Part shown: positions 1 through 64,000 of the stretch, one piece after another | How positions within the stretch are numbered: position 1 is the first letter of the stretch | Layout of the letters: every line of letters begins with the position of its first letter | Notes under the pieces: model-generated | Told to the model about the DNA's origin: nothing | The model's input: the letters and a program-made list of their open reading frames with translations, nothing else | The model's database searches: none | Origin: Candidatus Saccharimonadales bacterium | GTDB taxonomy: Bacteria; Patescibacteriota; Saccharimonadia; Saccharimonadales; UBA4665 | Length of the DNA: 64,000 bases | Direction of reading: 5' to 3' | Assembly: GCA_038239685.1 (NCBI GenBank) | Contig: JBBSEN010000004.1 | Coordinates: forward strand, 8,657-72,656 | Made by a program: the position numbers and the translations under genes

Positions 1-1038
1 AACGGCGATATCCTGGTGCCGCCGAACCTGATCGACCAGTTAGTAGCCAGCAATGTGCCGACGGTCACTATCGCGACTACCGGCCCTGACTCTAACAACT
101 CAGTCAATAACAGCAATTCCAATAACGTTACCGCCACCAATACCAATAACCAAGGCATTACCAACAACGTCAAGGCGACGGCCAGCAGCGGCCAGGCCGA
201 TGTTTCCCATAACACTAGCGCCGGTAGCGCTACCAGCGGCAACGCTTCGAATAACATTACGGCCTTTAACTTGACCGGCAGCCAGCTGATTGGCGCCAAT
301 GACATACTGGTTTTCGTCAACGTGTTCGGCAACTGGGTCGGCATGATCGTCAACGCCCCGGCCGGCGCCACAGCGGCCGAACTGGGCGGCGGCATTACCA
401 CTAATACTGGTCCTGATTCCAACAACACCACCAACAACCAGAACACCAATAACACCTCTATCAATGATAAAAATAACCAGACTATCAATAACAACATAAC
501 GGTTGGCGCTGAGAGCGGCAACGCCGCCGTGACCGGGAACACCAAGGGCGGCAACGCTACTAGCGGCGACGCCAAAACCGCCGTCAACCTGCTCAATGTC
601 GAAGGCACTCAAATAGCCTTGTCGCACCTGTTCGGTATCCTGTTCATTAACGTCTTTGGCAGCTGGCACGGCAGCTTCGGCGTCAACACCTCGGCCGGCG
701 ACCCGATCGCCCAAGCCGAAGCCAAGGCTACTGCCAGCGGGGCGTTTACGCCCGCCGCCATGCGTGTCTTCCGTTTCGTGCCAACCAGCGGCAGTAACAG
801 CGCTACTAGTAACTCCGGCAATGGATCCGCGGCCGTAGCCAGCAACAGCAACATCCCAAGCAACCCATTCAATGCCGCCCTGGCCGCTAAGTCAACCAAG
901 AGCACCACCCCGGTTCCGCAGCTGCAATCAGCCCACCGCAACCTGTGGTTGCCACTGGTCAGCCTCAGCTTGTTCACAATCTATGTCATCGTAGACGTCA
1001 CCTACAACCGCAGTCACAAAGCCGTCCGCCAGATTTAG
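1..1038 (+). CDS. Secreted Asn/Thr/Gly-rich repeat protein, 5' end cut by the window edge, with a C-terminal TM anchor
   Basis: Frame 1 is open from nt 1 (NGDILVPPNL...), so the 16..1038 ORF is likely a fragment. It contains two ~105-aa internal repeats, each with TGPDSNN ... GNT.GG(N/S)ATSG.A ... F(V/I)NVFG(N/S)W.G. A hydrophobic stretch, LWLPLVSLSLFTIYVIVDV, lies near the C-terminus. Confidence 0.7.
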   Translation, partial: NGDILVPPNLIDQLVASNVPTVTIATTGPDSNNSVNNSNSNNVTATNTNNQGITNNVKATASSGQADVSHNTSAGSATSGNASNNITAFNLTGSQLIGANDILVFVNVFGNWVGMIVNAPAGATAAELGGGITTNTGPDSNNTTNNQNTNNTSINDKNNQTINNNITVGAESGNAAVTGNTKGGNATSGDAKTAVNLLNVEGTQIALSHLFGILFINVFGSWHGSFGVNTSAGDPIAQAEAKATASGAFTPAAMRVFRFVPTSGSNSATSNSGNGSAAVASNSNIPSNPFNAALAAKSTKSTTPVPQLQSAHRNLWLPLVSLSLFTIYVIVDVTYNRSHKAVRQI

Positions 1039-1059
1039 TCCTAGCAGAGTTAGACGAAG

Positions 1060-1635
1060 CTATAATTCGTTAAAGAAGACCGATTGGTAAATGTCGATAA
1101 AAGCTTCTTCGTCATAGTAATCGGCGCCGTAGCTGGCCTTGACGATCTTGCCGTTGCGTCTATCCACTAAGAAAGAGGCTGGCACCAGGAACAAGTTGCC
1201 GTCGATTTTGGGCTGCTTGAAACCGTGGTCCTTGACGGCATGGACCCAGGCCGGGATCTTTGTGATACTGCGGGCAGCGGCCGCCAGCGAAGTGCCTACG
1301 CCATATAATTTATAGAATTCACGGGCGTGGTCGGCGATAATCGGGAATTCCGGCTTGACGGTGTGTCGTTTGTAGATATTGCTGATGATGTCGGATTTAT
1401 TAGATTGGATAAAGGCTACCACGGCGCAATCATGCTCCTTGAAACGGGGGTACTCCAGCGACAAGCGATGGATGGCCAGGTTACACCATGGACAACCGGA
1501 ATAGCGTAGGAATACCAGCAAGACGTAGCGGGCGTCGATTTTGCCCAAGCTGACTTTGTGGCCGGACACGTCCCGGGCGTTAAAGTCAGGGGCGGTTTGC
1601 CCGGCGCCCAGTCTGGTGGAGAGCAGTGATGTCAC
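1060..1635 (-). CDS. Peroxiredoxin-like (AhpC/TSA, PRX-like2) thiol-disulfide oxidoreductase
   Basis: Thioredoxin-fold pattern APDFNARDVSGHKVSL...VLLVFLRYSGCPWCN with a CPxC active site. The ~190 aa length is typical of the family. Confidence 0.7.
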   Translation of the reverse strand: MTSLLSTRLGAGQTAPDFNARDVSGHKVSLGKIDARYVLLVFLRYSGCPWCNLAIHRLSLEYPRFKEHDCAVVAFIQSNKSDIISNIYKRHTVKPEFPIIADHAREFYKLYGVGTSLAAAARSITKIPAWVHAVKDHGFKQPKIDGNLFLVPASFLVDRRNGKIVKASYGADYYDEEAFIDIYQSVFFNEL

Positions 1636-1692
1636 TTCCCTAGCTTAGCCTAATCCAAGCACTTTATACAGACGAACCCTTGCTTGACCTGG

Positions 1693-2826
1693 TTAGCTAC
1701 GGGCGAGAAGTTTCTTGGGTGCGACCAGGCCGCGCAGCATAGCCAAGACCTTAACGACTGACAAAACGTAAAAAAGCCCATAGGTTACCGGGATTAGCAG
1801 GCTGTAAGCGACCTTTTGAAGGGTTTTAAGCTGCTCGTCGCCCCAGATAGCGAATAGTACCAGGCCGGCGGTAATAATAAGACTGAGGACAAAGAAGGCC
1901 GGTTCGCGCAAGGCGATAGCCATATATATGAAGTAGCTAACTACGATAGGCAGTAAAAGCGTTATTAGGCCATTGCATAGAGCCAGCGACAACCGCAACC
2001 AGGCCGATAAGCGGCGCTGCCGCCAGAATGACCGGAAATCTTCGGCTTGTGCTTGGTACTGCAGCCGCATAAGCCCATAAAACAAGCTGTTGGGCCGGTA
2101 GCGTACCACGGCGTCGCTGGCATAGGCGGTGCGCCACGGCCGCTTGGCTGGTTTGTGTAGTGATAAGAATATTTCGCGGCGATAGATAACATCTATGGCG
2201 TGCTCGTAATCCGCGTTCAGCAGGCTGGCTAGCTTTTTAGAGCCAACACCTAGCATTTCCCGGTATTGCTGGAATAAACCGACGGTACTGAAAGCCGACA
2301 AGACGCGTCGGTTGAGGCGAGCCACGCCAAGGCTAGGCTCCATATTATAGCGCAGCACTAAGTTCGTAATAGCCTGTTTGTCGAGCAGGCTGCCGGCAGA
2401 TAGTTGGAGTACTAGTTCGGCGTGGGTGTATTTCTTGACATTGGCGGCGATGACCGCGCCAGATGCCATGGCAGTTCGGCGGCCGACCAGGCGGACAGGA
2501 CGTTTGGGATGCGCCGCCTGGAATTGCTGGATAATCGCCCGGGTACTATCAGTGGAACCGTGATCGATCACCAGTATTTCCAATTTACGGTAGCTGCCGG
2601 CCGTCAAACCGCCCAAGCATTGTCCGATCACCTTTTCGTCATTACTGGTGTTAATAACTACAGCTACCAGCGGTCGCTGGCGGTACTGGCTGGCATAGGG
2701 GTGACGGCTGAAGTGCTGCCGCTGCCGGGCGGCGCGAATGTCATAGATACTGGCGCCGATGAAATTCGCCACCGTCGTGATCAGCCCTATAACAGCGGTA
2801 AAAATAAACAACTGCCCGATGATCAT
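1693..2826 (-). CDS. Membrane-bound family 2 glycosyltransferase
   Basis: N-terminal TM, then PLVAVVINTSNDEKVI...LEILVIDHGSTDST (GT2 Rossmann start), then C-terminal TM helices. Its start overlaps the sortase stop (ATGA at 2823-2826). Confidence 0.75.
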   Translation of the reverse strand: MIIGQLFIFTAVIGLITTVANFIGASIYDIRAARQRQHFSRHPYASQYRQRPLVAVVINTSNDEKVIGQCLGGLTAGSYRKLEILVIDHGSTDSTRAIIQQFQAAHPKRPVRLVGRRTAMASGAVIAANVKKYTHAELVLQLSAGSLLDKQAITNLVLRYNMEPSLGVARLNRRVLSAFSTVGLFQQYREMLGVGSKKLASLLNADYEHAIDVIYRREIFLSLHKPAKRPWRTAYASDAVVRYRPNSLFYGLMRLQYQAQAEDFRSFWRQRRLSAWLRLSLALCNGLITLLLPIVVSYFIYMAIALREPAFFVLSLIITAGLVLFAIWGDEQLKTLQKVAYSLLIPVTYGLFYVLSVVKVLAMLRGLVAPKKLLARS

Positions 2827-3446
2827 TGGACGACCCTATCAAAACTGTAGCTATACAGTGTTCGGATCTCATTAAAACTGCCGGTACAGGTCTGGATGGT
2901 CAAGATAGGCGGGCCATGATAGTCCAGGACGGAAGTGGCATCCGGCGGCACGTTAGTGCTGCTGGTGAAACGATAGGAGAAAACGTGGCCGTTATCGGTA
3001 TAGACCAAGGCCGTCGAGCCGACGGCTGGCGTGACGTGCCGTAAGGCACCGAATACGTCGTTATTATTGTGGCCGTAGATGTAGGTCTCGCCGGCGAAGT
3101 TATTGGCCAAGCTGCTGACCGTCATGAACTGGGCGTGGTAGCCGCTCAGCGTCCAGGAGTCGCTGGCCTGGTCGTAGTAGCCCTTATCGACTGGCAAGTC
3201 GACGACCCGGCCGGCATAGGACGAGCCGGGTATGACTAACCGCACCGGCAAGCCAGAGACCTCTTTGACGGCTGGCGCGACCGGCGCGGCGGTACGGGGG
3301 GTAGTTTTCAAAGCGACGTAACGGGCTGAGCCAGCATGTGGTCCGGGATGAATGACAAACCAGCCAAATGCTATGGTTAGCAGGTATATCGTCGCCACGT
3401 TAAAGCAAAAACGAACTTTCTGGCGTAGAGAAAGTTCGTTTTGCAT
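2823..3446 (-). CDS. Sortase family transpeptidase
   Basis: N-terminal TM anchor, catalytic His context IYGHNNNDVFGAL, Cys motif LTIQTCTG (TLxTC-like) and a downstream Arg (EIRTLYSY). It lies directly downstream of an LPXTG protein. Confidence 0.85.
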   Translation of the reverse strand: MQNELSLRQKVRFCFNVATIYLLTIAFGWFVIHPGPHAGSARYVALKTTPRTAAPVAPAVKEVSGLPVRLVIPGSSYAGRVVDLPVDKGYYDQASDSWTLSGYHAQFMTVSSLANNFAGETYIYGHNNNDVFGALRHVTPAVGSTALVYTDNGHVFSYRFTSSTNVPPDATSVLDYHGPPILTIQTCTGSFNEIRTLYSYSFDRVVQ

Positions 3447-3464
3447 AGCGCCTATCCGTATCTA

Positions 3465-4007
3465 TTACTTGAGCGCGAAACGGCGGTAAGCCGAAACACC
3501 CAACTGGGATACAGCCAGGGTGCCGCCGATTATGGCGACGCCGGCAACAGTCGTGTCAAGCACAGCGTTGCTGCCAGTGTGTGGCAATGAAGCCACGTTG
3601 GCTGAAGCTGGAGCGGCGGCGGCAGGAGTGCTAGCAGCAGCGCCTTTTCCGCCGACAGCCGGCGTAGTAGCGGCTACGGTCGTAGCAGTGCCGCAACTGG
3701 CACCGATGTTGGTTACGACGACGCTAGAGTTGTTAACGGAACCGCTGTTGGCGTTGCCGCCGGTAGTGTTGCCGTCAACCAGCGCCTGGCCGGTGCTACC
3801 GATTTGCGAGTTGTTGTTGTCAACAACGATGTTGTTTACGCAAGACGCGTAGACTTTGTTAGTCAGGTTGGTCTCACAACTGTTATGTGAGTCCGGACCA
3901 GTATTAAAAATGTCACATGCGTCACTGGTCCCTGCAGCGGCGGCGACACCGACGACTAGGCTGGCGCCTACTAATGCTGTTGATAAAATTTGGATGAATC
4001 GCTTCAC
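3465..4007 (-). CDS. LPXTG-anchored surface protein, paralogue of the Asn/Thr/Gly-rich repeat family
   Basis: Signal peptide plus NTGPDSHN ... GNTTGGNANSG module. The C-terminal sorting signal is LPHTG, a hydrophobic stretch and RRFALK. I prefer the GTG start at 4007, which has AAGGGG 7 nt upstream. The tracked ATG start at 4037 has no SD. Confidence 0.85.
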   Translation of the reverse strand: MKRFIQILSTALVGASLVVGVAAAAGTSDACDIFNTGPDSHNSCETNLTNKVYASCVNNIVVDNNNSQIGSTGQALVDGNTTGGNANSGSVNNSSVVVTNIGASCGTATTVAATTPAVGGKGAAASTPAAAAPASANVASLPHTGSNAVLDTTVAGVAIIGGTLAVSQLGVSAYRRFALK

Positions 4008-4305
4008 GTTAAAACCCCTTACATTACTTATATACATTAGTTTTACACCACTTTAATATAAATGACAATAGGTAAAGTTTATTATATACATAAGCACTTT
4101 TCCCCATTAACATGACTACCCCCGTTGCACTCTGGTAATGCTAAAAATATATCGAGTTAAAGAAATAATGTAATTTTTGTAACATATAATATCGTCAGAC
4201 AAGGAACCTGATTATATTTGGTGCGGCAATCATTATCGGTGGCGTTTTCTTCCAGATTTACTTGTTGGATTTGCCTCTTATAAATAAAACTGTTATAATA
4301 TTGCA

Positions 4306-5121
4306 ATGTCTAAAGAATTATTAGCGGCCATCCAAGGCGCCGGCCCAGTACCCAAAATAGCCGCGGCCTTGGAGGATGACCCGATAGCGGCCGGCATAGT
4401 TGTTGATGACTATGAGGATAGCCTGGTCGGTTCGCGCCTGTTCAATGTCGCCACGGCGGCCATGGACGCCTTGCGCGTTGAGCCAACTGAGCCGGTTATA
4501 GCTAGGCCGCTTCAGCTGTCGCAACCGGAAGACCGGCTGGAGCGCTTCACTATGCGCATATTGAATAACAGCCTGGAACGGTCCGGTTCCCTATGCAGAT
4601 TACAGTTTACTAGCCCCGTAGTTGACAAGCTTGGCACCTGCAGTTACGCCGAGGAGCGGTTTTTGGAAGCCGTCGAGAGCGCGTACGGTGGAGCTCACGA
4701 CCCGGAGGCAACACCTTTATTGCTGGTTGACAGCAGCGGCCAGCCGATTATGTTAAAAAAGCCCAATAACGAACTGACAACGCTGACCTTTAAACCGATT
4801 GAAATTAATCACGTTCGTTATCCCGGCGGCACCCTGCTCAACATGCTGGAACAGGCAGATATGCCGGTCGTCGAATACGGCAACCTTGACATCGGGCGGG
4901 CCGACCCGGCTTTGGTTCGAGCCATCGCGGCCTTACGGTTTAGCTTTTTGGCTTTCGAGCCAGCTGCCCGGCAGTGTATTACAGAACCCATCCCGGGCTA
5001 TGAGCTGAGTAACGATGACATGCAGTCATTTACACAGAGTACGCTGTCAAACCTCCGAAACATGTTCCCCGACCAGCAAACATTGCGCCAAATTTATGCT
5101 GACCCTGGCCTGAAACCCTAG
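4306..5121 (+). CDS. Hypothetical protein (271 aa, no signal peptide)
   Basis: A long ORF following an AT-rich divergent intergenic region. I recognise no motif. Confidence 0.5.
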   Translation: MSKELLAAIQGAGPVPKIAAALEDDPIAAGIVVDDYEDSLVGSRLFNVATAAMDALRVEPTEPVIARPLQLSQPEDRLERFTMRILNNSLERSGSLCRLQFTSPVVDKLGTCSYAEERFLEAVESAYGGAHDPEATPLLLVDSSGQPIMLKKPNNELTTLTFKPIEINHVRYPGGTLLNMLEQADMPVVEYGNLDIGRADPALVRAIAALRFSFLAFEPAARQCITEPIPGYELSNDDMQSFTQSTLSNLRNMFPDQQTLRQIYADPGLKP

Positions 5122-5125
5122 AATA

Positions 5126-5434
5126 CTAGTTGGAGATATTGATGGTAGTCGTGCTGGTGCTGCTATTGCTGGCGTTGCCGCTAGTAGCGTTGCCGCCAGT
5201 AGTGTTGCCGCTGACGTTGGCGTTGCCAGTGTGGCTGGACTGGTGGTTGGTGTTGGTGACCGTAACGTTGTTAGTGTTAGTCGTGGTACTGCCGCCGTAG
5301 CCAGTACCGCTGGTGGTAGAAGTAGCCGCCGAAGCAGCGCCGAAACCGACTAGGCCGACAATTGTCAGTGAGCCGAGTCCGAGAGATAGCCGAGCGGCCA
5401 AACTGCTGTTTTTGATCTGACCCAATAGTCTCAT
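5126..5434 (-). CDS. Small secreted protein, third member of the GNTTGGNATSGNA family
   Basis: Signal/TM region LSLGLGSLTIVGLVGFGAASA, then NNVTVTNTNHQSSHTGNANVSGNTTGGNATSGNASNSS. The ATG at 5434 has AAGGAG 6 nt upstream. The tracked start at 5458 is less likely. Confidence 0.75.
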   Translation of the reverse strand: MRLLGQIKNSSLAARLSLGLGSLTIVGLVGFGAASAATSTTSGTGYGGSTTTNTNNVTVTNTNHQSSHTGNANVSGNTTGGNATSGNASNSSTSTTTINISN

Positions 5435-5591
5435 ATGCCACTCCTTCCCTTTTATCATTCTAGATTACCTTATATGCTTATTTTAGGCAAATGAAAAATC
5501 TTACAAATCAATGTAATATTGACTTTTGTCTACGGGGATACGATAATGTCCGACAGATACAACTAAAATAAAATTCCCTAAAGGAAATACT

Positions 5592-6521
5592 ATGAAAAAA
5601 CTCAATGTTAGCGGCTTCAGCCACGTGCTGCTGCCCTTGCTGGTAATTGGCGTTATCGCCACGATCGGTACTTATGTCCTAACCGGCAGCCACGCCGACA
5701 CGCCCGGGCCGGAAGTTATCAAGCCCAAGTCGATCAGTTTTAGCAACCAGTACCTGAGCGTCACGCCTAAAACCGGCCAGGTTAACGTCGACCGCGGCCA
5801 GCCTAATACCGGCTTGCTGCCCCCCGGCGTCGACCCTGTCGCCGCTGACGGCTATAGCGTCGGTTTTATAATCCATAATAAAACGGCCCTGGCTTATCGT
5901 TTGGAGAAAACTAACAATACGGCGTCGGCGGGCTTTGCTCTCGGCCCGAATAATAACTTGCAGCCCGGCCAGACACAGCCGGTAATTGTCTATGCCGACC
6001 GCTATCTCCCGAATCCGGTTCCCCAGACTCTCAGCGCCAGGCTACAGTACGAAATTACTGATAGCACGGCTCCAGGCGGCGTTCGCTGGAAGATCGGACC
6101 GGCTATTAGCCTGACCGTCTTCTTGACCGGCCAGCAGCCCTATACCGATTACTTCCACCTGTCGCAGCTAGTAGGTGGTTGCAACCTGAACCGCGGCCAG
6201 GTAAACCAGTCGACCGGGTTAATTACCTGCACTAGCACGAACGTCGTTATAATCGCTACGCATGCCACGCAATTCCAGCTCGTGCCGAACCCGGCGACAC
6301 CGCCTACCAGCGGCCAGGGTTATATCGTAGCGGTGACTGGCCAAGATCCGCAGCAGATATTCAATCTCCAGCCGGGACAACCCGGCGCCCTGTACCCGTA
6401 CCTGGCTCGAACCAAACAACCCGGCAATTACAACGGCTCAGAAATTATCCGTTTCCGCGAAGCGACCGGCGAGATGGTAAACGGCCCAGTGGTGTACTAC
6501 AACATCACCTTGGCTAACTAG
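5592..6521 (+). CDS. Secreted hypothetical protein (309 aa)
   Basis: N-terminal signal/TM region (LLPLLVIGVIATIGTYVL). The rest is predicted extracytoplasmic. No family recognised. Confidence 0.55.
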   Translation: MKKLNVSGFSHVLLPLLVIGVIATIGTYVLTGSHADTPGPEVIKPKSISFSNQYLSVTPKTGQVNVDRGQPNTGLLPPGVDPVAADGYSVGFIIHNKTALAYRLEKTNNTASAGFALGPNNNLQPGQTQPVIVYADRYLPNPVPQTLSARLQYEITDSTAPGGVRWKIGPAISLTVFLTGQQPYTDYFHLSQLVGGCNLNRGQVNQSTGLITCTSTNVVIIATHATQFQLVPNPATPPTSGQGYIVAVTGQDPQQIFNLQPGQPGALYPYLARTKQPGNYNGSEIIRFREATGEMVNGPVVYYNITLAN

Positions 6522-7012
6522 AGGTCGTCGCGGCGCAGTTCCAGGCCGGCCCGGACTAGGCCGATCAATAAGAAGTAGAAGGTCATGACCGAAAAAGTAT
6601 CGGCCAGCGTGGCGCGGCTGAGAGTGGTGGTGACCGGTACGATGATCAAGCAGATCAGGGCCGAACTGAAGATTATCCGGCTGGGCAGGCGCAGGATGAC
6701 TGCTGCCACACCGTAGACTAGGAAGGCCCAGTTAATGAAACTGGTGGCGACCGACACCACGGCCAGGACGGCGATCAGCAGCACGCTGTAAGCCAATTGA
6801 TTAAATAGGGCCGTGTCGGGCACGTTGCGGCTGATCGGCTCGGGCAGCGGCAGGGCCGGCGGTTTGGCGGCCAGGCTGATTAAGCGCTGGCGGCGCAGCT
6901 GGAGTTCACGGGCGTCGAGGAAGACGGCGTGCTGCCGGCGCGGACTAGGCTTGCCGCCGCCGCGGATCTCGTTGCCAACCAGCCGGCGGCGGTCAACCAC
7001 GGTAGGCCTCAT
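6518..7012 (-). CDS. Small integral membrane protein
   Basis: Arg-rich N-terminus followed by 3-4 hydrophobic helices. It overlaps the stop of the upstream gene. Confidence 0.5.
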   Translation of the reverse strand: MRPTVVDRRRLVGNEIRGGGKPSPRRQHAVFLDARELQLRRQRLISLAAKPPALPLPEPISRNVPDTALFNQLAYSVLLIAVLAVVSVATSFINWAFLVYGVAAVILRLPSRIIFSSALICLIIVPVTTTLSRATLADTFSVMTFYFLLIGLVRAGLELRRDDL

Positions 7013-8648
7013 TGCGATAAACGTCTAAGCCGCTGGCATGGCTGACTAGCTTCAAGTCACGCTGCCGCGATAAGAAGCCGTACTGGGAATAATCATAGCC
7101 ATGGGCTAGTAACACGTATTGGACGTGAATCCGCGCCAAAGTATGGCCCAGGTCGGTCCGGTCACTGCGGCCCAGCACCTGGCTTTCGACGAAGCGGCTG
7201 GTCGGTGTCGGTGTCGGGTCGTCAATGCCGCCGAACTGGGCGTTAGTGCCGGCAATTACCGATCCGTCAAAAAACGCCGGCGCCGGGTTGGCGATAATCC
7301 GCGGCGTGAAGTCGTAGCTCATATATTCGTGCCATGGCAGGAACAACAGTTTGCCGCTAGGCGGAGTAGCCTGCAATTGCCGGTTAAAGCTATACCAACT
7401 GGCCGGATACTGGACGGCCTTGAGCTGGTTAACGAAACCGAAGGGCATGGTGGCGGTATAGAAGACCGGCAGCAGCAGGGCGCCGTCGCGCAGCAGTTCC
7501 AACCGGCCAGTGGCGGCCGGCTTAACCCGGGCTAGTAGCCGGTCCAGGCCATGGGCGGCAAAGTAAACATAGGCTAGCGCCAGTAAGGCACTAAACTTCT
7601 CCGGTTCGCGGAAGCCGCGCATCAACGGCAGGTGCTCAATGCCCCAGCGCACCACCGGCCCGCTGACCGGCGCCTGGACGCCCAAGGCCACCACCAAGCC
7701 AATCAACCCGGCTAAGGCCAGGCTAACGGCCAGCAGCGACCGCGTCCGCCACCGCTCGCGACCGCCGATCACCACCAGCAACAAGATCAACAAGCCGCCA
7801 ACCAGCCAAACCAGCGGATTATGATTCGGCATAGCGTAGCGGCCATAGCGCTCTAGCCAGAAGCCGTACAGGCTGACCACATTGACGAACAGTCCGTGAT
7901 GCCCGGCAGTGCTAAAAGCACTGAGGTCACGACTGCCAATACCTCGAATTGTCTGACTGATTGGCGACGAGCCGCCAGCCACGCCAGCCAGCCAGTAGCT
8001 GTTCAGCACCACCACCCCCACAACGGCCAAGCCGCCGTAACGCCACATATTCCGGTAATAATTCCCCTTTGGCGATTGGGCGAACAAGTGGACGACGAAG
8101 ATGATTGCCCCAAGCAGGCTGCCGATGACCAGCATATGGACCGACACCAGGGCGATGGCGCAGTACCACCCGGCCACCCGCGCCGCCGTCCGCCGTCCCG
8201 GCCGGACACAGAAGCTCGCTAGGGCCGCCACCAAGAACGGCAGCAAGGCATAGCCTGCTAGCAACAGGTACTGCCCGGCCATCCAGCGCTCATAGGTGAA
8301 CGGATTAACGGTATAAAACAAACCGGCAAAGTAGCGCGGCAGCTCGGCCTTGGTCTGCATTAAGCGATACATACCAATGCCGCCTGTTAATAAGATAGCG
8401 AAGATCAGCAACTTCTCGACCACTTGCCCTGGCAGCACCAGGTTGACGACATGCAGCAACCAATGAAACAGATAACTATTAGATACAGCCGTCGGCGCCA
8501 CCAGCTTGGGCGTAAACACCATGTCCAAGGTCAGTACGAAACCAGGCCGTAGCATCGGCCCCATAATCACCAAGGCCAGCAGCGAAAACCACCCCACCTC
8601 CGGATGCCGCGCCACCACCCCGCCCAGCCGCTTACCTAGGCCCGACAT
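6993..8648 (-). CDS. Polytopic membrane protein, candidate GT-C-type glycosyltransferase
   Basis: About 11 hydrophobic helices over ~400 aa, then a ~130-aa soluble C-terminal domain. It sits between glycan genes. The assignment rests on architecture only. Confidence 0.5.
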   Translation of the reverse strand: MSGLGKRLGGVVARHPEVGWFSLLALVIMGPMLRPGFVLTLDMVFTPKLVAPTAVSNSYLFHWLLHVVNLVLPGQVVEKLLIFAILLTGGIGMYRLMQTKAELPRYFAGLFYTVNPFTYERWMAGQYLLLAGYALLPFLVAALASFCVRPGRRTAARVAGWYCAIALVSVHMLVIGSLLGAIIFVVHLFAQSPKGNYYRNMWRYGGLAVVGVVVLNSYWLAGVAGGSSPISQTIRGIGSRDLSAFSTAGHHGLFVNVVSLYGFWLERYGRYAMPNHNPLVWLVGGLLILLLVVIGGRERWRTRSLLAVSLALAGLIGLVVALGVQAPVSGPVVRWGIEHLPLMRGFREPEKFSALLALAYVYFAAHGLDRLLARVKPAATGRLELLRDGALLLPVFYTATMPFGFVNQLKAVQYPASWYSFNRQLQATPPSGKLLFLPWHEYMSYDFTPRIIANPAPAFFDGSVIAGTNAQFGGIDDPTPTPTSRFVESQVLGRSDRTDLGHTLARIHVQYVLLAHGYDYSQYGFLSRQRDLKLVSHASGLDVYRNEAYRG

Positions 8649-11600
8649 AACGCCATCCTTTGAAGTGCTTACTTTTTAGTACGTATTCGCCCCCTAGGTA
8701 GGCTATGCAGCCGATCAGCGTCAGGCCACTTATCGTAAGCCCGACATAGAAGTAACGTTCAGGTGTGAATTCCGCAGCCAGTTTAATATTGTAAGACCCA
8801 TCCTTATTCTTGTAGCAGGCATTCGATGTATGAGTGCACAGCATAACAGGGTCAACATACCAAGAATTCGCATAGCCATTGAGTTTAAGGTGATCTTTTT
8901 TGGGTACTGCTGTCGGATTGGTGTTAGGTAGCAATCCTTTTGCTCCACTCAGGCCTTTATCATTTAGCTCTAGTCTCCAGCCTGAGTTGTACGCCTCACT
9001 CATATTTAAATAGAAAGGAGTGTGGGCGCTTGTCACACTTATAAGTTTCTTGGTTGGACTAGGGCTTTGGAAGCTTATTTTTTCAGGCGTTTGAAGCACC
9101 TTATTATTGCTCTGAACAAGGTAATAATGACTCTCGATGTCCGGTACTTGCACAAGGCTAAAATTATCGTAACGATTAATTAATTGACGACCAGTTTGAC
9201 TATCCGGATATCCATAAACTGTGAGGTCTAATTTTGATGCACCATAAGGAATTTTCACTAATTTTTGAAAATGATGCCAGCCAGTACCGTCAATACTTAT
9301 TTGCTGGCTGACAGAACTATTTTGTGAATCGTTGAAGCCAAGGTGATAACCGGCTGACTGAGCATTCGGGCTCTGATAATCAAAGTCCAGTAAGTAGGTT
9401 TTACCTTCACTGACTCGCACGATACCGGGCCCGGTGCAAGCTATGTGCCTGGTAGTACGGAATTCAAGAGACTGCCGTCCATTTGTTTTCGTGGATTTCT
9501 CCAGCTCCATTTGTAAAACAGGATGATTATCGTAGTTATCACAATCCGATACATGGCGACTCCAAAGACCATTTTCTAATGAAGGATTTTTTATTAGGTT
9601 TTTACCCGTGTCTTTATCGTCAATGCTAAACTTGACTGGCTTTGTCGTATCTATTTGCTTCGGTACAAAATTCAAAGGGCGGCTGCTCGCAATATTTACG
9701 GGTATTTCTAAGGGTATAATTTGAACGTCATCATAATAAGTTTCAGCGTAGCCATTATTATCGTCATCGGGGTAACCTTTCAGCTGGAGAGTAAGGGTTG
9801 TAGCGCCTGGCGGAGCCTGGAAATAGGCAGAATGACCGTTCTCTCCAGAGCCATTCGGTAGTAAATCAGAACTAAGTGACGTGTGTTTACTATCATTAAA
9901 TAGTAGGTCGTACCCAACCCTTCTGCCATACTGTACTTTGAAATTTAATGACAAATTGTAGAATGAGCCTGGGGACATTCTCATATCATTAGAATTTGTA
10001 CATGCAGTATGGTTTCCAGCAAATAGGAGTAGGGATTGTCTCCCTGAGCTGGTAAAGTTTTTTGATACACCCATACTAATCTTCGGATTATCATCGTAGT
10101 TATTACAATCTTGAACCTTTGCCTGCCAAGGACCTTGCTCGAATGAGCCATTTTGAATCATATTCGGGCCATTTTCTTTAAACAGGTTAATAGAATCAGA
10201 TGTGTTACCGATATTTCTCGTAGCACCAGATTTATCGAGTGGATACGTATTATTACTTATTGAAAATAAATAACTGGATGACTTATCGAGTCTCAAAGAG
10301 CTAATAATAGTATTAGCAGGAAGGCCTGCTCCCCCGTCATTGGTAGAAAGATTATTCTGTGTTGTATTGCTAAATTGTAGCGTGCGACTTTTGACGAAAT
10401 AACTATATGAGGGAAAGTCATTGTCCGAATATAGTTCTGTGCGGGGGTAGCTTTTATTAGGCTGAGTGTGACTCACTAATTCACCATCTTGTGAGGGATA
10501 AATATTACTGAAAATATCGTTCACAATTTGTGCATTGTTGGCAGTGCTATCAGTAAAATCCAATGTTTTATTATTTAATTCCTGGCTTGTAAACTGAGCG
10601 TAGCTATTAATCTTAGTAATATCGGCTATCTCCGTTAATTTAGTGCTAGCTGAGATGTACGGACTGAAATCACGATTCTTGTACACGGCTAGCTGATCGC
10701 CGCCTACGTTAATCCTTTTCAGCCAGGATTGACGGTTTAATGAATTAATGAAGTAGCTCCGATTATTCCCATAGTATGGAAAAAAATCATCTTCATTGGC
10801 AGTATCACGTAAGGGCACAATGACGTACTTATAGTTTAAAGCCGTTAAATATTTAGGCGCTAAAGCTGAGGCGAAGTAGTTATTAGTCTGTAGGGCGAAT
10901 GGCTCTGATACAGAATCACTACTGCTCTGTGGCAAAATATCAGTGATAGAGCTCGCCGGTTTATTGTTAGTCGAATATGTCCACCTCGAAGTACTCGGTA
11001 GCCATAATGTCCTGAAGTGATCGGTGCTGTCCTTTTGCAAATAATTTTTTAGATATAGATACGAGCTGGGTATTTGGCGCTGGCTAAATAAGCTCTTAGG
11101 ATGCTCCAAGTAGAATGGAGTCACCATTAATACGATTAAAATGATAACCGCACCCGATAAAAACTTCAGTCCTTGTGGCCTTAAAGTCTTGTCGGATGAT
11201 TTTAGCTTTTGTCCCAAAAAAGTACCTATGACCACTGAGTAACCTAGCGAGATCAATATGTAAAACTTGCTAGCCTCTCTAAAGGCATTGAATCCGGGGA
11301 ACGTTGTGTAAAGCCAATAGTAGACTGAGCCAAATGGAGCCGCGTTCTCCTTACTTAAAAATATTCCTAGTAACGCAATTAATGAAAAACCAATAATATA
11401 ACTTTTACGACGCATACTGACTAGGGCCAATAGAAAGCAGCTAGGTAATAACCAGGCAAAAACAGGCGGCGTATGTATGGAGAACCACTCTATGCCATGA
11501 ATAGTCCAAAAGGAGTGCCACAGCGCAATAGAGTTTTCTAGCGGTAAATATTCAGATCCAAATAGACTTCTTGATAAGACAGCATTGCTTGTTAGTTGCC

Positions 11601-12366
11601 CCTGCGTTCCGATACCGAGCAGCCAATAGAAGCTGAGTAAACCGATAAGTACAAAAGCAATTAAGAGATATGCACAGCTTTTTAATTGCTTCCTAAACCC
11701 GTCTTCATTCAGTATCAAATAGATGAGTGTAAGTAAGGCTAAACCCAAGGAAGCAATGTAAAAGATTCGAAAGTCATAAATGCTCATGATCAATCCCGCC
11801 AAAGCCGTAATGACCGCTCGTCTTAAGCTTGGCTTTTCATAGAGTTTAATGGCGCATAACAGGAAAATTGGCGCGAATGCCATAGACCCTAAGATATTTA
11901 GATGTTGCGTATGCAGTATGAAAGTACAGGAATTAAATTGATAAATCATACTGCCGAAGAAAGCTGCTTTGTGAGATTTGGAAAAATGATATACCAGCAG
12001 ATAACTTCCAATACATGAAGCAATCACAATCGGCCACATATATATAAGACGCTCGAAGACCGCGAATCCAATATGCGCATGCGCGAATAGTCCTTCGATA
12101 AATTCAAGCGGATAGAATGAAGCAGTTATATTAGTAGAACCTAAACCGGCTGTATTCCACGCTTGCGGCAGATTAAAAAAGTGTCGAGCTACGCCAGTAT
12201 AGGTATAATTCCAATCACCATACGTAAGAATCCCAAAAGTGAAGAACCAGGTAGAATTAATAACTATACTTGCTACGACAGCACTGATAAACCAAGGGCT
12301 AGTAGTTTTCAATCTTTTCCGTATAGATAAGTGCATATCTTTCATTTTATAAGATGAAAGCGACAA
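8632..12366 (-). CDS. Giant (1244 aa) membrane protein: polytopic N-terminal domain (GT-C/AftD/YfhO-like), large extracytoplasmic region with two tandem CBM-like modules, and a C-terminal TM
   Basis: About 420 aa of TM helices come first. Duplicated ~155-aa modules occupy residues ~733-886 and ~921-1075 (NGSFEQGPWQAKVQDCNNYDDNP... versus NPSLENGLWSRHVSDCDNYDNHP...). The C-terminal TM is GLTISGLTLIGCIAYL. The composition is AT-rich. Confidence 0.75.
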   Translation of the reverse strand: MSLSSYKMKDMHLSIRKRLKTTSPWFISAVVASIVINSTWFFTFGILTYGDWNYTYTGVARHFFNLPQAWNTAGLGSTNITASFYPLEFIEGLFAHAHIGFAVFERLIYMWPIVIASCIGSYLLVYHFSKSHKAAFFGSMIYQFNSCTFILHTQHLNILGSMAFAPIFLLCAIKLYEKPSLRRAVITALAGLIMSIYDFRIFYIASLGLALLTLIYLILNEDGFRKQLKSCAYLLIAFVLIGLLSFYWLLGIGTQGQLTSNAVLSRSLFGSEYLPLENSIALWHSFWTIHGIEWFSIHTPPVFAWLLPSCFLLALVSMRRKSYIIGFSLIALLGIFLSKENAAPFGSVYYWLYTTFPGFNAFREASKFYILISLGYSVVIGTFLGQKLKSSDKTLRPQGLKFLSGAVIILIVLMVTPFYLEHPKSLFSQRQIPSSYLYLKNYLQKDSTDHFRTLWLPSTSRWTYSTNNKPASSITDILPQSSSDSVSEPFALQTNNYFASALAPKYLTALNYKYVIVPLRDTANEDDFFPYYGNNRSYFINSLNRQSWLKRINVGGDQLAVYKNRDFSPYISASTKLTEIADITKINSYAQFTSQELNNKTLDFTDSTANNAQIVNDIFSNIYPSQDGELVSHTQPNKSYPRTELYSDNDFPSYSYFVKSRTLQFSNTTQNNLSTNDGGAGLPANTIISSLRLDKSSSYLFSISNNTYPLDKSGATRNIGNTSDSINLFKENGPNMIQNGSFEQGPWQAKVQDCNNYDDNPKISMGVSKNFTSSGRQSLLLFAGNHTACTNSNDMRMSPGSFYNLSLNFKVQYGRRVGYDLLFNDSKHTSLSSDLLPNGSGENGHSAYFQAPPGATTLTLQLKGYPDDDNNGYAETYYDDVQIIPLEIPVNIASSRPLNFVPKQIDTTKPVKFSIDDKDTGKNLIKNPSLENGLWSRHVSDCDNYDNHPVLQMELEKSTKTNGRQSLEFRTTRHIACTGPGIVRVSEGKTYLLDFDYQSPNAQSAGYHLGFNDSQNSSVSQQISIDGTGWHHFQKLVKIPYGASKLDLTVYGYPDSQTGRQLINRYDNFSLVQVPDIESHYYLVQSNNKVLQTPEKISFQSPSPTKKLISVTSAHTPFYLNMSEAYNSGWRLELNDKGLSGAKGLLPNTNPTAVPKKDHLKLNGYANSWYVDPVMLCTHTSNACYKNKDGSYNIKLAAEFTPERYFYVGLTISGLTLIGCIAYLGGEYVLKSKHFKGWRYVGPR

Positions 12367-12376
12367 GACTCTAATA

Positions 12377-13543
12377 TTAAGAATAGTGTGACCTAGCTCG
12401 GAGCAAGTCGTTATAGAGGGCCAGCCACTTTTTTCTTACCAGTTTAGAGTCATGCTTTCTTTCAAATTCTTGCCTTGCGCCTGTCGATAGTTCTCTTAAT
12501 TTATTTCTGTCATTCATCAGGCTGGTTAGTATTTTCTTGAATGCTTCCCTATCGTTTCTCTTAATCATGTAACCAAAACCGTCATTGATAATTTGTTTTG
12601 CTCCGATGTTATTCGTCGTTATTATGGGCAGGCTCGAGGCCATTGCCTCAAGGTATACTTGTCCATAGCTTTCTTCTTGTTGCAGTAATGTAAAAACATG
12701 AGCGTCTTTGTACACTTTAGGCAGATCACTATTTTTGATAAAACCTTTTAAGAACACGTTTTTTTCAACTCCAAGGTTAGATATGAGAATCTGCAACTTA
12801 CTCATTTCAGGACCGTCACCATATATATTCAATACTGCTTTCGGATTTGCTTTGACTGTTTCGGCGAATACCCGTATTAAATAATCGAATCTTTTTCTCG
12901 GTATAAGGTAACCTACTGCTACTAGCTTAAATGGCTCGCTAAAGTAATCCTTAGCACTTGATAGCTTAAATCTATTTCCATCTACTCCTGGAGCGATTAA
13001 CTTAATCTTTTCTTGGTCGACATATGGAGAGACTAGTTTTTTTGTAACCATATCATAAACCACGACGCAGTCAGCCTTTGCCAGCGTCCTATGAGAAAGA
13101 GGTGAGATTATTTTTTGTAGTGTTCGGGGAAACAAAGGCAGCTTTTCATTATTGTACGGCACGGAAAAACTACCAATAATAAATATCTTGTTTCGGGTTA
13201 GATTTAATAGAGCTAGTAGATTGAAAGTTGCTCCTAATTTAAAAGGCCTGACATGATGGACAACGTCAAAATCTTCTCGCATTAATAGTTTTATTGATTT
13301 GAGCGAATAACGAATGGTAAATAATATTGCAGCTAAAGCACCCATTTCGTAAACAGTTTTTTTGGGCTGTGCTTCAATGACACGATAAGGTAGATTCATT
13401 TTTTCAGTGATTTTTCCAGTTACTACTACAGATTCTGGCCAGTTACGCGCGACTGAATCAGCTATTTCAAAAGCATGTCTATACTCAGAACCGCGCAATT
13501 GTGATTCGTATACGTAATGGCTGGGAGCAAGTAAAGCTTTCAT
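12377..13543 (-). CDS. Family 4 (GT-B) glycosyltransferase
   Basis: EESYGQVYLEAMASSLPIITTNNIG (EX7E region) within a typical ~390-aa GT4 layout. Confidence 0.8.
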   Translation of the reverse strand: MKALLAPSHYVYESQLRGSEYRHAFEIADSVARNWPESVVVTGKITEKMNLPYRVIEAQPKKTVYEMGALAAILFTIRYSLKSIKLLMREDFDVVHHVRPFKLGATFNLLALLNLTRNKIFIIGSFSVPYNNEKLPLFPRTLQKIISPLSHRTLAKADCVVVYDMVTKKLVSPYVDQEKIKLIAPGVDGNRFKLSSAKDYFSEPFKLVAVGYLIPRKRFDYLIRVFAETVKANPKAVLNIYGDGPEMSKLQILISNLGVEKNVFLKGFIKNSDLPKVYKDAHVFTLLQQEESYGQVYLEAMASSLPIITTNNIGAKQIINDGFGYMIKRNDREAFKKILTSLMNDRNKLRELSTGARQEFERKHDSKLVRKKWLALYNDLLRARSHYS

Positions 13544-13545
13544 AT

Positions 13546-14226
13546 TTATATATTAAGGCAATTATTAGATCTGTAAAAAATGGTGGTAACAGACATGACA
13601 GGTATTATTGGTGCCATGCCATGAAGATCTAGGCGTTTAAAGCCGGCATTAGTAAGTGAAGTTATGCCCTTGGTGTAGCGTTTTCGATCAGTATTATCCC
13701 AAACAATCACACCTCTTTTCGATAATGCTTCGACAGCGTATTTTGCGCAATTAACCCTATCGCGTCCGTCTACAACGATTATGTCGAACTTAAGTTTTGA
13801 CCTAGTCGAAGCTGTGGAATAATCACCATTCTTATTTAATGCTATGTATCGTATTATTACGTTTCTCGGTAACCCGTTCTTTACTTTTTGATACCAATTT
13901 TTATTGTGTTCGCAACTATAAACTTTTGAAACATGCTTTGCCCACCACAGGGTGCTGTTACCTGAACCATACTCAAAGACTTTCATTTTCTTATTTACCC
14001 TAGTCTCTAATAGGGATATCGCCGGATATGTGATCCATGGCACTGGAGAGTTTTTGCGATCAATTGACGTGTTGTGGAGCACGCTCTTAAACCAGCCGAG
14101 CTCATACAAAGCATGACTGCCTGTTATTAGTGACCAAACCATCCAGCAAAAATTAGTTAAGCCGATTTTATCAAGTGTGTTTTTTATTAAGCTCATCGAT
14201 CTACCGGTTATTAGACCTTTTACCAC
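13546..14226 (-). CDS. Putative class I SAM-dependent methyltransferase-like protein
   Basis: VFEYGSGNSTLWWA resembles SAM motif I (ExGxGxS), followed by IIVVDGRDR. Alternative start at 14196 (MSLIKNT...). The assignment is tentative. Confidence 0.45.
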   Translation of the reverse strand: MVKGLITGRSMSLIKNTLDKIGLTNFCWMVWSLITGSHALYELGWFKSVLHNTSIDRKNSPVPWITYPAISLLETRVNKKMKVFEYGSGNSTLWWAKHVSKVYSCEHNKNWYQKVKNGLPRNVIIRYIALNKNGDYSTASTRSKLKFDIIVVDGRDRVNCAKYAVEALSKRGVIVWDNTDRKRYTKGITSLTNAGFKRLDLHGMAPIIPVMSVTTIFYRSNNCLNI

Positions 14227-15049
14227 GAGAGTTTAGTTTACCGATATAATAAGGAACGCCTTTGATGAGTAAAAGCGTGATCGAAGCTAGGCTGGCCTTG
14301 ACGGTACCTTTACGGAACATACCTTTGCGGAAGCGCTCTTTGCGCTCTAGCAACTCTTCGTAGCGAGATTCGTGGGCGGCTTGGCTGGTATAGCCCCAGC
14401 GGTAAAATTTCTTAAACATGGCCCGTAGAGAGTTTGGCTCTATGTGTTGGACGGCACCGGGCAGTAAGTCTATCTTTTGGCTGTAAAGGTAAGCTTCGAA
14501 ATATATAATTGCGTGATCCTGGCCGCCAACGTTTTCTAAAGCGCTTTTGGGAATCGCGGCGAAGGCTTTTTTTAATAAGTCAGTTTTGTAGAAGCGCGGC
14601 AACATGACGCTTGTGTAAGGGTCAAAATCTTTTACGGTATGGATTAGCTTCCTATCCAGCTGGAACAGCTTTTCCAGCCAATTATTGGCCTGATAGACGT
14701 CCTCTTCTAGGACTAGCATGTCCAGGTCCTGGTCGTTAAGCATGTTGACTGACCGCTCTACCGCGGCGGGTTCCAGTATCTGGTCGCTGTCCAGGAGTAG
14801 TATATACTTGCCGTGGGCGCGGATAAGGCCCTCGTGCCTGGCTTTTAACAGGGCGTCGGTGCAAATAATTATCTCGTCGATGCCATGTTGTTCGGCAATT
14901 TTGACCGTGTCATCAGACGAGGCGCCGTCGATAATGTTAACCTCGATGTTTTGGTAGGTTTGCCGCTCAATCGCGTCTAAGCAGAGTTCCAAAAATTGGC
15001 CGCTATTTAATGTCGGGATACTGATCGTTACTAATGGATTGCCGGTCAT
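14201..15049 (-). CDS. Family 2 glycosyltransferase
   Basis: VTISIPTLNSGQFLELCLDAIERQTYQNIEVNIIDGASSDDT and a LLLDSDQ (DxD) motif. Confidence 0.8.
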   Translation of the reverse strand: MTGNPLVTISIPTLNSGQFLELCLDAIERQTYQNIEVNIIDGASSDDTVKIAEQHGIDEIIICTDALLKARHEGLIRAHGKYILLLDSDQILEPAAVERSVNMLNDQDLDMLVLEEDVYQANNWLEKLFQLDRKLIHTVKDFDPYTSVMLPRFYKTDLLKKAFAAIPKSALENVGGQDHAIIYFEAYLYSQKIDLLPGAVQHIEPNSLRAMFKKFYRWGYTSQAAHESRYEELLERKERFRKGMFRKGTVKASLASITLLLIKGVPYYIGKLNSRGKRSNNR

Positions 15050-16473
15050 TTCCTTACCACGTCAAACGTCTTTACAGGTTTAATAATAGCGTACAGGATA
15101 GCGACCCCTTCAATAAAACTCGAGATTGGCAAGAGGATGAAGGTCGAGAAGTAGAGGAATAATTTCCTAAAGATGTTCATATTAACATTTAGTAAGTTGC
15201 GGTAAGAGCCGAGCAGGTAGGCGCCGGCGTAGGAGCCTTGGGCGACAGCCGCTGTCAGCACAAAAGCCAGCGGTGCGTAGCCGTTGGGATGGAAGAAGTT
15301 GGCGATGGTAATTATCGGCCCCAGCCAGCCCAGCGTCCAAAGCAAGGTGTTGATAAGTAATATCCAGCGGGTTTTCAGACGCAGTTTCTTATCAAAGGAC
15401 AAGTGCTTGAGCCCGCAGAACCAGCGCCGCCGCTGTTTGAGGATGGCGCTAATCGTGAACGGCGACTGCTCGCGGATATAGCCGTCAATCCATTGGAACG
15501 AGACGCCCTTCTCGGCCGCATGGAGGGCGAAGTAGGCGTCCTCGGTTATCGAGCCCTTACCGCCCAAGTCAAAGCCGATATATTTTTCCAAGTATTGCGG
15601 CACTAGAAAGTAGGAGCCATGCATACCAAAAACCGGCCTTTTTAATAGGCGGTATTGGAATCTGAAGCGGCCCAGGTCATCACCGGTGCGGATACTATCG
15701 ATGGCGGTTATGAGCACGTTAGAACCATATTTGTGAGAATTGTATTTTATTTCTCCTTGCCCAATGCTTCTGCTGGTAGCTGGATCATGTATGAACTTGG
15801 CCACGCCGGCTAGGCATTCTGGAGTAATGAGGCTCTCTTCATCAAGGTGAAGTACCCAGGTATCACGATATGACACTTGCTTTTCGGTGACACCACGCCG
15901 TTCAATAACATAATGAAGGGCTCGGGCCTTATACTTTGCTCCTTTCTTAGTCACGTAATCAAGCGGTACCACATGAATGTTAATTTTAGGATTAGCCTTT
16001 ACCTTATCCCACACTGGCACGTCGGTTACAATCTCTAATAAATAATTTACGTCATACTTATGAAGTTGTTTGAGTGTTTCCAGGACTGACCGGCTTAAGG
16101 CCGCCCGGTTGTCACCACGCGAGACGTAGACGATTTTTAGTTTTTTGCGACCATCCCATCGCTTAGCGGTAAACCTTTCCAAATTTTTCTGATCTCGCCT
16201 CCTAGGTGAACCGAACATAAATATACCTGCCAGATTGGTAACGCTGAGCAGGATATTGGAATACCAGATGATCTTTACGCCAAACCAGATCTTACCAGAG
16301 GTCGTGGCTAAATCCGAAGCATTATTATTGGTAAAAAAGTAACTGAATACGATTGCGTAAAAGGCAATCGGCGCAAAGAGCGAAAAATAATAGACGAAAT
16401 TATCAGCGATGAAAGCCAACTTATCTTGCAGTCCGTTTCGTATATCGCGAAAACTAGCACTTTTTGTAATCAT
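15046..16473 (-). CDS. Processive GT2 beta-glycan synthase (cellulose/chitin/PNAG-synthase-like)
   Basis: N- and C-terminal TM helices flank a GT2 domain carrying VLHLDEES (DxD-like), GSITEDAYF (TED) and LKQRRRWFCG (QxxRW). These are the signature of processive synthases. Confidence 0.75.
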   Translation of the reverse strand: MITKSASFRDIRNGLQDKLAFIADNFVYYFSLFAPIAFYAIVFSYFFTNNNASDLATTSGKIWFGVKIIWYSNILLSVTNLAGIFMFGSPRRRDQKNLERFTAKRWDGRKKLKIVYVSRGDNRAALSRSVLETLKQLHKYDVNYLLEIVTDVPVWDKVKANPKINIHVVPLDYVTKKGAKYKARALHYVIERRGVTEKQVSYRDTWVLHLDEESLITPECLAGVAKFIHDPATSRSIGQGEIKYNSHKYGSNVLITAIDSIRTGDDLGRFRFQYRLLKRPVFGMHGSYFLVPQYLEKYIGFDLGGKGSITEDAYFALHAAEKGVSFQWIDGYIREQSPFTISAILKQRRRWFCGLKHLSFDKKLRLKTRWILLINTLLWTLGWLGPIITIANFFHPNGYAPLAFVLTAAVAQGSYAGAYLLGSYRNLLNVNMNIFRKLFLYFSTFILLPISSFIEGVAILYAIIKPVKTFDVVRK

Positions 16474-17576
16474 AGGCCGATGGCTTTCTTAAATTGTTGG
16501 TAGCTTTTGTCGAAAGTGATGGTTTTGCTCCATTGCCAGCCGGTTTTGCGCATGGCGTTATATCGCTGCTGGTTTGTTAGCAGTGTAACGATTGCTTCGG
16601 CTAGCTGCTGTGGGGTATTTCGCTTGGTGACCAGGCCGGTCTTATTATGACGGATGCTGTCGCGCAGGCCGTCGACGTTATAGACCGCGGCTGGCGTGCC
16701 TTGGCTGTTCGCCTCGGTAACGATCAGGCCCCAGCCTTCCTTGGTGCTGGTGACAGTGATTAGGTGGCTGCGGCGTAAAAGACGTTGCTTTTGGGCTTGG
16801 GAGACGCGGCCATGGTAGGTGATGTCGCGGGCGTAGCGGCTGGCATGGATGGCCCTCAGGACTTTACGGCCGTAGCGGCCGCTGCTGTCGCCGGCTACTT
16901 CCAGTTTGAGAGTAGGAATGGCCGCCTTGGCCAGCTCGAAGGCTTTGACTTGGTCGATGGTGTGCTTCATCTGGCGCATGCTGCCTAGGGAGAGCATGGT
17001 CGGGGTCTTGGCCTTGCTGCTGAGAGCTGGCAATTGGCGGGCTGGCGGGTGCTCCAGGCCTTCTGAGATGATCCTGATGTTGGACGGCTTGAAGCCGACT
17101 CGTTGCAGGTCTTGCTTAGTACTCTCCGAGACCGTGATGACTGGCTTATTGCTGAGCAGCCGCAAGTAGATCGGCTCGGCTATATAGCCAATGGCGCTCA
17201 GCGGCAGGGGCAGCTCGTCGAACCAGATCTTGCGGCAGAGCATGTGGGCGAAGATGATGTTGGGCTCCTTGACATAGAATTTGCAGAAGAATGGCACAGT
17301 GTTGACCTCGTCGATGGCCAGGTCGGCCCAACCCTTCAGGTGTTTTTGGTAATAAAGCCGGGCATGGTGGTAGACCGTGACGCGGTTGCCAACGCGGATT
17401 ATCTTATAGCCGTCAGGATGGGTCTCCTCGGGCGCGCCGCCCTTGTAGCCGCCGGTGATGAAGATCACCTCGTGGCCGTCTTGGACCAGCCGTTTGGCCA
17501 GTTGTTCGTTGACCACTTCGGCGCCACCGGCCAGCGGATGGGTCAGGTCCTTCCAGGTAAACCAGAGGATTTTCAT
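16470..17576 (-). CDS. Family 4 (GT-B) glycosyltransferase
   Basis: The protein starts MKILWFTWKDLTHPLAGGAEVV. The ATG at 17574-17576 overlaps the upstream stop codon by 1 nt. The tracked 497-aa ORF has a Pro/Arg-rich extension lying inside the upstream gene, which I discard. Confidence 0.8.
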   Translation of the reverse strand: MKILWFTWKDLTHPLAGGAEVVNEQLAKRLVQDGHEVIFITGGYKGGAPEETHPDGYKIIRVGNRVTVYHHARLYYQKHLKGWADLAIDEVNTVPFFCKFYVKEPNIIFAHMLCRKIWFDELPLPLSAIGYIAEPIYLRLLSNKPVITVSESTKQDLQRVGFKPSNIRIISEGLEHPPARQLPALSSKAKTPTMLSLGSMRQMKHTIDQVKAFELAKAAIPTLKLEVAGDSSGRYGRKVLRAIHASRYARDITYHGRVSQAQKQRLLRRSHLITVTSTKEGWGLIVTEANSQGTPAAVYNVDGLRDSIRHNKTGLVTKRNTPQQLAEAIVTLLTNQQRYNAMRKTGWQWSKTITFDKSYQQFKKAIGL

Positions 17577-18535
17577 CAGTCTAACCGCCGTTTCTCGACG
17601 TACAGCGGCCGGTTGACCACCTCGCCGTAAATATCGGCGATGTACAGTGCGATCAGCCCCAGACAGGCCAGTACGATGCCGATCATGAACAGTAGGATAA
17701 TCGCCAGGATGGCCGTGCCCGAGATGTGCAGGCTGAGCGGGTCGTTGAGGATGAAACGCTCGATAATGACGAAAACGCCCAGCGAACCTGACGTTATGAT
17801 GATGAAGACACCCAGATAGCCGGCCAGCCGCAGCGGGAAGAAGCTCAGCGACACCACCGTGCTGAGAGCCAGCTGGATCAGCGCCGCGTAGTTGTAGGTC
17901 GCCTGGCCGTGCAGGCGCTTGGCCGGCACGAAGTCGACGTAGGCCCGGCTGAAGCCCAGCCAATCGATCAGGCCGCGGGTCATCCGGTTGTGCTCGGTGA
18001 AACGCCGGAACTCATTGATGACCACCGCGTCTAATAGCCGGAAGTCAGTAGCGTTGGGCATGATCTCGATGCTGGAGATGCGGTTGATAAGACGGTAGAA
18101 CCAGCGCGAGCTGAGGCGTTTGAGGAAGTTGGCGTGGTGCTTGTTGGAGCTGCGCCGGCCAATGACGATGTCGTAGCCTTCCTGCCACTTTTGGAGCAAA
18201 TCCGGGATGACAGCCGGCGGGTGCTGCAAGTCGGCGTCCAGCATGATGGCCGCCCGGCCCTTAGCCTTGTGCAGGCCGGCCGTATTGGCGATCTCCTTGC
18301 CGAAGTTGCGGGCTAGCCGCACCAGCCGGACCTTGGGGTCGCGCCGCTCCAGGGCCTGGACGACCCGGACCGATTTGTCGGTGCTGCCATCATCAACGAA
18401 GATGAATTCGTAGCGATACTGCGGCAGACTGGCGAAGACCCTGGCCAGCTGGCGGTACAATTCGCGCACGTTATCAGCCTCGTTTTTCATCGGGATAATA
18501 ACCGAGATTAGTTTAGTGCTCTTACTTGGAGTCAT
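17576..18535 (-). CDS. Polyprenyl-phosphate glycosyltransferase (GtrB/ArnC/DPM1-like GT2)
   Basis: LISVIIPMKNEADNV...FIFVDDGSTDKS...ARNFGKE...LDADLQHPP plus two C-terminal TM helices, which is the typical GtrB architecture. Confidence 0.8.
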   Translation of the reverse strand: MTPSKSTKLISVIIPMKNEADNVRELYRQLARVFASLPQYRYEFIFVDDGSTDKSVRVVQALERRDPKVRLVRLARNFGKEIANTAGLHKAKGRAAIMLDADLQHPPAVIPDLLQKWQEGYDIVIGRRSSNKHHANFLKRLSSRWFYRLINRISSIEIMPNATDFRLLDAVVINEFRRFTEHNRMTRGLIDWLGFSRAYVDFVPAKRLHGQATYNYAALIQLALSTVVSLSFFPLRLAGYLGVFIIITSGSLGVFVIIERFILNDPLSLHISGTAILAIILLFMIGIVLACLGLIALYIADIYGEVVNRPLYVEKRRLD

Positions 18536-19806
18536 GCCGGTGCCTCCCGGTAGACCGGCAGCAGCCCAGCCAACAGCACCAGCAAAACTAACGCGCCGAT
18601 TACTAAGTCGCGTACCACCAGTCCAATCGTAGCGTGGGCCGCCGCCAGCAGCACGATGGTCGTCGCCATGCCGACCAGCACCGTCGGTGCCACCAGGAAG
18701 TGACGCAGGCCGATGTGGTAGTAGATCAGCAGGTTAGCCAGCGACAGCATGAACATCGACAGCCCCAGCCCGCGCAGGTAGACGGCGTAGCGGGCGTACT
18801 TATGCCCCAGTAGCACCGTTACCACCAGGTGCGGCAGCACTAAGAAGATTATTAATACGGAGCCGCCGATAGCCGTCGTGAACAGCAGCGAGCGTCGCAG
18901 CGTGGCGTAGTTGCGGGCGGCGCTGTAAGCCGGCTTGATGGAGGGGATCATCACCGCCGCGAACGGTCCGCTGACGAAGTAAATAATATTAGAGATAATC
19001 GAGATGCCGGTGTACAGCCCAGCTAGCACCGGCGGGAAGTAATGTTTAACCACCAGGATGTCGAAGCTCAGTAGCAGGTTGGTCGTCAGCGAGGTCGCTA
19101 GCACCACCAGGCCGTACGGCAATTCCGGCCGCAGCAGCTGCAAGTTAGGCCGCCGCAGGTGCAGGTTGTCGCGCACGAACTGGCGCACGCCCCGGCCCTT
19201 GTACAGCGAATAGGTCAGGCCAATCACCTGGGCGCCAATCAAGCCGCCGATGGCGCCCATCGTCTTCAGGCCCAGCAGCACCAGGCTGACCGCTAGTGCC
19301 AGCTTGCTGACTGCGTTAAGGATGTTTACCCTGGCTAGGGTTTTGAAGCGCTTGTGGCCTTGCAGGTAGGCGTTGGCGAATGACAACGGCACGTTGACCA
19401 GCAGCGTGATGCCCAGCAGCACGAACGGCCCGACTGACGTGAAATGGAAGAAACCTTCCAGTAAGGGCGAGAAGATTAAGCTTATCGCGAAGAAGACCAG
19501 TGACAAGATCAGGGCTAGCCGCGAGATTTCATTGGTCAGCTTGGCGCGCAGCGCCTCGTCGCTATACTTGGTTATAATGCCGATACTGACCAGCCCCAGC
19601 ACCTGGAAAAAGGCTGCCGCCTGGGTAAAGAACGAGATAATGGTCTGGGTTTCGCCGAACGAGGTCGGGTCCAGTAGTCGGCCCAGCACCGGATAAAACA
19701 GGTAATTCAGGAATGACACGAATAGCGAGGCGCTCCAAAAAATAGCGTTATGCCGCCAAAAGCTATTCCCCCGTAATTTCCATGCCGCTTGTGCTAATAC
19801 CCTCAC
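18532..19806 (-). CDS. Wzx-like oligosaccharide flippase (MOP superfamily)
   Basis: About 12 to 14 TM helices over 424 aa. It is translationally coupled to the GtrB-like gene. Confidence 0.7.
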   Translation of the reverse strand: MRVLAQAAWKLRGNSFWRHNAIFWSASLFVSFLNYLFYPVLGRLLDPTSFGETQTIISFFTQAAAFFQVLGLVSIGIITKYSDEALRAKLTNEISRLALILSLVFFAISLIFSPLLEGFFHFTSVGPFVLLGITLLVNVPLSFANAYLQGHKRFKTLARVNILNAVSKLALAVSLVLLGLKTMGAIGGLIGAQVIGLTYSLYKGRGVRQFVRDNLHLRRPNLQLLRPELPYGLVVLATSLTTNLLLSFDILVVKHYFPPVLAGLYTGISIISNIIYFVSGPFAAVMIPSIKPAYSAARNYATLRRSLLFTTAIGGSVLIIFLVLPHLVVTVLLGHKYARYAVYLRGLGLSMFMLSLANLLIYYHIGLRHFLVAPTVLVGMATTIVLLAAAHATIGLVVRDLVIGALVLLVLLAGLLPVYREAPA

Positions 19807-19976
19807 CTATCTATTATAGCCGTATCCCCTACCAAATCGCCAGTGATTGGGCAGGTGTGCCTGATTTCTTACATACAGTTATACAACCTGAGATTACGCT
19901 TAAACCAAATAGAAAATTAATTTCTAAATAACTTTATTAAATATCACTTATACACCTTACAAAAGGAGGGCATGCC

Positions 19977-20066
19977 TATGACCACTGAACAGATGATCAA
20001 CAACTTATATGAATTATCCCAAAACACCTCAGGTGCGCCGAAACCTAAAATCATCAAGAAGAAATA
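19977..20066 (+). CDS. Possible small ORF (29 aa, Lys-rich tail)
   Basis: GGAGG at 19964-19968 lies 8 nt before the ATG at 19977 (an in-frame ATG also occurs at 19971). Product: MTTEQMINNLYELSQNTSGAPKPKIIKKK. It is below the ORF-track size cut-off. Confidence 0.3.
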
Positions 20067-20092
20067 GCCGCCCCCCTTTTAAGCTTAAATAG

Positions 20093-20488
20093 TCAAACGT
20101 TATTGGCTGGCGTCGGATTGAGCTCTTTAACGTTTTGCGGCGGCATTATGTGCTTGCGCACCACGCAGTATTCCGGCTCTTTAGCGATGACGTCTTCGAT
20201 ACTATCGACCTCGTGGCCGCAGATAATCGCGAAAGCGTTCGGATCCCGATGGATTTTGTTGTAGTCTTTAGGACTAAGAAAGATACGGAGACGACAATTC
20301 TCGTCGGAACATTCGCAGGAAAAATTTAAACCTAGGTCGGCGTTGAACTCCTTCGGCAGCTCGCCTTCCGAGGCCGCGACTTGCTTAAACTGCTCTTGCC
20401 ACTTCAAAAAATTTTGGTTAAACGTGCGGAAGACAACCTGGTTCTCGGCCATTCGCCGCTCGGATGGTGTCTCAGCCGCCCTTTTCAT
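20093..20488 (-). CDS. Hypothetical Cys-containing protein (131 aa)
   Basis: I prefer the ATG at 20488 (MKRAAETPSERR...), which avoids overlap with the upstream RSH gene. It contains CECSDENC and ICGH. No family recognised. Confidence 0.5.
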   Translation of the reverse strand: MKRAAETPSERRMAENQVVFRTFNQNFLKWQEQFKQVAASEGELPKEFNADLGLNFSCECSDENCRLRIFLSPKDYNKIHRDPNAFAIICGHEVDSIEDVIAKEPEYCVVRKHIMPPQNVKELNPTPANNV

Positions 20489-20528
20489 AATCTCATAATA
20501 GCATGTTAAGTAGCTTAACCTGCGAATT

Positions 20529-22985
20529 CTAGGCCTGCGCCTGGTAGCCAAAATGCTTGGCGTACTGCCAGATTAGCTTATGGACGCGGGCGTAGACGTC
20601 GGATAATTCGGGCGAAGTGAAGTCTTCGGATAGGTGCTGGTCAGTTTTCGCGAAGTATTCCATAATTTTTTGCCAATCAGCCGAGCCTTGCGGCGCTTGG
20701 CCGGTGGCCAGTTTTATCAGATCAGTAATGTGGTTTTGCCACCGGTCAGCCGGCTTTACCAGCCGGGCGTATTCGTTATCTTGTATCTGTATAGAGTACT
20801 GTTCACGCCGGGCGTATTCGTCTTCGACCTCGAACGGATAGGTCATGGCATTGACACCGTCCATAACGGCAGACCCAAATTTTTGTTTAATTTCAAACAG
20901 CATCTCTTGGCGTTTGGCTAGTTTGGTTGCCTGGTCACCAATGCCTTCCAGGGCATTCTCAACGTGGTCATGCAGTATAGCGGTGGCGGCGATGTTGGCG
21001 GCGTATTGGTTGGGGCCGAGTCCTTCGTCATCCCAGACTTTGCCGCTCTGGGTGGCCAGCATGACTGCCGCTAAGGCTGTTGGCAGTATGTGCCCTTCCA
21101 AGACTGAGGTTACGCCGTCGTCTCTCATAGTATTTGCTTCGGATTCTTTAACCAGCTGCAAGGCGTTCAATATATTTTTGTCGGTGGCCAGGTCGCGGCC
21201 AAACATGCTGAGGGCATCTATGAATTGCTCTTCGCTTAGCTTGGCTGCCGGCAGAACCGCTAGGTTGCCGGAGTCGCCTAAGGCTTCCGCCAGCATCTGT
21301 GGCGCCAGCTTAGCCAATTCTTTGGGTACCAGTGTCCGGGTTCCTTTCTGGCCGTCGACGGCCCGGAATAATTTGTTAAACACAAACGGAATGTGCGGTG
21401 AGACGGCCAACATTTCGGCGATTGACTGGATGGTCGTGCCTGGCCCGATCTCGCGCTCGGCCCTGGCCCGCTCGGCCAAGTGGTTGAGGTGTTGCTGGTC
21501 ATAATCTGTATATTTACCCCTAGCCTTATAAAACAAGTCGCTCGACCTACCATACATTTTCATCCAATGCTGCCTTTGGGTTAGGACTTGGATTTCAAAT
21601 GGAACAGCATCAGGATAGTCTAACGAGCCGGGCTCGGGGTAGTAATAGAAAGTCATGTGGATGGCCTCATAGCCGCTCTTACGTCTCCTAGCGCCTTGCA
21701 TATCATCAAAAGCCGGCTCCCCCGCAGGGTGCTTGTCCTGAATTCTAGCTGGATCAGCGGTCAGGCGTTTCATGAATTGCTCGGCAAAATGGGTCATCTC
21801 GGCGCCGGCCATTTTATTAGGAACAATAAATGCCATGCCAACTCCGTCCGGTGTTAGATGGATTCCTTCATACTTCGGTTGGGCTAGCTTTTCACGCAGT
21901 GAGCCTTCGCTTTTGACACGGGCTTCAGATTCGACTTCGATACCGCTGAACTCTGTTTCCCGCAGCTTGGTAACTATTTCCTGTATGTCATCACGGTGCC
22001 GATGGGATAGGTCATGCTGTCGCTTAGCGTGACCATTAGGATCATCATATAACCACTCTAGGGCAGCGCCTCGCAAATCGATCGCCAACTTCTTATAGCC
22101 CAGCGCCATCAGGGCTGGCACAAAGAAGTTGAGCGCCTCGATGCAATCGCGGAAGGTCGAAGCCGGATTATTGGGCGGCGGGTTCTCGATAAGGTCTTTA
22201 GTTTCCAAGCCTTTGAAGAAGACGCCTTTAATATTATGGTTAAGGGTGCTGACACTGATCGAACGGAGCTTTAGTTCGACCATTTTACGGCCTTTAGTTT
22301 TTAACACCTGTTCCAGCTCGGCTTTGTCAAAGTTATCTAGTTCAGGTGTTTTGTAGACCGACGCTGTTAGCATTTTGCTTTCCCTTTCGTTGATCTCACC
22401 TTTTTTGAGCATTTCGCCAATTTTGTCCGCTCCCCCGTCTCGCCAAATCCGGGCGGCTGACTCCCACTTGGAGGAGTCTATAGCAAACAAATAGGCTTTG
22501 ATCAGGGCATCAGGGTCGGCGACGGCTTTTATCTCTTCTTGGTTGTCGTCTGTACCGCCTTCCAGCAATTCACTCAATCTGGCAAGGGCGTCAGCTTTTA
22601 TTTCGGCGGCTGGTTCACTGCTAGGACTTAATTTGACAGCTGTCTTTTCGGGATTTAAGATTGCATGCTCCACGAAGTCGCCCATCACAATCGTCATTCT
22701 GTCGATATGGCTGGTAGCCGGATCGCTTTTGGCGTCATCATCAGCCTCGGCGTAGTCTCTATAATAGGCCAGCATTCGGTTGTTGTGCTGGCTATGCCGG
22801 GCAGTACCATAAAGTTCGGTCATAAATTCTTCGATATTTTCGCCGACGATGTCGTAGTCATCCGGCATAAATTCCGAAGCGATGGCCAAGGCGGCCATTT
22901 CTGCGGCCGCGTCATAAGCGCCCTCATCATCGTGGGGGGCGTAATATATGCTATTTTCAAAGCCGCTAACCGGACCGTGCTTCAT
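20529..22985 (-). CDS. RelA/SpoT homologue with unusual domain order: unknown N-terminal region, then a (p)ppGpp-synthetase-like domain, then a SpoT-type HD hydrolase domain
   Basis: The synthetase motifs are ARVKSEGSLREKL...PDGVGMAFIV and KSGYEAIHMTFYYY...PFEIQVLTQRQHWM (residues ~355-475). The HD motifs are GHILPTALA, AILHDHVEN and KPADRWQNHITDL (residues ~630-755). Confidence 0.7.
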   Translation of the reverse strand: MKHGPVSGFENSIYYAPHDDEGAYDAAAEMAALAIASEFMPDDYDIVGENIEEFMTELYGTARHSQHNNRMLAYYRDYAEADDDAKSDPATSHIDRMTIVMGDFVEHAILNPEKTAVKLSPSSEPAAEIKADALARLSELLEGGTDDNQEEIKAVADPDALIKAYLFAIDSSKWESAARIWRDGGADKIGEMLKKGEINERESKMLTASVYKTPELDNFDKAELEQVLKTKGRKMVELKLRSISVSTLNHNIKGVFFKGLETKDLIENPPPNNPASTFRDCIEALNFFVPALMALGYKKLAIDLRGAALEWLYDDPNGHAKRQHDLSHRHRDDIQEIVTKLRETEFSGIEVESEARVKSEGSLREKLAQPKYEGIHLTPDGVGMAFIVPNKMAGAEMTHFAEQFMKRLTADPARIQDKHPAGEPAFDDMQGARRRKSGYEAIHMTFYYYPEPGSLDYPDAVPFEIQVLTQRQHWMKMYGRSSDLFYKARGKYTDYDQQHLNHLAERARAEREIGPGTTIQSIAEMLAVSPHIPFVFNKLFRAVDGQKGTRTLVPKELAKLAPQMLAEALGDSGNLAVLPAAKLSEEQFIDALSMFGRDLATDKNILNALQLVKESEANTMRDDGVTSVLEGHILPTALAAVMLATQSGKVWDDEGLGPNQYAANIAATAILHDHVENALEGIGDQATKLAKRQEMLFEIKQKFGSAVMDGVNAMTYPFEVEDEYARREQYSIQIQDNEYARLVKPADRWQNHITDLIKLATGQAPQGSADWQKIMEYFAKTDQHLSEDFTSPELSDVYARVHKLIWQYAKHFGYQAQA

Positions 22986-23084
22986 CAGGTGATAATAACA
23001 TAAAAACGGTATATTGACAATGTACTTAGGGTTGGCTAGTTATGGGGTGATTAGGCTCGGTACATTGACCGGCACTGAAGGGCA

Positions 23085-24371
23085 CTAGCTTCCGGGTATG
23101 GTAGCCGGGGTTATGGGCAGCGGCTGGTTACAGGTGGGGGCGGTGGGCCGAGCATCGAACCGGTCATTTATCCAACTAATAACCTCTGGCGCGATCGTCG
23201 AAGATAATTGGATATGCCCGACATCGGCTAGCCAGAGAGATGTCAGATTGGAGCCAGCTTGACAAGCTCGTTGGATATACAGCGCCGTGGTATTGGGCAG
23301 CACCACCTTGTCTTGCAAGCTTTCAGCCACTAGTAACGGTTGTGATGGATTTAATACGGGAGCTCCCTGGGCCTGGGTAACTGCCCGCCAATCAGGCGAA
23401 TCAACTGGGTTAGTACTAAAGAAATGCTGCCCGAAACTGTTGCGGACTAGAGCGCCCAAAGTTGCCGGAGCGATACAGGAGTCGGCGATTTTTTGGTAAC
23501 TTTTGTAGCCGGCGGTGGTAGTGATGTCTTTAGCGTCCAGGTTAGCATAGGCATTAGGCCAGGAAACCAGGACTTCCGGCCCGATTACCCAATCGATCGT
23601 CCCGCCCGTTTCACCGAATAAGGCTACCAACTCGGCGGCCGGTGCCGAAGCCACGGTGCCGGCCAGTTTAAGTTCTGGCGCGTAATCGGCAGCTTGGGCA
23701 GCCGAAAATAGCGCCGAGTTGCCTCCCTGTGAGTGACCCCAGACGGCGAACGTGCTGCCGGCCTGCGCCGCCGGAAGGTCGCGGGCCGCCCGGACGCTGT
23801 TGAGGACGTCATGGGCTTCATCATTCCCGACCAGGTAGTTCTCCACGCCGGGTGTCCCCAGTCCGGCGTAGTCAGTGGCCGTCACCACCCAGCCGCGGGC
23901 CAGCATTTCGTCGACCCAATCAATATTGCCGATAGGCTTATCAATGCGGGAAGGCGCGCACTGGTCACCCATGCCCACCGTGCCGTGGGCCCAAGCCACG
24001 ACCGGCCGCGGGCTGCCGGCGTTATTGTTATTAGGAATAAAAACCATGCCTGACGAGAAAGTAACTGAGCCGTCGCCTTTCTGGGTGCGGTATAAGACGC
24101 GCTCGGCTGTACCATGGGGCAGGCTTACTGCCAGTGGCTCGTGCCGTACCACCTGCCCCATCGGCCCGTCACTGCTCAGGCCGTTCGTATTATAAAAAGG
24201 TTGCAAGGCATTTTGCTTGTGGTTGACCTGCCAGCGGCCGACTAAGGTTGTAATTACCAGTATGGCTACCAGCAGCAAGAGCAGGCCAGTCGCCCCTACT
24301 AAAAGGCGTTTGCTATGACGCAACAGCGAGGCTGAAATTCTAGTAAATCGTCGCTTGCGCTTAGCGCTCAT
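23085..24371 (-). CDS. Secreted alpha/beta-hydrolase, secretory-lipase (LIP) family-like
   Basis: N-terminal TM/signal region and the nucleophile elbow VWGHSQGGN. The ~430 aa length and GTPGVENYLVG context resemble the LIP family. Confidence 0.65.
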   Translation of the reverse strand: MSAKRKRRFTRISASLLRHSKRLLVGATGLLLLLVAILVITTLVGRWQVNHKQNALQPFYNTNGLSSDGPMGQVVRHEPLAVSLPHGTAERVLYRTQKGDGSVTFSSGMVFIPNNNNAGSPRPVVAWAHGTVGMGDQCAPSRIDKPIGNIDWVDEMLARGWVVTATDYAGLGTPGVENYLVGNDEAHDVLNSVRAARDLPAAQAGSTFAVWGHSQGGNSALFSAAQAADYAPELKLAGTVASAPAAELVALFGETGGTIDWVIGPEVLVSWPNAYANLDAKDITTTAGYKSYQKIADSCIAPATLGALVRNSFGQHFFSTNPVDSPDWRAVTQAQGAPVLNPSQPLLVAESLQDKVVLPNTTALYIQRACQAGSNLTSLWLADVGHIQLSSTIAPEVISWINDRFDARPTAPTCNQPLPITPATIPGS

Positions 24372-24450
24372 GATGCCGCCATTGTAGCATGTTTAAGGAT
24401 AAGCGTGACCGTCGAGACGGTTTCGCGGCTATGGTAAAATAGGTTGTAGT

Positions 24451-25620
24451 ATGGAGAAACAAGTCCTCGCCAAATTATTATCCCAGATTAAGCACGGCAC
24501 CCTGTCGGTTACTTTTTGGGATGGTGAAACCCAGAACTACGGCCGCGGCCAACCCAAAGCCGGTGTCACTATCAAACGCCCCGGCATCTTAAAGAAAGCC
24601 GTCCGCAACCCCAGCTTGGTCCTGGGCGAGGCCTACATGAACGGCGACATTGACGTCGACGAGCCGCTGGAGAACTTGATCCAACTCGGCCAGGCCAACC
24701 CCTTGCGGCTGGAAGTCGGCAGCACGGTGCGCCGATTAAGCAAACTTCACAAAAACAAAAAGTCCAAGCAAGCCGCTTACATCGCCCACCACTATGATCT
24801 CGGCAATGACTTCTACCAGCTGTGGCTGGACCCGACGATGTCCTACTCCTGCGGCTATTTCACCTCGCCACGCGACAGCCTGGAGGCCGCCCAGCGGCAA
24901 AATACCGAACACCTCCTGCGCAAGTTGCAGCTGAAACCCGGCATGCGCCTGCTGGATATCGGCAGCGGCTGGGGCTTCCTGTTGATCGAGGCCGCTAAGC
25001 GCTACAAGGTCCAAGGCCTGGGCGTTTCCCTGAGCAAGGAGCAAATCAAGTACGCTAAGGCCGCCGCCAAGCGGGCCGGTGTCGACAAGCTGGTCAAGTT
25101 CCGGCTGCAGAACTACCAAGATTTACCCAAGGCCGAGACCTACGACCGGGTAATCAGCGTCGGTTTTTTCGAGCATGTTGGCCGCGGAAACCATGATACT
25201 TACTTTAAGATAGTCGACAATGTCCTCAAACCCGGCGGTATCTCAGTCTTGCACTCCATATCGCACCAGGACGAAGCCCTGATCGACCCGTGGGTCGACA
25301 AGTATATCTTCCCGGGCGGCTACCTGCCTAGCGTCCGCGAGACGACCCGGCTGCTCAGCGAGCATGATTTCTACCTGTTTGATTATGAAAACCTGGGACA
25401 GCATTACGCCATAACCCTAGAGCGCTGGTGGCGGGCCTTCGAGCGTCACAAGCCCCAAGTCATAGCCATGTACGACGAACGCTTCTACCGGATGTGGCGG
25501 CTCTATCTGCTGAGCGCCAGGACGGCATTCACCACTGGCAGCGCCCACCTTTCGCAGTGGACCTTCAAGAAGGGCCGCGACCCGGACTGGCCGCTGACGC
25601 GCGCCTATTTGTACAAGTAG
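24451..25620 (+). CDS. cfa: Cyclopropane-fatty-acyl-phospholipid synthase family SAM methyltransferase
   Basis: HYDLGNDFYQLWLDPTMSYSCGYF, LLDIGSGWG (SAM motif I) and the C-terminal WRLYL pattern are all typical of the CFA synthase/mycolic acid methyltransferase family. Confidence 0.8.
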   Translation: MEKQVLAKLLSQIKHGTLSVTFWDGETQNYGRGQPKAGVTIKRPGILKKAVRNPSLVLGEAYMNGDIDVDEPLENLIQLGQANPLRLEVGSTVRRLSKLHKNKKSKQAAYIAHHYDLGNDFYQLWLDPTMSYSCGYFTSPRDSLEAAQRQNTEHLLRKLQLKPGMRLLDIGSGWGFLLIEAAKRYKVQGLGVSLSKEQIKYAKAAAKRAGVDKLVKFRLQNYQDLPKAETYDRVISVGFFEHVGRGNHDTYFKIVDNVLKPGGISVLHSISHQDEALIDPWVDKYIFPGGYLPSVRETTRLLSEHDFYLFDYENLGQHYAITLERWWRAFERHKPQVIAMYDERFYRMWRLYLLSARTAFTTGSAHLSQWTFKKGRDPDWPLTRAYLYK

Positions 25621-25635
25621 AGCCGGCTTGTTCGC

Positions 25636-25971
25636 TTACGCTACTTTGCCATCCTTATTATAGATCGCTATGGCTTGTGACGGATCTCGCGCGGCTTCAT
25701 TTAAGGATAGAAGTCTTTGTAGTAATAAGCTGGCATCTTGGTCTTTTTTATATCCGGCCGCGGCTGCCTTAAATAAGGGCCTAGCCCATCGTTTTAACTC
25801 CGGCGCGTAGTATTGTACTAAGTCGTTTGCGTTGTCAGGACCAGGCAGCTCCATATCTTCAAAGGTCTGCTTGACGAGCATTCTGCCCGTAAAAAACAGC
25901 CTGTCCTCCAAAGTAGGTGGGTTTGTCAATTCTTGGACAGCACGCTCCGCCACGGTTATTTTCTCAGACAT
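25636..25971 (-). CDS. Hypothetical protein (111 aa)
   Basis: ORF only. No recognisable motif. Confidence 0.4.
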   Translation of the reverse strand: MSEKITVAERAVQELTNPPTLEDRLFFTGRMLVKQTFEDMELPGPDNANDLVQYYAPELKRWARPLFKAAAAGYKKDQDASLLLQRLLSLNEAARDPSQAIAIYNKDGKVA

Positions 25972-26032
25972 AAAGTTAGAATATCATAAAAAGTAGTATT
26001 TAACAAGCATAACTTCCTAGTGGGCGTACATG

Positions 26033-26199
26033 ATCCTGCCGACGGCTTCTCTAGCGATGGTCGCAGCCCAGCCAACAACAAGGCCGGCGTACTCCTTGCA
26101 GCAATTCGGTGATTGTCCGTTCTATATGATTGCTTCTGGTTTCTGGTCTCTTGTTGGAGATTACCCAGCAAATCCACTCATTACGGGCTAGTGGCGTCA
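26033..26199. repeat. Direct repeat copy A (167 bp), identical at 164 of 167 positions to 41574..41740
   Basis: My hand alignment found three mismatches: a/c, g/c near the left end, and t/a at ggccggcg(t/a)actcc. Confidence 0.9.
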
Positions 26200-26200
26200 T
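26051..26200 (-). pseudogene. Truncated duplicate of the 3' part of the ydeI-like gene (49-codon remnant)
   Basis: It translates as MTPLARNEWICWVISNKRPETRSNHIERTITELLQGVRRPCCWLGCDHR. Apart from a fortuitous ATG in place of the L codon, this matches the last 49 residues of the 83-aa protein at 41592..41843. Confidence 0.7.
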
Positions 26201-26299
26201 AATTCGGCTGGGAACTACGCTCAGCGCATTCCACTAACCTGGCGAAGCTAACTTTAACAATAGGTCTTAGCGCCAATCGGGGTATACTAGCTATAGGTT

Positions 26300-27349
26300 A
26301 TGAAGATTTTGGTAACGGGTGGTGCCGGATACATCGGTTCCCACACCGTTGTTGAGCTTCTTAATAGTCGGCACCAGGTCGTTATTGTCGACAACTTTTC
26401 TAACAGCAGCCCGGGTGTCTTGTCGCGACTGCGGCAACTGACCGGCTGGCAGCCAACACTCTACAAGGGCACAGTCCAGGACCGTCGGCTGCTCCATCGG
26501 ATATTCTCCGAGCATCGTATTGACGCCGTCATGCATTTCGCCGGCCTGAAAGCAGTTGGCGCGTCCATGCAGCAGCCGCTGGAATATTACCGTACCAATA
26601 TCGAAAGCTCACTGGCGCTCTGCGAAGTGATGCGGGCTAATAACGTTAAGAAATTGATCTTCAGTTCTTCGGCGACGGTCTATGGCGATCCCCAAGAGTT
26701 ACCGTTGCGGGAGACCAGCACCGCCGGCTACGACTTGGCCAATCCCTATGGGCGCAGCAAGTATATGGTGGAGCAGATATTGCACGACCTGGCGGCGGCC
26801 GAGACGGGCTGGCAGATTACATTGTTGCGCTATTTTAATCCGATTGGCGCCCATGACAGCGGCCTGATCGGCGAAGATCCGCGCGGCATTCCCAACAATC
26901 TACTACCCTACATTAGCCGCGTCGCTGCCGGCGTCCTGGAGAGGCTCCAGGTATTCGGGAAGGACTATGACACCGTTGACGGCACCGGCGTGCGCGATTA
27001 TATACATGTCGTTGACGTAGCCCAGGGTCACGTGGCCGCCCTAGAGCAATTGCGACCGGCTGACCGCCCGGAAGTTTACAATCTCGGCCGCGGCCGCGGC
27101 ACATCAGTCCTGGAGGTAGTGCGAACCTTCGAGGCAGTGTCCGGCAAAACTATTCCGTATCACGTCACTGGCGCGCGAGCGGGCGATGTCGCCAGCCTGT
27201 ATGCCGATGTCTCGAAGGCGAGGGTCAAGCTTGGCTGGCAGGCCAGCAAAAGTCTGGAAGAGGCCTGCGTCGACGCCTGGCGCTGGCAGTCGCAGCATCC
27301 AGATGGTTTCAGCGGCGTGCGTCGGCCACTTGTAGCGGTGGCTGGGTAG
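26300..27349 (+). CDS. galE: UDP-glucose 4-epimerase
   Basis: MKILVTGGAGYIGSH (GxxGxxG), the YGRSK catalytic YxxxK motif, and full-length GalE-like sequence. Confidence 0.9.
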   Translation: MKILVTGGAGYIGSHTVVELLNSRHQVVIVDNFSNSSPGVLSRLRQLTGWQPTLYKGTVQDRRLLHRIFSEHRIDAVMHFAGLKAVGASMQQPLEYYRTNIESSLALCEVMRANNVKKLIFSSSATVYGDPQELPLRETSTAGYDLANPYGRSKYMVEQILHDLAAAETGWQITLLRYFNPIGAHDSGLIGEDPRGIPNNLLPYISRVAAGVLERLQVFGKDYDTVDGTGVRDYIHVVDVAQGHVAALEQLRPADRPEVYNLGRGRGTSVLEVVRTFEAVSGKTIPYHVTGARAGDVASLYADVSKARVKLGWQASKSLEEACVDAWRWQSQHPDGFSGVRRPLVAVAG

Positions 27350-27358
27350 TTGTATAAT
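27330..27358 (+). promoter_or_regulatory. Putative sigma70-type promoter for the PP-loop gene pair
   Basis: TTGTAG (27330-27335), a 17-nt spacer, then TATAAT (27353-27358) preceded by TG. It lies 37 nt upstream of the ATG at 27396. Confidence 0.4.
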
Positions 27359-27395
27359 TGCTTTTACGATAGGGTGGCTAAACAAGGCATGATGA

Positions 27396-28622
27396 ATGGT
27401 CATTTCAGACGTTGAGCTTACCCGTAATAAGTCCTTTACAACTCTTTCCGCGAAGTGCAAGATCAGAAAAATCGGTTGGGACGAAGTATATTTCAAGGTT
27501 GCTGCCGAACACCAGTCGGATGTCTATGCTGACGCCAGCCCGTTTGCTTCGGCCTTGCTCATCCCCTCCATGCGCCGCGGCGAAGACTTGATTATCAAAG
27601 GCAGCATTTCCCGGCAATTATATGATGGCCTGCAGTCTATCATGGCGGAAGTCCTGGGCTGGGAGATCGGCCTCAAGCCGATTGCTATCAAAGCTGACGC
27701 GCTGGTCAAAGACAGCTACCGGCCGGCCAAGACAGCCACCTTCTTCTCGGGTGGAGTCGATTCCTTCTATACCTACCTCAAGCACACCGCCAAGTCAGCC
27801 ACAGCTGACCGGGTAGACAGCCTGATCTTTGTCAACAACGGCAATGATATTGACCCGCGCAATAAACAGCTGTGGGACAACACCCTTGAGAGCCTGCGCG
27901 AGATTGCCAAGGCCGGCCAGGTTGACCTGGTTGTCGTCGAGAGCAATATCAATTCACTGGAGCTGCTGAACCCTATCGTACCCTGGGATTACATCCACGG
28001 CGGCTGTCTGGCGGCTACCGGCCTGTTCCTACGCGGTGGCTTCCGCCGGATTTATGTGCCTTCTACCCACTCCGTCGCTGAGCAAATTCCTTATGGCTCT
28101 AACCTGGCCTTGGACAATCACTGGAGCACCGAACAGACGGAATTCATACACGATGGCAGCGAGACCACCCGACTGAACAAGGTCGTTAGCCGGATCGCCA
28201 AGTCGCCGATTGCCCTGCGGCATTTGCGAGTCTGCTACATGAACAAAAACGGCGTCTATAACTGCGGCAAATGCGATAAATGCCTGCGCACGATGGTGAA
28301 TCTGTATATTGCTGGCGTGCTCGACAAGTCCCAGACTTTTCCTCACCAGCTGGACCTGCTGCGGATTGCTAGCACACCGACCATCGCCGGCCAGGACCTG
28401 CAGATATTTCACCAGGAAAACCTGGCTGCCCTGCGTGAAACCCATATGGATCCCGGACTGGAAGCGGCCGTGGGCGCCAGCATCGCCTTAACGGTCGGCC
28501 TGAAGCCAGCCACCGTCAGTAAGAAAGTCAGGAATAAAGTCGCCTACCTCGATCACAGCTACTTAAAAGGCTGGCTGTACAGTGGTTATTCGGGCTTATT
28601 CGGCAAGCGGTTCAGCCCATGA
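27396..28622 (+). CDS. Uncharacterised PP-loop (SGGxDS) ATP-pyrophosphatase with a QueC-like Cys cluster, paralogue 1
   Basis: FFSGGVDSFYTYLKH at about residue 107 and LRVCYMNKNGVYNCGKCDKCLRTM. It also has unassigned ~105-aa N-terminal and ~100-aa C-terminal regions. Confidence 0.65.
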   Translation: MVISDVELTRNKSFTTLSAKCKIRKIGWDEVYFKVAAEHQSDVYADASPFASALLIPSMRRGEDLIIKGSISRQLYDGLQSIMAEVLGWEIGLKPIAIKADALVKDSYRPAKTATFFSGGVDSFYTYLKHTAKSATADRVDSLIFVNNGNDIDPRNKQLWDNTLESLREIAKAGQVDLVVVESNINSLELLNPIVPWDYIHGGCLAATGLFLRGGFRRIYVPSTHSVAEQIPYGSNLALDNHWSTEQTEFIHDGSETTRLNKVVSRIAKSPIALRHLRVCYMNKNGVYNCGKCDKCLRTMVNLYIAGVLDKSQTFPHQLDLLRIASTPTIAGQDLQIFHQENLAALRETHMDPGLEAAVGASIALTVGLKPATVSKKVRNKVAYLDHSYLKGWLYSGYSGLFGKRFSP

Positions 28623-29875
28623 TTATTCAGGATGTCCATCTAACGGTGGATCACGAAGCGGCCGTCCTATCCGCCAAGTGCAAGATCAGAAAAATCGGCT
28701 GGGACAGGGTGTATTTGCGGGTCGCTTCCCCAAACAGCGATTATGTCTTTGACGATGCCAGTCCTTTCGCCGCCATGCTGTTGCTGCCGGCCATGAAACA
28801 GGGCGAAGACTTAATTATTAAAGGCAGTATTTCCGAGCAACTGTATAACGGCATGCAGCTCATAATGGATGAAGTTGCCGGCTGGGGCGCCGGCCTGCGG
28901 ACTGTCAGGATTATAGCCGACCAGGTAGTCAAAGACCGGCACCGTCCCAGCCAGACAGCCAGTTTCTTTTCGGGAGGCGTGGATTCTTTCTATACATATT
29001 TAAAGCACAAGCACGACAGCCGTGAAGCCGATCGGGTAGACTGTTTCATCCTGGTGAAGAACTTTGACATTGATATCCAGAACAACGCTCTCTGGGAGAG
29101 CGCTCTCAAGAACGTCCAGGCCGTTGCCGACAAAGAGCATATCGAGCTGGTTGTGGTGGAAACTAATATTCACCAGTTGGTAGAGCCGCTACTGGCTTGG
29201 GATTATGCCCATGGCGGCTGCCTGGCGGCGGTCGGCTTGTTTCTGCGCCGGGCCTTCCGAACGGTTTATATTCCTTCAACGTTTTCCGTCGAAGAACAAA
29301 TCCCCTGGGGCTCGTCGTTAGCGCTAGATAAGCACTGGAGCACCGAATGTACCAGCTTCGTGCATGACGGCAGCGAAGTAACGCGTATCGGTAAGGTCTT
29401 CGCCGAGGTCGCCAAGTCGCCGGTTGCAATGAGCCATCTGCGGGTTTGCTATATGAATAAACGGGGGGCTTACAACTGCGGCAGATGTCCGAAATGCCTG
29501 CGAACCATGATCAGCCTATATGCCGCCGGCGTGTTGGGTAAGGTGGCGACCTTGCCCCACCGGATAGATCCTCAGCACGTGGCTGACATTCCGGCCGCCA
29601 GGAACCAAGGCCGGCAAATACTCGCTGGTGAATACCAGAACCTGGAAGCCTTGCGCCAGCGCCGGCTAAACCCCCGCCTCCAGCAGGCTATTTTGTCGAG
29701 CATCGCCCAGACCAATGCCCGCCAAATCCAACCAGCCTTCAGGCTAAAGTATAAAGTGGCTCGGCTGGCGCAGCGGCTGGTCTATTTCGATCATCTGTAT
29801 TTAAGGGGTTTACTTTACTCGGCGTATAATGGCCTGCTTGGCAAATCGTCCTTCGATTACACTAATTCCCGCTAA
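28619..29875 (+). CDS. Uncharacterised PP-loop (SGGxDS) ATP-pyrophosphatase with a QueC-like Cys cluster, paralogue 2
   Basis: Colinear with paralogue 1 (SAKCKIRKIGWD, GEDLIIKGSIS, FFSGGVDSFYTYLKH, LRVCYMNKRGAYNCGRCPKCLRTM). An ATGA start/stop overlap couples the two genes. Confidence 0.65.
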   Translation: MIIQDVHLTVDHEAAVLSAKCKIRKIGWDRVYLRVASPNSDYVFDDASPFAAMLLLPAMKQGEDLIIKGSISEQLYNGMQLIMDEVAGWGAGLRTVRIIADQVVKDRHRPSQTASFFSGGVDSFYTYLKHKHDSREADRVDCFILVKNFDIDIQNNALWESALKNVQAVADKEHIELVVVETNIHQLVEPLLAWDYAHGGCLAAVGLFLRRAFRTVYIPSTFSVEEQIPWGSSLALDKHWSTECTSFVHDGSEVTRIGKVFAEVAKSPVAMSHLRVCYMNKRGAYNCGRCPKCLRTMISLYAAGVLGKVATLPHRIDPQHVADIPAARNQGRQILAGEYQNLEALRQRRLNPRLQQAILSSIAQTNARQIQPAFRLKYKVARLAQRLVYFDHLYLRGLLYSAYNGLLGKSSFDYTNSR

Positions 29876-31121
29876 TGGCGGTGCGGTAGGCGGCGTAAGC
29901 GGGCTTCGAGCTGCCGTCGTAACGCAGCAAGCCGAAAAAGTTATTAGTATCGCCGGCTGAGGCACCGAGGTCCTGGTAGTTGTACCAAAAGAAACCGCCC
30001 AGCCACGGATCGGTTTTGTACTGTGTAACAGCATCGGTCAGCATGGCGGCCTGCAAGGCTTCGTCGACGTGATCCGGATGAGCGTCATAGTTAAAGTTCG
30101 CGCTGGTCGCCAGCGCGCCTGGCCCGTTCGTCGGCGCGCCGAATTCAGTCGCCCAAACCGGCTTGGCGGCGTCGCCGTAAGCCGTCATGATGGCGCGGAT
30201 ACTGTCGGACACGTCAGCCATGGTTGACCAGCCGCTCCAGCTGGCGACATGCGACGGCGTGGCCGGATAGGCGTAAGGGTGGTAGCCGACGGCGTCAAAG
30301 TAAGCTTTGGCGCCGCTGAGGTACATCGTTCGCAAGAAAGTTTGTTGCGGGAGGCTGAGCGAACTGCCATCCAGCGGGCCCAGTCCGCCGGTTAGTACCA
30401 GGGCGTTCGGATCAACCCGTTTAATAGCCGGATAGCTGGCTTGCAACAGCTGCGTGTAGTCTGACGGGCTTGGGGCTGGCTGCCAGAAGCCTTCTAGGTT
30501 TGGTTCGTTCCATATTTCCCAACTATGGACGCCCAGGGAAGCGTAGCGGCTAGCGGCGGCGGCGGCGAAGGTCGCGAACTGGCCGGGCGAGGCTGGCGCG
30601 CAGCGCTGGCTGGGCGTGCAGGCCGGCAGGCCGGCCCACGCCGGGGTGTAGCCCAAAGTACCTAGTATTTTTAGGCCATGGCTGTTGGCGGCGGCGACAA
30701 TATGGTCCAGCGGACTCCAATCGTACTGCGACGGATTGTCCGGCTGGATACTTGCCCAGGACACATCCACCCGAATCCAGCTGACGCCTAAGCTGGTCAT
30801 GTCGCTCAGTTCGGCATTCAGGCGGGCCGGATTATTCCAGGGTAAGGTCTCGCCCGTGGCCAGCCCGAACGGCTTGGTCAGCTTGACCGGTGCGGGCGGT
30901 GGCGCGGCCGACTTAAAGATGACGGCCGGTTGCTTGGCCTGGGTTCGGACTACCGATATAGGCTTTTTTGGCGCCAGCGCGGCTTTCGGCTCGTGGTGGA
31001 AGACTACTACGAGCGCGATGGCTAGCCCGATAAGGCTTACCAATAAGGCCGGCTGCCACCAGGCTTTCCGGGGTATTCTGCCTTGAATATAATACTTTCT
31101 AACCCTGATATCATCCCTCAA
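29862..31121 (-). CDS. Membrane-anchored clan GH-A glycoside hydrolase (GH5/GH39-like)
   Basis: N-terminal TM, SWEIWNEPN (acid/base Glu in NEP) and VWATEFG (nucleophile Glu). Confidence 0.7.
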   Translation of the reverse strand: MRDDIRVRKYYIQGRIPRKAWWQPALLVSLIGLAIALVVVFHHEPKAALAPKKPISVVRTQAKQPAVIFKSAAPPPAPVKLTKPFGLATGETLPWNNPARLNAELSDMTSLGVSWIRVDVSWASIQPDNPSQYDWSPLDHIVAAANSHGLKILGTLGYTPAWAGLPACTPSQRCAPASPGQFATFAAAAASRYASLGVHSWEIWNEPNLEGFWQPAPSPSDYTQLLQASYPAIKRVDPNALVLTGGLGPLDGSSLSLPQQTFLRTMYLSGAKAYFDAVGYHPYAYPATPSHVASWSGWSTMADVSDSIRAIMTAYGDAAKPVWATEFGAPTNGPGALATSANFNYDAHPDHVDEALQAAMLTDAVTQYKTDPWLGGFFWYNYQDLGASAGDTNNFFGLLRYDGSSKPAYAAYRTAISGN

Positions 31122-31229
31122 ATCCCCCTACCCTAAGAATATTTAAGCATAATAACTGCCAAAAAGCTCGAAAATATCGTATACTACCCCTTTAGATTAA
31201 GGGGTGCGGAGAAAGGTTAAGGCCGGAGC

Positions 31230-32498
31230 TTGAAAGCCACCGCCAGAGCGCTTGCCAGTGAAACCCTGTTTCGCAACTCTTTTTATCTGATATTCACCAC
31301 CGGGACGATGGCTGCCTTTGGTTTTGTATTCTGGGTGATAGTGGCCCGCCTCTACCAGCCGGCCCAACTCGGGGTAGCCTCCACTCTGATATCGTCCATG
31401 AATTTTATCGCTTACTTGAGCCTGCTGGGTTTTAACAGCACTTTCGTGCGTTTCCTGCCCCAGTCACGCAACCGCGACGAGCATATCAATACCGGACTGA
31501 TCCTGGTAACCGGCGCCGCCCTGTTGAGCGGTGGCTTGTTCGCGGTCCTGGCCCCACTCTTTGCGCCCAAGCTCGGCATCTTGCACCAGAGTATCTGGTT
31601 TGAACTAGGTTTCGTAGCGCTGTGCGTCGGCGCGGCGGTCAATCTAGTGACCGACAGCATTTTCGTGGCTTACCGTGCAGCTGGCTACAATCTCCTGGTT
31701 GACGGCTTGCTAGCCAGTAGCATCCAGTTGCTCCTGCCGGCCGTTTTAATCGGCTTGGGCGCCTATGGTATATACGCGGCGCAAGGTTCGGCGGTCTTTG
31801 TCGCCATGCTGGTCAGCCTGCTCTTTTTGATTAAAAAATTCCAGTACCGACCGGCTCTTAAGCTGAACCATCAGGTTTGGCAGGAAGTGAAACAGTATTC
31901 ATTTGGAAATTACGCTGGTAATTTGTTTAATACTCTGCCGAGCATCCTAGTGCCGATTATCGTTCTCAACAAGCTCGGGGCGGCCCCGGCCGGTTACTAT
32001 TACCTGGCCTTTATGATGGCCAATTTGCTGTTCGCGATCGCCTACGGCGTTACCCAGTCGCTCTTCGCCGAAGGCTCGTACGAGGAGCGACAGCTTTGGC
32101 TGTTAGTCAAGCGGGCCGCCGCCCTACTGGCCGTGCTGGTAATTCCGGCCAGCCTGATCCTGGTCGTTGTCGGACCGTTTATCTTAGATGTTTTCGGCCG
32201 AAATTACGGCCTGCACGCCAGACAGGTGTTGTTGGTCCTAGCCGCCGCCGCGCCTTTTACGGCGGCGTGCGCGCTCGGCACCGTCACGCTGCGTATTACC
32301 AAGCACGTCGGCTCCATCCTGCTCATTAACGTGTTCTACGCGTTGATCATTTGCGGCCTGGCCTTCGCCTGGGCGCCAAGGGGATTGGCCTGGGTAGGCG
32401 GCGCCTGGCTGAGCGGCCAGGTTTTGACGGCGGTTATTATTTTTGCGGTCTTGGGCTTTCAGCATCGTCGGCACTGGAACGCTCGTAGGCTTGCTTAA
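31230..32498 (+). CDS. Wzx-like polysaccharide flippase (MOP superfamily)
   Basis: 422 aa with about 12 to 14 TM helices. TTG start. It lies within the glycan cassette. Confidence 0.65.
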   Translation: MKATARALASETLFRNSFYLIFTTGTMAAFGFVFWVIVARLYQPAQLGVASTLISSMNFIAYLSLLGFNSTFVRFLPQSRNRDEHINTGLILVTGAALLSGGLFAVLAPLFAPKLGILHQSIWFELGFVALCVGAAVNLVTDSIFVAYRAAGYNLLVDGLLASSIQLLLPAVLIGLGAYGIYAAQGSAVFVAMLVSLLFLIKKFQYRPALKLNHQVWQEVKQYSFGNYAGNLFNTLPSILVPIIVLNKLGAAPAGYYYLAFMMANLLFAIAYGVTQSLFAEGSYEERQLWLLVKRAAALLAVLVIPASLILVVVGPFILDVFGRNYGLHARQVLLVLAAAAPFTAACALGTVTLRITKHVGSILLINVFYALIICGLAFAWAPRGLAWVGGAWLSGQVLTAVIIFAVLGFQHRRHWNARRLA

Positions 32499-33726
32499 TA
32501 ATCTCGGCCGCTCGGTGCGCCTTGTCAACATAAGCCGGTATAACCGTTTGCAGCTGACGGACGTAAGCCTGACGTTGCTCAACTAGGTGTGCGAACAACC
32601 GGGCCAGCCCATCCGTCGTGACATCTTCCATGTCGATAACCCATTTTTCCAGGCCGAGGTCCTGCATAATGCCGCTGGTTTTATGTTCGTACTCGATAGC
32701 AATTACCGGCACGCCGGCCGACAGGGCAAATATAACCGAATGAAAGCGGGTACCGACCAGATAATCCAAGTCTGTTATGACCAATTTTATGGCGCGATAA
32801 TCTAAGCGTTCCAAGAAGGTTACCTGCTCGTTACCTTTTAACAGCCGGGCCAACCGTTGGCCGACCAGTCGGTCGTCATCATCGTGGTGCTCGGAAGTTA
32901 CCTGGGCGATAACTACGACATTTAAATCGCCGCTACGCGTGATCCGGCTAATGAAGCCGGCCATGGCCTGTTCGTATTCGGCCTGGGCCGCCGGCGGCAG
33001 CCAGGCGCGGACGGTTAGGCCAACAACTTGACTGCCTGTGGTCGGGCCCACCAGCTGGCTGGGCCGGGGCTGACGTGGTGGTTTAAATAGGAACGCACTG
33101 TCCGGGACCTGGGTAATAAGTGGTGCCGTCAAACCTAAGCCGGCTAGCAGCTGGGCGGATCGGGCCTCCCGGACTAGGATTAAATCGACGCGGCGAAGAC
33201 CGGCCACGGCAATGCGTCTTTGGATTTTTTTGGGATACGGGCCGAACGACTGGGCATATAAGTAGACCGGTTTTTTCAGCAGTTTAGCCAGCCATATTTG
33301 ATGGAAGAGTAACAGTAAGATGACGGTACTGCTATGGTCGTCTTTGGCCCGCAGGTAGCCGCCGCCGACACAGACTTGCAGGTCGGCCGCCGCCAGCAGC
33401 CGCAGCGGCTGGCGCCAGGCACGGGGCAACGGCAAAGCCAGCCTGGTCAGGCGCAACGTGATTACCCAGAGCACGGTATAAGCCATCATGCTCCAAGCTA
33501 GCAGCAGTTTGGTCAGCTTATGATTCGATGGCGAAACGGCGCCATACATCAGGGCTTTAACAACCGGTACGCCGTCAAATTTGTAATCAGCCCTGATATT
33601 GTCAACCGACAGTACACTGAGCTCCGGGTGGTGAAATACCCGTTTTAGTTCGCTGATTTGGGCCGATAGTATGGCGGCGTCACCGGCGTTATGGCTGGAA
33701 TAAACGTGCGAGATTAAGATTTTCAC
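32437..33726 (-). CDS. Polysaccharide pyruvyl transferase family protein (CsaB/WcaK-like)
   Basis: MKILISHVYSSHNAGDAAILSAQISEL N-terminus and a C-terminal TRFHSVIFALSAGVP motif, both typical of PS_pyruv_trans. Its 3' end overlaps the convergent flippase by 62 nt. Confidence 0.7.
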   Translation of the reverse strand: MKILISHVYSSHNAGDAAILSAQISELKRVFHHPELSVLSVDNIRADYKFDGVPVVKALMYGAVSPSNHKLTKLLLAWSMMAYTVLWVITLRLTRLALPLPRAWRQPLRLLAAADLQVCVGGGYLRAKDDHSSTVILLLLFHQIWLAKLLKKPVYLYAQSFGPYPKKIQRRIAVAGLRRVDLILVREARSAQLLAGLGLTAPLITQVPDSAFLFKPPRQPRPSQLVGPTTGSQVVGLTVRAWLPPAAQAEYEQAMAGFISRITRSGDLNVVVIAQVTSEHHDDDDRLVGQRLARLLKGNEQVTFLERLDYRAIKLVITDLDYLVGTRFHSVIFALSAGVPVIAIEYEHKTSGIMQDLGLEKWVIDMEDVTTDGLARLFAHLVEQRQAYVRQLQTVIPAYVDKAHRAAEIIKQAYERSSADDAESPRPQK

Positions 33727-36700
33727 CGGTAGATCTCCGTTGCGCCATTGCTATAGAGCAGGTTTTTTTGCTGGTCGAGTAGGGCCGTCGGGTAACTGTA
33801 GGTTATTAGGTCCCCATTGTAGGCGACCGTGGATTGGCGTTTGGTAACATTGGAATAACCCAGGATGACATAGGTGCCCTGCCTGATAAGGCTTGGGAAA
33901 ATATTGTTAGTGGCATCTATATCCGAATAGTTCATCAGTTTATTAAACATATACTGGTCGGCTTGGACCTCCGGGGCCGGCTTGGTATGGCTAGCATGGG
34001 CGGTGCGGTCGAGCCAATCAACACCAGCTATTTCTTGGGCATGGGTATAGTAGATATCATAATAGGTGCCGGAGTTATTTAAATTAAGCTGGGCGGAATA
34101 GCCCCCCAGGGCTTGTGTAATCACACCTGTCGAAGACAGGAAGAACAGTATTGCTAGCAGCACCGGTAGGCCGAGTTTGAGTAGTCGGGTCGGCAGCCAG
34201 GCGAACAGGGCCAGGCTGCCCAGCACGGTAAATACCCCGAGTAGCATCAGCGATTGCTGGAAAGCCCGTAGTAAACCATATTGGACCGACAGTACCGGCA
34301 AGACGACTTGCAGGGCCACGAACACCATGCTGCCAATCGACAAGCTGATAAAGTCATTGTCGAGCAGGCGGCCGTAGCTTGGCCGCGCCAGTACGTAGAT
34401 AAAGCCTGATATGACTAGAATTTGTAATAGTTTGGCAGAACCCTGCCGCATGGCCTGGTTAAAGGCGGCGACGTCCAGTCCCCTGCTTTCCAGGCTCCGG
34501 CCCAGCCGGGTCAAAGGTTGGGTTTTTACCGGGACGAGCTTGACTGGATAATGTTTATAGTCGGCCGCCGGGTAGTAGGCGCCCGGATCCTTGGCCCGGG
34601 TAATGTCGGCGACGCTTTTGACATAGCTATTCAGTTCCTCGGCCGGTGATGCTGATTTCGAAGAAAACAGGTTGTAGCTGGTGTCGTTTGATTTCGGCTC
34701 TTCTTGGCGGAAACTACTGCCGATGGCACTAAAGGTCTGTTTGATGACCAGGCTGGTGTTACTGCCGGTGTGGGTCAGCACTGTCGTCCACCAAAAGCTG
34801 GCAAAAGCCAGGCTGACGACCATCAGCAGGCTGATTCGTTTCAGGTGGGAGGCCCGGACGCGGAGGGTCGCCAGCGGCCGGTTGGCTAGCAGCCGCCGTC
34901 GGCCCAGCCAATCACTGGTTTTCAGCAGGACCGGCCAAGCGACGGCCGCCATAAACAGGATGGCTATGATCGAGTAGGTTGTGGAGTAGTGGGATAGGAC
35001 TAAGCCCAGCCCGAACGCCATGAAGAGGCCTCGGCGCAGTTTAAGGACTAGCTGGTCCTGGAATAGTACATAAAACATCAGCGCCGCGAAGATGAAGGCG
35101 ATCTCCTGGCGGTTCAGAAACGGCAGGTCGGTAAAAAAGGTCGGGAAAGCCATAAAGTAGAGCGTTGCCAAAAAGGCTATTGCGACCGACAGCCATTTGC
35201 GCACTAGTAGGTAAATAATGGCCGGGCAAAACGCGAAGATTACTTGGAAGAGCACCTTATAAACGTAGGGGTCCAAGACTTTCAAAAGGTTGGCGAACAT
35301 CGTCGGCAAAATGGTCAGGCTCAAGCAGGCGTTGTAGGGGTCGCGGAAATCCTGGATTCGCCAAACGCCACTCGTCTTGGCCAGTTGGAAGACATGGTAT
35401 TCCAACTGGATGTCACTACCTGAGGTATACCAGCTGCGCAAGGAGGTCATCAGCAGCAAGGCCAGCGACATCAGGGTAATGGCAGCGGCGACGCTGGTAT
35501 CGCCGAGCCGGCGGCTTTTGGCCAGCAGCAGCCAGCTAAAGCCGGCCATACCGATCAGCATAACCATCGTCCAGGCGTTGGCTCCACCGTTGTTGAGACT
35601 GGTTGCCCCGAGGATACTCAGTACGACAAGGCCGAGTGGCGCGACCGCAACCTGGCGCTCCAGCCGTGTCGGCAGTAATTCTCGGAGCTTGGCGCGCGGG
35701 TTGAGCCGCCAGCCTTTGGCGCGCCACCAAGCTACGATTAGCAATACTGCCAATGAGGCGCTGATTTCCCAAACTAGATAGCTGGCGTCAAGCGGACGGC
35801 TGGTGCCGGCCAATTGCAACAGCGTGTTACCGAGCAAGCCAATTAGCAGCAATTCCAGCAAGCTGAAGCCGATGGCCAGGACCAACTTGCCCCAGGCCGC
35901 CAGCTGGTTAAGGCGCAGGCTGATAACCGTCAGCATGCCAGGTACCAGTGTCAAAAAACTAAAACCGACAGTGTCGGTGAGCACGGCCGGCAAGCCATGC
36001 GCGGCCCGTAAGCCGAGGAATAGTAACCACCAGCCGATCACACCGGTCGCCAAACCGAACCTGGTAATAGCGCGAGCCGGTTTTTGCAGGACCGGGCTCT
36101 CGTAGAGTGCCGTTAGTTGTTCGGCCAGCTGCCGCCAGGAATGTCCGGCCGCCATGTCGCGTCCGGCTTGCGATAACAAGGGGAGCTGCGTTTTCCGCTG
36201 CTCATAAAAGTCATCAATAGCCGTGGCGAAGGAGCTGGGCGATGGTTTTTTGACGAGTATGCCGTTGCCGCCAGCCAGATGTTCGCGGATACCCTGGACG
36301 TCCGAGCCGATAACCGGCAAACCGGCCGCCATGGCCTCCAGTAGGACCAGCGGCATGCCCTCTTTGTCGGACGGCAGGACGAAGACGTCGGCTTGTTCAT
36401 AAGCTCGTAATAACTCATCGCCGGCCAGCGTGCCGTGGAAGGTGATATTTTGCAAGCCGTGTTCCTCGGCGAGGGCCTGTAATTTGGCGCGGTCTTCACC
36501 GTCGCCGATAATAGCCAGCTGCACGTCGGCCGCCGTTTTAGTAAGTGCCTCAATCAGCCGGTCAACCCGTTTTTGGATGCTCAGCCGGCCGACATATAGC
36601 AGCCGCAGCGGCGTGTGCGCTTCCCTGTCTTTGGCGCCGATGTCCAGGAATTTTTGGGCGACGCCGTTGGGCAAGAAACTAACTTTGGCGGCGCTGATGT

Positions 36701-37232
36701 GGTAGCGGTGCTGGATCATGGCGGCCTGTTCCGGTGACAACGCGATAACCTGGTCCGCGCCGCGCATAATGACAGGTTGGACGAAGCGTTTGTAGAGCAC
36801 GAATAAGAAGCCTAAACGCCCGGACGGTTCGGCGTCTAGATGAAAATGAACGACGTAGGGAATGCGCCGCAGCTTGGCTGACAGCCAGACCATTTCCGGC
36901 AGGTAGGCCTGCGATAAGTGGAGATGAAATATAGCCGGCTTTTTGACGCGCAGCAAGCACCACAAGAGAGCTGGCATGAAGGGCGTATGGGCGAATTCAA
37001 AAGTTCGCAAGCGGCTAAGTTTATAGGGAATTTTGTGATCTTCAGCGAACGGGTTGGCGGCGTCAATACTGGATGTGATGACCTCGACCGGCCAGCCGGC
37101 CTCGGCCAGCGCCGAACTTATTTCTTGAGCAACCACTTCCATGCCGCCCAAATGCGGCGGGTAGTAGCCAACGATTTGGATGATAGTCGGTTTAGGTGCG
37201 GCCGTTTCGTCTGGCGGCGCGGGTTTACTCAT
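33723..37232 (-). CDS. Fusion protein (1169 aa): N-terminal GT4 glycosyltransferase plus a large polytopic membrane domain (polymerase/GT-C-like)
   Basis: Residues ~15-385 are GT4 (DKEGMPLVLLEAMAAGLPVIGSDV). Residues ~390-1169 hold many TM helices and a C-terminal soluble part. Confidence 0.75.
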   Translation of the reverse strand: MSKPAPPDETAAPKPTIIQIVGYYPPHLGGMEVVAQEISSALAEAGWPVEVITSSIDAANPFAEDHKIPYKLSRLRTFEFAHTPFMPALLWCLLRVKKPAIFHLHLSQAYLPEMVWLSAKLRRIPYVVHFHLDAEPSGRLGFLFVLYKRFVQPVIMRGADQVIALSPEQAAMIQHRYHISAAKVSFLPNGVAQKFLDIGAKDREAHTPLRLLYVGRLSIQKRVDRLIEALTKTAADVQLAIIGDGEDRAKLQALAEEHGLQNITFHGTLAGDELLRAYEQADVFVLPSDKEGMPLVLLEAMAAGLPVIGSDVQGIREHLAGGNGILVKKPSPSSFATAIDDFYEQRKTQLPLLSQAGRDMAAGHSWRQLAEQLTALYESPVLQKPARAITRFGLATGVIGWWLLFLGLRAAHGLPAVLTDTVGFSFLTLVPGMLTVISLRLNQLAAWGKLVLAIGFSLLELLLIGLLGNTLLQLAGTSRPLDASYLVWEISASLAVLLIVAWWRAKGWRLNPRAKLRELLPTRLERQVAVAPLGLVVLSILGATSLNNGGANAWTMVMLIGMAGFSWLLLAKSRRLGDTSVAAAITLMSLALLLMTSLRSWYTSGSDIQLEYHVFQLAKTSGVWRIQDFRDPYNACLSLTILPTMFANLLKVLDPYVYKVLFQVIFAFCPAIIYLLVRKWLSVAIAFLATLYFMAFPTFFTDLPFLNRQEIAFIFAALMFYVLFQDQLVLKLRRGLFMAFGLGLVLSHYSTTYSIIAILFMAAVAWPVLLKTSDWLGRRRLLANRPLATLRVRASHLKRISLLMVVSLAFASFWWTTVLTHTGSNTSLVIKQTFSAIGSSFRQEEPKSNDTSYNLFSSKSASPAEELNSYVKSVADITRAKDPGAYYPAADYKHYPVKLVPVKTQPLTRLGRSLESRGLDVAAFNQAMRQGSAKLLQILVISGFIYVLARPSYGRLLDNDFISLSIGSMVFVALQVVLPVLSVQYGLLRAFQQSLMLLGVFTVLGSLALFAWLPTRLLKLGLPVLLAILFFLSSTGVITQALGGYSAQLNLNNSGTYYDIYYTHAQEIAGVDWLDRTAHASHTKPAPEVQADQYMFNKLMNYSDIDATNNIFPSLIRQGTYVILGYSNVTKRQSTVAYNGDLITYSYPTALLDQQKNLLYSNGATEIYR

Positions 37233-37245
37233 AGGAAGTCCCTAG

Positions 37246-39078
37246 TTAAAGTTTCCCCGTCCGCAGCAGGGCGTCCGTTTTTTGTGCCTGGCTGTGCCAG
37301 CTGAAAGCTTGGGTGGCTTTGTGCCGGCCTTGGGCCCCCAGCCTTTCAGCGATCGCCGGGTGAGCCAGCAGGTAGGACAGCTTATCGGCTAAAGCGCGGC
37401 TATCGGCCGGAGGCACCAGGTAGCCGGTGCTGCCTTCGTCCACTAGCTGCGGCAGGCTGCCGACCGTCGTCGCGATAACAGGCAGGCCAGCCGCCATGGC
37501 TTCCAGGGTAACCATCGAAAAACTGTCGTTTAACGACGGCAGCACGAATATGGCCGCCTCCTGGAAGCTGTGCTGCAGCCTGGCACCGGTCTGGCCGCCC
37601 CTGAAAGTGATCTGCTTGCCGAGGCCCAGCTGTTGCACCAAGGTCTCGAAGCCGGGGCGCCCGGATCCCGAACCGACGATGGTAAGCCGGGCATCGGGGT
37701 GGCCCTGACTGACATGGCGAAAGGCCTCAAGCAAGTAGCGCAGACCTTTGTGCGTATCTGACTTATTAAGACTGCCGACGAACAGAATGGATTGCGGCGT
37801 TCGCCTTGCGGCCGGCTTGAAGAAGTCGCTATCAACGCCGGGCGTAATCGTCCGTGATTTGCCGAGATATGACTTGAGGAAATCATCGCGTACGCTGTCT
37901 GAAGCGCATATGATGCTTTCGGCTTTCTCTAGTGTCCTGGGGAGAACATAGCGTTCATAGGGTCGGATCAGCCAGTCGGCCGGTACTTGGCCTTTCTTCA
38001 TGCTTAACATGTGATAGGTGACCACCACAGGCAGCCGGCCGGCGACCCACGCCGCGATGTCGGCGAACAAAGGCACCGGCGCGTGGGCGTTGACGGTGTA
38101 GATGTCTTCACGCTTGATGATGCGGCGCAACCACCAGCCGGTCAGCGGATGCAGCGGCGTATTGGATAATTTGAGAAGATACGGCAGGCGGTAGACGACT
38201 AATCCCTTATAGCTGGTCTGAGCCAACTTCCAGCCCCGCTCTCCAGAGGTGGCGACGCGGACTTCCCAGCCATCATCGCGCTGCAGCCCTTGGGCAATGT
38301 GGAAGGCATAGTTTTCCTGTCCGCCCAAGTGCGGCGGGAAGTACGGCGCCGCCAGTAGTAGCCGTTTAGGACGGAACTCAACTAGCCCGCCATTACTGAC
38401 GTACTGGACATGTGGCCGACGAGCGATATATTGGAAGACGTCTTGCAGTTTTTGCCAATCGTTATGGGCGTCTATTTCCCAGGAATGTCCCCATAGGTGA
38501 TAGACGCCACCCTCGGCCAGTACGCGGTCAAACATGGCCTTGGCCAAGTTGTCCCACTGCCGGTAACGCCAGGCCCGCCGGGGGTTGAATTGAGCGAAGC
38601 GGAGTATCCGCCAGGCGTCTTGGTAATGATTATAGGCGTGGATGGTGGTCGCCGCTTCGAATAGAGAGGCCTTGAGGTCAAATGAATGTCGCCGAACAGT
38701 ACGGGCGTAGCGCAGGCCGGCCCGACGGACCATGGCCACGTGCTTTGGTTGATAATTCCCGCCCGGATAGCAAAAGCTGGTTACCTGCTTGCCGGTCATT
38801 GCTTCCAAGCGCAATTTGGAATCTAGAACTTCCCGGTAAGCGCTATCGTCGGGAATTTTCGGCAGGCGGGGATGGGTCATGGTATGGGCACCGATCTCAA
38901 ACGAACGGCTCAAAGTCTTGACTTGCTGAGCCGTTAAGCGGTCGGACGGCGCTAATTCCTGGTTCTGTGGCGCGATATAGAAGGTTCCAGCCAGGCCGTA
39001 TTGCTGTAGCAGCTGGGCCAGCCGCACGTCCAGCTTGTGGCCGTCATCCCAACTGGTAGTCACGATGACCAGTTTCAT
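37246..39078 (-). CDS. Fusion protein (610 aa): N-terminal NodB-type polysaccharide deacetylase (CE4) plus a C-terminal GT4 glycosyltransferase
   Basis: VIVTTSWDDGHKLDVRLAQLLQQYGLAGTFYI and IGAHTMTHP (NodB motifs). The C-terminal part carries LNDSFSMVTLEAMAAGLPVIATTVGS (GT4). Confidence 0.75.
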   Translation of the reverse strand: MKLVIVTTSWDDGHKLDVRLAQLLQQYGLAGTFYIAPQNQELAPSDRLTAQQVKTLSRSFEIGAHTMTHPRLPKIPDDSAYREVLDSKLRLEAMTGKQVTSFCYPGGNYQPKHVAMVRRAGLRYARTVRRHSFDLKASLFEAATTIHAYNHYQDAWRILRFAQFNPRRAWRYRQWDNLAKAMFDRVLAEGGVYHLWGHSWEIDAHNDWQKLQDVFQYIARRPHVQYVSNGGLVEFRPKRLLLAAPYFPPHLGGQENYAFHIAQGLQRDDGWEVRVATSGERGWKLAQTSYKGLVVYRLPYLLKLSNTPLHPLTGWWLRRIIKREDIYTVNAHAPVPLFADIAAWVAGRLPVVVTYHMLSMKKGQVPADWLIRPYERYVLPRTLEKAESIICASDSVRDDFLKSYLGKSRTITPGVDSDFFKPAARRTPQSILFVGSLNKSDTHKGLRYLLEAFRHVSQGHPDARLTIVGSGSGRPGFETLVQQLGLGKQITFRGGQTGARLQHSFQEAAIFVLPSLNDSFSMVTLEAMAAGLPVIATTVGSLPQLVDEGSTGYLVPPADSRALADKLSYLLAHPAIAERLGAQGRHKATQAFSWHSQAQKTDALLRTGKL

Positions 39079-40217
39079 GAGCTAACCTCCGGCAATAAAC
39101 CGGCGTAAATTTGATCGAGCTCACGGGCGACCTGCGGCCAGCTAAAGTGGCGCCGAACATAGTCCCGCGAATGGTTAGCCATGCGCCGGCGACGCGCCCC
39201 GTCATCGACTAGCTCTAGAATGGCCTGCCGGATAGCATCCGAAGACGGACGGTTGGCGAGCAGGTAGACAAATTCCTGGTCCAGCTTATAGGCGTCGTAG
39301 CCGTCATCATAAGACATGATGACTGGCAGGCCACTGGCCATGGCCTCTTGAATGACGAGCGGAAAGCCTTCGCCATAGGCCGGCAGTACAAAAATATCCG
39401 CCGCCCGGTAGATTTCCGCCAATTGCGGCTGAGACAGCTGACCCAGAAAGCGTACCTGTGACGATTCGGCCTGACTCGCCTGACCGCCCACGAATACCAG
39501 CTGGTAACGTTTATTCTTAGCGGCCAGTACCTTGTCAAAACCCTTCTTGATCGCGGCCCGGCCGACGAAAAGGATTATTTTCCGGTTTTCAACTAAGTCA
39601 TATTTTTGGCGGATTAATTGTTTTTCTAACGGCTTGGCTGGCCGGAATAGCTTGTCGTCAACGCCGTTGAAGATGAGCCGGATTTTGCGGCCACTAATGC
39701 CTCGGGCCAGCAAGAATGAACCAATGCGCTCGTTGAGAATGATAATGGTCGCGCTACAGCGGAAGACCATGGCGCCGGCCGTAGCGTATACCAGCCGCTG
39801 CAGCCAGCGGACCAGCCGGCTAGGGTGCGGCACCAGGTCCACGTGTTGGGTTAGGACGACCGGCCGTCCGTAGAGGCGGGCCAGGATGGCGGCGCACCAC
39901 GACGATATATAGAAGGCGTCATGAATATGTACTACCTCGGCCCGCCGGATTTCCCGACGCAGGCTAATCAGCAAACTTGGTGAAAAAATCGGAAACGGCA
40001 CGCCCCACCGCTCAAAGCCGTTAAAGGCGGGGACGCGGACAATGGTCGCCGATTTGTCCTGGCTGCAAGGCTTGTCGGCCAAAATCCGGCTGGTGAGGAC
40101 TGTTACGCTGTCGCCAAGCGCGGCCAGCGCTTTGGCTTGATTCTGGGCGACATATTCTATGCCGCCCGCATGCGGCGGATAGTAATGGGTTACGATCAGG
40201 ATTTTTTTAGCTTTCAC
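39075..40217 (-). CDS. Family 4 (GT-B) glycosyltransferase
   Basis: ILIVTHYYPPHAGGIEYV N-terminus and YGEGFPLVIQEAMASGLPVI. Confidence 0.8.
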   Translation of the reverse strand: MKAKKILIVTHYYPPHAGGIEYVAQNQAKALAALGDSVTVLTSRILADKPCSQDKSATIVRVPAFNGFERWGVPFPIFSPSLLISLRREIRRAEVVHIHDAFYISSWCAAILARLYGRPVVLTQHVDLVPHPSRLVRWLQRLVYATAGAMVFRCSATIIILNERIGSFLLARGISGRKIRLIFNGVDDKLFRPAKPLEKQLIRQKYDLVENRKIILFVGRAAIKKGFDKVLAAKNKRYQLVFVGGQASQAESSQVRFLGQLSQPQLAEIYRAADIFVLPAYGEGFPLVIQEAMASGLPVIMSYDDGYDAYKLDQEFVYLLANRPSSDAIRQAILELVDDGARRRRMANHSRDYVRRHFSWPQVARELDQIYAGLLPEVSS

Positions 40218-40253
40218 CGCGATAATAATTTAAAGTTCTACCGTTCCTGCCGT

Positions 40254-41006
40254 TTATTCCGAATCTTTCGGCACGGGCCGCCAGGTCATCGGCGTCGTGG
40301 TGGAAGCGTTAGTTCGGATCCTATGGCGCAGGGCGAAGCGCTTCTTAAAAAGTTCGGAAAAGGTCCGCCAAGCGTCAAAAACGGATAGCTTTTCATGGCC
40401 GACACGTTTGCTGTAGGTGATTGGTACTTCGGCGCAGCGAAAGCCGCCGACGTAGGCGTCTATTTTTATTTCCTGCGAGAACGGCATGCCAGGGTGTTTG
40501 CTATCCAGTCTCTGCCAAATGGACCGGCGAAAAATCCACATGCCCGATTGCGAATCCTTAAATGGCGCCCGGAACAAAAGATGCATGATGAAACTCAGGA
40601 TATAGTTGCCAATAATATGCGACCGGGACATAGCGGCCCGATTTAGCCTAGTGAGGCGGTCGGTCGTGACAAAGTCGAGGTCAGCCTGGTTGAAAGCGGC
40701 CAGAATGGCGGGCACCGCCGCGAAAGGATATGTCATATCGGCGTCGCCGGAAATAATAATATCGCCGGTGGCCGCGGCAAAGCCGGCTTGGTAGGCGTTG
40801 CCGTAGCCGCGGCGCGGCTGACTGATAACCCGGGCGCCGCGTTGACGGGCGATCTCGGCCGTGCGGTCAGTCGAATTATTGTCCACGACTAGCTTTTCAA
40901 TCGTGTAGCCGGCCGCCATCAGTTCAGTCACCGGAATGCTATCAAGCGTTGGGCCAATGCCGGTTTCTTCATCATAGGCCGGGATAACGAAGCTTAGCGA
41001 GGTCAT
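40254..41006 (-). CDS. Family 2 glycosyltransferase (DPM1/polyprenyl-phosphate sugar synthase-like, soluble form)
   Basis: LSFVIPAYDEETGIGPTLDSI...VVDNNSTDRTAEIA...SGDADMTYP. Confidence 0.75.
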   Translation of the reverse strand: MTSLSFVIPAYDEETGIGPTLDSIPVTELMAAGYTIEKLVVDNNSTDRTAEIARQRGARVISQPRRGYGNAYQAGFAAATGDIIISGDADMTYPFAAVPAILAAFNQADLDFVTTDRLTRLNRAAMSRSHIIGNYILSFIMHLLFRAPFKDSQSGMWIFRRSIWQRLDSKHPGMPFSQEIKIDAYVGGFRCAEVPITYSKRVGHEKLSVFDAWRTFSELFKKRFALRHRIRTNASTTTPMTWRPVPKDSE

Positions 41007-41458
41007 GACGCGCCCACTAACCAGAAGTGTATGGCTTCCGGCTGGTTTAACAACATGACGCTGACTTCGCCGCGACCGGCAAAGTTCGGTAGTGTCGTAG
41101 CGGCGGCGATCCGTGTCGTTTCCCCGGCTGGCAAGGAGAGTTGTCGCCGGTCTAGTATTGTGGTCTGGCCCGATGGCGCCGTAAAAACCGCCTTATAGGT
41201 ATAGGTCATGTCCCGGGCCTCGGCGTTGCGAATGGTGAAGCTAAAGGCTAATGATTTTTGACTAGCCGCGGTCGTGGGCAAACTATTCGGGTTTGTAAAA
41301 TAAAGTTCCGTGAAGCGCTCCGGCTGGTGCGTCGTGGCTTTTATGAGTAGTTGGCTGTGGCCCAGCCAATTGGCCGCCAAGACGACGCCAATCAACAACA
41401 TAATGACTCCCAGTAGGAATACACTCTTGGTAAAGGTTGTGGCGTTCCGAAGGATCAT
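41003..41458 (-). CDS. Membrane-anchored hypothetical protein (151 aa)
   Basis: One N-terminal TM helix. The rest is likely extracytoplasmic and beta-rich. It is translationally coupled to the GT2. Confidence 0.5.
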   Translation of the reverse strand: MILRNATTFTKSVFLLGVIMLLIGVVLAANWLGHSQLLIKATTHQPERFTELYFTNPNSLPTTAASQKSLAFSFTIRNAEARDMTYTYKAVFTAPSGQTTILDRRQLSLPAGETTRIAAATTLPNFAGRGEVSVMLLNQPEAIHFWLVGAS

Positions 41459-41573
41459 TCATTTCCTGAATCCCCCACCACTTTATAGTTGTCTACCCAA
41501 AACTGATACCCATCTATCGTTTCTTCTGTCAATTTAGCACACTTAAGGGGTGGGTATCAAGACGCAGGCCAAT

Positions 41574-41740
41574 ATCCTGCCGCCGCCTTCTCTAGCGATG
41601 GTCGCAGCCCAGCCAACAACAAGGCCGGCGAACTCCTTGCAGCAATTCGGTGATTGTCCGTTCTATATGATTGCTTCTGGTTTCTGGTCTCTTGTTGGAG
41701 ATTACCCAGCAAATCCACTCATTACGGGCTAGTGGCGTCA
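41574..41740. repeat. Direct repeat copy B (167 bp), partner of 26033..26199
   Basis: It covers the last 149 nt of the intact ydeI-like gene plus 18 nt downstream of it. Confidence 0.9.
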
Positions 41741-41843
41741 GGTCCTCCCACCTTTCAAGGGCAGATTCATCAGACACCAGGGCTTTACGTAAGTCGGCCG
41801 GTACTTCATGCACCACGCCAGCGGCAATTGCTGCTTTAGTCAT
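41592..41843 (-). CDS. YdeI/OmpD-associated (OmdA) family protein
   Basis: VPADLRKALVSDESALERWEDLTPLARNEWICWVISNKRPETRSNHIERTITEL matches my memory of the YdeI/OmdA domain pattern (...eTR..Ri...i..L). Confidence 0.6.
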   Translation of the reverse strand: MTKAAIAAGVVHEVPADLRKALVSDESALERWEDLTPLARNEWICWVISNKRPETRSNHIERTITELLQGVRRPCCWLGCDHR

Positions 41844-41886
41844 AATTAAACTATATCAAATAACTAAGCACTCTTCTCAAAATGCT

Positions 41887-41923
41887 CTGCTCAGCCCCTA
41901 GTAGACGTACTTCGCAACTTTAG
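41887..41923. repeat. Copy 1 of a ~36-nt intergenic motif
   Basis: ctgctcagcccctagtagacgtacttcgcaactttag. It aligns with the copies at 44942 and 46030. Confidence 0.55.
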
Positions 41924-41942
41924 TGAAGGAGCGGCTCATATT

Positions 41943-43448
41943 TTAGTAACCTGAAAAATGATCGGTTTTGATGTCGTTATTGGCAACACCTAGCTCACGT
42001 AAGTATTGTTTGGCGTTGTCAACCATGTGGTTTGGGCCGGAAACGTAGAATAGCCGCTCATCATAGTCTGGTACTACTTTCGACAATAGCCGTGGACTCA
42101 AGTGCGCATGTATTAATCCCGGTTGGTGCTCGCCCGTCTTGGTCACGATAGGAATTGTTTTAACACCTAGGTTAGCGGCGGCTTTCAAGTCTTCGACATA
42201 AGCGAATTCGTCGGGGTCGCTGACAAGATAAAGCAATACAATATCGCAGGCAGTCCCCTTGTCGGTTATATATTTAATCATGCTGCGAAAAGGCGTTATG
42301 CCAATGCCGCCGGCGATAAAGGCCAGTTTCTTGGTCTCGTTGCCATTCAGGGTGAAATTGCCGGCCAACTGGCTGCCATAAATAACATCACCTGGCTCTA
42401 AGTCATGGAACGTGGACTTATAGGTACTTGATGGCTCATAATATTTGAGCCCGACATGAACTTCTGACTCTGTCGGTGAGGAAGCAATGGTGAAGCTCCG
42501 CCGGTTACCTCGGCTGTCATAGGGGACGCCGGCCAGTGTCCATTCCATGTATTGGCCAGGGAGAAACTGGAAGGCGCCATCCGGCTTAAAAGTGTACGCG
42601 TAAACCCGATCCGATACACGCTGTATTGCTTGTAGCTTCAACCGCAGCCTGGCTTTGGGCGATACTGCATAAGCAAATAGGTTGCCTACCAGCAAGGCGA
42701 CCTCGGGGTAGATAATAACCGGCCCTACTTTCCAACCAGCGACATAAAGCACTGCTACCAAGCTGGCAAATACCAACTGCATATTGCGCCGCGGCGGCAT
42801 AGTGGCCGGCTCGGTCAGCATAATAGTTGATAAGAAAATGAGCGGCGAGGCGATGAGGGCGTGCTTCATATTTGTAAATAGCGGCTGGTGATGATGTATA
42901 AACAAGGCAGCTTGCAAGACGACACTTATAACCGCAAAGGTCGCGAACAGTGAAAATCGCCTGACTTTTCTGATAACGACGAGCCCCAATACGAGGCTAA
43001 AGGGCCAAAAAATTGAACTGCCAATCCACCAGGTTGTCGGCCAAAACCCCCACAGGCTTAAAAAAGCTGCCGCCAATGCCGCTGGATTAAAAAAGTGCTT
43101 GCCCTTGCGAGCCAACAAGAACTTGGAGGCACTGGATATAGCGCCAGCCAGAACGAGAGCCAGGCCAGCGGCCACGGAGTTGGCCGGCTGCAAAATTAAG
43201 TACAGTATCAGGCTGGTAATCAGCCAGGATTCCATATTGGTCGGTACCTGGAATAAGTAGCTAAAACCTCGGTTAGTCACCCAAGCCGAGCACAATATAA
43301 GGCCCAAGGATATGATCATTTGGGTCGGACTGGCGGCAAGATGCCCAAGTTTGGCGAAAATAATACTAAGCGCTGCTAAAATACCCAGCACATACACCAC
43401 CAAACGGTACATGGTCATTTTATTAAGTAAGTCGTCGAGCGGCTTCAT
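41943..43448 (-). CDS. Polytopic membrane domain fused to an FNR-type FAD/NAD(P)-binding oxidoreductase domain
   Basis: The N-terminal ~230 aa hold multiple TM helices with KHFFNPAALAAAF, which recalls NqrB/RnfD. The C-terminal part has RRSFTIASSP (RxY[ST] FAD motif), GGIGITPFRSM (NAD motif) and YVSGP. Confidence 0.7.
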   Translation of the reverse strand: MKPLDDLLNKMTMYRLVVYVLGILAALSIIFAKLGHLAASPTQMIISLGLILCSAWVTNRGFSYLFQVPTNMESWLITSLILYLILQPANSVAAGLALVLAGAISSASKFLLARKGKHFFNPAALAAAFLSLWGFWPTTWWIGSSIFWPFSLVLGLVVIRKVRRFSLFATFAVISVVLQAALFIHHHQPLFTNMKHALIASPLIFLSTIMLTEPATMPPRRNMQLVFASLVAVLYVAGWKVGPVIIYPEVALLVGNLFAYAVSPKARLRLKLQAIQRVSDRVYAYTFKPDGAFQFLPGQYMEWTLAGVPYDSRGNRRSFTIASSPTESEVHVGLKYYEPSSTYKSTFHDLEPGDVIYGSQLAGNFTLNGNETKKLAFIAGGIGITPFRSMIKYITDKGTACDIVLLYLVSDPDEFAYVEDLKAAANLGVKTIPIVTKTGEHQPGLIHAHLSPRLLSKVVPDYDERLFYVSGPNHMVDNAKQYLRELGVANNDIKTDHFSGY

Positions 43449-44329
43449 GATGTTGGGCTGAATACCCTGGCTGGAAAATCCTTGGCATGGTGGAGTGTCA
43501 TGTCTTGATCTAGGATGGCATAGCTGAAGTCAAAGTGCTTTTGCAGCTGCGAGGGTTCCGTAAAAAACAAGGCGGTCGCGATACCGTCGGCTGTCATAGT
43601 GTCGGCGGCCACAACCCAAACGGCAGTAATTTGGCGCGGCGATGCTAGGCTGCTTGGGTCTATGATATGGTGAAATGTTCCCCATTGGCGCTTGCAGCCA
43701 GCCGAGGCGCAGAGACTTTTATTGGTTAGCCGGGCAATGCCGATGGCTTCTGAAGTATCCATCGGATTTTCTAAACCAATTGCCAGGGTCTCGCTATCTT
43801 CGGATCGGTGCAGAATGTCACCGCCGGCATTGATGGTATATGACCGGATCCCAGCCTCATCCAAGATCCCGGCAACGATATCGACTAGGTAACCCTTGCC
43901 GGCCGCGCCGAAGTCCAGAAGCACGTTTTTATTTAAAGTGACGCTATTCTTATCATAAGCTATTGTATCTGTCCAGGACGGCGGAGAGGTGAGCTGCTTA
44001 GTTTGGAAAGAGTAGCCGGCGTCATATCCGGCATCGACCATGGTTTGACCAATCAACGGCGTTAATTTGCCGTCAGTAGCGGCGTATAACTTTTCATAAA
44101 AACCAAGTAGCTTATAGCCGTCCGGCGGCAGTTGATAGCGGCCAGGTTGTTGTGACATGCGTGTAACTAGTGAGTCTTGTCGAAAACGCGAATAGGCCTG
44201 GTCGAAGGCCTCGATACGCTGGCTAATTTGCTGCTGCACTCTGTCCCAAGCGATATCATTGAGCTGGCAGTGGTCTTGAATTTGCCAGTGAGTGCCGATG
44301 GCATCAAATTTGGTGAATCTGGTCGCCAT
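43445..44329 (-). CDS. apbE: FAD:protein FMN transferase (ApbE family)
   Basis: LLDFGAAGKGYLVD, INAGGDI, SLCASAGCKRQWGTFHHIIDPSS and ADGIATALFF motifs. No obvious signal peptide. Confidence 0.8.
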   Translation of the reverse strand: MATRFTKFDAIGTHWQIQDHCQLNDIAWDRVQQQISQRIEAFDQAYSRFRQDSLVTRMSQQPGRYQLPPDGYKLLGFYEKLYAATDGKLTPLIGQTMVDAGYDAGYSFQTKQLTSPPSWTDTIAYDKNSVTLNKNVLLDFGAAGKGYLVDIVAGILDEAGIRSYTINAGGDILHRSEDSETLAIGLENPMDTSEAIGIARLTNKSLCASAGCKRQWGTFHHIIDPSSLASPRQITAVWVVAADTMTADGIATALFFTEPSQLQKHFDFSYAILDQDMTLHHAKDFPARVFSPTS

Positions 44330-44337
44330 GCGCGCCT

Positions 44338-44844
44338 TTACGACTGCGCCTTGGAGGCAATTTGGCTGATCGCTTCGTTAAAGCCTTGAGTAGTATCAGA
44401 CGCGCCGGCAACAGTACCCAATCGCAGGCTACTAATTTTTTTCCCAACGACCGCGCTTTTGTAGGCACTGACAAAATCCTCTTGGTAAAGGGCCGAAGTC
44501 GAATCATATTCACTATTCTGGACGGAGACGACGGTCACCACGCCGCTACCCAGCATGACAGAAACTTGGATACTCTCATCGCCACGAGGAACTGAATAAT
44601 TGCTCGATGCAGTATAACCGCCATCCCTGAAGCCACCGGTTGTCGTCGTAGTTGGCCCGGTGGTCGGCGCTGACGTTTTGGTAAGCGTGTTGGCAGCCGA
44701 ACTGGTTTGGCTCAAAGCCCTGCTGGAAGTGGCGCTTTTCGGCTTCAAATAGTCGGCAACAAGCATAACGCCGGCAATTACTACGATTGCTACCACGGTG
44801 GTAATAAGCTTCAGCTTTGCTTGTTTTTGGTAGGTGGTCGCCAT
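44338..44844 (-). CDS. Membrane-anchored FMN_bind domain protein (NqrC/RnfG-like), predicted flavinylation substrate
   Basis: N-terminal TM, a Thr/Ser-rich linker, FRDGGYTASSNY...IQVSVML..GVVTVVSV, and the candidate flavinylation site TVAGASDTT (compare the SGAT consensus). Confidence 0.75.
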   Translation of the reverse strand: MATTYQKQAKLKLITTVVAIVVIAGVMLVADYLKPKSATSSRALSQTSSAANTLTKTSAPTTGPTTTTTGGFRDGGYTASSNYSVPRGDESIQVSVMLGSGVVTVVSVQNSEYDSTSALYQEDFVSAYKSAVVGKKISSLRLGTVAGASDTTQGFNEAISQIASKAQS

Positions 44845-44941
44845 ATTGTCCTTGTCCTTAAAACCGCTATGCTTAATTGTAAAGAATAAAGCCTGAGTGT
44901 TTACTTAAGGAAACTTATCGTTAGTGCTCAAAGTACTATTG

Positions 44942-44978
44942 CTTAGCTCCCGCTATCGGGTGAACTCCGCAACTTTAA
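44942..44978. repeat. Copy 2 of a ~36-nt intergenic motif
   Basis: cttagctcccgctatcgggtgaactccgcaactttaa. It lies immediately 3' of the stop of the 44984..45478 gene. Confidence 0.55.
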
Positions 44979-44983
44979 CGAGG

Positions 44984-45478
44984 CTACTTTTCCTTCGGAT
45001 CCTTACTGGTTAAAGGGCTCAATAGTGTATCAACAAAGTTCTCCGTTTGCTTGTACAAACTCGGTCGTTTAGCTTTTTCTCGCTGAATCGTGGCATGTAA
45101 CTTATGCATGGCGGGATGAACTTCGAGCTCAGAGAGCAACTTTTTAAACTCATCATCGAGGTGCTCAATCTCGTTGTCCGTAAGCGTTTCAAGCCCGATG
45201 AATGTGTCGCGAGCCTTTTTGTCGGCAACGATTAGCTCATTAAGTTTGAGCTGTATAGCCTTGCTGTCTCGTGCTTGGGTGTTCTGGATCGAAAAGACCA
45301 TCACGAAGATAATCACGTCGGTAATGACGGTGATAGTTATTAGCCAGGTATCCGAATAATGATAATGTGGCCCGGCGAGTAGCCAGATTGCCACAACAAC
45401 CATTGACAGCACGAAAGCGGCAGTCGTGCTGGCCAACCGGGATACCTTGATCGAAAAGTTTCGGATGTTGTTTCTCAT
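44984..45478 (-). CDS. Low-affinity iron permease family (PF04120-like) membrane protein
   Basis: Two TM helices, then FSIQNTQARDSKAIQLKLNELI, which matches my memory of this family. Confidence 0.6.
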   Translation of the reverse strand: MRNNIRNFSIKVSRLASTTAAFVLSMVVVAIWLLAGPHYHYSDTWLITITVITDVIIFVMVFSIQNTQARDSKAIQLKLNELIVADKKARDTFIGLETLTDNEIEHLDDEFKKLLSELEVHPAMHKLHATIQREKAKRPSLYKQTENFVDTLLSPLTSKDPKEK

Positions 45479-45607
45479 GTTTACTATTAGTCCCTGTCAT
45501 CAGTATAGAGCACCCCACTGATCAAGTAAAAATCCACCTCTTGCAATGTGCATATGTCTGTTCCAGCCTACCGGTCTAGAACTTTTTAATAAATAATAAT
45601 TATTGTG

Positions 45608-45964
45608 CTAAATTATGCGCTCTCGTGCGTATTGTGCCCAATCTGGCGCGGGCTGCTCTTGCAGCTTCGATACGTGAATTGCTACATTTGCGGTCGTTCT
45701 TGCATCATATCGTGCATTCATGTAAGCATTGTCAACTACCCCTGCGACCGCAAGAGTCACGACAGGTGCGAGTGCGCCTACGATTTTCTTAGGCCGTGAG
45801 TCGCTAAATGCGAGTAAACCTAATTCGGCCACAGCTAATCCTGCCGCTGCAACAATAGATGCTCTTACGCCAAGGTCTAAGTCGTCGACCCGGTCGACCC
45901 TACGATGATACTGACTTTCTAACATACTCAATGCTCGTGAGGAAGGAGATGATGATTCTGTCAT
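45608..45964 (-). CDS. Hypothetical small membrane protein (118 aa)
   Basis: An ORF with two hydrophobic segments. No motif recognised. Confidence 0.4.
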   Translation of the reverse strand: MTESSSPSSRALSMLESQYHRRVDRVDDLDLGVRASIVAAAGLAVAELGLLAFSDSRPKKIVGALAPVVTLAVAGVVDNAYMNARYDARTTANVAIHVSKLQEQPAPDWAQYARERII

Positions 45965-46029
45965 TGTACTAAGTCCTCACTACTTACTAATTTAAGTAAT
46001 GTTAATACTTAAAGTTGCATTTGACAAGT

Positions 46030-46065
46030 CTTGGCTCCCCCAGTGGACGAGCTTCGAAACTTTAG
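46030..46065. repeat. Copy 3 of a ~36-nt intergenic motif
   Basis: cttggctcccccagtggacgagcttcgaaactttag. It overlaps the TAA stop of the 46062..46385 gene. Confidence 0.55.
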
Positions 46066-46385
46066 CGGGTCAATCGAGCGGCCACAGCGAATTGCATGAA
46101 GTAGCGATCCAGGCTTTGAATGGCTTGTTGTGAGGCATTACTATCGTTCACAATAGCCAAGAACTGTTCTTTGGAGCGAGCTACTTCCTTTGCTTTTGGT
46201 GATTTTGCTTTAGTTTGAGCTGAGATAGTAGCGTCAAAAAGTTCTAAGGCTCGGGCGATCGCCAGATTATTTGGATCAGCCTGATGTTTAAACGACCTAC
46301 CAACTTCACTATATATATTGCCCATCTGATTAAATATATCTAACTTTGCCCACCGGTCTTTGTCGATTGTATAGTTGTCACTCAT
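46062..46385 (-). CDS. Hypothetical protein (107 aa)
   Basis: An ORF translationally coupled to the upstream gene (4-nt overlap). AT-rich composition. Confidence 0.5.
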   Translation of the reverse strand: MSDNYTIDKDRWAKLDIFNQMGNIYSEVGRSFKHQADPNNLAIARALELFDATISAQTKAKSPKAKEVARSKEQFLAIVNDSNASQQAIQSLDRYFMQFAVAARLTR

Positions 46386-46741
46386 GCTGTAACTTTCTGT
46401 GCTACCAGGCTAATAATACTCTGTTGAATGGTCTCGTCTTCTACACTTCTTGACATGTTTTGCTGTCGTGGGCGAATGTTAATCATCGAATCAAATTCAA
46501 CGAATTCATCTGTGCCAAATTTGGCGGGGTATAAGTTTATGCCCCATAAATCAGATTGTTTTGAGCCCTGCTCTAATAAATATGCCTCTTCATCGGCGTG
46601 CATTTCCGCATCAATTACCATACTATTTTGTGCCAAATCAACCACGGCTTTCACTAGATTGCCATACATATTTTCAGCCATTGCTTGCAGCTCAGAAACA
46701 GTGATTATATCTACGACTTTCATTACAGTTAAGTATATCAA
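46382..46741 (-). CDS. Hypothetical protein (possibly DUF5674-like)
   Basis: The tracked start is a TTG. An ATG at 46723 (MKVVDIITVSELQ...) sits 8 nt after a TATACT box and is the more likely start. Confidence 0.5.
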   Translation of the reverse strand: MIYLTVMKVVDIITVSELQAMAENMYGNLVKAVVDLAQNSMVIDAEMHADEEAYLLEQGSKQSDLWGINLYPAKFGTDEFVEFDSMINIRPRQQNMSRSVEDETIQQSIISLVAQKVTA

Positions 46742-46770
46742 AACAAAAAGACTTCAGATGAAGTCTTTTA
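46741..46770 (-). terminator. Putative intrinsic terminator (minus-strand orientation)
   Basis: A 6-bp stem gacttc/gaagtc (46750-46755 and 46760-46765) with a 4-nt loop. On the minus strand it is followed by TTTTTGTTTT. The stem is weak. Confidence 0.35.
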
Positions 46771-46782
46771 CGCATTAGTATC

Positions 46783-46810
46783 TTGGCTCCGGGGACTGGA
46801 TTCGAACCAG
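46783..46810. repeat. 28-bp duplicate of the 3' end of tRNA-Asn (att-like)
   Basis: ttggctccggggactggattcgaaccag is identical to 47930..47957, the 3' acceptor strand plus part of the T-arm of the tRNA-Asn gene. Confidence 0.85.
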
Positions 46811-46902
46811 GTATTTGTGCCACCTAAATTTTAGGCCCGCTTACTTTAGCTTACCTCTGTAAAATGTCAAAATTATTAATAATAATGTGTTATAATGGGA
46901 GT

Positions 46903-47079
46903 ATGAATAAAGCAATCTCCAAACGGACAAAAATTGTAAAGCGAGCCGTCGCAAATGAGCGACTTGAAGGCTTAAGAGTATCTAAAGATTCACGCAAAAT
47001 CGCAGATAACTACATAACCGGCAAGGCATCCGCCAAACAAGCAGCCAATAAAATACGAGCGCGCTACGGAGTTTTGTAG
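46903..47079 (+). CDS. VbhA-like antitoxin of the Fic toxin
   Basis: A 58-aa protein MNKAISKRTKIVKRAVANERLEGL... with an ERLEG motif resembling the (S/T)xxxE(G/N) Fic-inhibitory helix. GGGAG lies upstream of the ATG at 46903. Its stop overlaps the fic start. Confidence 0.6.
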   Translation: MNKAISKRTKIVKRAVANERLEGLRVSKDSRKIADNYITGKASAKQAANKIRARYGVL

Positions 47080-47681
47080 TGGACGATTTCGTCGATCCGT
47101 ATTTCGACGAATCCATAAGCGACCTACGAAACTTATTAGGAGCAAAGTCATCTGAAGAATTGCGTAAGCTGGAACCCCAGATAGTCTTTGCTAACGAGCT
47201 TGAACTTGAGTCAATACATATACCACGCACGAATGATTTGAATGAACTACTGCATATTCATGCGCAGTTGTTTAAGGACGTTTATGATTGGGCTGGCCAG
47301 ATCCGCACGGTAGATATAAAAAAGAACGATGATAGTGCAGAATATTTCCTGATTGTAAGCAAAATAGCCGATGCATCAAACTATGTATTCGGAGAACTTG
47401 CAAAGCAGGATAATCTTAAGGCCTTATTGGTCGACGAGTTTATTGAGAGGCTTGCTTACTTCTATGATCAGCTCAACTATATTCATCCGTTTCGCGAAGG
47501 AAATGGAAGAGCACAGCGTATTTTTTGGACTAGGGTTGCACATGGTGCAGGTTATGAAATTAATTGGGACGAAATTGTCGGCGATGAAAATGACGAAGCA
47601 TCAAGGCTTGCAGCCGAAAAACTTGACCTATCAGCACTAAGAGAAATGTTTACAAAAATAGTAAAACCGCTACAGAAGTAG
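47079..47681 (+). CDS. fic: Fic/DOC family protein (AMPylase-type toxin)
   Basis: Canonical Fic motif HPFREGNGRAQR (HxFx[D/E]GNGRxxR). 200 aa, GTG start. Confidence 0.85.
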   Translation: MDDFVDPYFDESISDLRNLLGAKSSEELRKLEPQIVFANELELESIHIPRTNDLNELLHIHAQLFKDVYDWAGQIRTVDIKKNDDSAEYFLIVSKIADASNYVFGELAKQDNLKALLVDEFIERLAYFYDQLNYIHPFREGNGRAQRIFWTRVAHGAGYEINWDEIVGDENDEASRLAAEKLDLSALREMFTKIVKPLQK

Positions 47682-47929
47682 AGTGGCCGGTCACGGAACC
47701 CGGTCGGCTTTCACGCTGCTTGGTTGCCTCAGTGATGACTGGTTAGTTCCAGAACCAAATAACAGAGACAAACAAATTTTCTGAGGTCTCTTTTCTGGTT
47801 CCAACAAACACATAACGTAATTCAAATTTAGAGAAACTGGACTCGAACTGGCTAACAGATAAGAAGTTGTTTGACAAAAATAAGAAAACCAGGTCTAGGA
47901 ATCCGGTCTACCTCTGTTGGTGCTTGGTT

Positions 47930-48004
47930 TGGCTCCGGGGACTGGATTCGAACCAGCGACCTAGGCGTTAACAGCGCCCCGCTCTACCGCTGAGCTACCC
48001 CGGA
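47930..48004 (-). tRNA. tRNA-Asn (anticodon GTT), CCA encoded
   Basis: Hand-folded cloverleaf: acceptor UCCGGGG/CCCCGGA, D arm GCUC-AGCGGUA-GAGC, anticodon arm GGGCG-CUGUUAA-CGCCU, variable loop AGGUC, T arm GCUGG-UUCGAAU-CCAGU, discriminator G, CCA. Confidence 0.9.
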
Positions 48005-48058
48005 TTATAGGTGAGAACTTGGGCAATTATACGACAAAGGCGTAAGGTGTGGCAACCG

Positions 48059-48523
48059 TTAGCGGCGGTCTTTGACGGCGGCAGCCGCGCGGCGGGCGTC
48101 GTCGCGGGCCTTGAGGGTCTGGCGTTTGTCGTAGCGTTTCTTGCCGCGGCCGATGGAAATGCGCAGCTTGATGTAGCGGCCGCCGGTCAGGATTTCTAGC
48201 GGTACGATGGTTTTGCCCTGTTGTTTGCCGGCGATCAGGTCGGCGATTTCGCGGCGTTTGGCCAGCAGCTTGCGGGCGCGTGTCTGTGTAGCCTCATCGA
48301 TTGGAATGCCGCTGGTGCCGGAGATGGTGGCGTTGATCAGGTAGAGCTCGTCTGACTTGACCGTCACGTAGGCGCCGCGTAGCTGGCCGTGGCCCATGCG
48401 CAGGGCCTTGGTCTCGGCGCCGGTCAGTTCCAGGCCCACCACTAAGGAGTCGCCGAGCTCGTAATCGTGAATAGCGCGGCGGTTGGTGATGCGTTTGGGC
48501 TGGTTAAACTTCTTCTTAGCCAT
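48059..48523 (-). CDS. smpB: SsrA-binding protein
   Basis: NRRAIHDYELGDSLVVGLELTGAETKALR...YVTVKSDELYLINATISG...RKLLAKRREI is full-length SmpB-like. Confidence 0.9.
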   Translation of the reverse strand: MAKKKFNQPKRITNRRAIHDYELGDSLVVGLELTGAETKALRMGHGQLRGAYVTVKSDELYLINATISGTSGIPIDEATQTRARKLLAKRREIADLIAGKQQGKTIVPLEILTGGRYIKLRISIGRGKKRYDKRQTLKARDDARRAAAAVKDRR

Positions 48524-48556
48524 GGGTGATAGTATGACCTAACTTCGGCCGTGACG

Positions 48557-49645
48557 CTACTGCTTGGCCATAAATTCTTGGCGGGCGACGTTCATAAGGC
48601 TGGGATCGTGCAGTACTTGCTGGCGGTAGTACCAGTATTCAGCGCCCCAGAGGTCGATTTGCTTCATGCCGGTGGCTTTACCGTATTGGAAACGGGCTTG
48701 GAGGCGTTTAGCATTAATGGATTTGTTCTGCTCGGCCAGGCTGGTCTGGGTGATCTGTTTGCCATTTGGCGGCCAGGCTTCGGCCTGCAGCTCGTCAATT
48801 ACCATATTCTTGTGCAGGAAGAGCTTCTGGGTGCCGGCCAGGAAGCCGTAGAACCAGGCTGGTTGCGGGTACTCCAGGTAGCGGTGCGAGAAACCGGCGT
48901 CCCAAACGCGCTTGTAGACTGAGATGCCGAACTCGTCTGGCTGTGGCTGCCCGACTGGGAAACCGAGGCTGTTATTGCTGCGGGCGACGATGATGGGATG
49001 CTTAGGATCGAGCTTTTTGACTAGGTTGTACTCGTCGATCAGGCGCTGGCGGCCGAAGTTGGTGCAGATGCCGAAACCTTTGAGGAAGTATTCGTTCTCG
49101 ACCTGGTAGCTCTGTAGGCTAGGTGAATTTTTGTAGCGCTGCACGACCTTTTGCATGAAATTTTTTAGCTGCGGCTGCCACTGCATGGCGGTCTGGTTGA
49201 GGTCGACCCAGCCGGGGGCATGGCACTCCGGCCAGCGCGGTTGTCTGAGACCGACGGTGAGGATAATCTTGGCGTGGGCGGCTTCGGCTTTATGGAATTC
49301 CCAATCGAGCTGGCTGAAGTCGTACTGGCCCGGGTTGGGCTCGCCATCGCTCCAGTAGCTAACTAGGCGGAATTGCTTGACGCCGATACCCAACAAGGCG
49401 TCCATGGTCTGGTGGGGATCGACGCCGAGACTCTGGGCATAGTCGGGGATGAAGCTGACGCCCATTTGCAGCGGCTGCCCAGCCTGGGCGTGGATGTACC
49501 ACTGGGCGATGCCATACATGGCGCTGGTTACCAGGAAGACAATGATCACGATGACGCTAACCAGTTTGTGCCAGAAGTTGCGGCGCCAGTAGCGTTTTAA
49601 GCTGTTTGCCAGCCGCTTGGGGTAGGATAATGGGCGGTTTGTCAT
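48557..49645 (-). CDS. Membrane-anchored TIM-barrel glycoside hydrolase-like protein (clan GH-A)
   Basis: N-terminal TM, and YQVENEYF with a candidate acid/base Glu in an NE(Y/P) context. The family is not resolved. Confidence 0.5.
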   Translation of the reverse strand: MTNRPLSYPKRLANSLKRYWRRNFWHKLVSVIVIIVFLVTSAMYGIAQWYIHAQAGQPLQMGVSFIPDYAQSLGVDPHQTMDALLGIGVKQFRLVSYWSDGEPNPGQYDFSQLDWEFHKAEAAHAKIILTVGLRQPRWPECHAPGWVDLNQTAMQWQPQLKNFMQKVVQRYKNSPSLQSYQVENEYFLKGFGICTNFGRQRLIDEYNLVKKLDPKHPIIVARSNNSLGFPVGQPQPDEFGISVYKRVWDAGFSHRYLEYPQPAWFYGFLAGTQKLFLHKNMVIDELQAEAWPPNGKQITQTSLAEQNKSINAKRLQARFQYGKATGMKQIDLWGAEYWYYRQQVLHDPSLMNVARQEFMAKQ

Positions 49646-49666
49646 ATAATAGTATAAGAAGTTCTA

Positions 49667-50506
49667 ATGAAAATCAGCCTTGTCATCCCAGTATACAACG
49701 AAGCCGATCACCTGGCGGCCTGCCTGCAGGCGATTGCCCGGCAAACCTGGCGGCCCCACGAAGTGATCGTAGTTGATAATAACTCCTCTGATGGCACGGC
49801 GGTAATCGCCGAGGCTTTTGATTTCGTGACAGTTCTTCGCGAGCCGCGGCAAGGCGTGGTGCATGCCCGCAATCGCGGCTTCAATGCTGCCAGCGGCGAC
49901 ATTATCGGCCGGATTGACGCTGACACGCTGCTGCCACCAAGCTGGATAGCCCAGGTCCAAAACATTTTCAAGGACCAATCCGTGACGGCGGTTTCTGGCG
50001 CGCCGCATTATTATGATTTCGCCTTGGCTGGCGTAGCCGATGCCATCGACATATACATGAGAGACCGTCTGGCCCGCAAGCTGGGAGATACCAACTTTCT
50101 CTGGGGCGCCAATATGGCGGTTCGCCGTTCAGCTTGGCTCGATATTCGTCAATTTCTTTGCAACCAGGCCGGTATGCACGAAGATTTTGACCTCGGCCTG
50201 CACTTGCAAGCATCCGGTTTGCGGGTAGCTTACGACGAGCAATTAGTCGCCGGCGTATCGTCACGACGAATTGACAGTGGCTGGCTGGCCTATGCCCGTT
50301 ATACGCTAGCCAGCCCACGCACCTATGCCCTGCACCGCTTGCGTAGTCGTCGCCACATGTACCCGGTGATTATAGTTTGTTGGCTGGCTTACCTGCCTGG
50401 ACGGATGGTTTATCGCGGTTATAATCCTGCGACCGGCGTGTTTTCGCTCACTAGTTTGCTGACACCCACGTCGCAAAGAGTCGACCCTACTGTTCATGTA
50501 ATCTAA
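49667..50506 (+). CDS. Family 2 glycosyltransferase
   Basis: ISLVIPVYNEADHLAACLQAIARQTWRPHEVIVVDNNSSDGT, then GRIDADT (DxD). Confidence 0.8.
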   Translation: MKISLVIPVYNEADHLAACLQAIARQTWRPHEVIVVDNNSSDGTAVIAEAFDFVTVLREPRQGVVHARNRGFNAASGDIIGRIDADTLLPPSWIAQVQNIFKDQSVTAVSGAPHYYDFALAGVADAIDIYMRDRLARKLGDTNFLWGANMAVRRSAWLDIRQFLCNQAGMHEDFDLGLHLQASGLRVAYDEQLVAGVSSRRIDSGWLAYARYTLASPRTYALHRLRSRRHMYPVIIVCWLAYLPGRMVYRGYNPATGVFSLTSLLTPTSQRVDPTVHVI

Positions 50507-51090
50507 GCCGCCTCGTTCATCTTATAGCCGCCATCGTCACTTGGTGTCGGGTGGCAGTTAGCCCAGAGGCCCTTATGGGCGGCTATGGCGGCCTGCTCAT
50601 CGGCCGCGAATTGCTGGGACTTGCTAAATGGAAAGTACGGATAATAGAAACCGTAACCCTCTTGGACGAGCTTTTCGTTTAGGTTGGTGCCATCCGGCAG
50701 GTAGACGTAGCGCAGTAGCCGGTCGTAACGGTCGCGGTCAGTGCTGAGCGAGTCGGATACTAAGCGAACTTTTTGGGTGCCGATCGTATTCTTAGTGTAG
50801 GCCGCGGCGGCTGGGCCATAGCACTGCACCGGCGTGTTAGGCTTGTGGGTTTCCGGTGTATCGACACCGACAAAGCGCACCTTCTCGACCTTGCCATTCA
50901 TATTGACGGCGATAGTGTCGCCATCGACGAAGTGTGCGATGCTGTACAGCCCAGGTTGGTCGCGCTGGGCAGCCTGCCCAGGCTTGTTAAGCCACCCGGC
51001 CTGCTGGGCGGCGGTCAATAGCAAAGCAATTAGGACTAGGCAGACGGCCAGCCAGCCATGTACGCCGTGGTAGCGAAATCGGGGAGTCAT
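50503..51090 (-). CDS. Secreted thermonuclease (staphylococcal nuclease, SNase family)
   Basis: Signal/TM region, VDGDTIAV...VRFVGVDTPE, DRYDRLLRYVY and LNEKLVQEGY motifs. Confidence 0.8.
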   Translation of the reverse strand: MTPRFRYHGVHGWLAVCLVLIALLLTAAQQAGWLNKPGQAAQRDQPGLYSIAHFVDGDTIAVNMNGKVEKVRFVGVDTPETHKPNTPVQCYGPAAAAYTKNTIGTQKVRLVSDSLSTDRDRYDRLLRYVYLPDGTNLNEKLVQEGYGFYYPYFPFSKSQQFAADEQAAIAAHKGLWANCHPTPSDDGGYKMNEAA

Positions 51091-51091
51091 A

Positions 51092-51613
51092 CTACTTAAC
51101 TAAATCGATCACCGCTTGTCTGTCAAGTTTCGCCCCGTCTATTTTAATTGTTTTTTCATCTTCGGTCGGCGGCTCCAGCTTTGAGACTATGGCGTCGAAC
51201 TGCGTCTCACTCATACTTATTTGGTAGCCGTTTCGGCTGTCGGGCGTATTGACGGCGCGGGCCTTGGCTGTTTCTGCCGGCAGTTCAATCCAGGCCACGA
51301 TAGTTTCGGCGCCATGCCGATTAGCAATGTCACGCAACTTCTGCCGGTCGGCGTAGAAGTTAAAGTTAGTGTCAAAGACCACACTCTTGCCTGCCGCCAG
51401 CAGCTGCTCGGCTTGCTCGTTTAATTTGTCATACAATTCTATACTCTCTTGCTGCGAGTGCGTCGGCCGCCCGAACATTTTTTGGCGCTCCACGTCGGCC
51501 CAAATATGTACCGCGCCGGTCGTTTCGGCGATAATCTTCGAAACGGTTGTTTTGCCGGCACCAGGATAGCCAATTAACAGGTATAGTTTTGGTTTTGTCA
51601 TGCTGCCTACCAT
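51092..51613 (-). CDS. P-loop kinase/AAA-type ATPase (zeta-toxin or gluconate-kinase-like fold)
   Basis: Walker A motif GYPGAGKTT. The likely true start is the ATG at 51601 (MTKPKLYLLIG). Confidence 0.55.
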   Translation of the reverse strand: MVGSMTKPKLYLLIGYPGAGKTTVSKIIAETTGAVHIWADVERQKMFGRPTHSQQESIELYDKLNEQAEQLLAAGKSVVFDTNFNFYADRQKLRDIANRHGAETIVAWIELPAETAKARAVNTPDSRNGYQISMSETQFDAIVSKLEPPTEDEKTIKIDGAKLDRQAVIDLVK

Positions 51614-51625
51614 TGTAGCAAACCG

Positions 51626-52195
51626 TTAGTAATCAATACCCTTATTAGCCAGGAATTTATCGTCGAAATGGTGCTTGAGCTTGCGCATGTCAGTAGCGAT
51701 ATCAACCTCTTTAAGCAGCCTGTCCGGGAAATCGCGGCCGGTCAGGCAGAGGCTGGTTTTTGAGGCATGGCTGGTGATGAGGCTCTGGAGCTGTTTCTCT
51801 GTAATCAGTCCGTCATGCGCGGCGTTGTTGATTTCGTCGCAGATGACCAAGTCGTAGTCGCCGCTAGAAACCGCTTTTAGGGCTTCCTGGTAAGTTTCCA
51901 AGGCCGCCTGCTTATGTTGTTCTTCCGAGATATGCTGTTCGCTAAGATCACCAGCTTGATAAAATCCCTTGCCGCCTTTATAAAAAAATAGCTGGTCTTT
52001 AAAAAGTGGTCGGATATCCCGGATAAAAACATGCTCGCCGACGCCCCAATATTTAATGAACTGGAAAAAAGCCACTTTCGAGCGGTTGCCGAGCGCCCGC
52101 GTCATCAATCCAAGCGCTGCGCTGGTCTTACCCTTGCCTTCGCCGGTATAGACAATTACCACCGAATCCTTGGTCTTATAATCTTCAAACGCCAT
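51626..52195 (-). CDS. cobO: Cob(I)yrinic acid a,c-diamide adenosyltransferase family (CobO/BtuR-like) P-loop protein
   Basis: VIVYTGEGKGKTSAALGL...FFQFIK...YDLVICDEINNA is the characteristic family pattern. Confidence 0.65.
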   Translation of the reverse strand: MAFEDYKTKDSVVIVYTGEGKGKTSAALGLMTRALGNRSKVAFFQFIKYWGVGEHVFIRDIRPLFKDQLFFYKGGKGFYQAGDLSEQHISEEQHKQAALETYQEALKAVSSGDYDLVICDEINNAAHDGLITEKQLQSLITSHASKTSLCLTGRDFPDRLLKEVDIATDMRKLKHHFDDKFLANKGIDY

Positions 52196-52216
52196 GTACT
52201 ACAGTATAGCTGTAAC

Positions 52217-52477
52217 TTAGCTCAAGTGGTGGGTTTTGAGGGCATTGTCGATCTTGGGGCGGTCAAAGCCGACGATAATCTCGCCGCCGATGTCGATGAC
52301 GGGGATGCCTCGCTGTCCAGATTTGACAACGGCTTGAGTACCGGCTTCGGGGGTTTTTTCGACGTCTTTATCGGTGTATTTAACGCCTAATTTATCGAAG
52401 TAATCCTTGGCGGCGTGGCAGAACGCGCACCAGGTGGCGCTGTAGACAGTAACGGTGGCGGTTTTCGTATCGCTCAT
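52217..52477 (-). CDS. Glutaredoxin-like protein (NrdH/YruB type)
   Basis: VTVYSATWCAFCHAAKDYFDKLGVKY (CxxC) and GIPVIDIGGEIIVGF. Confidence 0.8.
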   Translation of the reverse strand: MSDTKTATVTVYSATWCAFCHAAKDYFDKLGVKYTDKDVEKTPEAGTQAVVKSGQRGIPVIDIGGEIIVGFDRPKIDNALKTHHLS

Positions 52478-52518
52478 ATACAGTAATTATATCACTATAC
52501 TTTGTAAAGTATCAAGCC

Positions 52519-52731
52519 TTAGCTATCATTTAAATCTAAAAACCTCGTCGAATCTTTCTTGGTGGCTTCACGGACTGCTTTCGGATAATTGCCGCCAACT
52601 TCTTTATGGAGAACATACCTGATGTATTCTGAGCGGGACATGTAGCGGTCCTTGGCCGCCTGGTCAACCTCGACTAGCAATTCCTCCGGTATTGTAAAGT
52701 GGATGTCTTTTAATAGTTTCCAAAGTACCAT
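52519..52731 (-). CDS. Ribbon-helix-helix (CopG/MetJ-type) DNA-binding protein
   Basis: IHFTIPEELLVEVDQAAKDRYMSRSEYIRYVL is a classic RHH pattern. The ATG at 52731 is preceded by AAGGAG (52736-52741). The tracked GTG start at 52752 is less likely. Confidence 0.65.
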   Translation of the reverse strand: MVLWKLLKDIHFTIPEELLVEVDQAAKDRYMSRSEYIRYVLHKEVGGNYPKAVREATKKDSTRFLDLNDS

Positions 52732-52773
52732 GCTTCTCCTTGCCAACCCCACATTCCTTACTCTAGTTTGAGT

Positions 52774-52852
52774 CCCCGTCCAATTATGGATGGTTCATGG
52801 ATGTGTGCTGATCTGTTAGATGTATCCTCATTCTATCCATAATTGGACGGGG
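52774..52852. repeat. Perfect 18-bp inverted repeat with a 43-nt spacer
   Basis: ccccgtccaattatggat (52774-52791) and atccataattggacgggg (52835-52852). It lies between the RHH gene start and the atp promoter. Confidence 0.85.
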
Positions 52853-52926
52853 GTCAATTGTGGGCAGGCTTTTGTGGCTAGATTTAATAACTAGTTAATT
52901 GTTAAGCCGGCCGAGCGTGTCGACGG

Positions 52927-52956
52927 TTGCGTGAGATAGATCACATCTGTTATAAT
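52927..52956 (+). promoter_or_regulatory. Putative sigma70-type promoter of the atp operon (near-leaderless)
   Basis: TTGCGT (52927-52932), an 18-nt spacer, then a consensus TATAAT (52951-52956). The atpZ ATG is at 52965 with no SD in between. Confidence 0.5.
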
Positions 52957-52964
52957 TATAGGGA

Positions 52965-53282
52965 ATGAAGCAGACGACCGCGCCGCGCACGACGCCCTCG
53001 CCCAAAGGTGGAGAAAAACAGCCAATTGCGGCGGTGAACAGTGCCAAAAACCCCAAGACTGAATTCTTGATGGCTGCCCTGTCTATGAGCTGGCAATTAG
53101 CTATCGTGGTGCTGGTACCGATCATCGGCGGCTTTGAGCTGGACCAGAAGCTCAACACGCTGCCGGCGCTGACTATTGTCGGTTTCTTAGTAGCGATGGC
53201 TGGCATGGGCGCGGTAGTGTGGCGGCAGTTGCAGATCTTCAGCCCGCCCGTCACCACTCCGTCTAAGGGACATCGTTCATGA
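52965..53282 (+). CDS. atpZ: ATP synthase accessory protein AtpZ/AtpI
   Basis: A small protein with two TM helices (WQLAIVVLVPIIGGF, LTIVGFLVAMAGMGAVV) immediately upstream of atpB. Confidence 0.7.
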   Translation: MKQTTAPRTTPSPKGGEKQPIAAVNSAKNPKTEFLMAALSMSWQLAIVVLVPIIGGFELDQKLNTLPALTIVGFLVAMAGMGAVVWRQLQIFSPPVTTPSKGHRS

Positions 53283-54139
53283 TCAGCGCACTTGCACGGT
53301 TCGCCGAAAGCGGCCCGATCGTCCACGTGGCGCCAGCTAAGCTGTTCACTGTCGACGGTTTCACGATTACTAATTCCATCCTCTACGGCTGGATCGCCAT
53401 TACCGCCATTACCGTACTTTTTGTTTGGACGGCCCGTCAGGTGCGCGTCAAGCCCCGGGGCGGTTTCGTGCAAGTCGTCGAAGTCGGCGTCGATTTTATC
53501 ACTAACTTGGTAGAGAACGCTTTTGACAACAAGGAGATTGGCCGCAAGTACGTGCCCTATTTCGTGACACTGTTCTTTTTCATCTTATTTAATAACTGGC
53601 TCGGCCTGCTGCCAATTGTCGGCGAGGGTTTCCTGGTTCACGGCAGCCCGCTGCTGCGGCCCTTCACCGGTGACCTTAACGGCACCTTGGCCCTTGGCGT
53701 GGTGACCATGCTACTGGTCTACGGGGCGTCGATCCGCGAAGCCGGTGGCCCGCTGAAGTACCTGCACCACTTCTTTATTGGCAGCCCGAAGAACCCGTTG
53801 TATTTCGGGATCGGCCTGCTGGAGATGTTCACCGACTTGACGCGTGTGCTCAGCCTGAGCCTCCGGCTTTTCCTTAATATTACTATTGGTGAGATCGTCA
53901 TCGCCGTCTTCGCCTACTTGGGCCATGTGGCGGCGCCACTGACGGCCCTGCCATTCACCTTGCTGGAAATCCTGGTGGGCGCCCTGCAGGCCTATATCTT
54001 CACCATTTTAGCTACTATGTACCTGGCCATCGCCGTCAACCATGCCGAGGAGCATGCCGGTGACCCGGACTTGACCGAAGACGACGTACCTGAAACAATA
54101 GGGGTACAGAATACCGAGAGTGTGCATGGGCAGGCTTAA
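53279..54139 (+). CDS. atpB: F0F1 ATP synthase subunit a
   Basis: LSLSLRLFLNITIGE (essential Arg) and LQAYIFTILATMY. It has an unusual acidic C-terminal tail of about 35 aa. Confidence 0.9.
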   Translation: MISALARFAESGPIVHVAPAKLFTVDGFTITNSILYGWIAITAITVLFVWTARQVRVKPRGGFVQVVEVGVDFITNLVENAFDNKEIGRKYVPYFVTLFFFILFNNWLGLLPIVGEGFLVHGSPLLRPFTGDLNGTLALGVVTMLLVYGASIREAGGPLKYLHHFFIGSPKNPLYFGIGLLEMFTDLTRVLSLSLRLFLNITIGEIVIAVFAYLGHVAAPLTALPFTLLEILVGALQAYIFTILATMYLAIAVNHAEEHAGDPDLTEDDVPETIGVQNTESVHGQA

Positions 54140-54163
54140 TTTTGTAATTAAAAGGAGTAATTA

Positions 54164-54394
54164 ATGGCAATTATCGCAGACGCAGTAAACACGGCAATCA
54201 TCGGCAAAGGCCTGATGATCGGCGGCGGCTTTATCGGGCCGGGCATCGGTATCGGCCTGATTGGCGGCAACTACTTGCAGGCCGTCGGGCGCAACCCAGA
54301 AGCGGCGAAGTTTCTGGGCCAGGCCCTGATCTTCGTGGCTATCGTGGAGCTTTTCGGACTTTTGGCTTTCGCCTCCATCTTCATCGTTAAATAA
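54164..54394 (+). CDS. atpE: F0F1 ATP synthase subunit c
   Basis: A 76-aa helical hairpin with a GRNPE loop and the carboxylate in AIVELFGLLAF. AAGGAG SD. Confidence 0.9.
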   Translation: MAIIADAVNTAIIGKGLMIGGGFIGPGIGIGLIGGNYLQAVGRNPEAAKFLGQALIFVAIVELFGLLAFASIFIVK

Positions 54395-54404
54395 GGAGTT
54401 TTAA

Positions 54405-54941
54405 TTGATTCAAACGGCTCTGACACAATTCGGCGACAGTTCTTCTGGTCTCGGGGCTCTAGGCTTTGACGGCAAAGCCTTCGTCATCCAGCTGATTACC
54501 TTCGTGCTGGCCCTGTTAGTACTGCGGCGCTACGCTTTCGGGCCGATCCTCAAAGTATTACGCGAACGTCGCGAGACCATCGAGCAAGGTGTCAAGCTCG
54601 GTGAGCAAATGCGCCGCGAGCAGGCCGAAATGGAAGATAAGGTAGTCAAAGCCTTGCAGGCAGCCCGCCAGCAGGCTGACCAGATTATCGCCGGCGCCCA
54701 GGACAGCGGCCGCCAGGCCATCCGCGCGGCCGAGGACAAGGCCCGCGACAAAGACGCTGGTGTACTCAAGGATGCTGACGCGCGCATTGCCCAAGACACT
54801 GCTCGAGCCCGCCAAGGCTTGGAGAAGGAATTGGTAGGACTGGTATCTGACGCCACTGAGGCGATTATTGAAGAAAAAGTTGACGCCAAGAAAGACGCCG
54901 ATCTTATTAGGCGGGCGCTCAAGGAGCGGCAAACGGCATGA
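54405..54941 (+). CDS. atpF: F0F1 ATP synthase subunit b
   Basis: One TM helix followed by a long charged helix. TTG start after AAGGAG. Operon position supports the call. Confidence 0.85.
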   Translation: MIQTALTQFGDSSSGLGALGFDGKAFVIQLITFVLALLVLRRYAFGPILKVLRERRETIEQGVKLGEQMRREQAEMEDKVVKALQAARQQADQIIAGAQDSGRQAIRAAEDKARDKDAGVLKDADARIAQDTARARQGLEKELVGLVSDATEAIIEEKVDAKKDADLIRRALKERQTA

Positions 54942-55342
54942 AGCAAGCTCGCACCAAAATCGCCCAGGTCATCGCCGACCGAACGCTAAAAAAGGGTGTT
55001 TCCAAGCAATTGAGCCGTGAAGTTGCCGCCTACCTCTTATCTGAGCGGCGCGTTAACGAGCTGGACTCAGTACTGCGGGATGTCCAGGCCGACTGGGCTG
55101 AGGACGGTTACGTTGAGGTTTTGGCCAGCAGCGCTCACGCCCTGACCGATGTCACCAAGGCCGACATCACTAAGCAGGTTAAAGAGCTGTACCCGGTCGC
55201 CCAGCAGATCATCGTCACCGAAGTGCATGACCCGGCCATCATCGGCGGCGTCCGACTGAGCGTGGCCAACCGGCAGCTCGATCTCAGCGTCGAGGCCAAG
55301 TTGAATAGATTTAGACAGTTAACGACCGCAGGAAAGGATTAA
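54938..55342 (+). CDS. atpH: F0F1 ATP synthase subunit delta (short, 134 aa)
   Basis: The position between b and alpha, and the C-terminal IIGGVRLSVANRQLDLSVEAKL typical of OSCP/delta. Confidence 0.8.
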   Translation: MKQARTKIAQVIADRTLKKGVSKQLSREVAAYLLSERRVNELDSVLRDVQADWAEDGYVEVLASSAHALTDVTKADITKQVKELYPVAQQIIVTEVHDPAIIGGVRLSVANRQLDLSVEAKLNRFRQLTTAGKD

Positions 55343-56911
55343 ATGGCTACCAAGACCGATTTATCAATTACTGAATTATCAGATGACATCCGGGCGGCCA
55401 TTGCCGAGCTGAAGCAGCGCCCCGAGATCGAAAGCGTCGGTGTTGTCACTCGCGTCGGCGACGGCATCGCCTGGATTTACGGCCTGAGCGCTGCCGGTTA
55501 TAACGAGATGTTAGAGATCGACGGTGTTAACGGCGCCAAGGTCACGGCCTTCGCCCTCAACCTCGGCGAGGATGAAATCGGCGCGGTACTCCTCGGCGAA
55601 GACACGGCCGTCAAGGCAGGTGCCAAAGTCCGCCTCAGCGGCAAAGTCCTGGAAGTTCCTGTCGGACCCGAACTGGTCGGGCGAGTAGTTGATCCCTTAG
55701 GTAACCCCCTGGACGGCGGCGAACCAATTAAGGCCAAGCAAACCAGCCGCGTTGAGCGCCCTGCACCCGGCGTCTTGGCCCGTAAGAGCGTCCACGAGCC
55801 GCTGATGACTGGCCTAACCGCTATTGACGCTATGATCCCGATCGGCCGCGGCCAGCGTGAGCTGATTATCGGCGACCGCCAAACCGGTAAGACGGCCATC
55901 ACCGTCGACACCATGGTCAACCAGGCCAAGCAAAAGACCAGCGTCATCAACGTGTACGTCGCCATCGGTCAGAAGCTATCCAAGATCGCCGCCCTGCAGG
56001 AACGCCTGCGCCGCGAAGGCGTCATGGACCAGACTATCATCGTGGCTACCAGCCCGGCCGATCCGGCCGCCTTGCTTTACCTGGCGCCTTATGCCGGCTG
56101 CGCCATGGGCGAGTACTTCCGCGACAACAAGCAGCACGCCCTAATTATCTATGACGACCTGACTAAGCACGCCCAGGCTTATCGCCAGATGTCGCTACTG
56201 TTGCGCCGCCCCCCGGGTCGTGAGACCTATCCCGGTGACGTCTTCTACCTGCACTCCCGACTGTTGGAGCGGGCCGCCAAGATGAGCGACAAGCTCGGCG
56301 CCGGCTCTCTGACCGCCCTGCCCATCATCGAGACCCAGGCCGGCGACATCAGCGCCTACATCCCGACCAACGTTATTTCGATTACCGATGGCCAGATCTT
56401 CCTGGAAACCAATCTTTTCTATCAGGGCATCCGTCCGGCTATTTCGGTTGGCTTATCAGTCTCGCGTGTTGGCGGCTCCGCCCAGACCAAGGCCATTAAA
56501 GCCGTTGGCGGCGGCCTTAAGCTAGCTTTAGCCCAATTCCGCGAATTAGCCGCCTTCAGCCAGTTCTCAACTGACTTGGACCCGGAAACCCGCCATACCA
56601 TTGAGCGTGGACAGCGTTTGACAGAATTACTCAAGCAGCCCCAGTTCAGCCCCTATGCCATCTGGGAAATGTACACTAGTCTGTACGCCGCCACCCAAGG
56701 CGTCTTTGACACTGTACCGCTGGAAAAGATCAAGCCCGCCGAAGAAGCCTTGCACCGCGAACTCAAGTCCAAACATGCCAAGTTGACCGACGCCCTCAAC
56801 ACCGGCGACAAGCCAACTGACGCCAAGAACGAAACCGTACTCAAAGTCGCCAAGGCCATCGCCGAGAGCTACAAGGCACCGTCAAGCGATAAAAAGGCTG
56901 AGGAGAAGTAA
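55343..56911 (+). CDS. atpA: F0F1 ATP synthase subunit alpha
   Basis: Walker A motif GDRQTGKT and full-length alpha similarity. Confidence 0.95.
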
Positions 56912-56916
56912 GCCCA

Positions 56917-57783
56917 GTGGCCAGTACGATTACCCTAAAGCGCCGGATCACTTCGATCAGCAGCACCCGCCAGATCACTAAAGCTATGGAGCTGGTTAGC
57001 GCCAGCAAGCTGCGACGGGCCCAGGAGTACGCCCAGCGCAGCCGCGACTACCGCGACCTGGCCTATGACCTGCTGCGCAAGCTGAACGCCATGAGCGAAG
57101 TCGAGCGTATGCCGCTGTTCCGCAAGCGCGAAGTTAAGGATCGGCTATACATAGTCATTACCAGCAACACTGGACTTGCCGGGGCCTACAATGCCAATAC
57201 ATTGAAGCTATTAACCGAAGGCTTGCGAGAAGACCGCGACAAGAGGGTCAAGAGCCATGTCATTACAGTCGGCAGCAAAGGCGCCCAGTTTGTCCGCCGC
57301 ATCCAGGACGTCGACCTGCTGGCGGCCTACCCGCCGCTCGGTGACCAGCCGACGGCTAACGACGTGCGACCGATCCTCAATACCGTACTTGACCAATATA
57401 TATCCGAAAAAATCGACGAAGTCCGCATCCTGTACACGAACTTCAAATCCAACCTGCTACAGGAAGCTACCAGCCTGCAGATCCTGCCGGCGCCGCTGAT
57501 GGATGTCGACAGCGATGCCACGCCGATCAGCAACTTCGAGCCGGATGTCGAGACGGTCGTGCAGGAAGTCACTACCCGGCTGATCGAAGCCCAGATCTGG
57601 CAGGCTATATTGGAGAGCTTAGCCAGTGAGCATGCCATGCGCATGATCGCCACCAAGAACGCCACCGACAACGCCAACGACCTGATCCGCGACTACACCC
57701 TGGAATTAAATACCGCCCGACAGGCCGCCATTACCCAGGAGCTGGCCGAAATCAGCGGCGGCGTGGAAGCATTAAGCGATTAA
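56917..57783 (+). CDS. atpG: F0F1 ATP synthase subunit gamma
   Basis: The N-terminal ITKAMELVSASKLRRAQ and C-terminal NTARQAAITQELAEI helices. Confidence 0.9.
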   Translation: MASTITLKRRITSISSTRQITKAMELVSASKLRRAQEYAQRSRDYRDLAYDLLRKLNAMSEVERMPLFRKREVKDRLYIVITSNTGLAGAYNANTLKLLTEGLREDRDKRVKSHVITVGSKGAQFVRRIQDVDLLAAYPPLGDQPTANDVRPILNTVLDQYISEKIDEVRILYTNFKSNLLQEATSLQILPAPLMDVDSDATPISNFEPDVETVVQEVTTRLIEAQIWQAILESLASEHAMRMIATKNATDNANDLIRDYTLELNTARQAAITQELAEISGGVEALSD

Positions 57784-59199
<1,416 letters not shown>

Positions 59200-59201
59200 G
59201 C

Positions 59202-59630
59202 GTGTTCCACTTCCAGCTGGTCAGTCTCAGCGGCAAGCAGTTCGACGAGGATGTTTACGAAGTCATTCTGCCGACCTTGGACGGCGAAATTGGCGTGCTG
59301 CAAGACCACATGCCGCTGGTCAGTGTCGCCAAGACCGGCGTGATTGCCGTTCGCCGCAACCCCAAGGATTCCGACGCCCAGCGTGAGTTCTTCGCCACCA
59401 ACGGTGGGGCCATAGAAGTGAGCGACAACACCTTACGCGTACTGGTTGACGAGGCAGACCACGCCGACGTGATCAATGAAGCCGAAGTCCAAAAGGCCCT
59501 GGAGCGCGCCCAGAAGATGAAGGCCGAAGCCAAAGACCAGGTTAGCCTGGATCACGCCCAAGCCCTGGTCGACCGCCAAGCCGTCCGCCTGCAAGTGGCC
59601 GGTCTCAAGCGCCGCCATCAACGTCGTTAA
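59202..59630 (+). CDS. atpC: F0F1 ATP synthase subunit epsilon
   Basis: GTG start. Beta-sandwich pattern (VILPTLDGEIGVLQDHMPL) plus a C-terminal helical region. Confidence 0.85.
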   Translation: MFHFQLVSLSGKQFDEDVYEVILPTLDGEIGVLQDHMPLVSVAKTGVIAVRRNPKDSDAQREFFATNGGAIEVSDNTLRVLVDEADHADVINEAEVQKALERAQKMKAEAKDQVSLDHAQALVDRQAVRLQVAGLKRRHQRR

Positions 59631-60035
59631 TTAACCGAGTTTACTAGTACAAAAAGCGCAGCGCGTGGCGGCCTTGGGTATCTCACTCAAGCAGAACTGG
59701 CATTTCTTTTCGGTCGGGTCTTCTGGTGTCTTGCGGCGGCTGGAATACTCTTGCAACTTATTGAGCGGATGGATGATTAAGAAGAATATCACGGCCGCCA
59801 AAATCAAGAAGGCAATAACCGCGTTAATGAAGTCACCATACATGAACTTGCTGCTGTTAAGCGTAAAGAACAACCCGGAAAAGTCCGGCTTACCACCGAC
59901 AGCGGCGAGTAACGGCGTAATCAAATCTTTCACTAATGAAGTGACAATCGCTCCAAAGGCCGCGCCGATGACAACCGCCACCGCCAGGTCAACCACATTA
60001 CCGCGCAGGATAAATTTCTTAAATTCGTTCAGCAT
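59631..60035 (-). CDS. mscL: Large-conductance mechanosensitive channel with a C-terminal CxxC...CxxC extension
   Basis: MLNEFKKFILRGNVVDLAVAVVIGAAFG is the canonical MscL N-terminus. The ATG at 60035 follows AAGGA. The tail is CQFCLSEIPKAATRCAFC. Confidence 0.9.
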   Translation of the reverse strand: MLNEFKKFILRGNVVDLAVAVVIGAAFGAIVTSLVKDLITPLLAAVGGKPDFSGLFFTLNSSKFMYGDFINAVIAFLILAAVIFFLIIHPLNKLQEYSSRRKTPEDPTEKKCQFCLSEIPKAATRCAFCTSKLG

Positions 60036-60154
60036 ACTTTTTTCCTTGCTTATTAGGTATAGTAACAGATTATTTAAAGACTTGCATATCGACCAAAGAC
60101 AAGATACTATAAGTCTCATATTTGTGATAAAAAACACATTTGTTGGAGTGAATA

Positions 60155-61099
60155 GTGCATGAAAACTTATCCGGTAGCAATGAAGTGACAGGAGCGCCTA
60201 CATGTCCGGTCATAGTAGTTACGCGCATTTCTGAAGGTTTAAGTTTTGGTGAGGGTGCAATTTCTGCAAGCGGCGAAGATGAAAGAGTTTTGGAACTTAT
60301 GGATACCGCTATACATGGCGGACCAGAAATTCTGGTTCCTGTTGAAACCGAAGACGACGGTTGTAGTGACGGCCGGCCCGCCATTTCTGTATTTAGGAAA
60401 CGATCAATATTCAAACATAATCATCATCGGGCCAAAATTTTTGGTGGAGCGGTTGTCATGACCGCAGCGTCCAAGATTGGCTTGGGCGAGAATCGACATC
60501 AGGAATTGCCCAACATCTTAGCAGGGTCTATCGACACTCTAGTAGAGGAGAATATTAATTTCGGTGCTCACATTGACGAGGCCGCACATGGCGAGAACTG
60601 TGGTTGCGGAGCGATTGACCGGGGTCCTGACTCACTATGGGCCGCTGTGAAATATGAAAATGAGATCCGTCAGGTCATCGCTGTATTGGGCGTTGAAACG
60701 ACAGGGTTAGATGAAGTGCAGAGCAATTTCCGCCAGTATGTAAATACAAATCTATCCCAGCCTATAGAATATAGCGGCCGCAAAGTTATGGATAAAATCG
60801 TTGATACAGGTAAGATTGTAAAGAAACTCGGGGGCGAACATCGTGAACGGCGCATTATCTTGAATCAAGTGAGGGGCTTCACGGTGAATCAGCGGCTAAT
60901 ACGGGCAGTGACAGATGGAGAAGCCCAGGTCTTTGGTGTCGATACATGGCGCTTAGAAGACGTCGTCGCCAAACTTTATCCTGCTGAGCCGGAGCGACAA
61001 CATAAAGCAGTGCTCAGCATGTTAGTTTATACTCTTGGCACAGCCGCAGTACTAACCAAGGGTGATCTACCGATAGATATTATAGAGGAGGCTTTCTAG
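60155..61099 (+). CDS. Hypothetical protein with Cys/His/Asp motifs (possible metalloenzyme)
   Basis: DDGCSDGRP (CxDxR-like) at residues ~70-74 and AAHGENCGCGAIDRG at ~145-151. The start is uncertain (tracked GTG). Confidence 0.45.
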   Translation: MHENLSGSNEVTGAPTCPVIVVTRISEGLSFGEGAISASGEDERVLELMDTAIHGGPEILVPVETEDDGCSDGRPAISVFRKRSIFKHNHHRAKIFGGAVVMTAASKIGLGENRHQELPNILAGSIDTLVEENINFGAHIDEAAHGENCGCGAIDRGPDSLWAAVKYENEIRQVIAVLGVETTGLDEVQSNFRQYVNTNLSQPIEYSGRKVMDKIVDTGKIVKKLGGEHRERRIILNQVRGFTVNQRLIRAVTDGEAQVFGVDTWRLEDVVAKLYPAEPERQHKAVLSMLVYTLGTAAVLTKGDLPIDIIEEAF

Positions 61100-61189
61100 G
61101 GCGATAAATGTGCCTCCTCTATTTAGGCACTTTACAAATGCCCAAACTAACGCTATTCTTATGACATTAAATAAGTGGAGGTTCCAATT

Positions 61190-61912
61190 ATGTTTGGAAG
61201 ACGCAACACGGCTGCCTTAGTAGCTGAATTTTTAGGTACCGGAGCATTGACGCTCCTGATTTTGAGCGTGCAGCGCTCTACGATAGGTGTGCCCTTCTTT
61301 GTGGCAGCCGCGGCTGGTCTAACATTAATCTTAATGATGTTCGCTCTCGGCGAAGTCTCGGGCGGCTACTTTAACCCGGCTTTGACGCTGGGATTTTGGA
61401 CCACCCGGCGGATATCAACTATCAAGGCTATCCTTTATATCGGCGCCCAGTTTCTTGGTGCCTGGGGAGCTTACTACCTCTACACCTACTTCGTAAAAAA
61501 TTCCCTGCAGCCAGTTGGCGGCCATTACAGCGGGCGTATCCTGACTGCTGAGGCAGTCGGTACGGCCGTGTTTAGCTTCGGCTACGCGTCGGCTGTCTAC
61601 CAAGGCTTCACGCGGGCTGTTACGGCTTCAGTTGCCGGCCTGGCTTTCATGATCGGCATCATTGCCGCTTCACCAGCCGCTATCGGCTTGCTGAACCCGG
61701 CCATCGCCCTCGGGGCCCGGGCCTGGGTCTTGGGTACCTACGTCTTAGGGCCGGTCCTTGGCGCTATCATCGGCATCAATTTGTACAGCCTGTTGTTCAC
61801 GGAATCTGGCGCCGGCAGCGCGGCTACCTTTGTCCGTAGTTTTAGCACCGGCAACAGTACGGTAACCGTCGAAACTACCAAGAAGCGCCCAGCCAAAAAA
61901 GTCCGCCGCTAG
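61190..61912 (+). CDS. MIP-family channel (aquaporin/glycerol facilitator)
   Basis: Two NPA boxes (FNPALTLG and LNPAIALG) and six TM helices. The ATG at 61190 follows a GGAGG-containing stretch at 61177-61181. The tracked GTG start at 61175 is unlikely. Confidence 0.85.
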   Translation: MFGRRNTAALVAEFLGTGALTLLILSVQRSTIGVPFFVAAAAGLTLILMMFALGEVSGGYFNPALTLGFWTTRRISTIKAILYIGAQFLGAWGAYYLYTYFVKNSLQPVGGHYSGRILTAEAVGTAVFSFGYASAVYQGFTRAVTASVAGLAFMIGIIAASPAAIGLLNPAIALGARAWVLGTYVLGPVLGAIIGINLYSLLFTESGAGSAATFVRSFSTGNSTVTVETTKKRPAKKVRR

Positions 61913-61938
61913 ACTATTAGTTTAGGCGAATGACTGCG

Positions 61939-61968
61939 AAACCGCCCGCTCAGCCGGGCGGTTTTATA
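61939..61968. terminator. Intrinsic terminator between convergent genes
   Basis: A 10-bp stem aaaccgcccg/cgggcggttt with the loop ctcagc, followed by a T-run on the plus strand. Confidence 0.7.
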
Positions 61969-64000
61969 TATTGCCGTCAATAAGGTCTTGTTCGAACTGT
62001 TGGATGCCGCGCGCGTTTTTAGCGTATTGGTTAGTATCTGGAAAATCTAATTCCATTATATGTGCCCAGACCGCGCCGATGAGTTTGGTAAAGTTTTCTA
62101 ATTCCAGCAGATCAAAAGTGAGTTCCAAATTATTAATGAGCCTTCCTTGCTCGTTCGGTTCGACAAACTCTAGGGCGCCGCCGCTGGCTGTCACTTTACC
62201 GCGAAAACTGGCCGAATTCTCGACTAATAGTTTGTAGAACAGCAATTGTTGGCGGTACTTATGCAATTTGACACGTTCGTATTCGTCCTTACCCTGCCAA
62301 GATGTGGCCGGCTTGCCGGTTTTGAAGTCAATGACCATGGCACTGCCGCTCTGCTCAATGTGTAATTTGTCGATTTTACCGCTCAGGTTGGCGTCGCCAA
62401 TCACGACGCCTTCGTTATTAAAGCCGCGCTCGACGATGTCTTTGGCCGACATGTCCGCTCCTCGCTCTTTTACGTACAGTGCCAGCGCTTCCCGGCCGCG
62501 CCGCCCTAGGCGATTATAATCGGTCTTTTTGAGATGCTTGCGTTCTAAGACGTCGACGAAGTAGTCTTGCTGCTTGACAATGGGCGGAAGCTTGCCGGCT
62601 TTGCGCAGTTCCGTATGCGCCCACTGCAGTGTCTTATGGATAGAATCGCCATAGGCCGCCGAAGGAGTCGGCGCTTCCGGAAATCTCAACAGATTGTGCG
62701 TAAAGAAATACTTCGGCCCGGCCCCTTGTACGTCAATAAAGTTATTGAGGTGCGTCACGCTCAGCTTATAGGTCGCCAGGATGGGCTCGAACAGGGCCGG
62801 CTTGTCAGCGATGACTTGGCGAAAACGGTAGGCCCAGTCGGTCGATAAGATCTCGGCGGCTTTGGCTGAGGCCGGCTTGTCGATGGGCTTGGGTTGCAGC
62901 GAGTCTTCGAAGAAGCTCAACGGCGGTGACAACTTGTTCTCCAAAGTATGAGTGTAGCCAGTTATGTGCAGGGTGTGGCGGGCGCGGGTTAACGCCACGA
63001 ACAGGAGCCGTAAGCGGTCGTTGTCACTCTCCCCCGCCGGCACGATCGGCAGGTTGCGCGGCAAGGCAATGCGCGAGGACTGCGAGCGGGCGGTCGGCCC
63101 CCAGATCTCATCTTGGGCGTTAATCACAAACACGGCATCGAACTCCAGTCCTTTAGCCTTATATGCCGTCATGACCTGGACGGCCTTGGTGGTCTGGGTA
63201 TGCGGGTTGGTATCGGCTATTTTGAGGTTGGCCGCCTGGTGCAGCTCGGCGAACTCCACGAGATCCTTGATGTACAGCGCTTTGTTGGGCTTCCACTGGC
63301 GCAGCCGCTGCCGCAGCGTCGATAACTGGCCTAACAACGTGAGGTAGGTGTCGGTACTCTCCTCGTAGCGTTCCGCGCTGAAGTAATAGGCCCGCAACGG
63401 CGAGACGAATTGCTCGGGCTTGGACTGAGGCAGGAGTAACTCGTCGTACTCGCTGTCGACGCCGTCATGGCCGGCGCCGATCAGCTGGTCAAGCAGGTAT
63501 TCCATCGGCTCCAGCGCGCCGCGTTTGGACAAGCCGATGAACCAAGCGGAGATCGTCAGCAACTTCTTATCTTTATGCTTGGCTAAGGCCTTTAACCAGT
63601 GCTCATGCTTGTTGTAGGAGTCTAAGCTGAGCTGTACTAAAGTCTCGGCCGACACGGCCCAGAAATCATAGCCCAGCACCTCGCTGAACAGCGCGTCGGC
63701 GTCATCCTGGCGATTCTCGGCCAACGCCACCACCAGTTCCGACATTCGCAGCAGCTGCAGCACGATCGGCGCTTCCAGGATATTCTCGCGCCGCTCGTAG
63801 GCTACTGGAATATGCCGCTCGCCCAAATATGGCATCAGCCGCTCCAGGTACTTATGCCGCGGCGCGATGACGGCGATCTCCTCCGGCGCCGACCCTCTCT
63901 CAATAAGCTTCTTAATCGCTTCGGCGATCCAATCATACTGGGCCAGCTCGCTAGAAAAGGATGAGTAATCAAGGATTTTAGAGGGATAGCTCTGCTTAGC
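61964..64000 (-). CDS. UvrD/PcrA-like superfamily 1 helicase with a C-terminal PD-(D/E)xK (RecB-type) nuclease domain, 5' end beyond the window
   Basis: The frame stays open upstream of the tracked Met to nt 64000 (...EEIAVIAPRHKYLERLMPYLG). Helicase motifs are VMTAYKAKGLEFDAVFV and LLFVALTRAR. Nuclease motifs are VIDFKTGKP and QLLFYKLL. Confidence 0.8.
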   Translation of the reverse strand, partial: AKQSYPSKILDYSSFSSELAQYDWIAEAIKKLIERGSAPEEIAVIAPRHKYLERLMPYLGERHIPVAYERRENILEAPIVLQLLRMSELVVALAENRQDDADALFSEVLGYDFWAVSAETLVQLSLDSYNKHEHWLKALAKHKDKKLLTISAWFIGLSKRGALEPMEYLLDQLIGAGHDGVDSEYDELLLPQSKPEQFVSPLRAYYFSAERYEESTDTYLTLLGQLSTLRQRLRQWKPNKALYIKDLVEFAELHQAANLKIADTNPHTQTTKAVQVMTAYKAKGLEFDAVFVINAQDEIWGPTARSQSSRIALPRNLPIVPAGESDNDRLRLLFVALTRARHTLHITGYTHTLENKLSPPLSFFEDSLQPKPIDKPASAKAAEILSTDWAYRFRQVIADKPALFEPILATYKLSVTHLNNFIDVQGAGPKYFFTHNLLRFPEAPTPSAAYGDSIHKTLQWAHTELRKAGKLPPIVKQQDYFVDVLERKHLKKTDYNRLGRRGREALALYVKERGADMSAKDIVERGFNNEGVVIGDANLSGKIDKLHIEQSGSAMVIDFKTGKPATSWQGKDEYERVKLHKYRQQLLFYKLLVENSASFRGKVTASGGALEFVEPNEQGRLINNLELTFDLLELENFTKLIGAVWAHIMELDFPDTNQYAKNARGIQQFEQDLIDGNI

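Follow-up and report, generated by a model that had tools for sequence, protein, structure and literature searches.

A three-gene flavin module of a Saccharimonadales genome as a probable member of the NQR/RNF-like electron-transfer systems

Introduction

The closest described relatives of the module presented here are the flavinylation-associated NQR/RNF-like transmembrane electron-transfer systems, which were originally catalogued chiefly from Actinobacteria and from the candidate phyla radiation (Méheust et al., 2021, eLife, PMC8238504). Their definition asks for an ApbE and/or an FMN_bind gene within five genes and for at least one target protein with an export signal. A path that leads from NAD(P)H through the membrane to an outward covalent FMN has been proposed for them in two sources (PMC8238504; bioRxiv 10.1101/2024.03.13.584918), the second of which, a 2024 preprint, presents an AlphaFold-multimer model of the complex from Ktedonobacter racemifer. 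ApbE, the flavin transferase of such clusters, has an established periplasmic action; cytosolic ApbEs with cytosolic substrates, e.g. Klebsiella fumarate reductase, are also known, and the enzyme is reported to modify seven-residue tags (PMC12052999).

Here, a stretch of 64,000 nucleotides from a Candidatus Saccharimonadales bacterium (GCA_038239685.1, contig JBBSEN010000004.1; hereafter the window) was analyzed, in which a minimal flavin module of three genes had been predicted from the sequence. It is likely that these genes form an operon, g1-g2-g3, and that this operon belongs to the published NQR/RNF-like system.

Layout of the locus

The module consists of three tightly packed minus-strand genes in a soil Saccharibacteria genome, and the open reading frames were recovered as co-directional units, as the original prediction had described. 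The start of g2 lies 9 nt past the stop of g1, and g3 overlaps the stop of g2 by 4 nt. The features of the locus are as follows.

44984-45478, minus strand: Fet4-type iron permease (PF04120, E 3.5e-35), immediately upstream of g1
44876..44903, minus strand: promoter-like site (TAAACA, 16-nt spacer, TACAAT), ~30 nt upstream of the g1 start
44338..44844, minus strand: g1, 168-aa NqrC/RnfG-like FMN_bind protein (open reading frame and homologues)
43445..44329, minus strand: g2, 294-aa ApbE-family FAD:protein FMN transferase (PF02424)
41943..43448, minus strand: g3, 501-aa fusion of an RnfD/NqrB-like membrane domain and an FNR-type FAD/NAD(P)H domain
42654..43448, minus strand: g3 N-terminal domain, residues 1-265, RnfD/NqrB-like polytopic membrane domain
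41943..42653, minus strand: g3 C-terminal domain, residues 266-501, FNR-type, FAD- and NAD(P)H-binding, predicted to be cytoplasmic
41909..41922, given as on the plus strand: 14-nt motif ACTTCGCAACTTTA, ~20 nt beyond the g3 stop (repeat search)

The promoter-like site is weak, with 9 of 12 consensus matches and a number of such sites in the consensus scan that is not clearly above that in shuffles. An AAGGA ribosome-binding-like sequence precedes the ATG of g1. Near-copies of the 14-nt motif are found at 44964-44977 and 46051-46064, after the stops of two upstream minus-strand units; the motif probably marks the 3' end of the g1-g2-g3 operon and sets the module apart from the iron-permease gene.

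The membrane-FNR fusion protein

Ten helices with both ends on the cytoplasmic side are predicted for the N-terminal domain of g3 (AF2), which keeps the signatures KH(I/F)FNPAA and MLTEPxTxP. The stretch HFFNPAAL had suggested a likeness to NqrB/RnfD, and within it N121, P122 and A124 are invariant among 22 diverse relatives. The relation was borne out by a profile of the N-domain family (A3), which matched the Azotobacter RnfD chain 8ahx_D at E 2.8e-5 (7zc6_D at E 0.1) and in whose alignment the NPA and T(D/E)PxTxP motifs line up (TDPVTSP in RnfD, TEPxTxP in g3). The recommended comparison with PF03116 gave a divided result: 18 of the 22 relatives match (best E 8.6e-12), but the window's own g3 stays below threshold. 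Its membrane domain has no Pfam match in the protein scan, and a scan of the genome returned the g3 region as the only match, at E 0.006 and 0.27, with HMM positions 129-177 skipped. A fold search with the whole g3 model yielded matches for the FNR domain only and nothing for the membrane half.

In the profile alignment, RnfD advances from 142 to 222 while the g3 query advances from 141 to 152, so that RnfD has about 80 extra residues at this loop, and the loop with the flavinylated threonine has no counterpart in g3. The segment absent from g3 is the one that we take to hold this threonine. A conserved [ST]GA[ST] was found nowhere in the membrane domains of the 22 diverse relatives, nor was a conserved Cys or a conserved His pair for Fe-S or haem, and g3 thus lacks the conserved flavinylated Thr of an NqrB/RnfD subunit. 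Conserved T216 in MLTEPATMPP was considered as a cytoplasmic ApbE target and rejected, as it aligns with TDPVTSP of RnfD and not with a flavinylation motif. The loops are alternately rich and poor in Lys/Arg, a pattern that assigns the FNR domain to the inner side of the membrane and loop 134-147 to the outer side.

The C-terminal domain matches NAD_binding_1 (PF00175, E 1.2e-9, residues 377-480), FAD_binding_6 only weakly (PF00970, E 0.032) and FNR-family models of NCBIfam down to E 1.4e-22. It carries the flavin motif RxFT(I)AS, the nucleotide motif GGIGITP, SGP and an invariant C-terminal Tyr501. The motifs pointed out beforehand, RRSFTIAS and GGIGITPFRSM, are present, with R316, R317, T320, G380, G381, G383, T385 and P386 invariant in 29 homologues. 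Foldseek matched flavohaemoglobin, BenC and the FAD domain of NqrF at E 1e-16 to 1e-12. The identification as an FNR-type FAD/NAD(P)H domain holds, but not its equation with NqrF: the domain is a generic member of the FNR family, which NCBIfam and fold searches match best to the NADH oxidoreductase PRK10684, to BenC and to flavohaemoglobin, with NqrF at only 4e-8. The cytoplasmic location of this NAD-binding domain is deduced from the positive-inside pattern.

The FMN_bind protein and its acceptor site

In the g1 protein, an N-terminal membrane anchor (~13-31) is followed by a disordered linker rich in Ser, Thr and Pro (~35-72) and then by the FMN_bind domain (~73-168), which is divergent. The PF04205 comparison that had been called for was informative for the family and not for the protein itself: 9 of 29 close homologues match FMN_bind (best E 1.8e-5), but the window's own g1 has no Pfam match at E <= 10 in the protein scan and none to FMN_bind in the genome scan of the host, which returned no second FMN_bind match either. 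Several of the 80 homologues found are named 'FMN-binding' by their sources. The best PDB fold matches of the AF2 model (pLDDT 75) are the FMN_bind structures 3O6U and 8P2A, with probability 1.0, E-values of only ~1e-2 and TM-scores of 0.60-0.73 on the target. The model shows an FMN_bind fold with the acceptor, Ser149, at the start of the C-terminal helix (149-167).

The flavinylation-type site TVAGASDTT is present, as had been noted, and its GASDTTQGF part (G147, A148, S149, D150, T151, T152, Q153, G154 and F155) is invariant in 29 homologues, so that an acceptor hydroxyl is conserved and Ser149 is the predicted flavinylation site of g1. The equivalent position is a Thr within an SGAT motif in other lineages. 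Set against the canonical D-x-x-[S/T]-G-A-[S/T], the g1 motif G-T-V-A-G-A-S has Gly at the Asp position and Ala at -3, and the lack of both the leading Asp and the S/T at -3 counts against the flavinylation model. Ser acceptors do work in ApbE flavinylation, and a D to A change has minor effects only, as stated in a review of the field.

The export signal of g1 was judged from hydrophobicity and charge only, and on these grounds an N-terminal hydrophobic anchor is present. Lys/Arg residues are more abundant on the N-flank than on the C-flank of the anchor in 53 of 90 g1-type proteins and less abundant in 18. The bias of the Saccharimonadales type is moderate (2.5 vs 1.7 Lys/Arg), and relatives of the SGAT type in other phyla have classic 'MKK + hydrophobic' signal-type N-termini. 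Long Ser/Thr/Pro linkers such as that of g1 are typical of exported proteins. TatC is encoded in the host genome; Tat export of a pre-folded, flavinylated g1 was judged unlikely, since a twin arginine is missing (AKLKL) and the anchor is strongly hydrophobic.

A leaderless ApbE

As predicted, the second gene encodes an ApbE (PF02424, E 1.1e-40, residues 12-263), the only one in the host genome. Catalytic-type motifs are retained (GAAGKGY, FHHIIDPS and MTADGIATAL), and alignment to the ApbE structures 1VRM, 6NXI and 5MGY shows AKG, HHIIDP and TADG(L/I)(A/S)T to be kept. Signal peptide, lipobox and membrane helix are all absent from g2: the maximal 15-residue hydropathy within the first 60 residues is -0.19, the ApbE domain begins at residue 12, and a stop closes the frame before the ATG and makes an upstream in-frame extension impossible. 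The missing leader had been remarked upon as an odd point of this locus; since all cluster ApbEs examined in related loci are leaderless (>60), it is a trait of the whole system. A leaderless ApbE next to a presumably outward-facing substrate domain conflicts with the established periplasmic action of the enzyme (PMC12052999) and is a specific point, open to experiment, at which the system departs from the model of extracytosolic flavinylation. Fusions of FMN_bind and ApbE that would place the latter outside were considered for open reading frames of 444 and 432 aa in two related loci (L065 and L075) and discarded, as the extra length of these forms is read-through, out of frame, from an FMN_bind copy upstream that carries a frameshift.

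The ApbE subtype tracks the acceptor residue, the long type being found with Ser in 28 of 28 loci and the short type with Thr in 15 of 17, which argues that the enzyme serves the adjacent FMN_bind protein. The Saccharimonadales-type branch has the Ser acceptor in a degenerate motif and its own ~290-aa ApbE subtype; the SGAT-type FMN_bind proteins are paired with a distinct ~248-aa ApbE.

One tentative solution, which we regard as possible but doubtful, is that across the NQR/RNF-like system the FMN_bind protein receives its FMN from a cytoplasmic ApbE, either ahead of the outward passage of its C-terminal domain through Sec or in the course of it. The flavin would be exported as an ester of the polypeptide, so that neither an FAD exporter nor a secreted ApbE would be needed. 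The more than 60 leaderless enzymes, the Sec- or anchor-like N-termini of the substrates, the co-variation of subtype and acceptor and the reported modification of seven-residue tags speak indirectly for such a sequence of events, which, if true, would be a new cofactor-export route suited to minimal genomes.

The location of the whole module on the cytoplasmic face is less probable still. The g1 anchor would be oriented N-out/C-in, the leaderless ApbE would flavinylate a cytoplasmic FMN_bind domain, and the complex, as a membrane-bound NAD(P)H:flavin oxidoreductase, would pass electrons into the membrane or on to a cytoplasmic partner and not to the outside. This topology is at odds with the signal-peptide-like N-termini of the SGAT-type relatives, the prevailing charge distribution around the anchor, the long linker and the periplasmic position of NqrC and RnfG. 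The RnfD loop without a counterpart in g3, whose place is taken by g1 according to the published multimer model, moreover lies on the outer face. It would agree with the lack of an export signal in every cluster ApbE, with the moderate charge bias of the Saccharimonadales-type anchor and with the cytosolic ApbE and substrate pair exemplified by Klebsiella fumarate reductase (PMC12052999). An outward-facing g1 is the arrangement adopted below.

Distribution and genomic context

At least 508 species-level genomes encode the membrane-FNR fusion, its membrane domain falls into 1124 representative clusters at 50% identity, and about 34 of 201 sampled genomes assigned to the Saccharimonadales by record titles encode the fusion; the module is thus spread more widely than the 127 clusters of the first report indicated. 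The order g1-g2-g3 recurs in most of 80 related loci, which come from Saccharimonadales, other Patescibacteria, Chloroflexota (40% identity to g3) and an Acidobacteriaceae bin. Clustering of the neighbours in these 80 loci revealed no conserved acceptor, terminal reductase or accessory gene; the recurrent families are generic (glycosyltransferase, response regulator/histidine kinase, ABC, MFS and sigma factor), each in at most 13 loci. An electron acceptor is not encoded alongside the module, which is one of the few redox modules in this 0.9-Mb epibiont genome.

The Fet4-type permease could suggest a role in iron uptake, in which flavinylated g1 would reduce extracellular Fe(III) and Fe(II) would enter through this low-affinity permease. 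A gap of 139 nt separates the gene, the sole copy of the genome, from g1 downstream on the same strand, and in the original catalogue six NQR/RNF-like clusters were noted to include a VIT1 iron transporter, with iron assimilation suggested as a function (PMC8238504). We nevertheless consider this function improbable. The permease is found within ~6 kb in none of the 80 related loci, PF04120 is present in 14 of 34 module-bearing genomes and in 91 of 201 genomes of the whole order sample, and only in the present genome does it share a contig with the module, so that a general association was rejected; the permease gene is also followed by a 3' motif of its own and, ahead of g1, by the promoter-like site.

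It is highly improbable that the module is an energy-conserving, ion-translocating RNF/NQR remnant or runs in reverse on the membrane potential: its membrane domain is homologous to RnfD/NqrB, a subunit implicated in NQR/RNF coupling, but the genome, rated 100% complete, holds no member of the RnfA/E or NqrD/E family (PF02508), no other NQR/RNF subunit lies in or beside the cluster, the covalent-FMN loop of RnfD has no counterpart in g3, and the published analysis concludes on a single one-way path (PMC8238504).

Proposed electron path

In the preferred model of outward transfer, NAD(P)H would be oxidised at the cytoplasmic, FAD-holding FNR domain of g3, and the electrons would cross the membrane by way of flavins, one or two of them, held non-covalently by the RnfD/NqrB-like domain. 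They would then reach an FMN esterified by ApbE (g2) to Ser149 of the membrane-anchored, outward-facing g1, which may dock at the position of the covalent FMN of RnfD/NqrB, and pass on to an acceptor that the cluster does not encode. The flow would be one-way and quinone-independent, and its likely purpose would be NAD(P)+ regeneration or the reduction of an extracellular substrate in an organism without NQR or RNF. What the sequences show directly are the identities of the domains, their homologies, the conservation of the motifs, the linkage of the genes and a topology read from sequence; the cofactor content, the covalent flavinylation, the direction of flow and the acceptor are inferred. 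A RibF-type FAD synthetase domain was not found in the genome rated 100% complete, which was counted against this explanation.

Comparison with known systems

NOX/DUOX/FRE-type enzymes, such as the Streptococcus pneumoniae NOX (8qt6), likewise carry a cytoplasmic FNR domain C-terminal to a polytopic membrane domain that conducts electrons outwards, and NOX-type structures are among the fold matches of g3, through the FNR domain. Their six-helix di-haem membrane domain is, however, unrelated to the RnfD-like, presumably flavin-containing domain of the module, which has no conserved His pair and whose final carrier is a separate protein predicted to be flavinylated.

The flavin-based extracellular electron transfer of Listeria (Ndh2, DMK, EetA/B, PplA, FmnB) is also an NADH-fed chain in a monoderm-type envelope. 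Its outward terminus is an FMN_bind protein outside the cytosol to which an ApbE-family enzyme attaches the flavin, a role predicted for g1 in the module. In Listeria a quinone pool takes part, the ApbE (FmnB) is a secreted lipoprotein, and FAD is exported by a dedicated route (PMC9973259), whereas the module implies no quinone step and has a leaderless ApbE.

With Na+-NQR (NqrA-F) and RNF (RnfA-E, G), for which 8a1t (NQR) and 8ahx and 7zc6 (RNF) served as comparison structures, the module shares the homologous RnfD/NqrB membrane fold and its signature motifs, an NqrC/RnfG-type FMN_bind subunit, predicted here to be flavinylated by ApbE, and an FNR-type NAD(P)H entry domain of the NqrF kind. 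It differs in having two subunits instead of six and in lacking a 2Fe-2S domain on the FNR part, a covalent-FMN loop in the RnfD-like domain and a quinone or ferredoxin module; the absence of NqrD/E and RnfA/E implies that there is no intramembrane Fe-S centre. A one-way export is presumed for it, in contrast to a semicircular path with ion pumping. With PF02508 absent and g3 as the only PF03116 signal, the genome does not encode a canonical Na+-NQR or RNF.

The closest correspondence is with the NQR/RNF-like system, as the recommended comparison with the catalogue of Méheust et al. (2021) revealed. In both, an NqrB/RnfD-like membrane domain that has lost the flavinylated Thr is fused to a PF00175 NAD-binding domain, a membrane-anchored NqrC/RnfG-like FMN_bind protein and an ApbE are encoded in the same cluster (here directly upstream of g3), and candidate phyla radiation and Chloroflexota are among the hosts. 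The present locus deviates in its acceptor Ser within the degenerate x-x-x-A-G-A-S instead of SGAT, in the ~290-aa ApbE subtype instead of the ~248-aa enzyme, and in a g3 that does not reach the PF03116 threshold of the system's operational definition, for which reason such pipelines would probably miss it. The reading of the module as such a chain appears right but not novel, since the same hypothesis has already been published (PMC8238504; bioRxiv 10.1101/2024.03.13.584918). If the published model is right, a two-subunit flavin wire would allow quinone-less, respiration-poor Patescibacteria to shed reducing equivalents or to reduce something extracellular.

Operon layout

The three co-directional, tightly packed genes of the original prediction were recovered exactly where they had been placed. 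The features of the region are:

44844..44338, minus strand: g1, membrane-anchored FMN_bind protein, ORF of 168 aa
44329..43445, minus strand: g2, ApbE flavin transferase, ORF of 294 aa
43448..41943, minus strand: g3, membrane-FNR fusion, ORF of 501 aa
44903-44876, minus strand: promoter-like site before g1, from a sequence scan
41909-41922: 14-nt motif ACTTCGCAACTTTA past the g3 stop
44984-45478, minus strand: low-affinity iron permease of the Fet4 type (PF04120, E 3.5e-35), immediate upstream neighbour of the module

The g2 start lies 9 nt past the g1 stop, the g2 stop is overlapped by 4 nt by g3, and an AAGGA sequence lies ahead of g1. Two near-copies of the 14-nt motif occur at 44964-44977 and 46051-46064, so that each of three consecutive minus-strand units has one such site shortly after its stop codon. 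The motif may serve all three units as a 3'-end or terminator-associated element; an intrinsic-terminator scan detected none of the three sites. Because of the tight spacing, the promoter-like site and the recurrence of the motif after g3 and the upstream units, the three genes look like one operon set apart from the iron permease gene. Homologue names assign the host genome to the Saccharimonadales; its 5 contigs total 914 kb, with a completeness rating of 100%.

The FMN_bind protein and its ApbE

In the g1 product, an anchor at the N-terminus is followed by a disordered linker of Ser/Thr/Pro type and by a domain of ~95 residues. Its predicted identity is supported by the fold and by 9 of 29 homologues that match PF04205 (best E 1.8e-5), but the window's own protein missed this family in protein scans and in the scan of its genome. 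In the PDB, the AlphaFold2 model best matched 3O6U and 8P2A, both flavinylated FMN_bind structures (probability 1.0, TM 0.6-0.73, modest E-values). The predicted acceptor, Ser149, starts the last helix and lies within G147-A148-S149-D-T-T-Q-G-F, invariant among homologues. Compared with the canonical D-x-x-[S/T]-G-A-[S/T], the motif lacks the Asp and the S/T at -3.

The only ApbE of the genome, g2, is recognised as the predicted flavin transferase: residues 12-263 match PF02424 (E 1.1e-40, Pfam protein scan), and alignment to the solved structures 1VRM, 6NXI and 5MGY shows that the AKG, HHIIDP and TADG-ATA motifs are kept. The absence of a signal peptide, earlier noted as odd, was confirmed, the catalytic core beginning at the N-terminus. 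In the related loci the cluster ApbEs of both length types are all leaderless in the same way, so that this oddity is a trait of the whole system; the FMN_bind proteins paired with them have N-termini that resemble signals or anchors. The partner of a ~290-aa ApbE is a Ser-acceptor protein ([A/S]G[A/S]S) in 28 of 28 loci, and that of a ~248-aa ApbE is a Thr-acceptor (SGAT) protein in 15 of 17, a co-variation which supports a dedicated enzyme-substrate pair.

Two apparent long ApbE forms, in two Chloroflexia bins, were ruled out as frameshift read-through involving the ORF upstream of the short ApbE:

L065:4680-6014: read-through ORF of 444 aa
L075:4707-6005: read-through ORF of 432 aa

Both read through from a second FMN_bind copy with a frameshift, explained by pseudogenisation of a duplicate or by an error in the assembly, and the 'fusion' is spurious. 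Loci L083 and L090 (genome of L006) hold a third type of leaderless ApbE, more distantly related and ~308 aa long, beside a g3-like protein of reduced length (~326-345 aa; E to g3 about 1e-14); this arrangement may be another module variant. Several Saccharimonadales genomes hold two module copies, a g1-g3 pair without ApbE and a full g1-ApbE-g3 cluster elsewhere (L006, L008, L011, L014, L017-L019 versus L084, L086-L088), and one ApbE apparently serves both.

The membrane-FNR fusion

Both halves predicted for g3 were substantiated. The C-terminal half matches PF00175 (E 1.2e-9), weakly PF00970, and NCBIfam FNR families down to E 1.4e-22, and the AlphaFold2 model of g3 (pLDDT 82.9) matched flavohaemoglobin, BenC and NqrF FAD-domain structures (E 1e-16 to 1e-12). 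All of 29 homologues keep the flavin motif R316-R317-x-F-T320-x-A-S, the nucleotide motif G380-G381-x-G383-x-T385-P386 and Tyr501 at the C-terminus. The N-terminal half of the window's own g3 gave no Pfam match in the protein scan. An exhaustive search collected 1124 representative clusters of this membrane domain, mostly ~500-aa fusions, and 18 of 22 diverse relatives match PF03116 (best E 8.6e-12). A profile of these 22 hits the RnfD chain in 8ahx, an RNF structure from Azotobacter (E 2.8e-5), with KHIFNPAA over NPFNPAM and MLTEPxTxP over ATDPVTSP.

The profile alignment passes over RnfD residues 143-221, about 80, and PF03116 positions 129-177 are left unmatched by g3 in the genome scan; according to the literature, the absent segment is where RnfD/NqrB bears the covalently flavinylated Thr. 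Since Lys/Arg-rich and Lys/Arg-poor membrane loops alternate, ten helices with both ends inside and a cytoplasmic FNR domain are predicted, and an outward position is predicted for loop 134-147, where the segment is missing. The 22 relatives share a single near-invariant His and no conserved Cys in the membrane domain, and a haem or Fe-S relay is therefore unlikely. Non-covalent flavins, as in NqrB, would be the natural candidates.

Proposed electron path and alternatives

The module probably carries electrons from NAD(P)H to an external acceptor. NAD(P)H would reduce FAD in the cytoplasmic FNR domain of g3, from which electrons would pass to one or more non-covalent flavins in the RnfD-like domain, then to FMN held by an ester bond at Ser149 of g1, which would face outward, and finally to an acceptor outside the cell. 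A cytoplasm-facing variant, which the leaderless ApbE could suggest, is improbable given the g1-type N-terminal signals and the vacated RnfD loop on the outer side.

For the outward path, FMN might be joined to the g1 polypeptide while still in the cytoplasm and leave the cell with it, a rather unlikely route; it is chemically plausible, since ApbE reportedly modifies seven-residue tags (PMC12052999). TatC is encoded in the 0.9-Mb genome (G000:C2:58523-59146, E 7.5e-48), and g1 has no twin-arginine motif. FAD is needed both by the FNR domain and, as donor, by ApbE, in a genome rated 100% complete where no RibF-type FAD synthetase domain (PF06574) was matched. A stand-alone flavokinase is present (G000:C1:145010-145369). 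FAD would be either imported or the product of an unrecognised adenylyltransferase.

The neighbouring permease could point to a dedicated iron reductase, but this neighbour is not conserved and such a role has little probability. Single-copy in the host, the permease family occurs in 91 of 201 genomes of the order and in none of 14 control genomes. A link to iron uptake was rejected: the permease is linked to the module in 0 of 80 related loci, and PF04120 is not enriched in module-bearing genomes (14/34 versus 91/201 overall). No conserved accessory gene was found among the neighbours of these 80 loci. An ion pump is very improbable, the necessary subunits being missing; no RnfA/E or NqrD/E family member occurs in the genome, and the module is therefore not a fragment of a canonical pump.

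Distribution and relation to known systems

Species-representative genomes with the fusion number at least 508 and cover many Patescibacteria lineages, Chloroflexota and one Acidobacteriaceae bin. Within the order, about 34 of 201 sampled genomes have the full-length form and many more only a ~235-aa stand-alone FNR paralogue; FNR-type proteins of ~230-260 aa occur in most sampled genomes, far more commonly than the full fusion. The host itself has one of ~235 aa outside the window (G000:C1:195769-196449, minus strand), which shares 33% identity with the C-terminal domain of g3.

The name "NQR/RNF-like systems" was given to flavinylation clusters in which NqrB/RnfD (PF03116) is fused to an NAD-binding domain (PF00175) (Méheust et al., 2021; PMC8238504), in a pipeline whose sole export requirement was one exported target per cluster. 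Leaderless ApbEs are not discussed in the papers on the system cited here. In the Ktedonobacter complex as modelled in 2024, the flavinylation site is gone from the NqrB-like subunit, and the flavin of the NqrC-like subunit lies beside the vacated pocket (bioRxiv 10.1101/2024.03.13.584918). The original interpretation, reached independently, is supported by the sequence comparisons as matching the published one and is not new. Like these systems, g3 joins an RnfD-related membrane domain to a PF00175 domain; unlike them, the window's own g3 would fail the PF03116 criterion of 2021, and pipelines based on this family therefore undercount the system. Judged from its sequence, the module is a genuine, correctly read member of the known NQR/RNF-like system.
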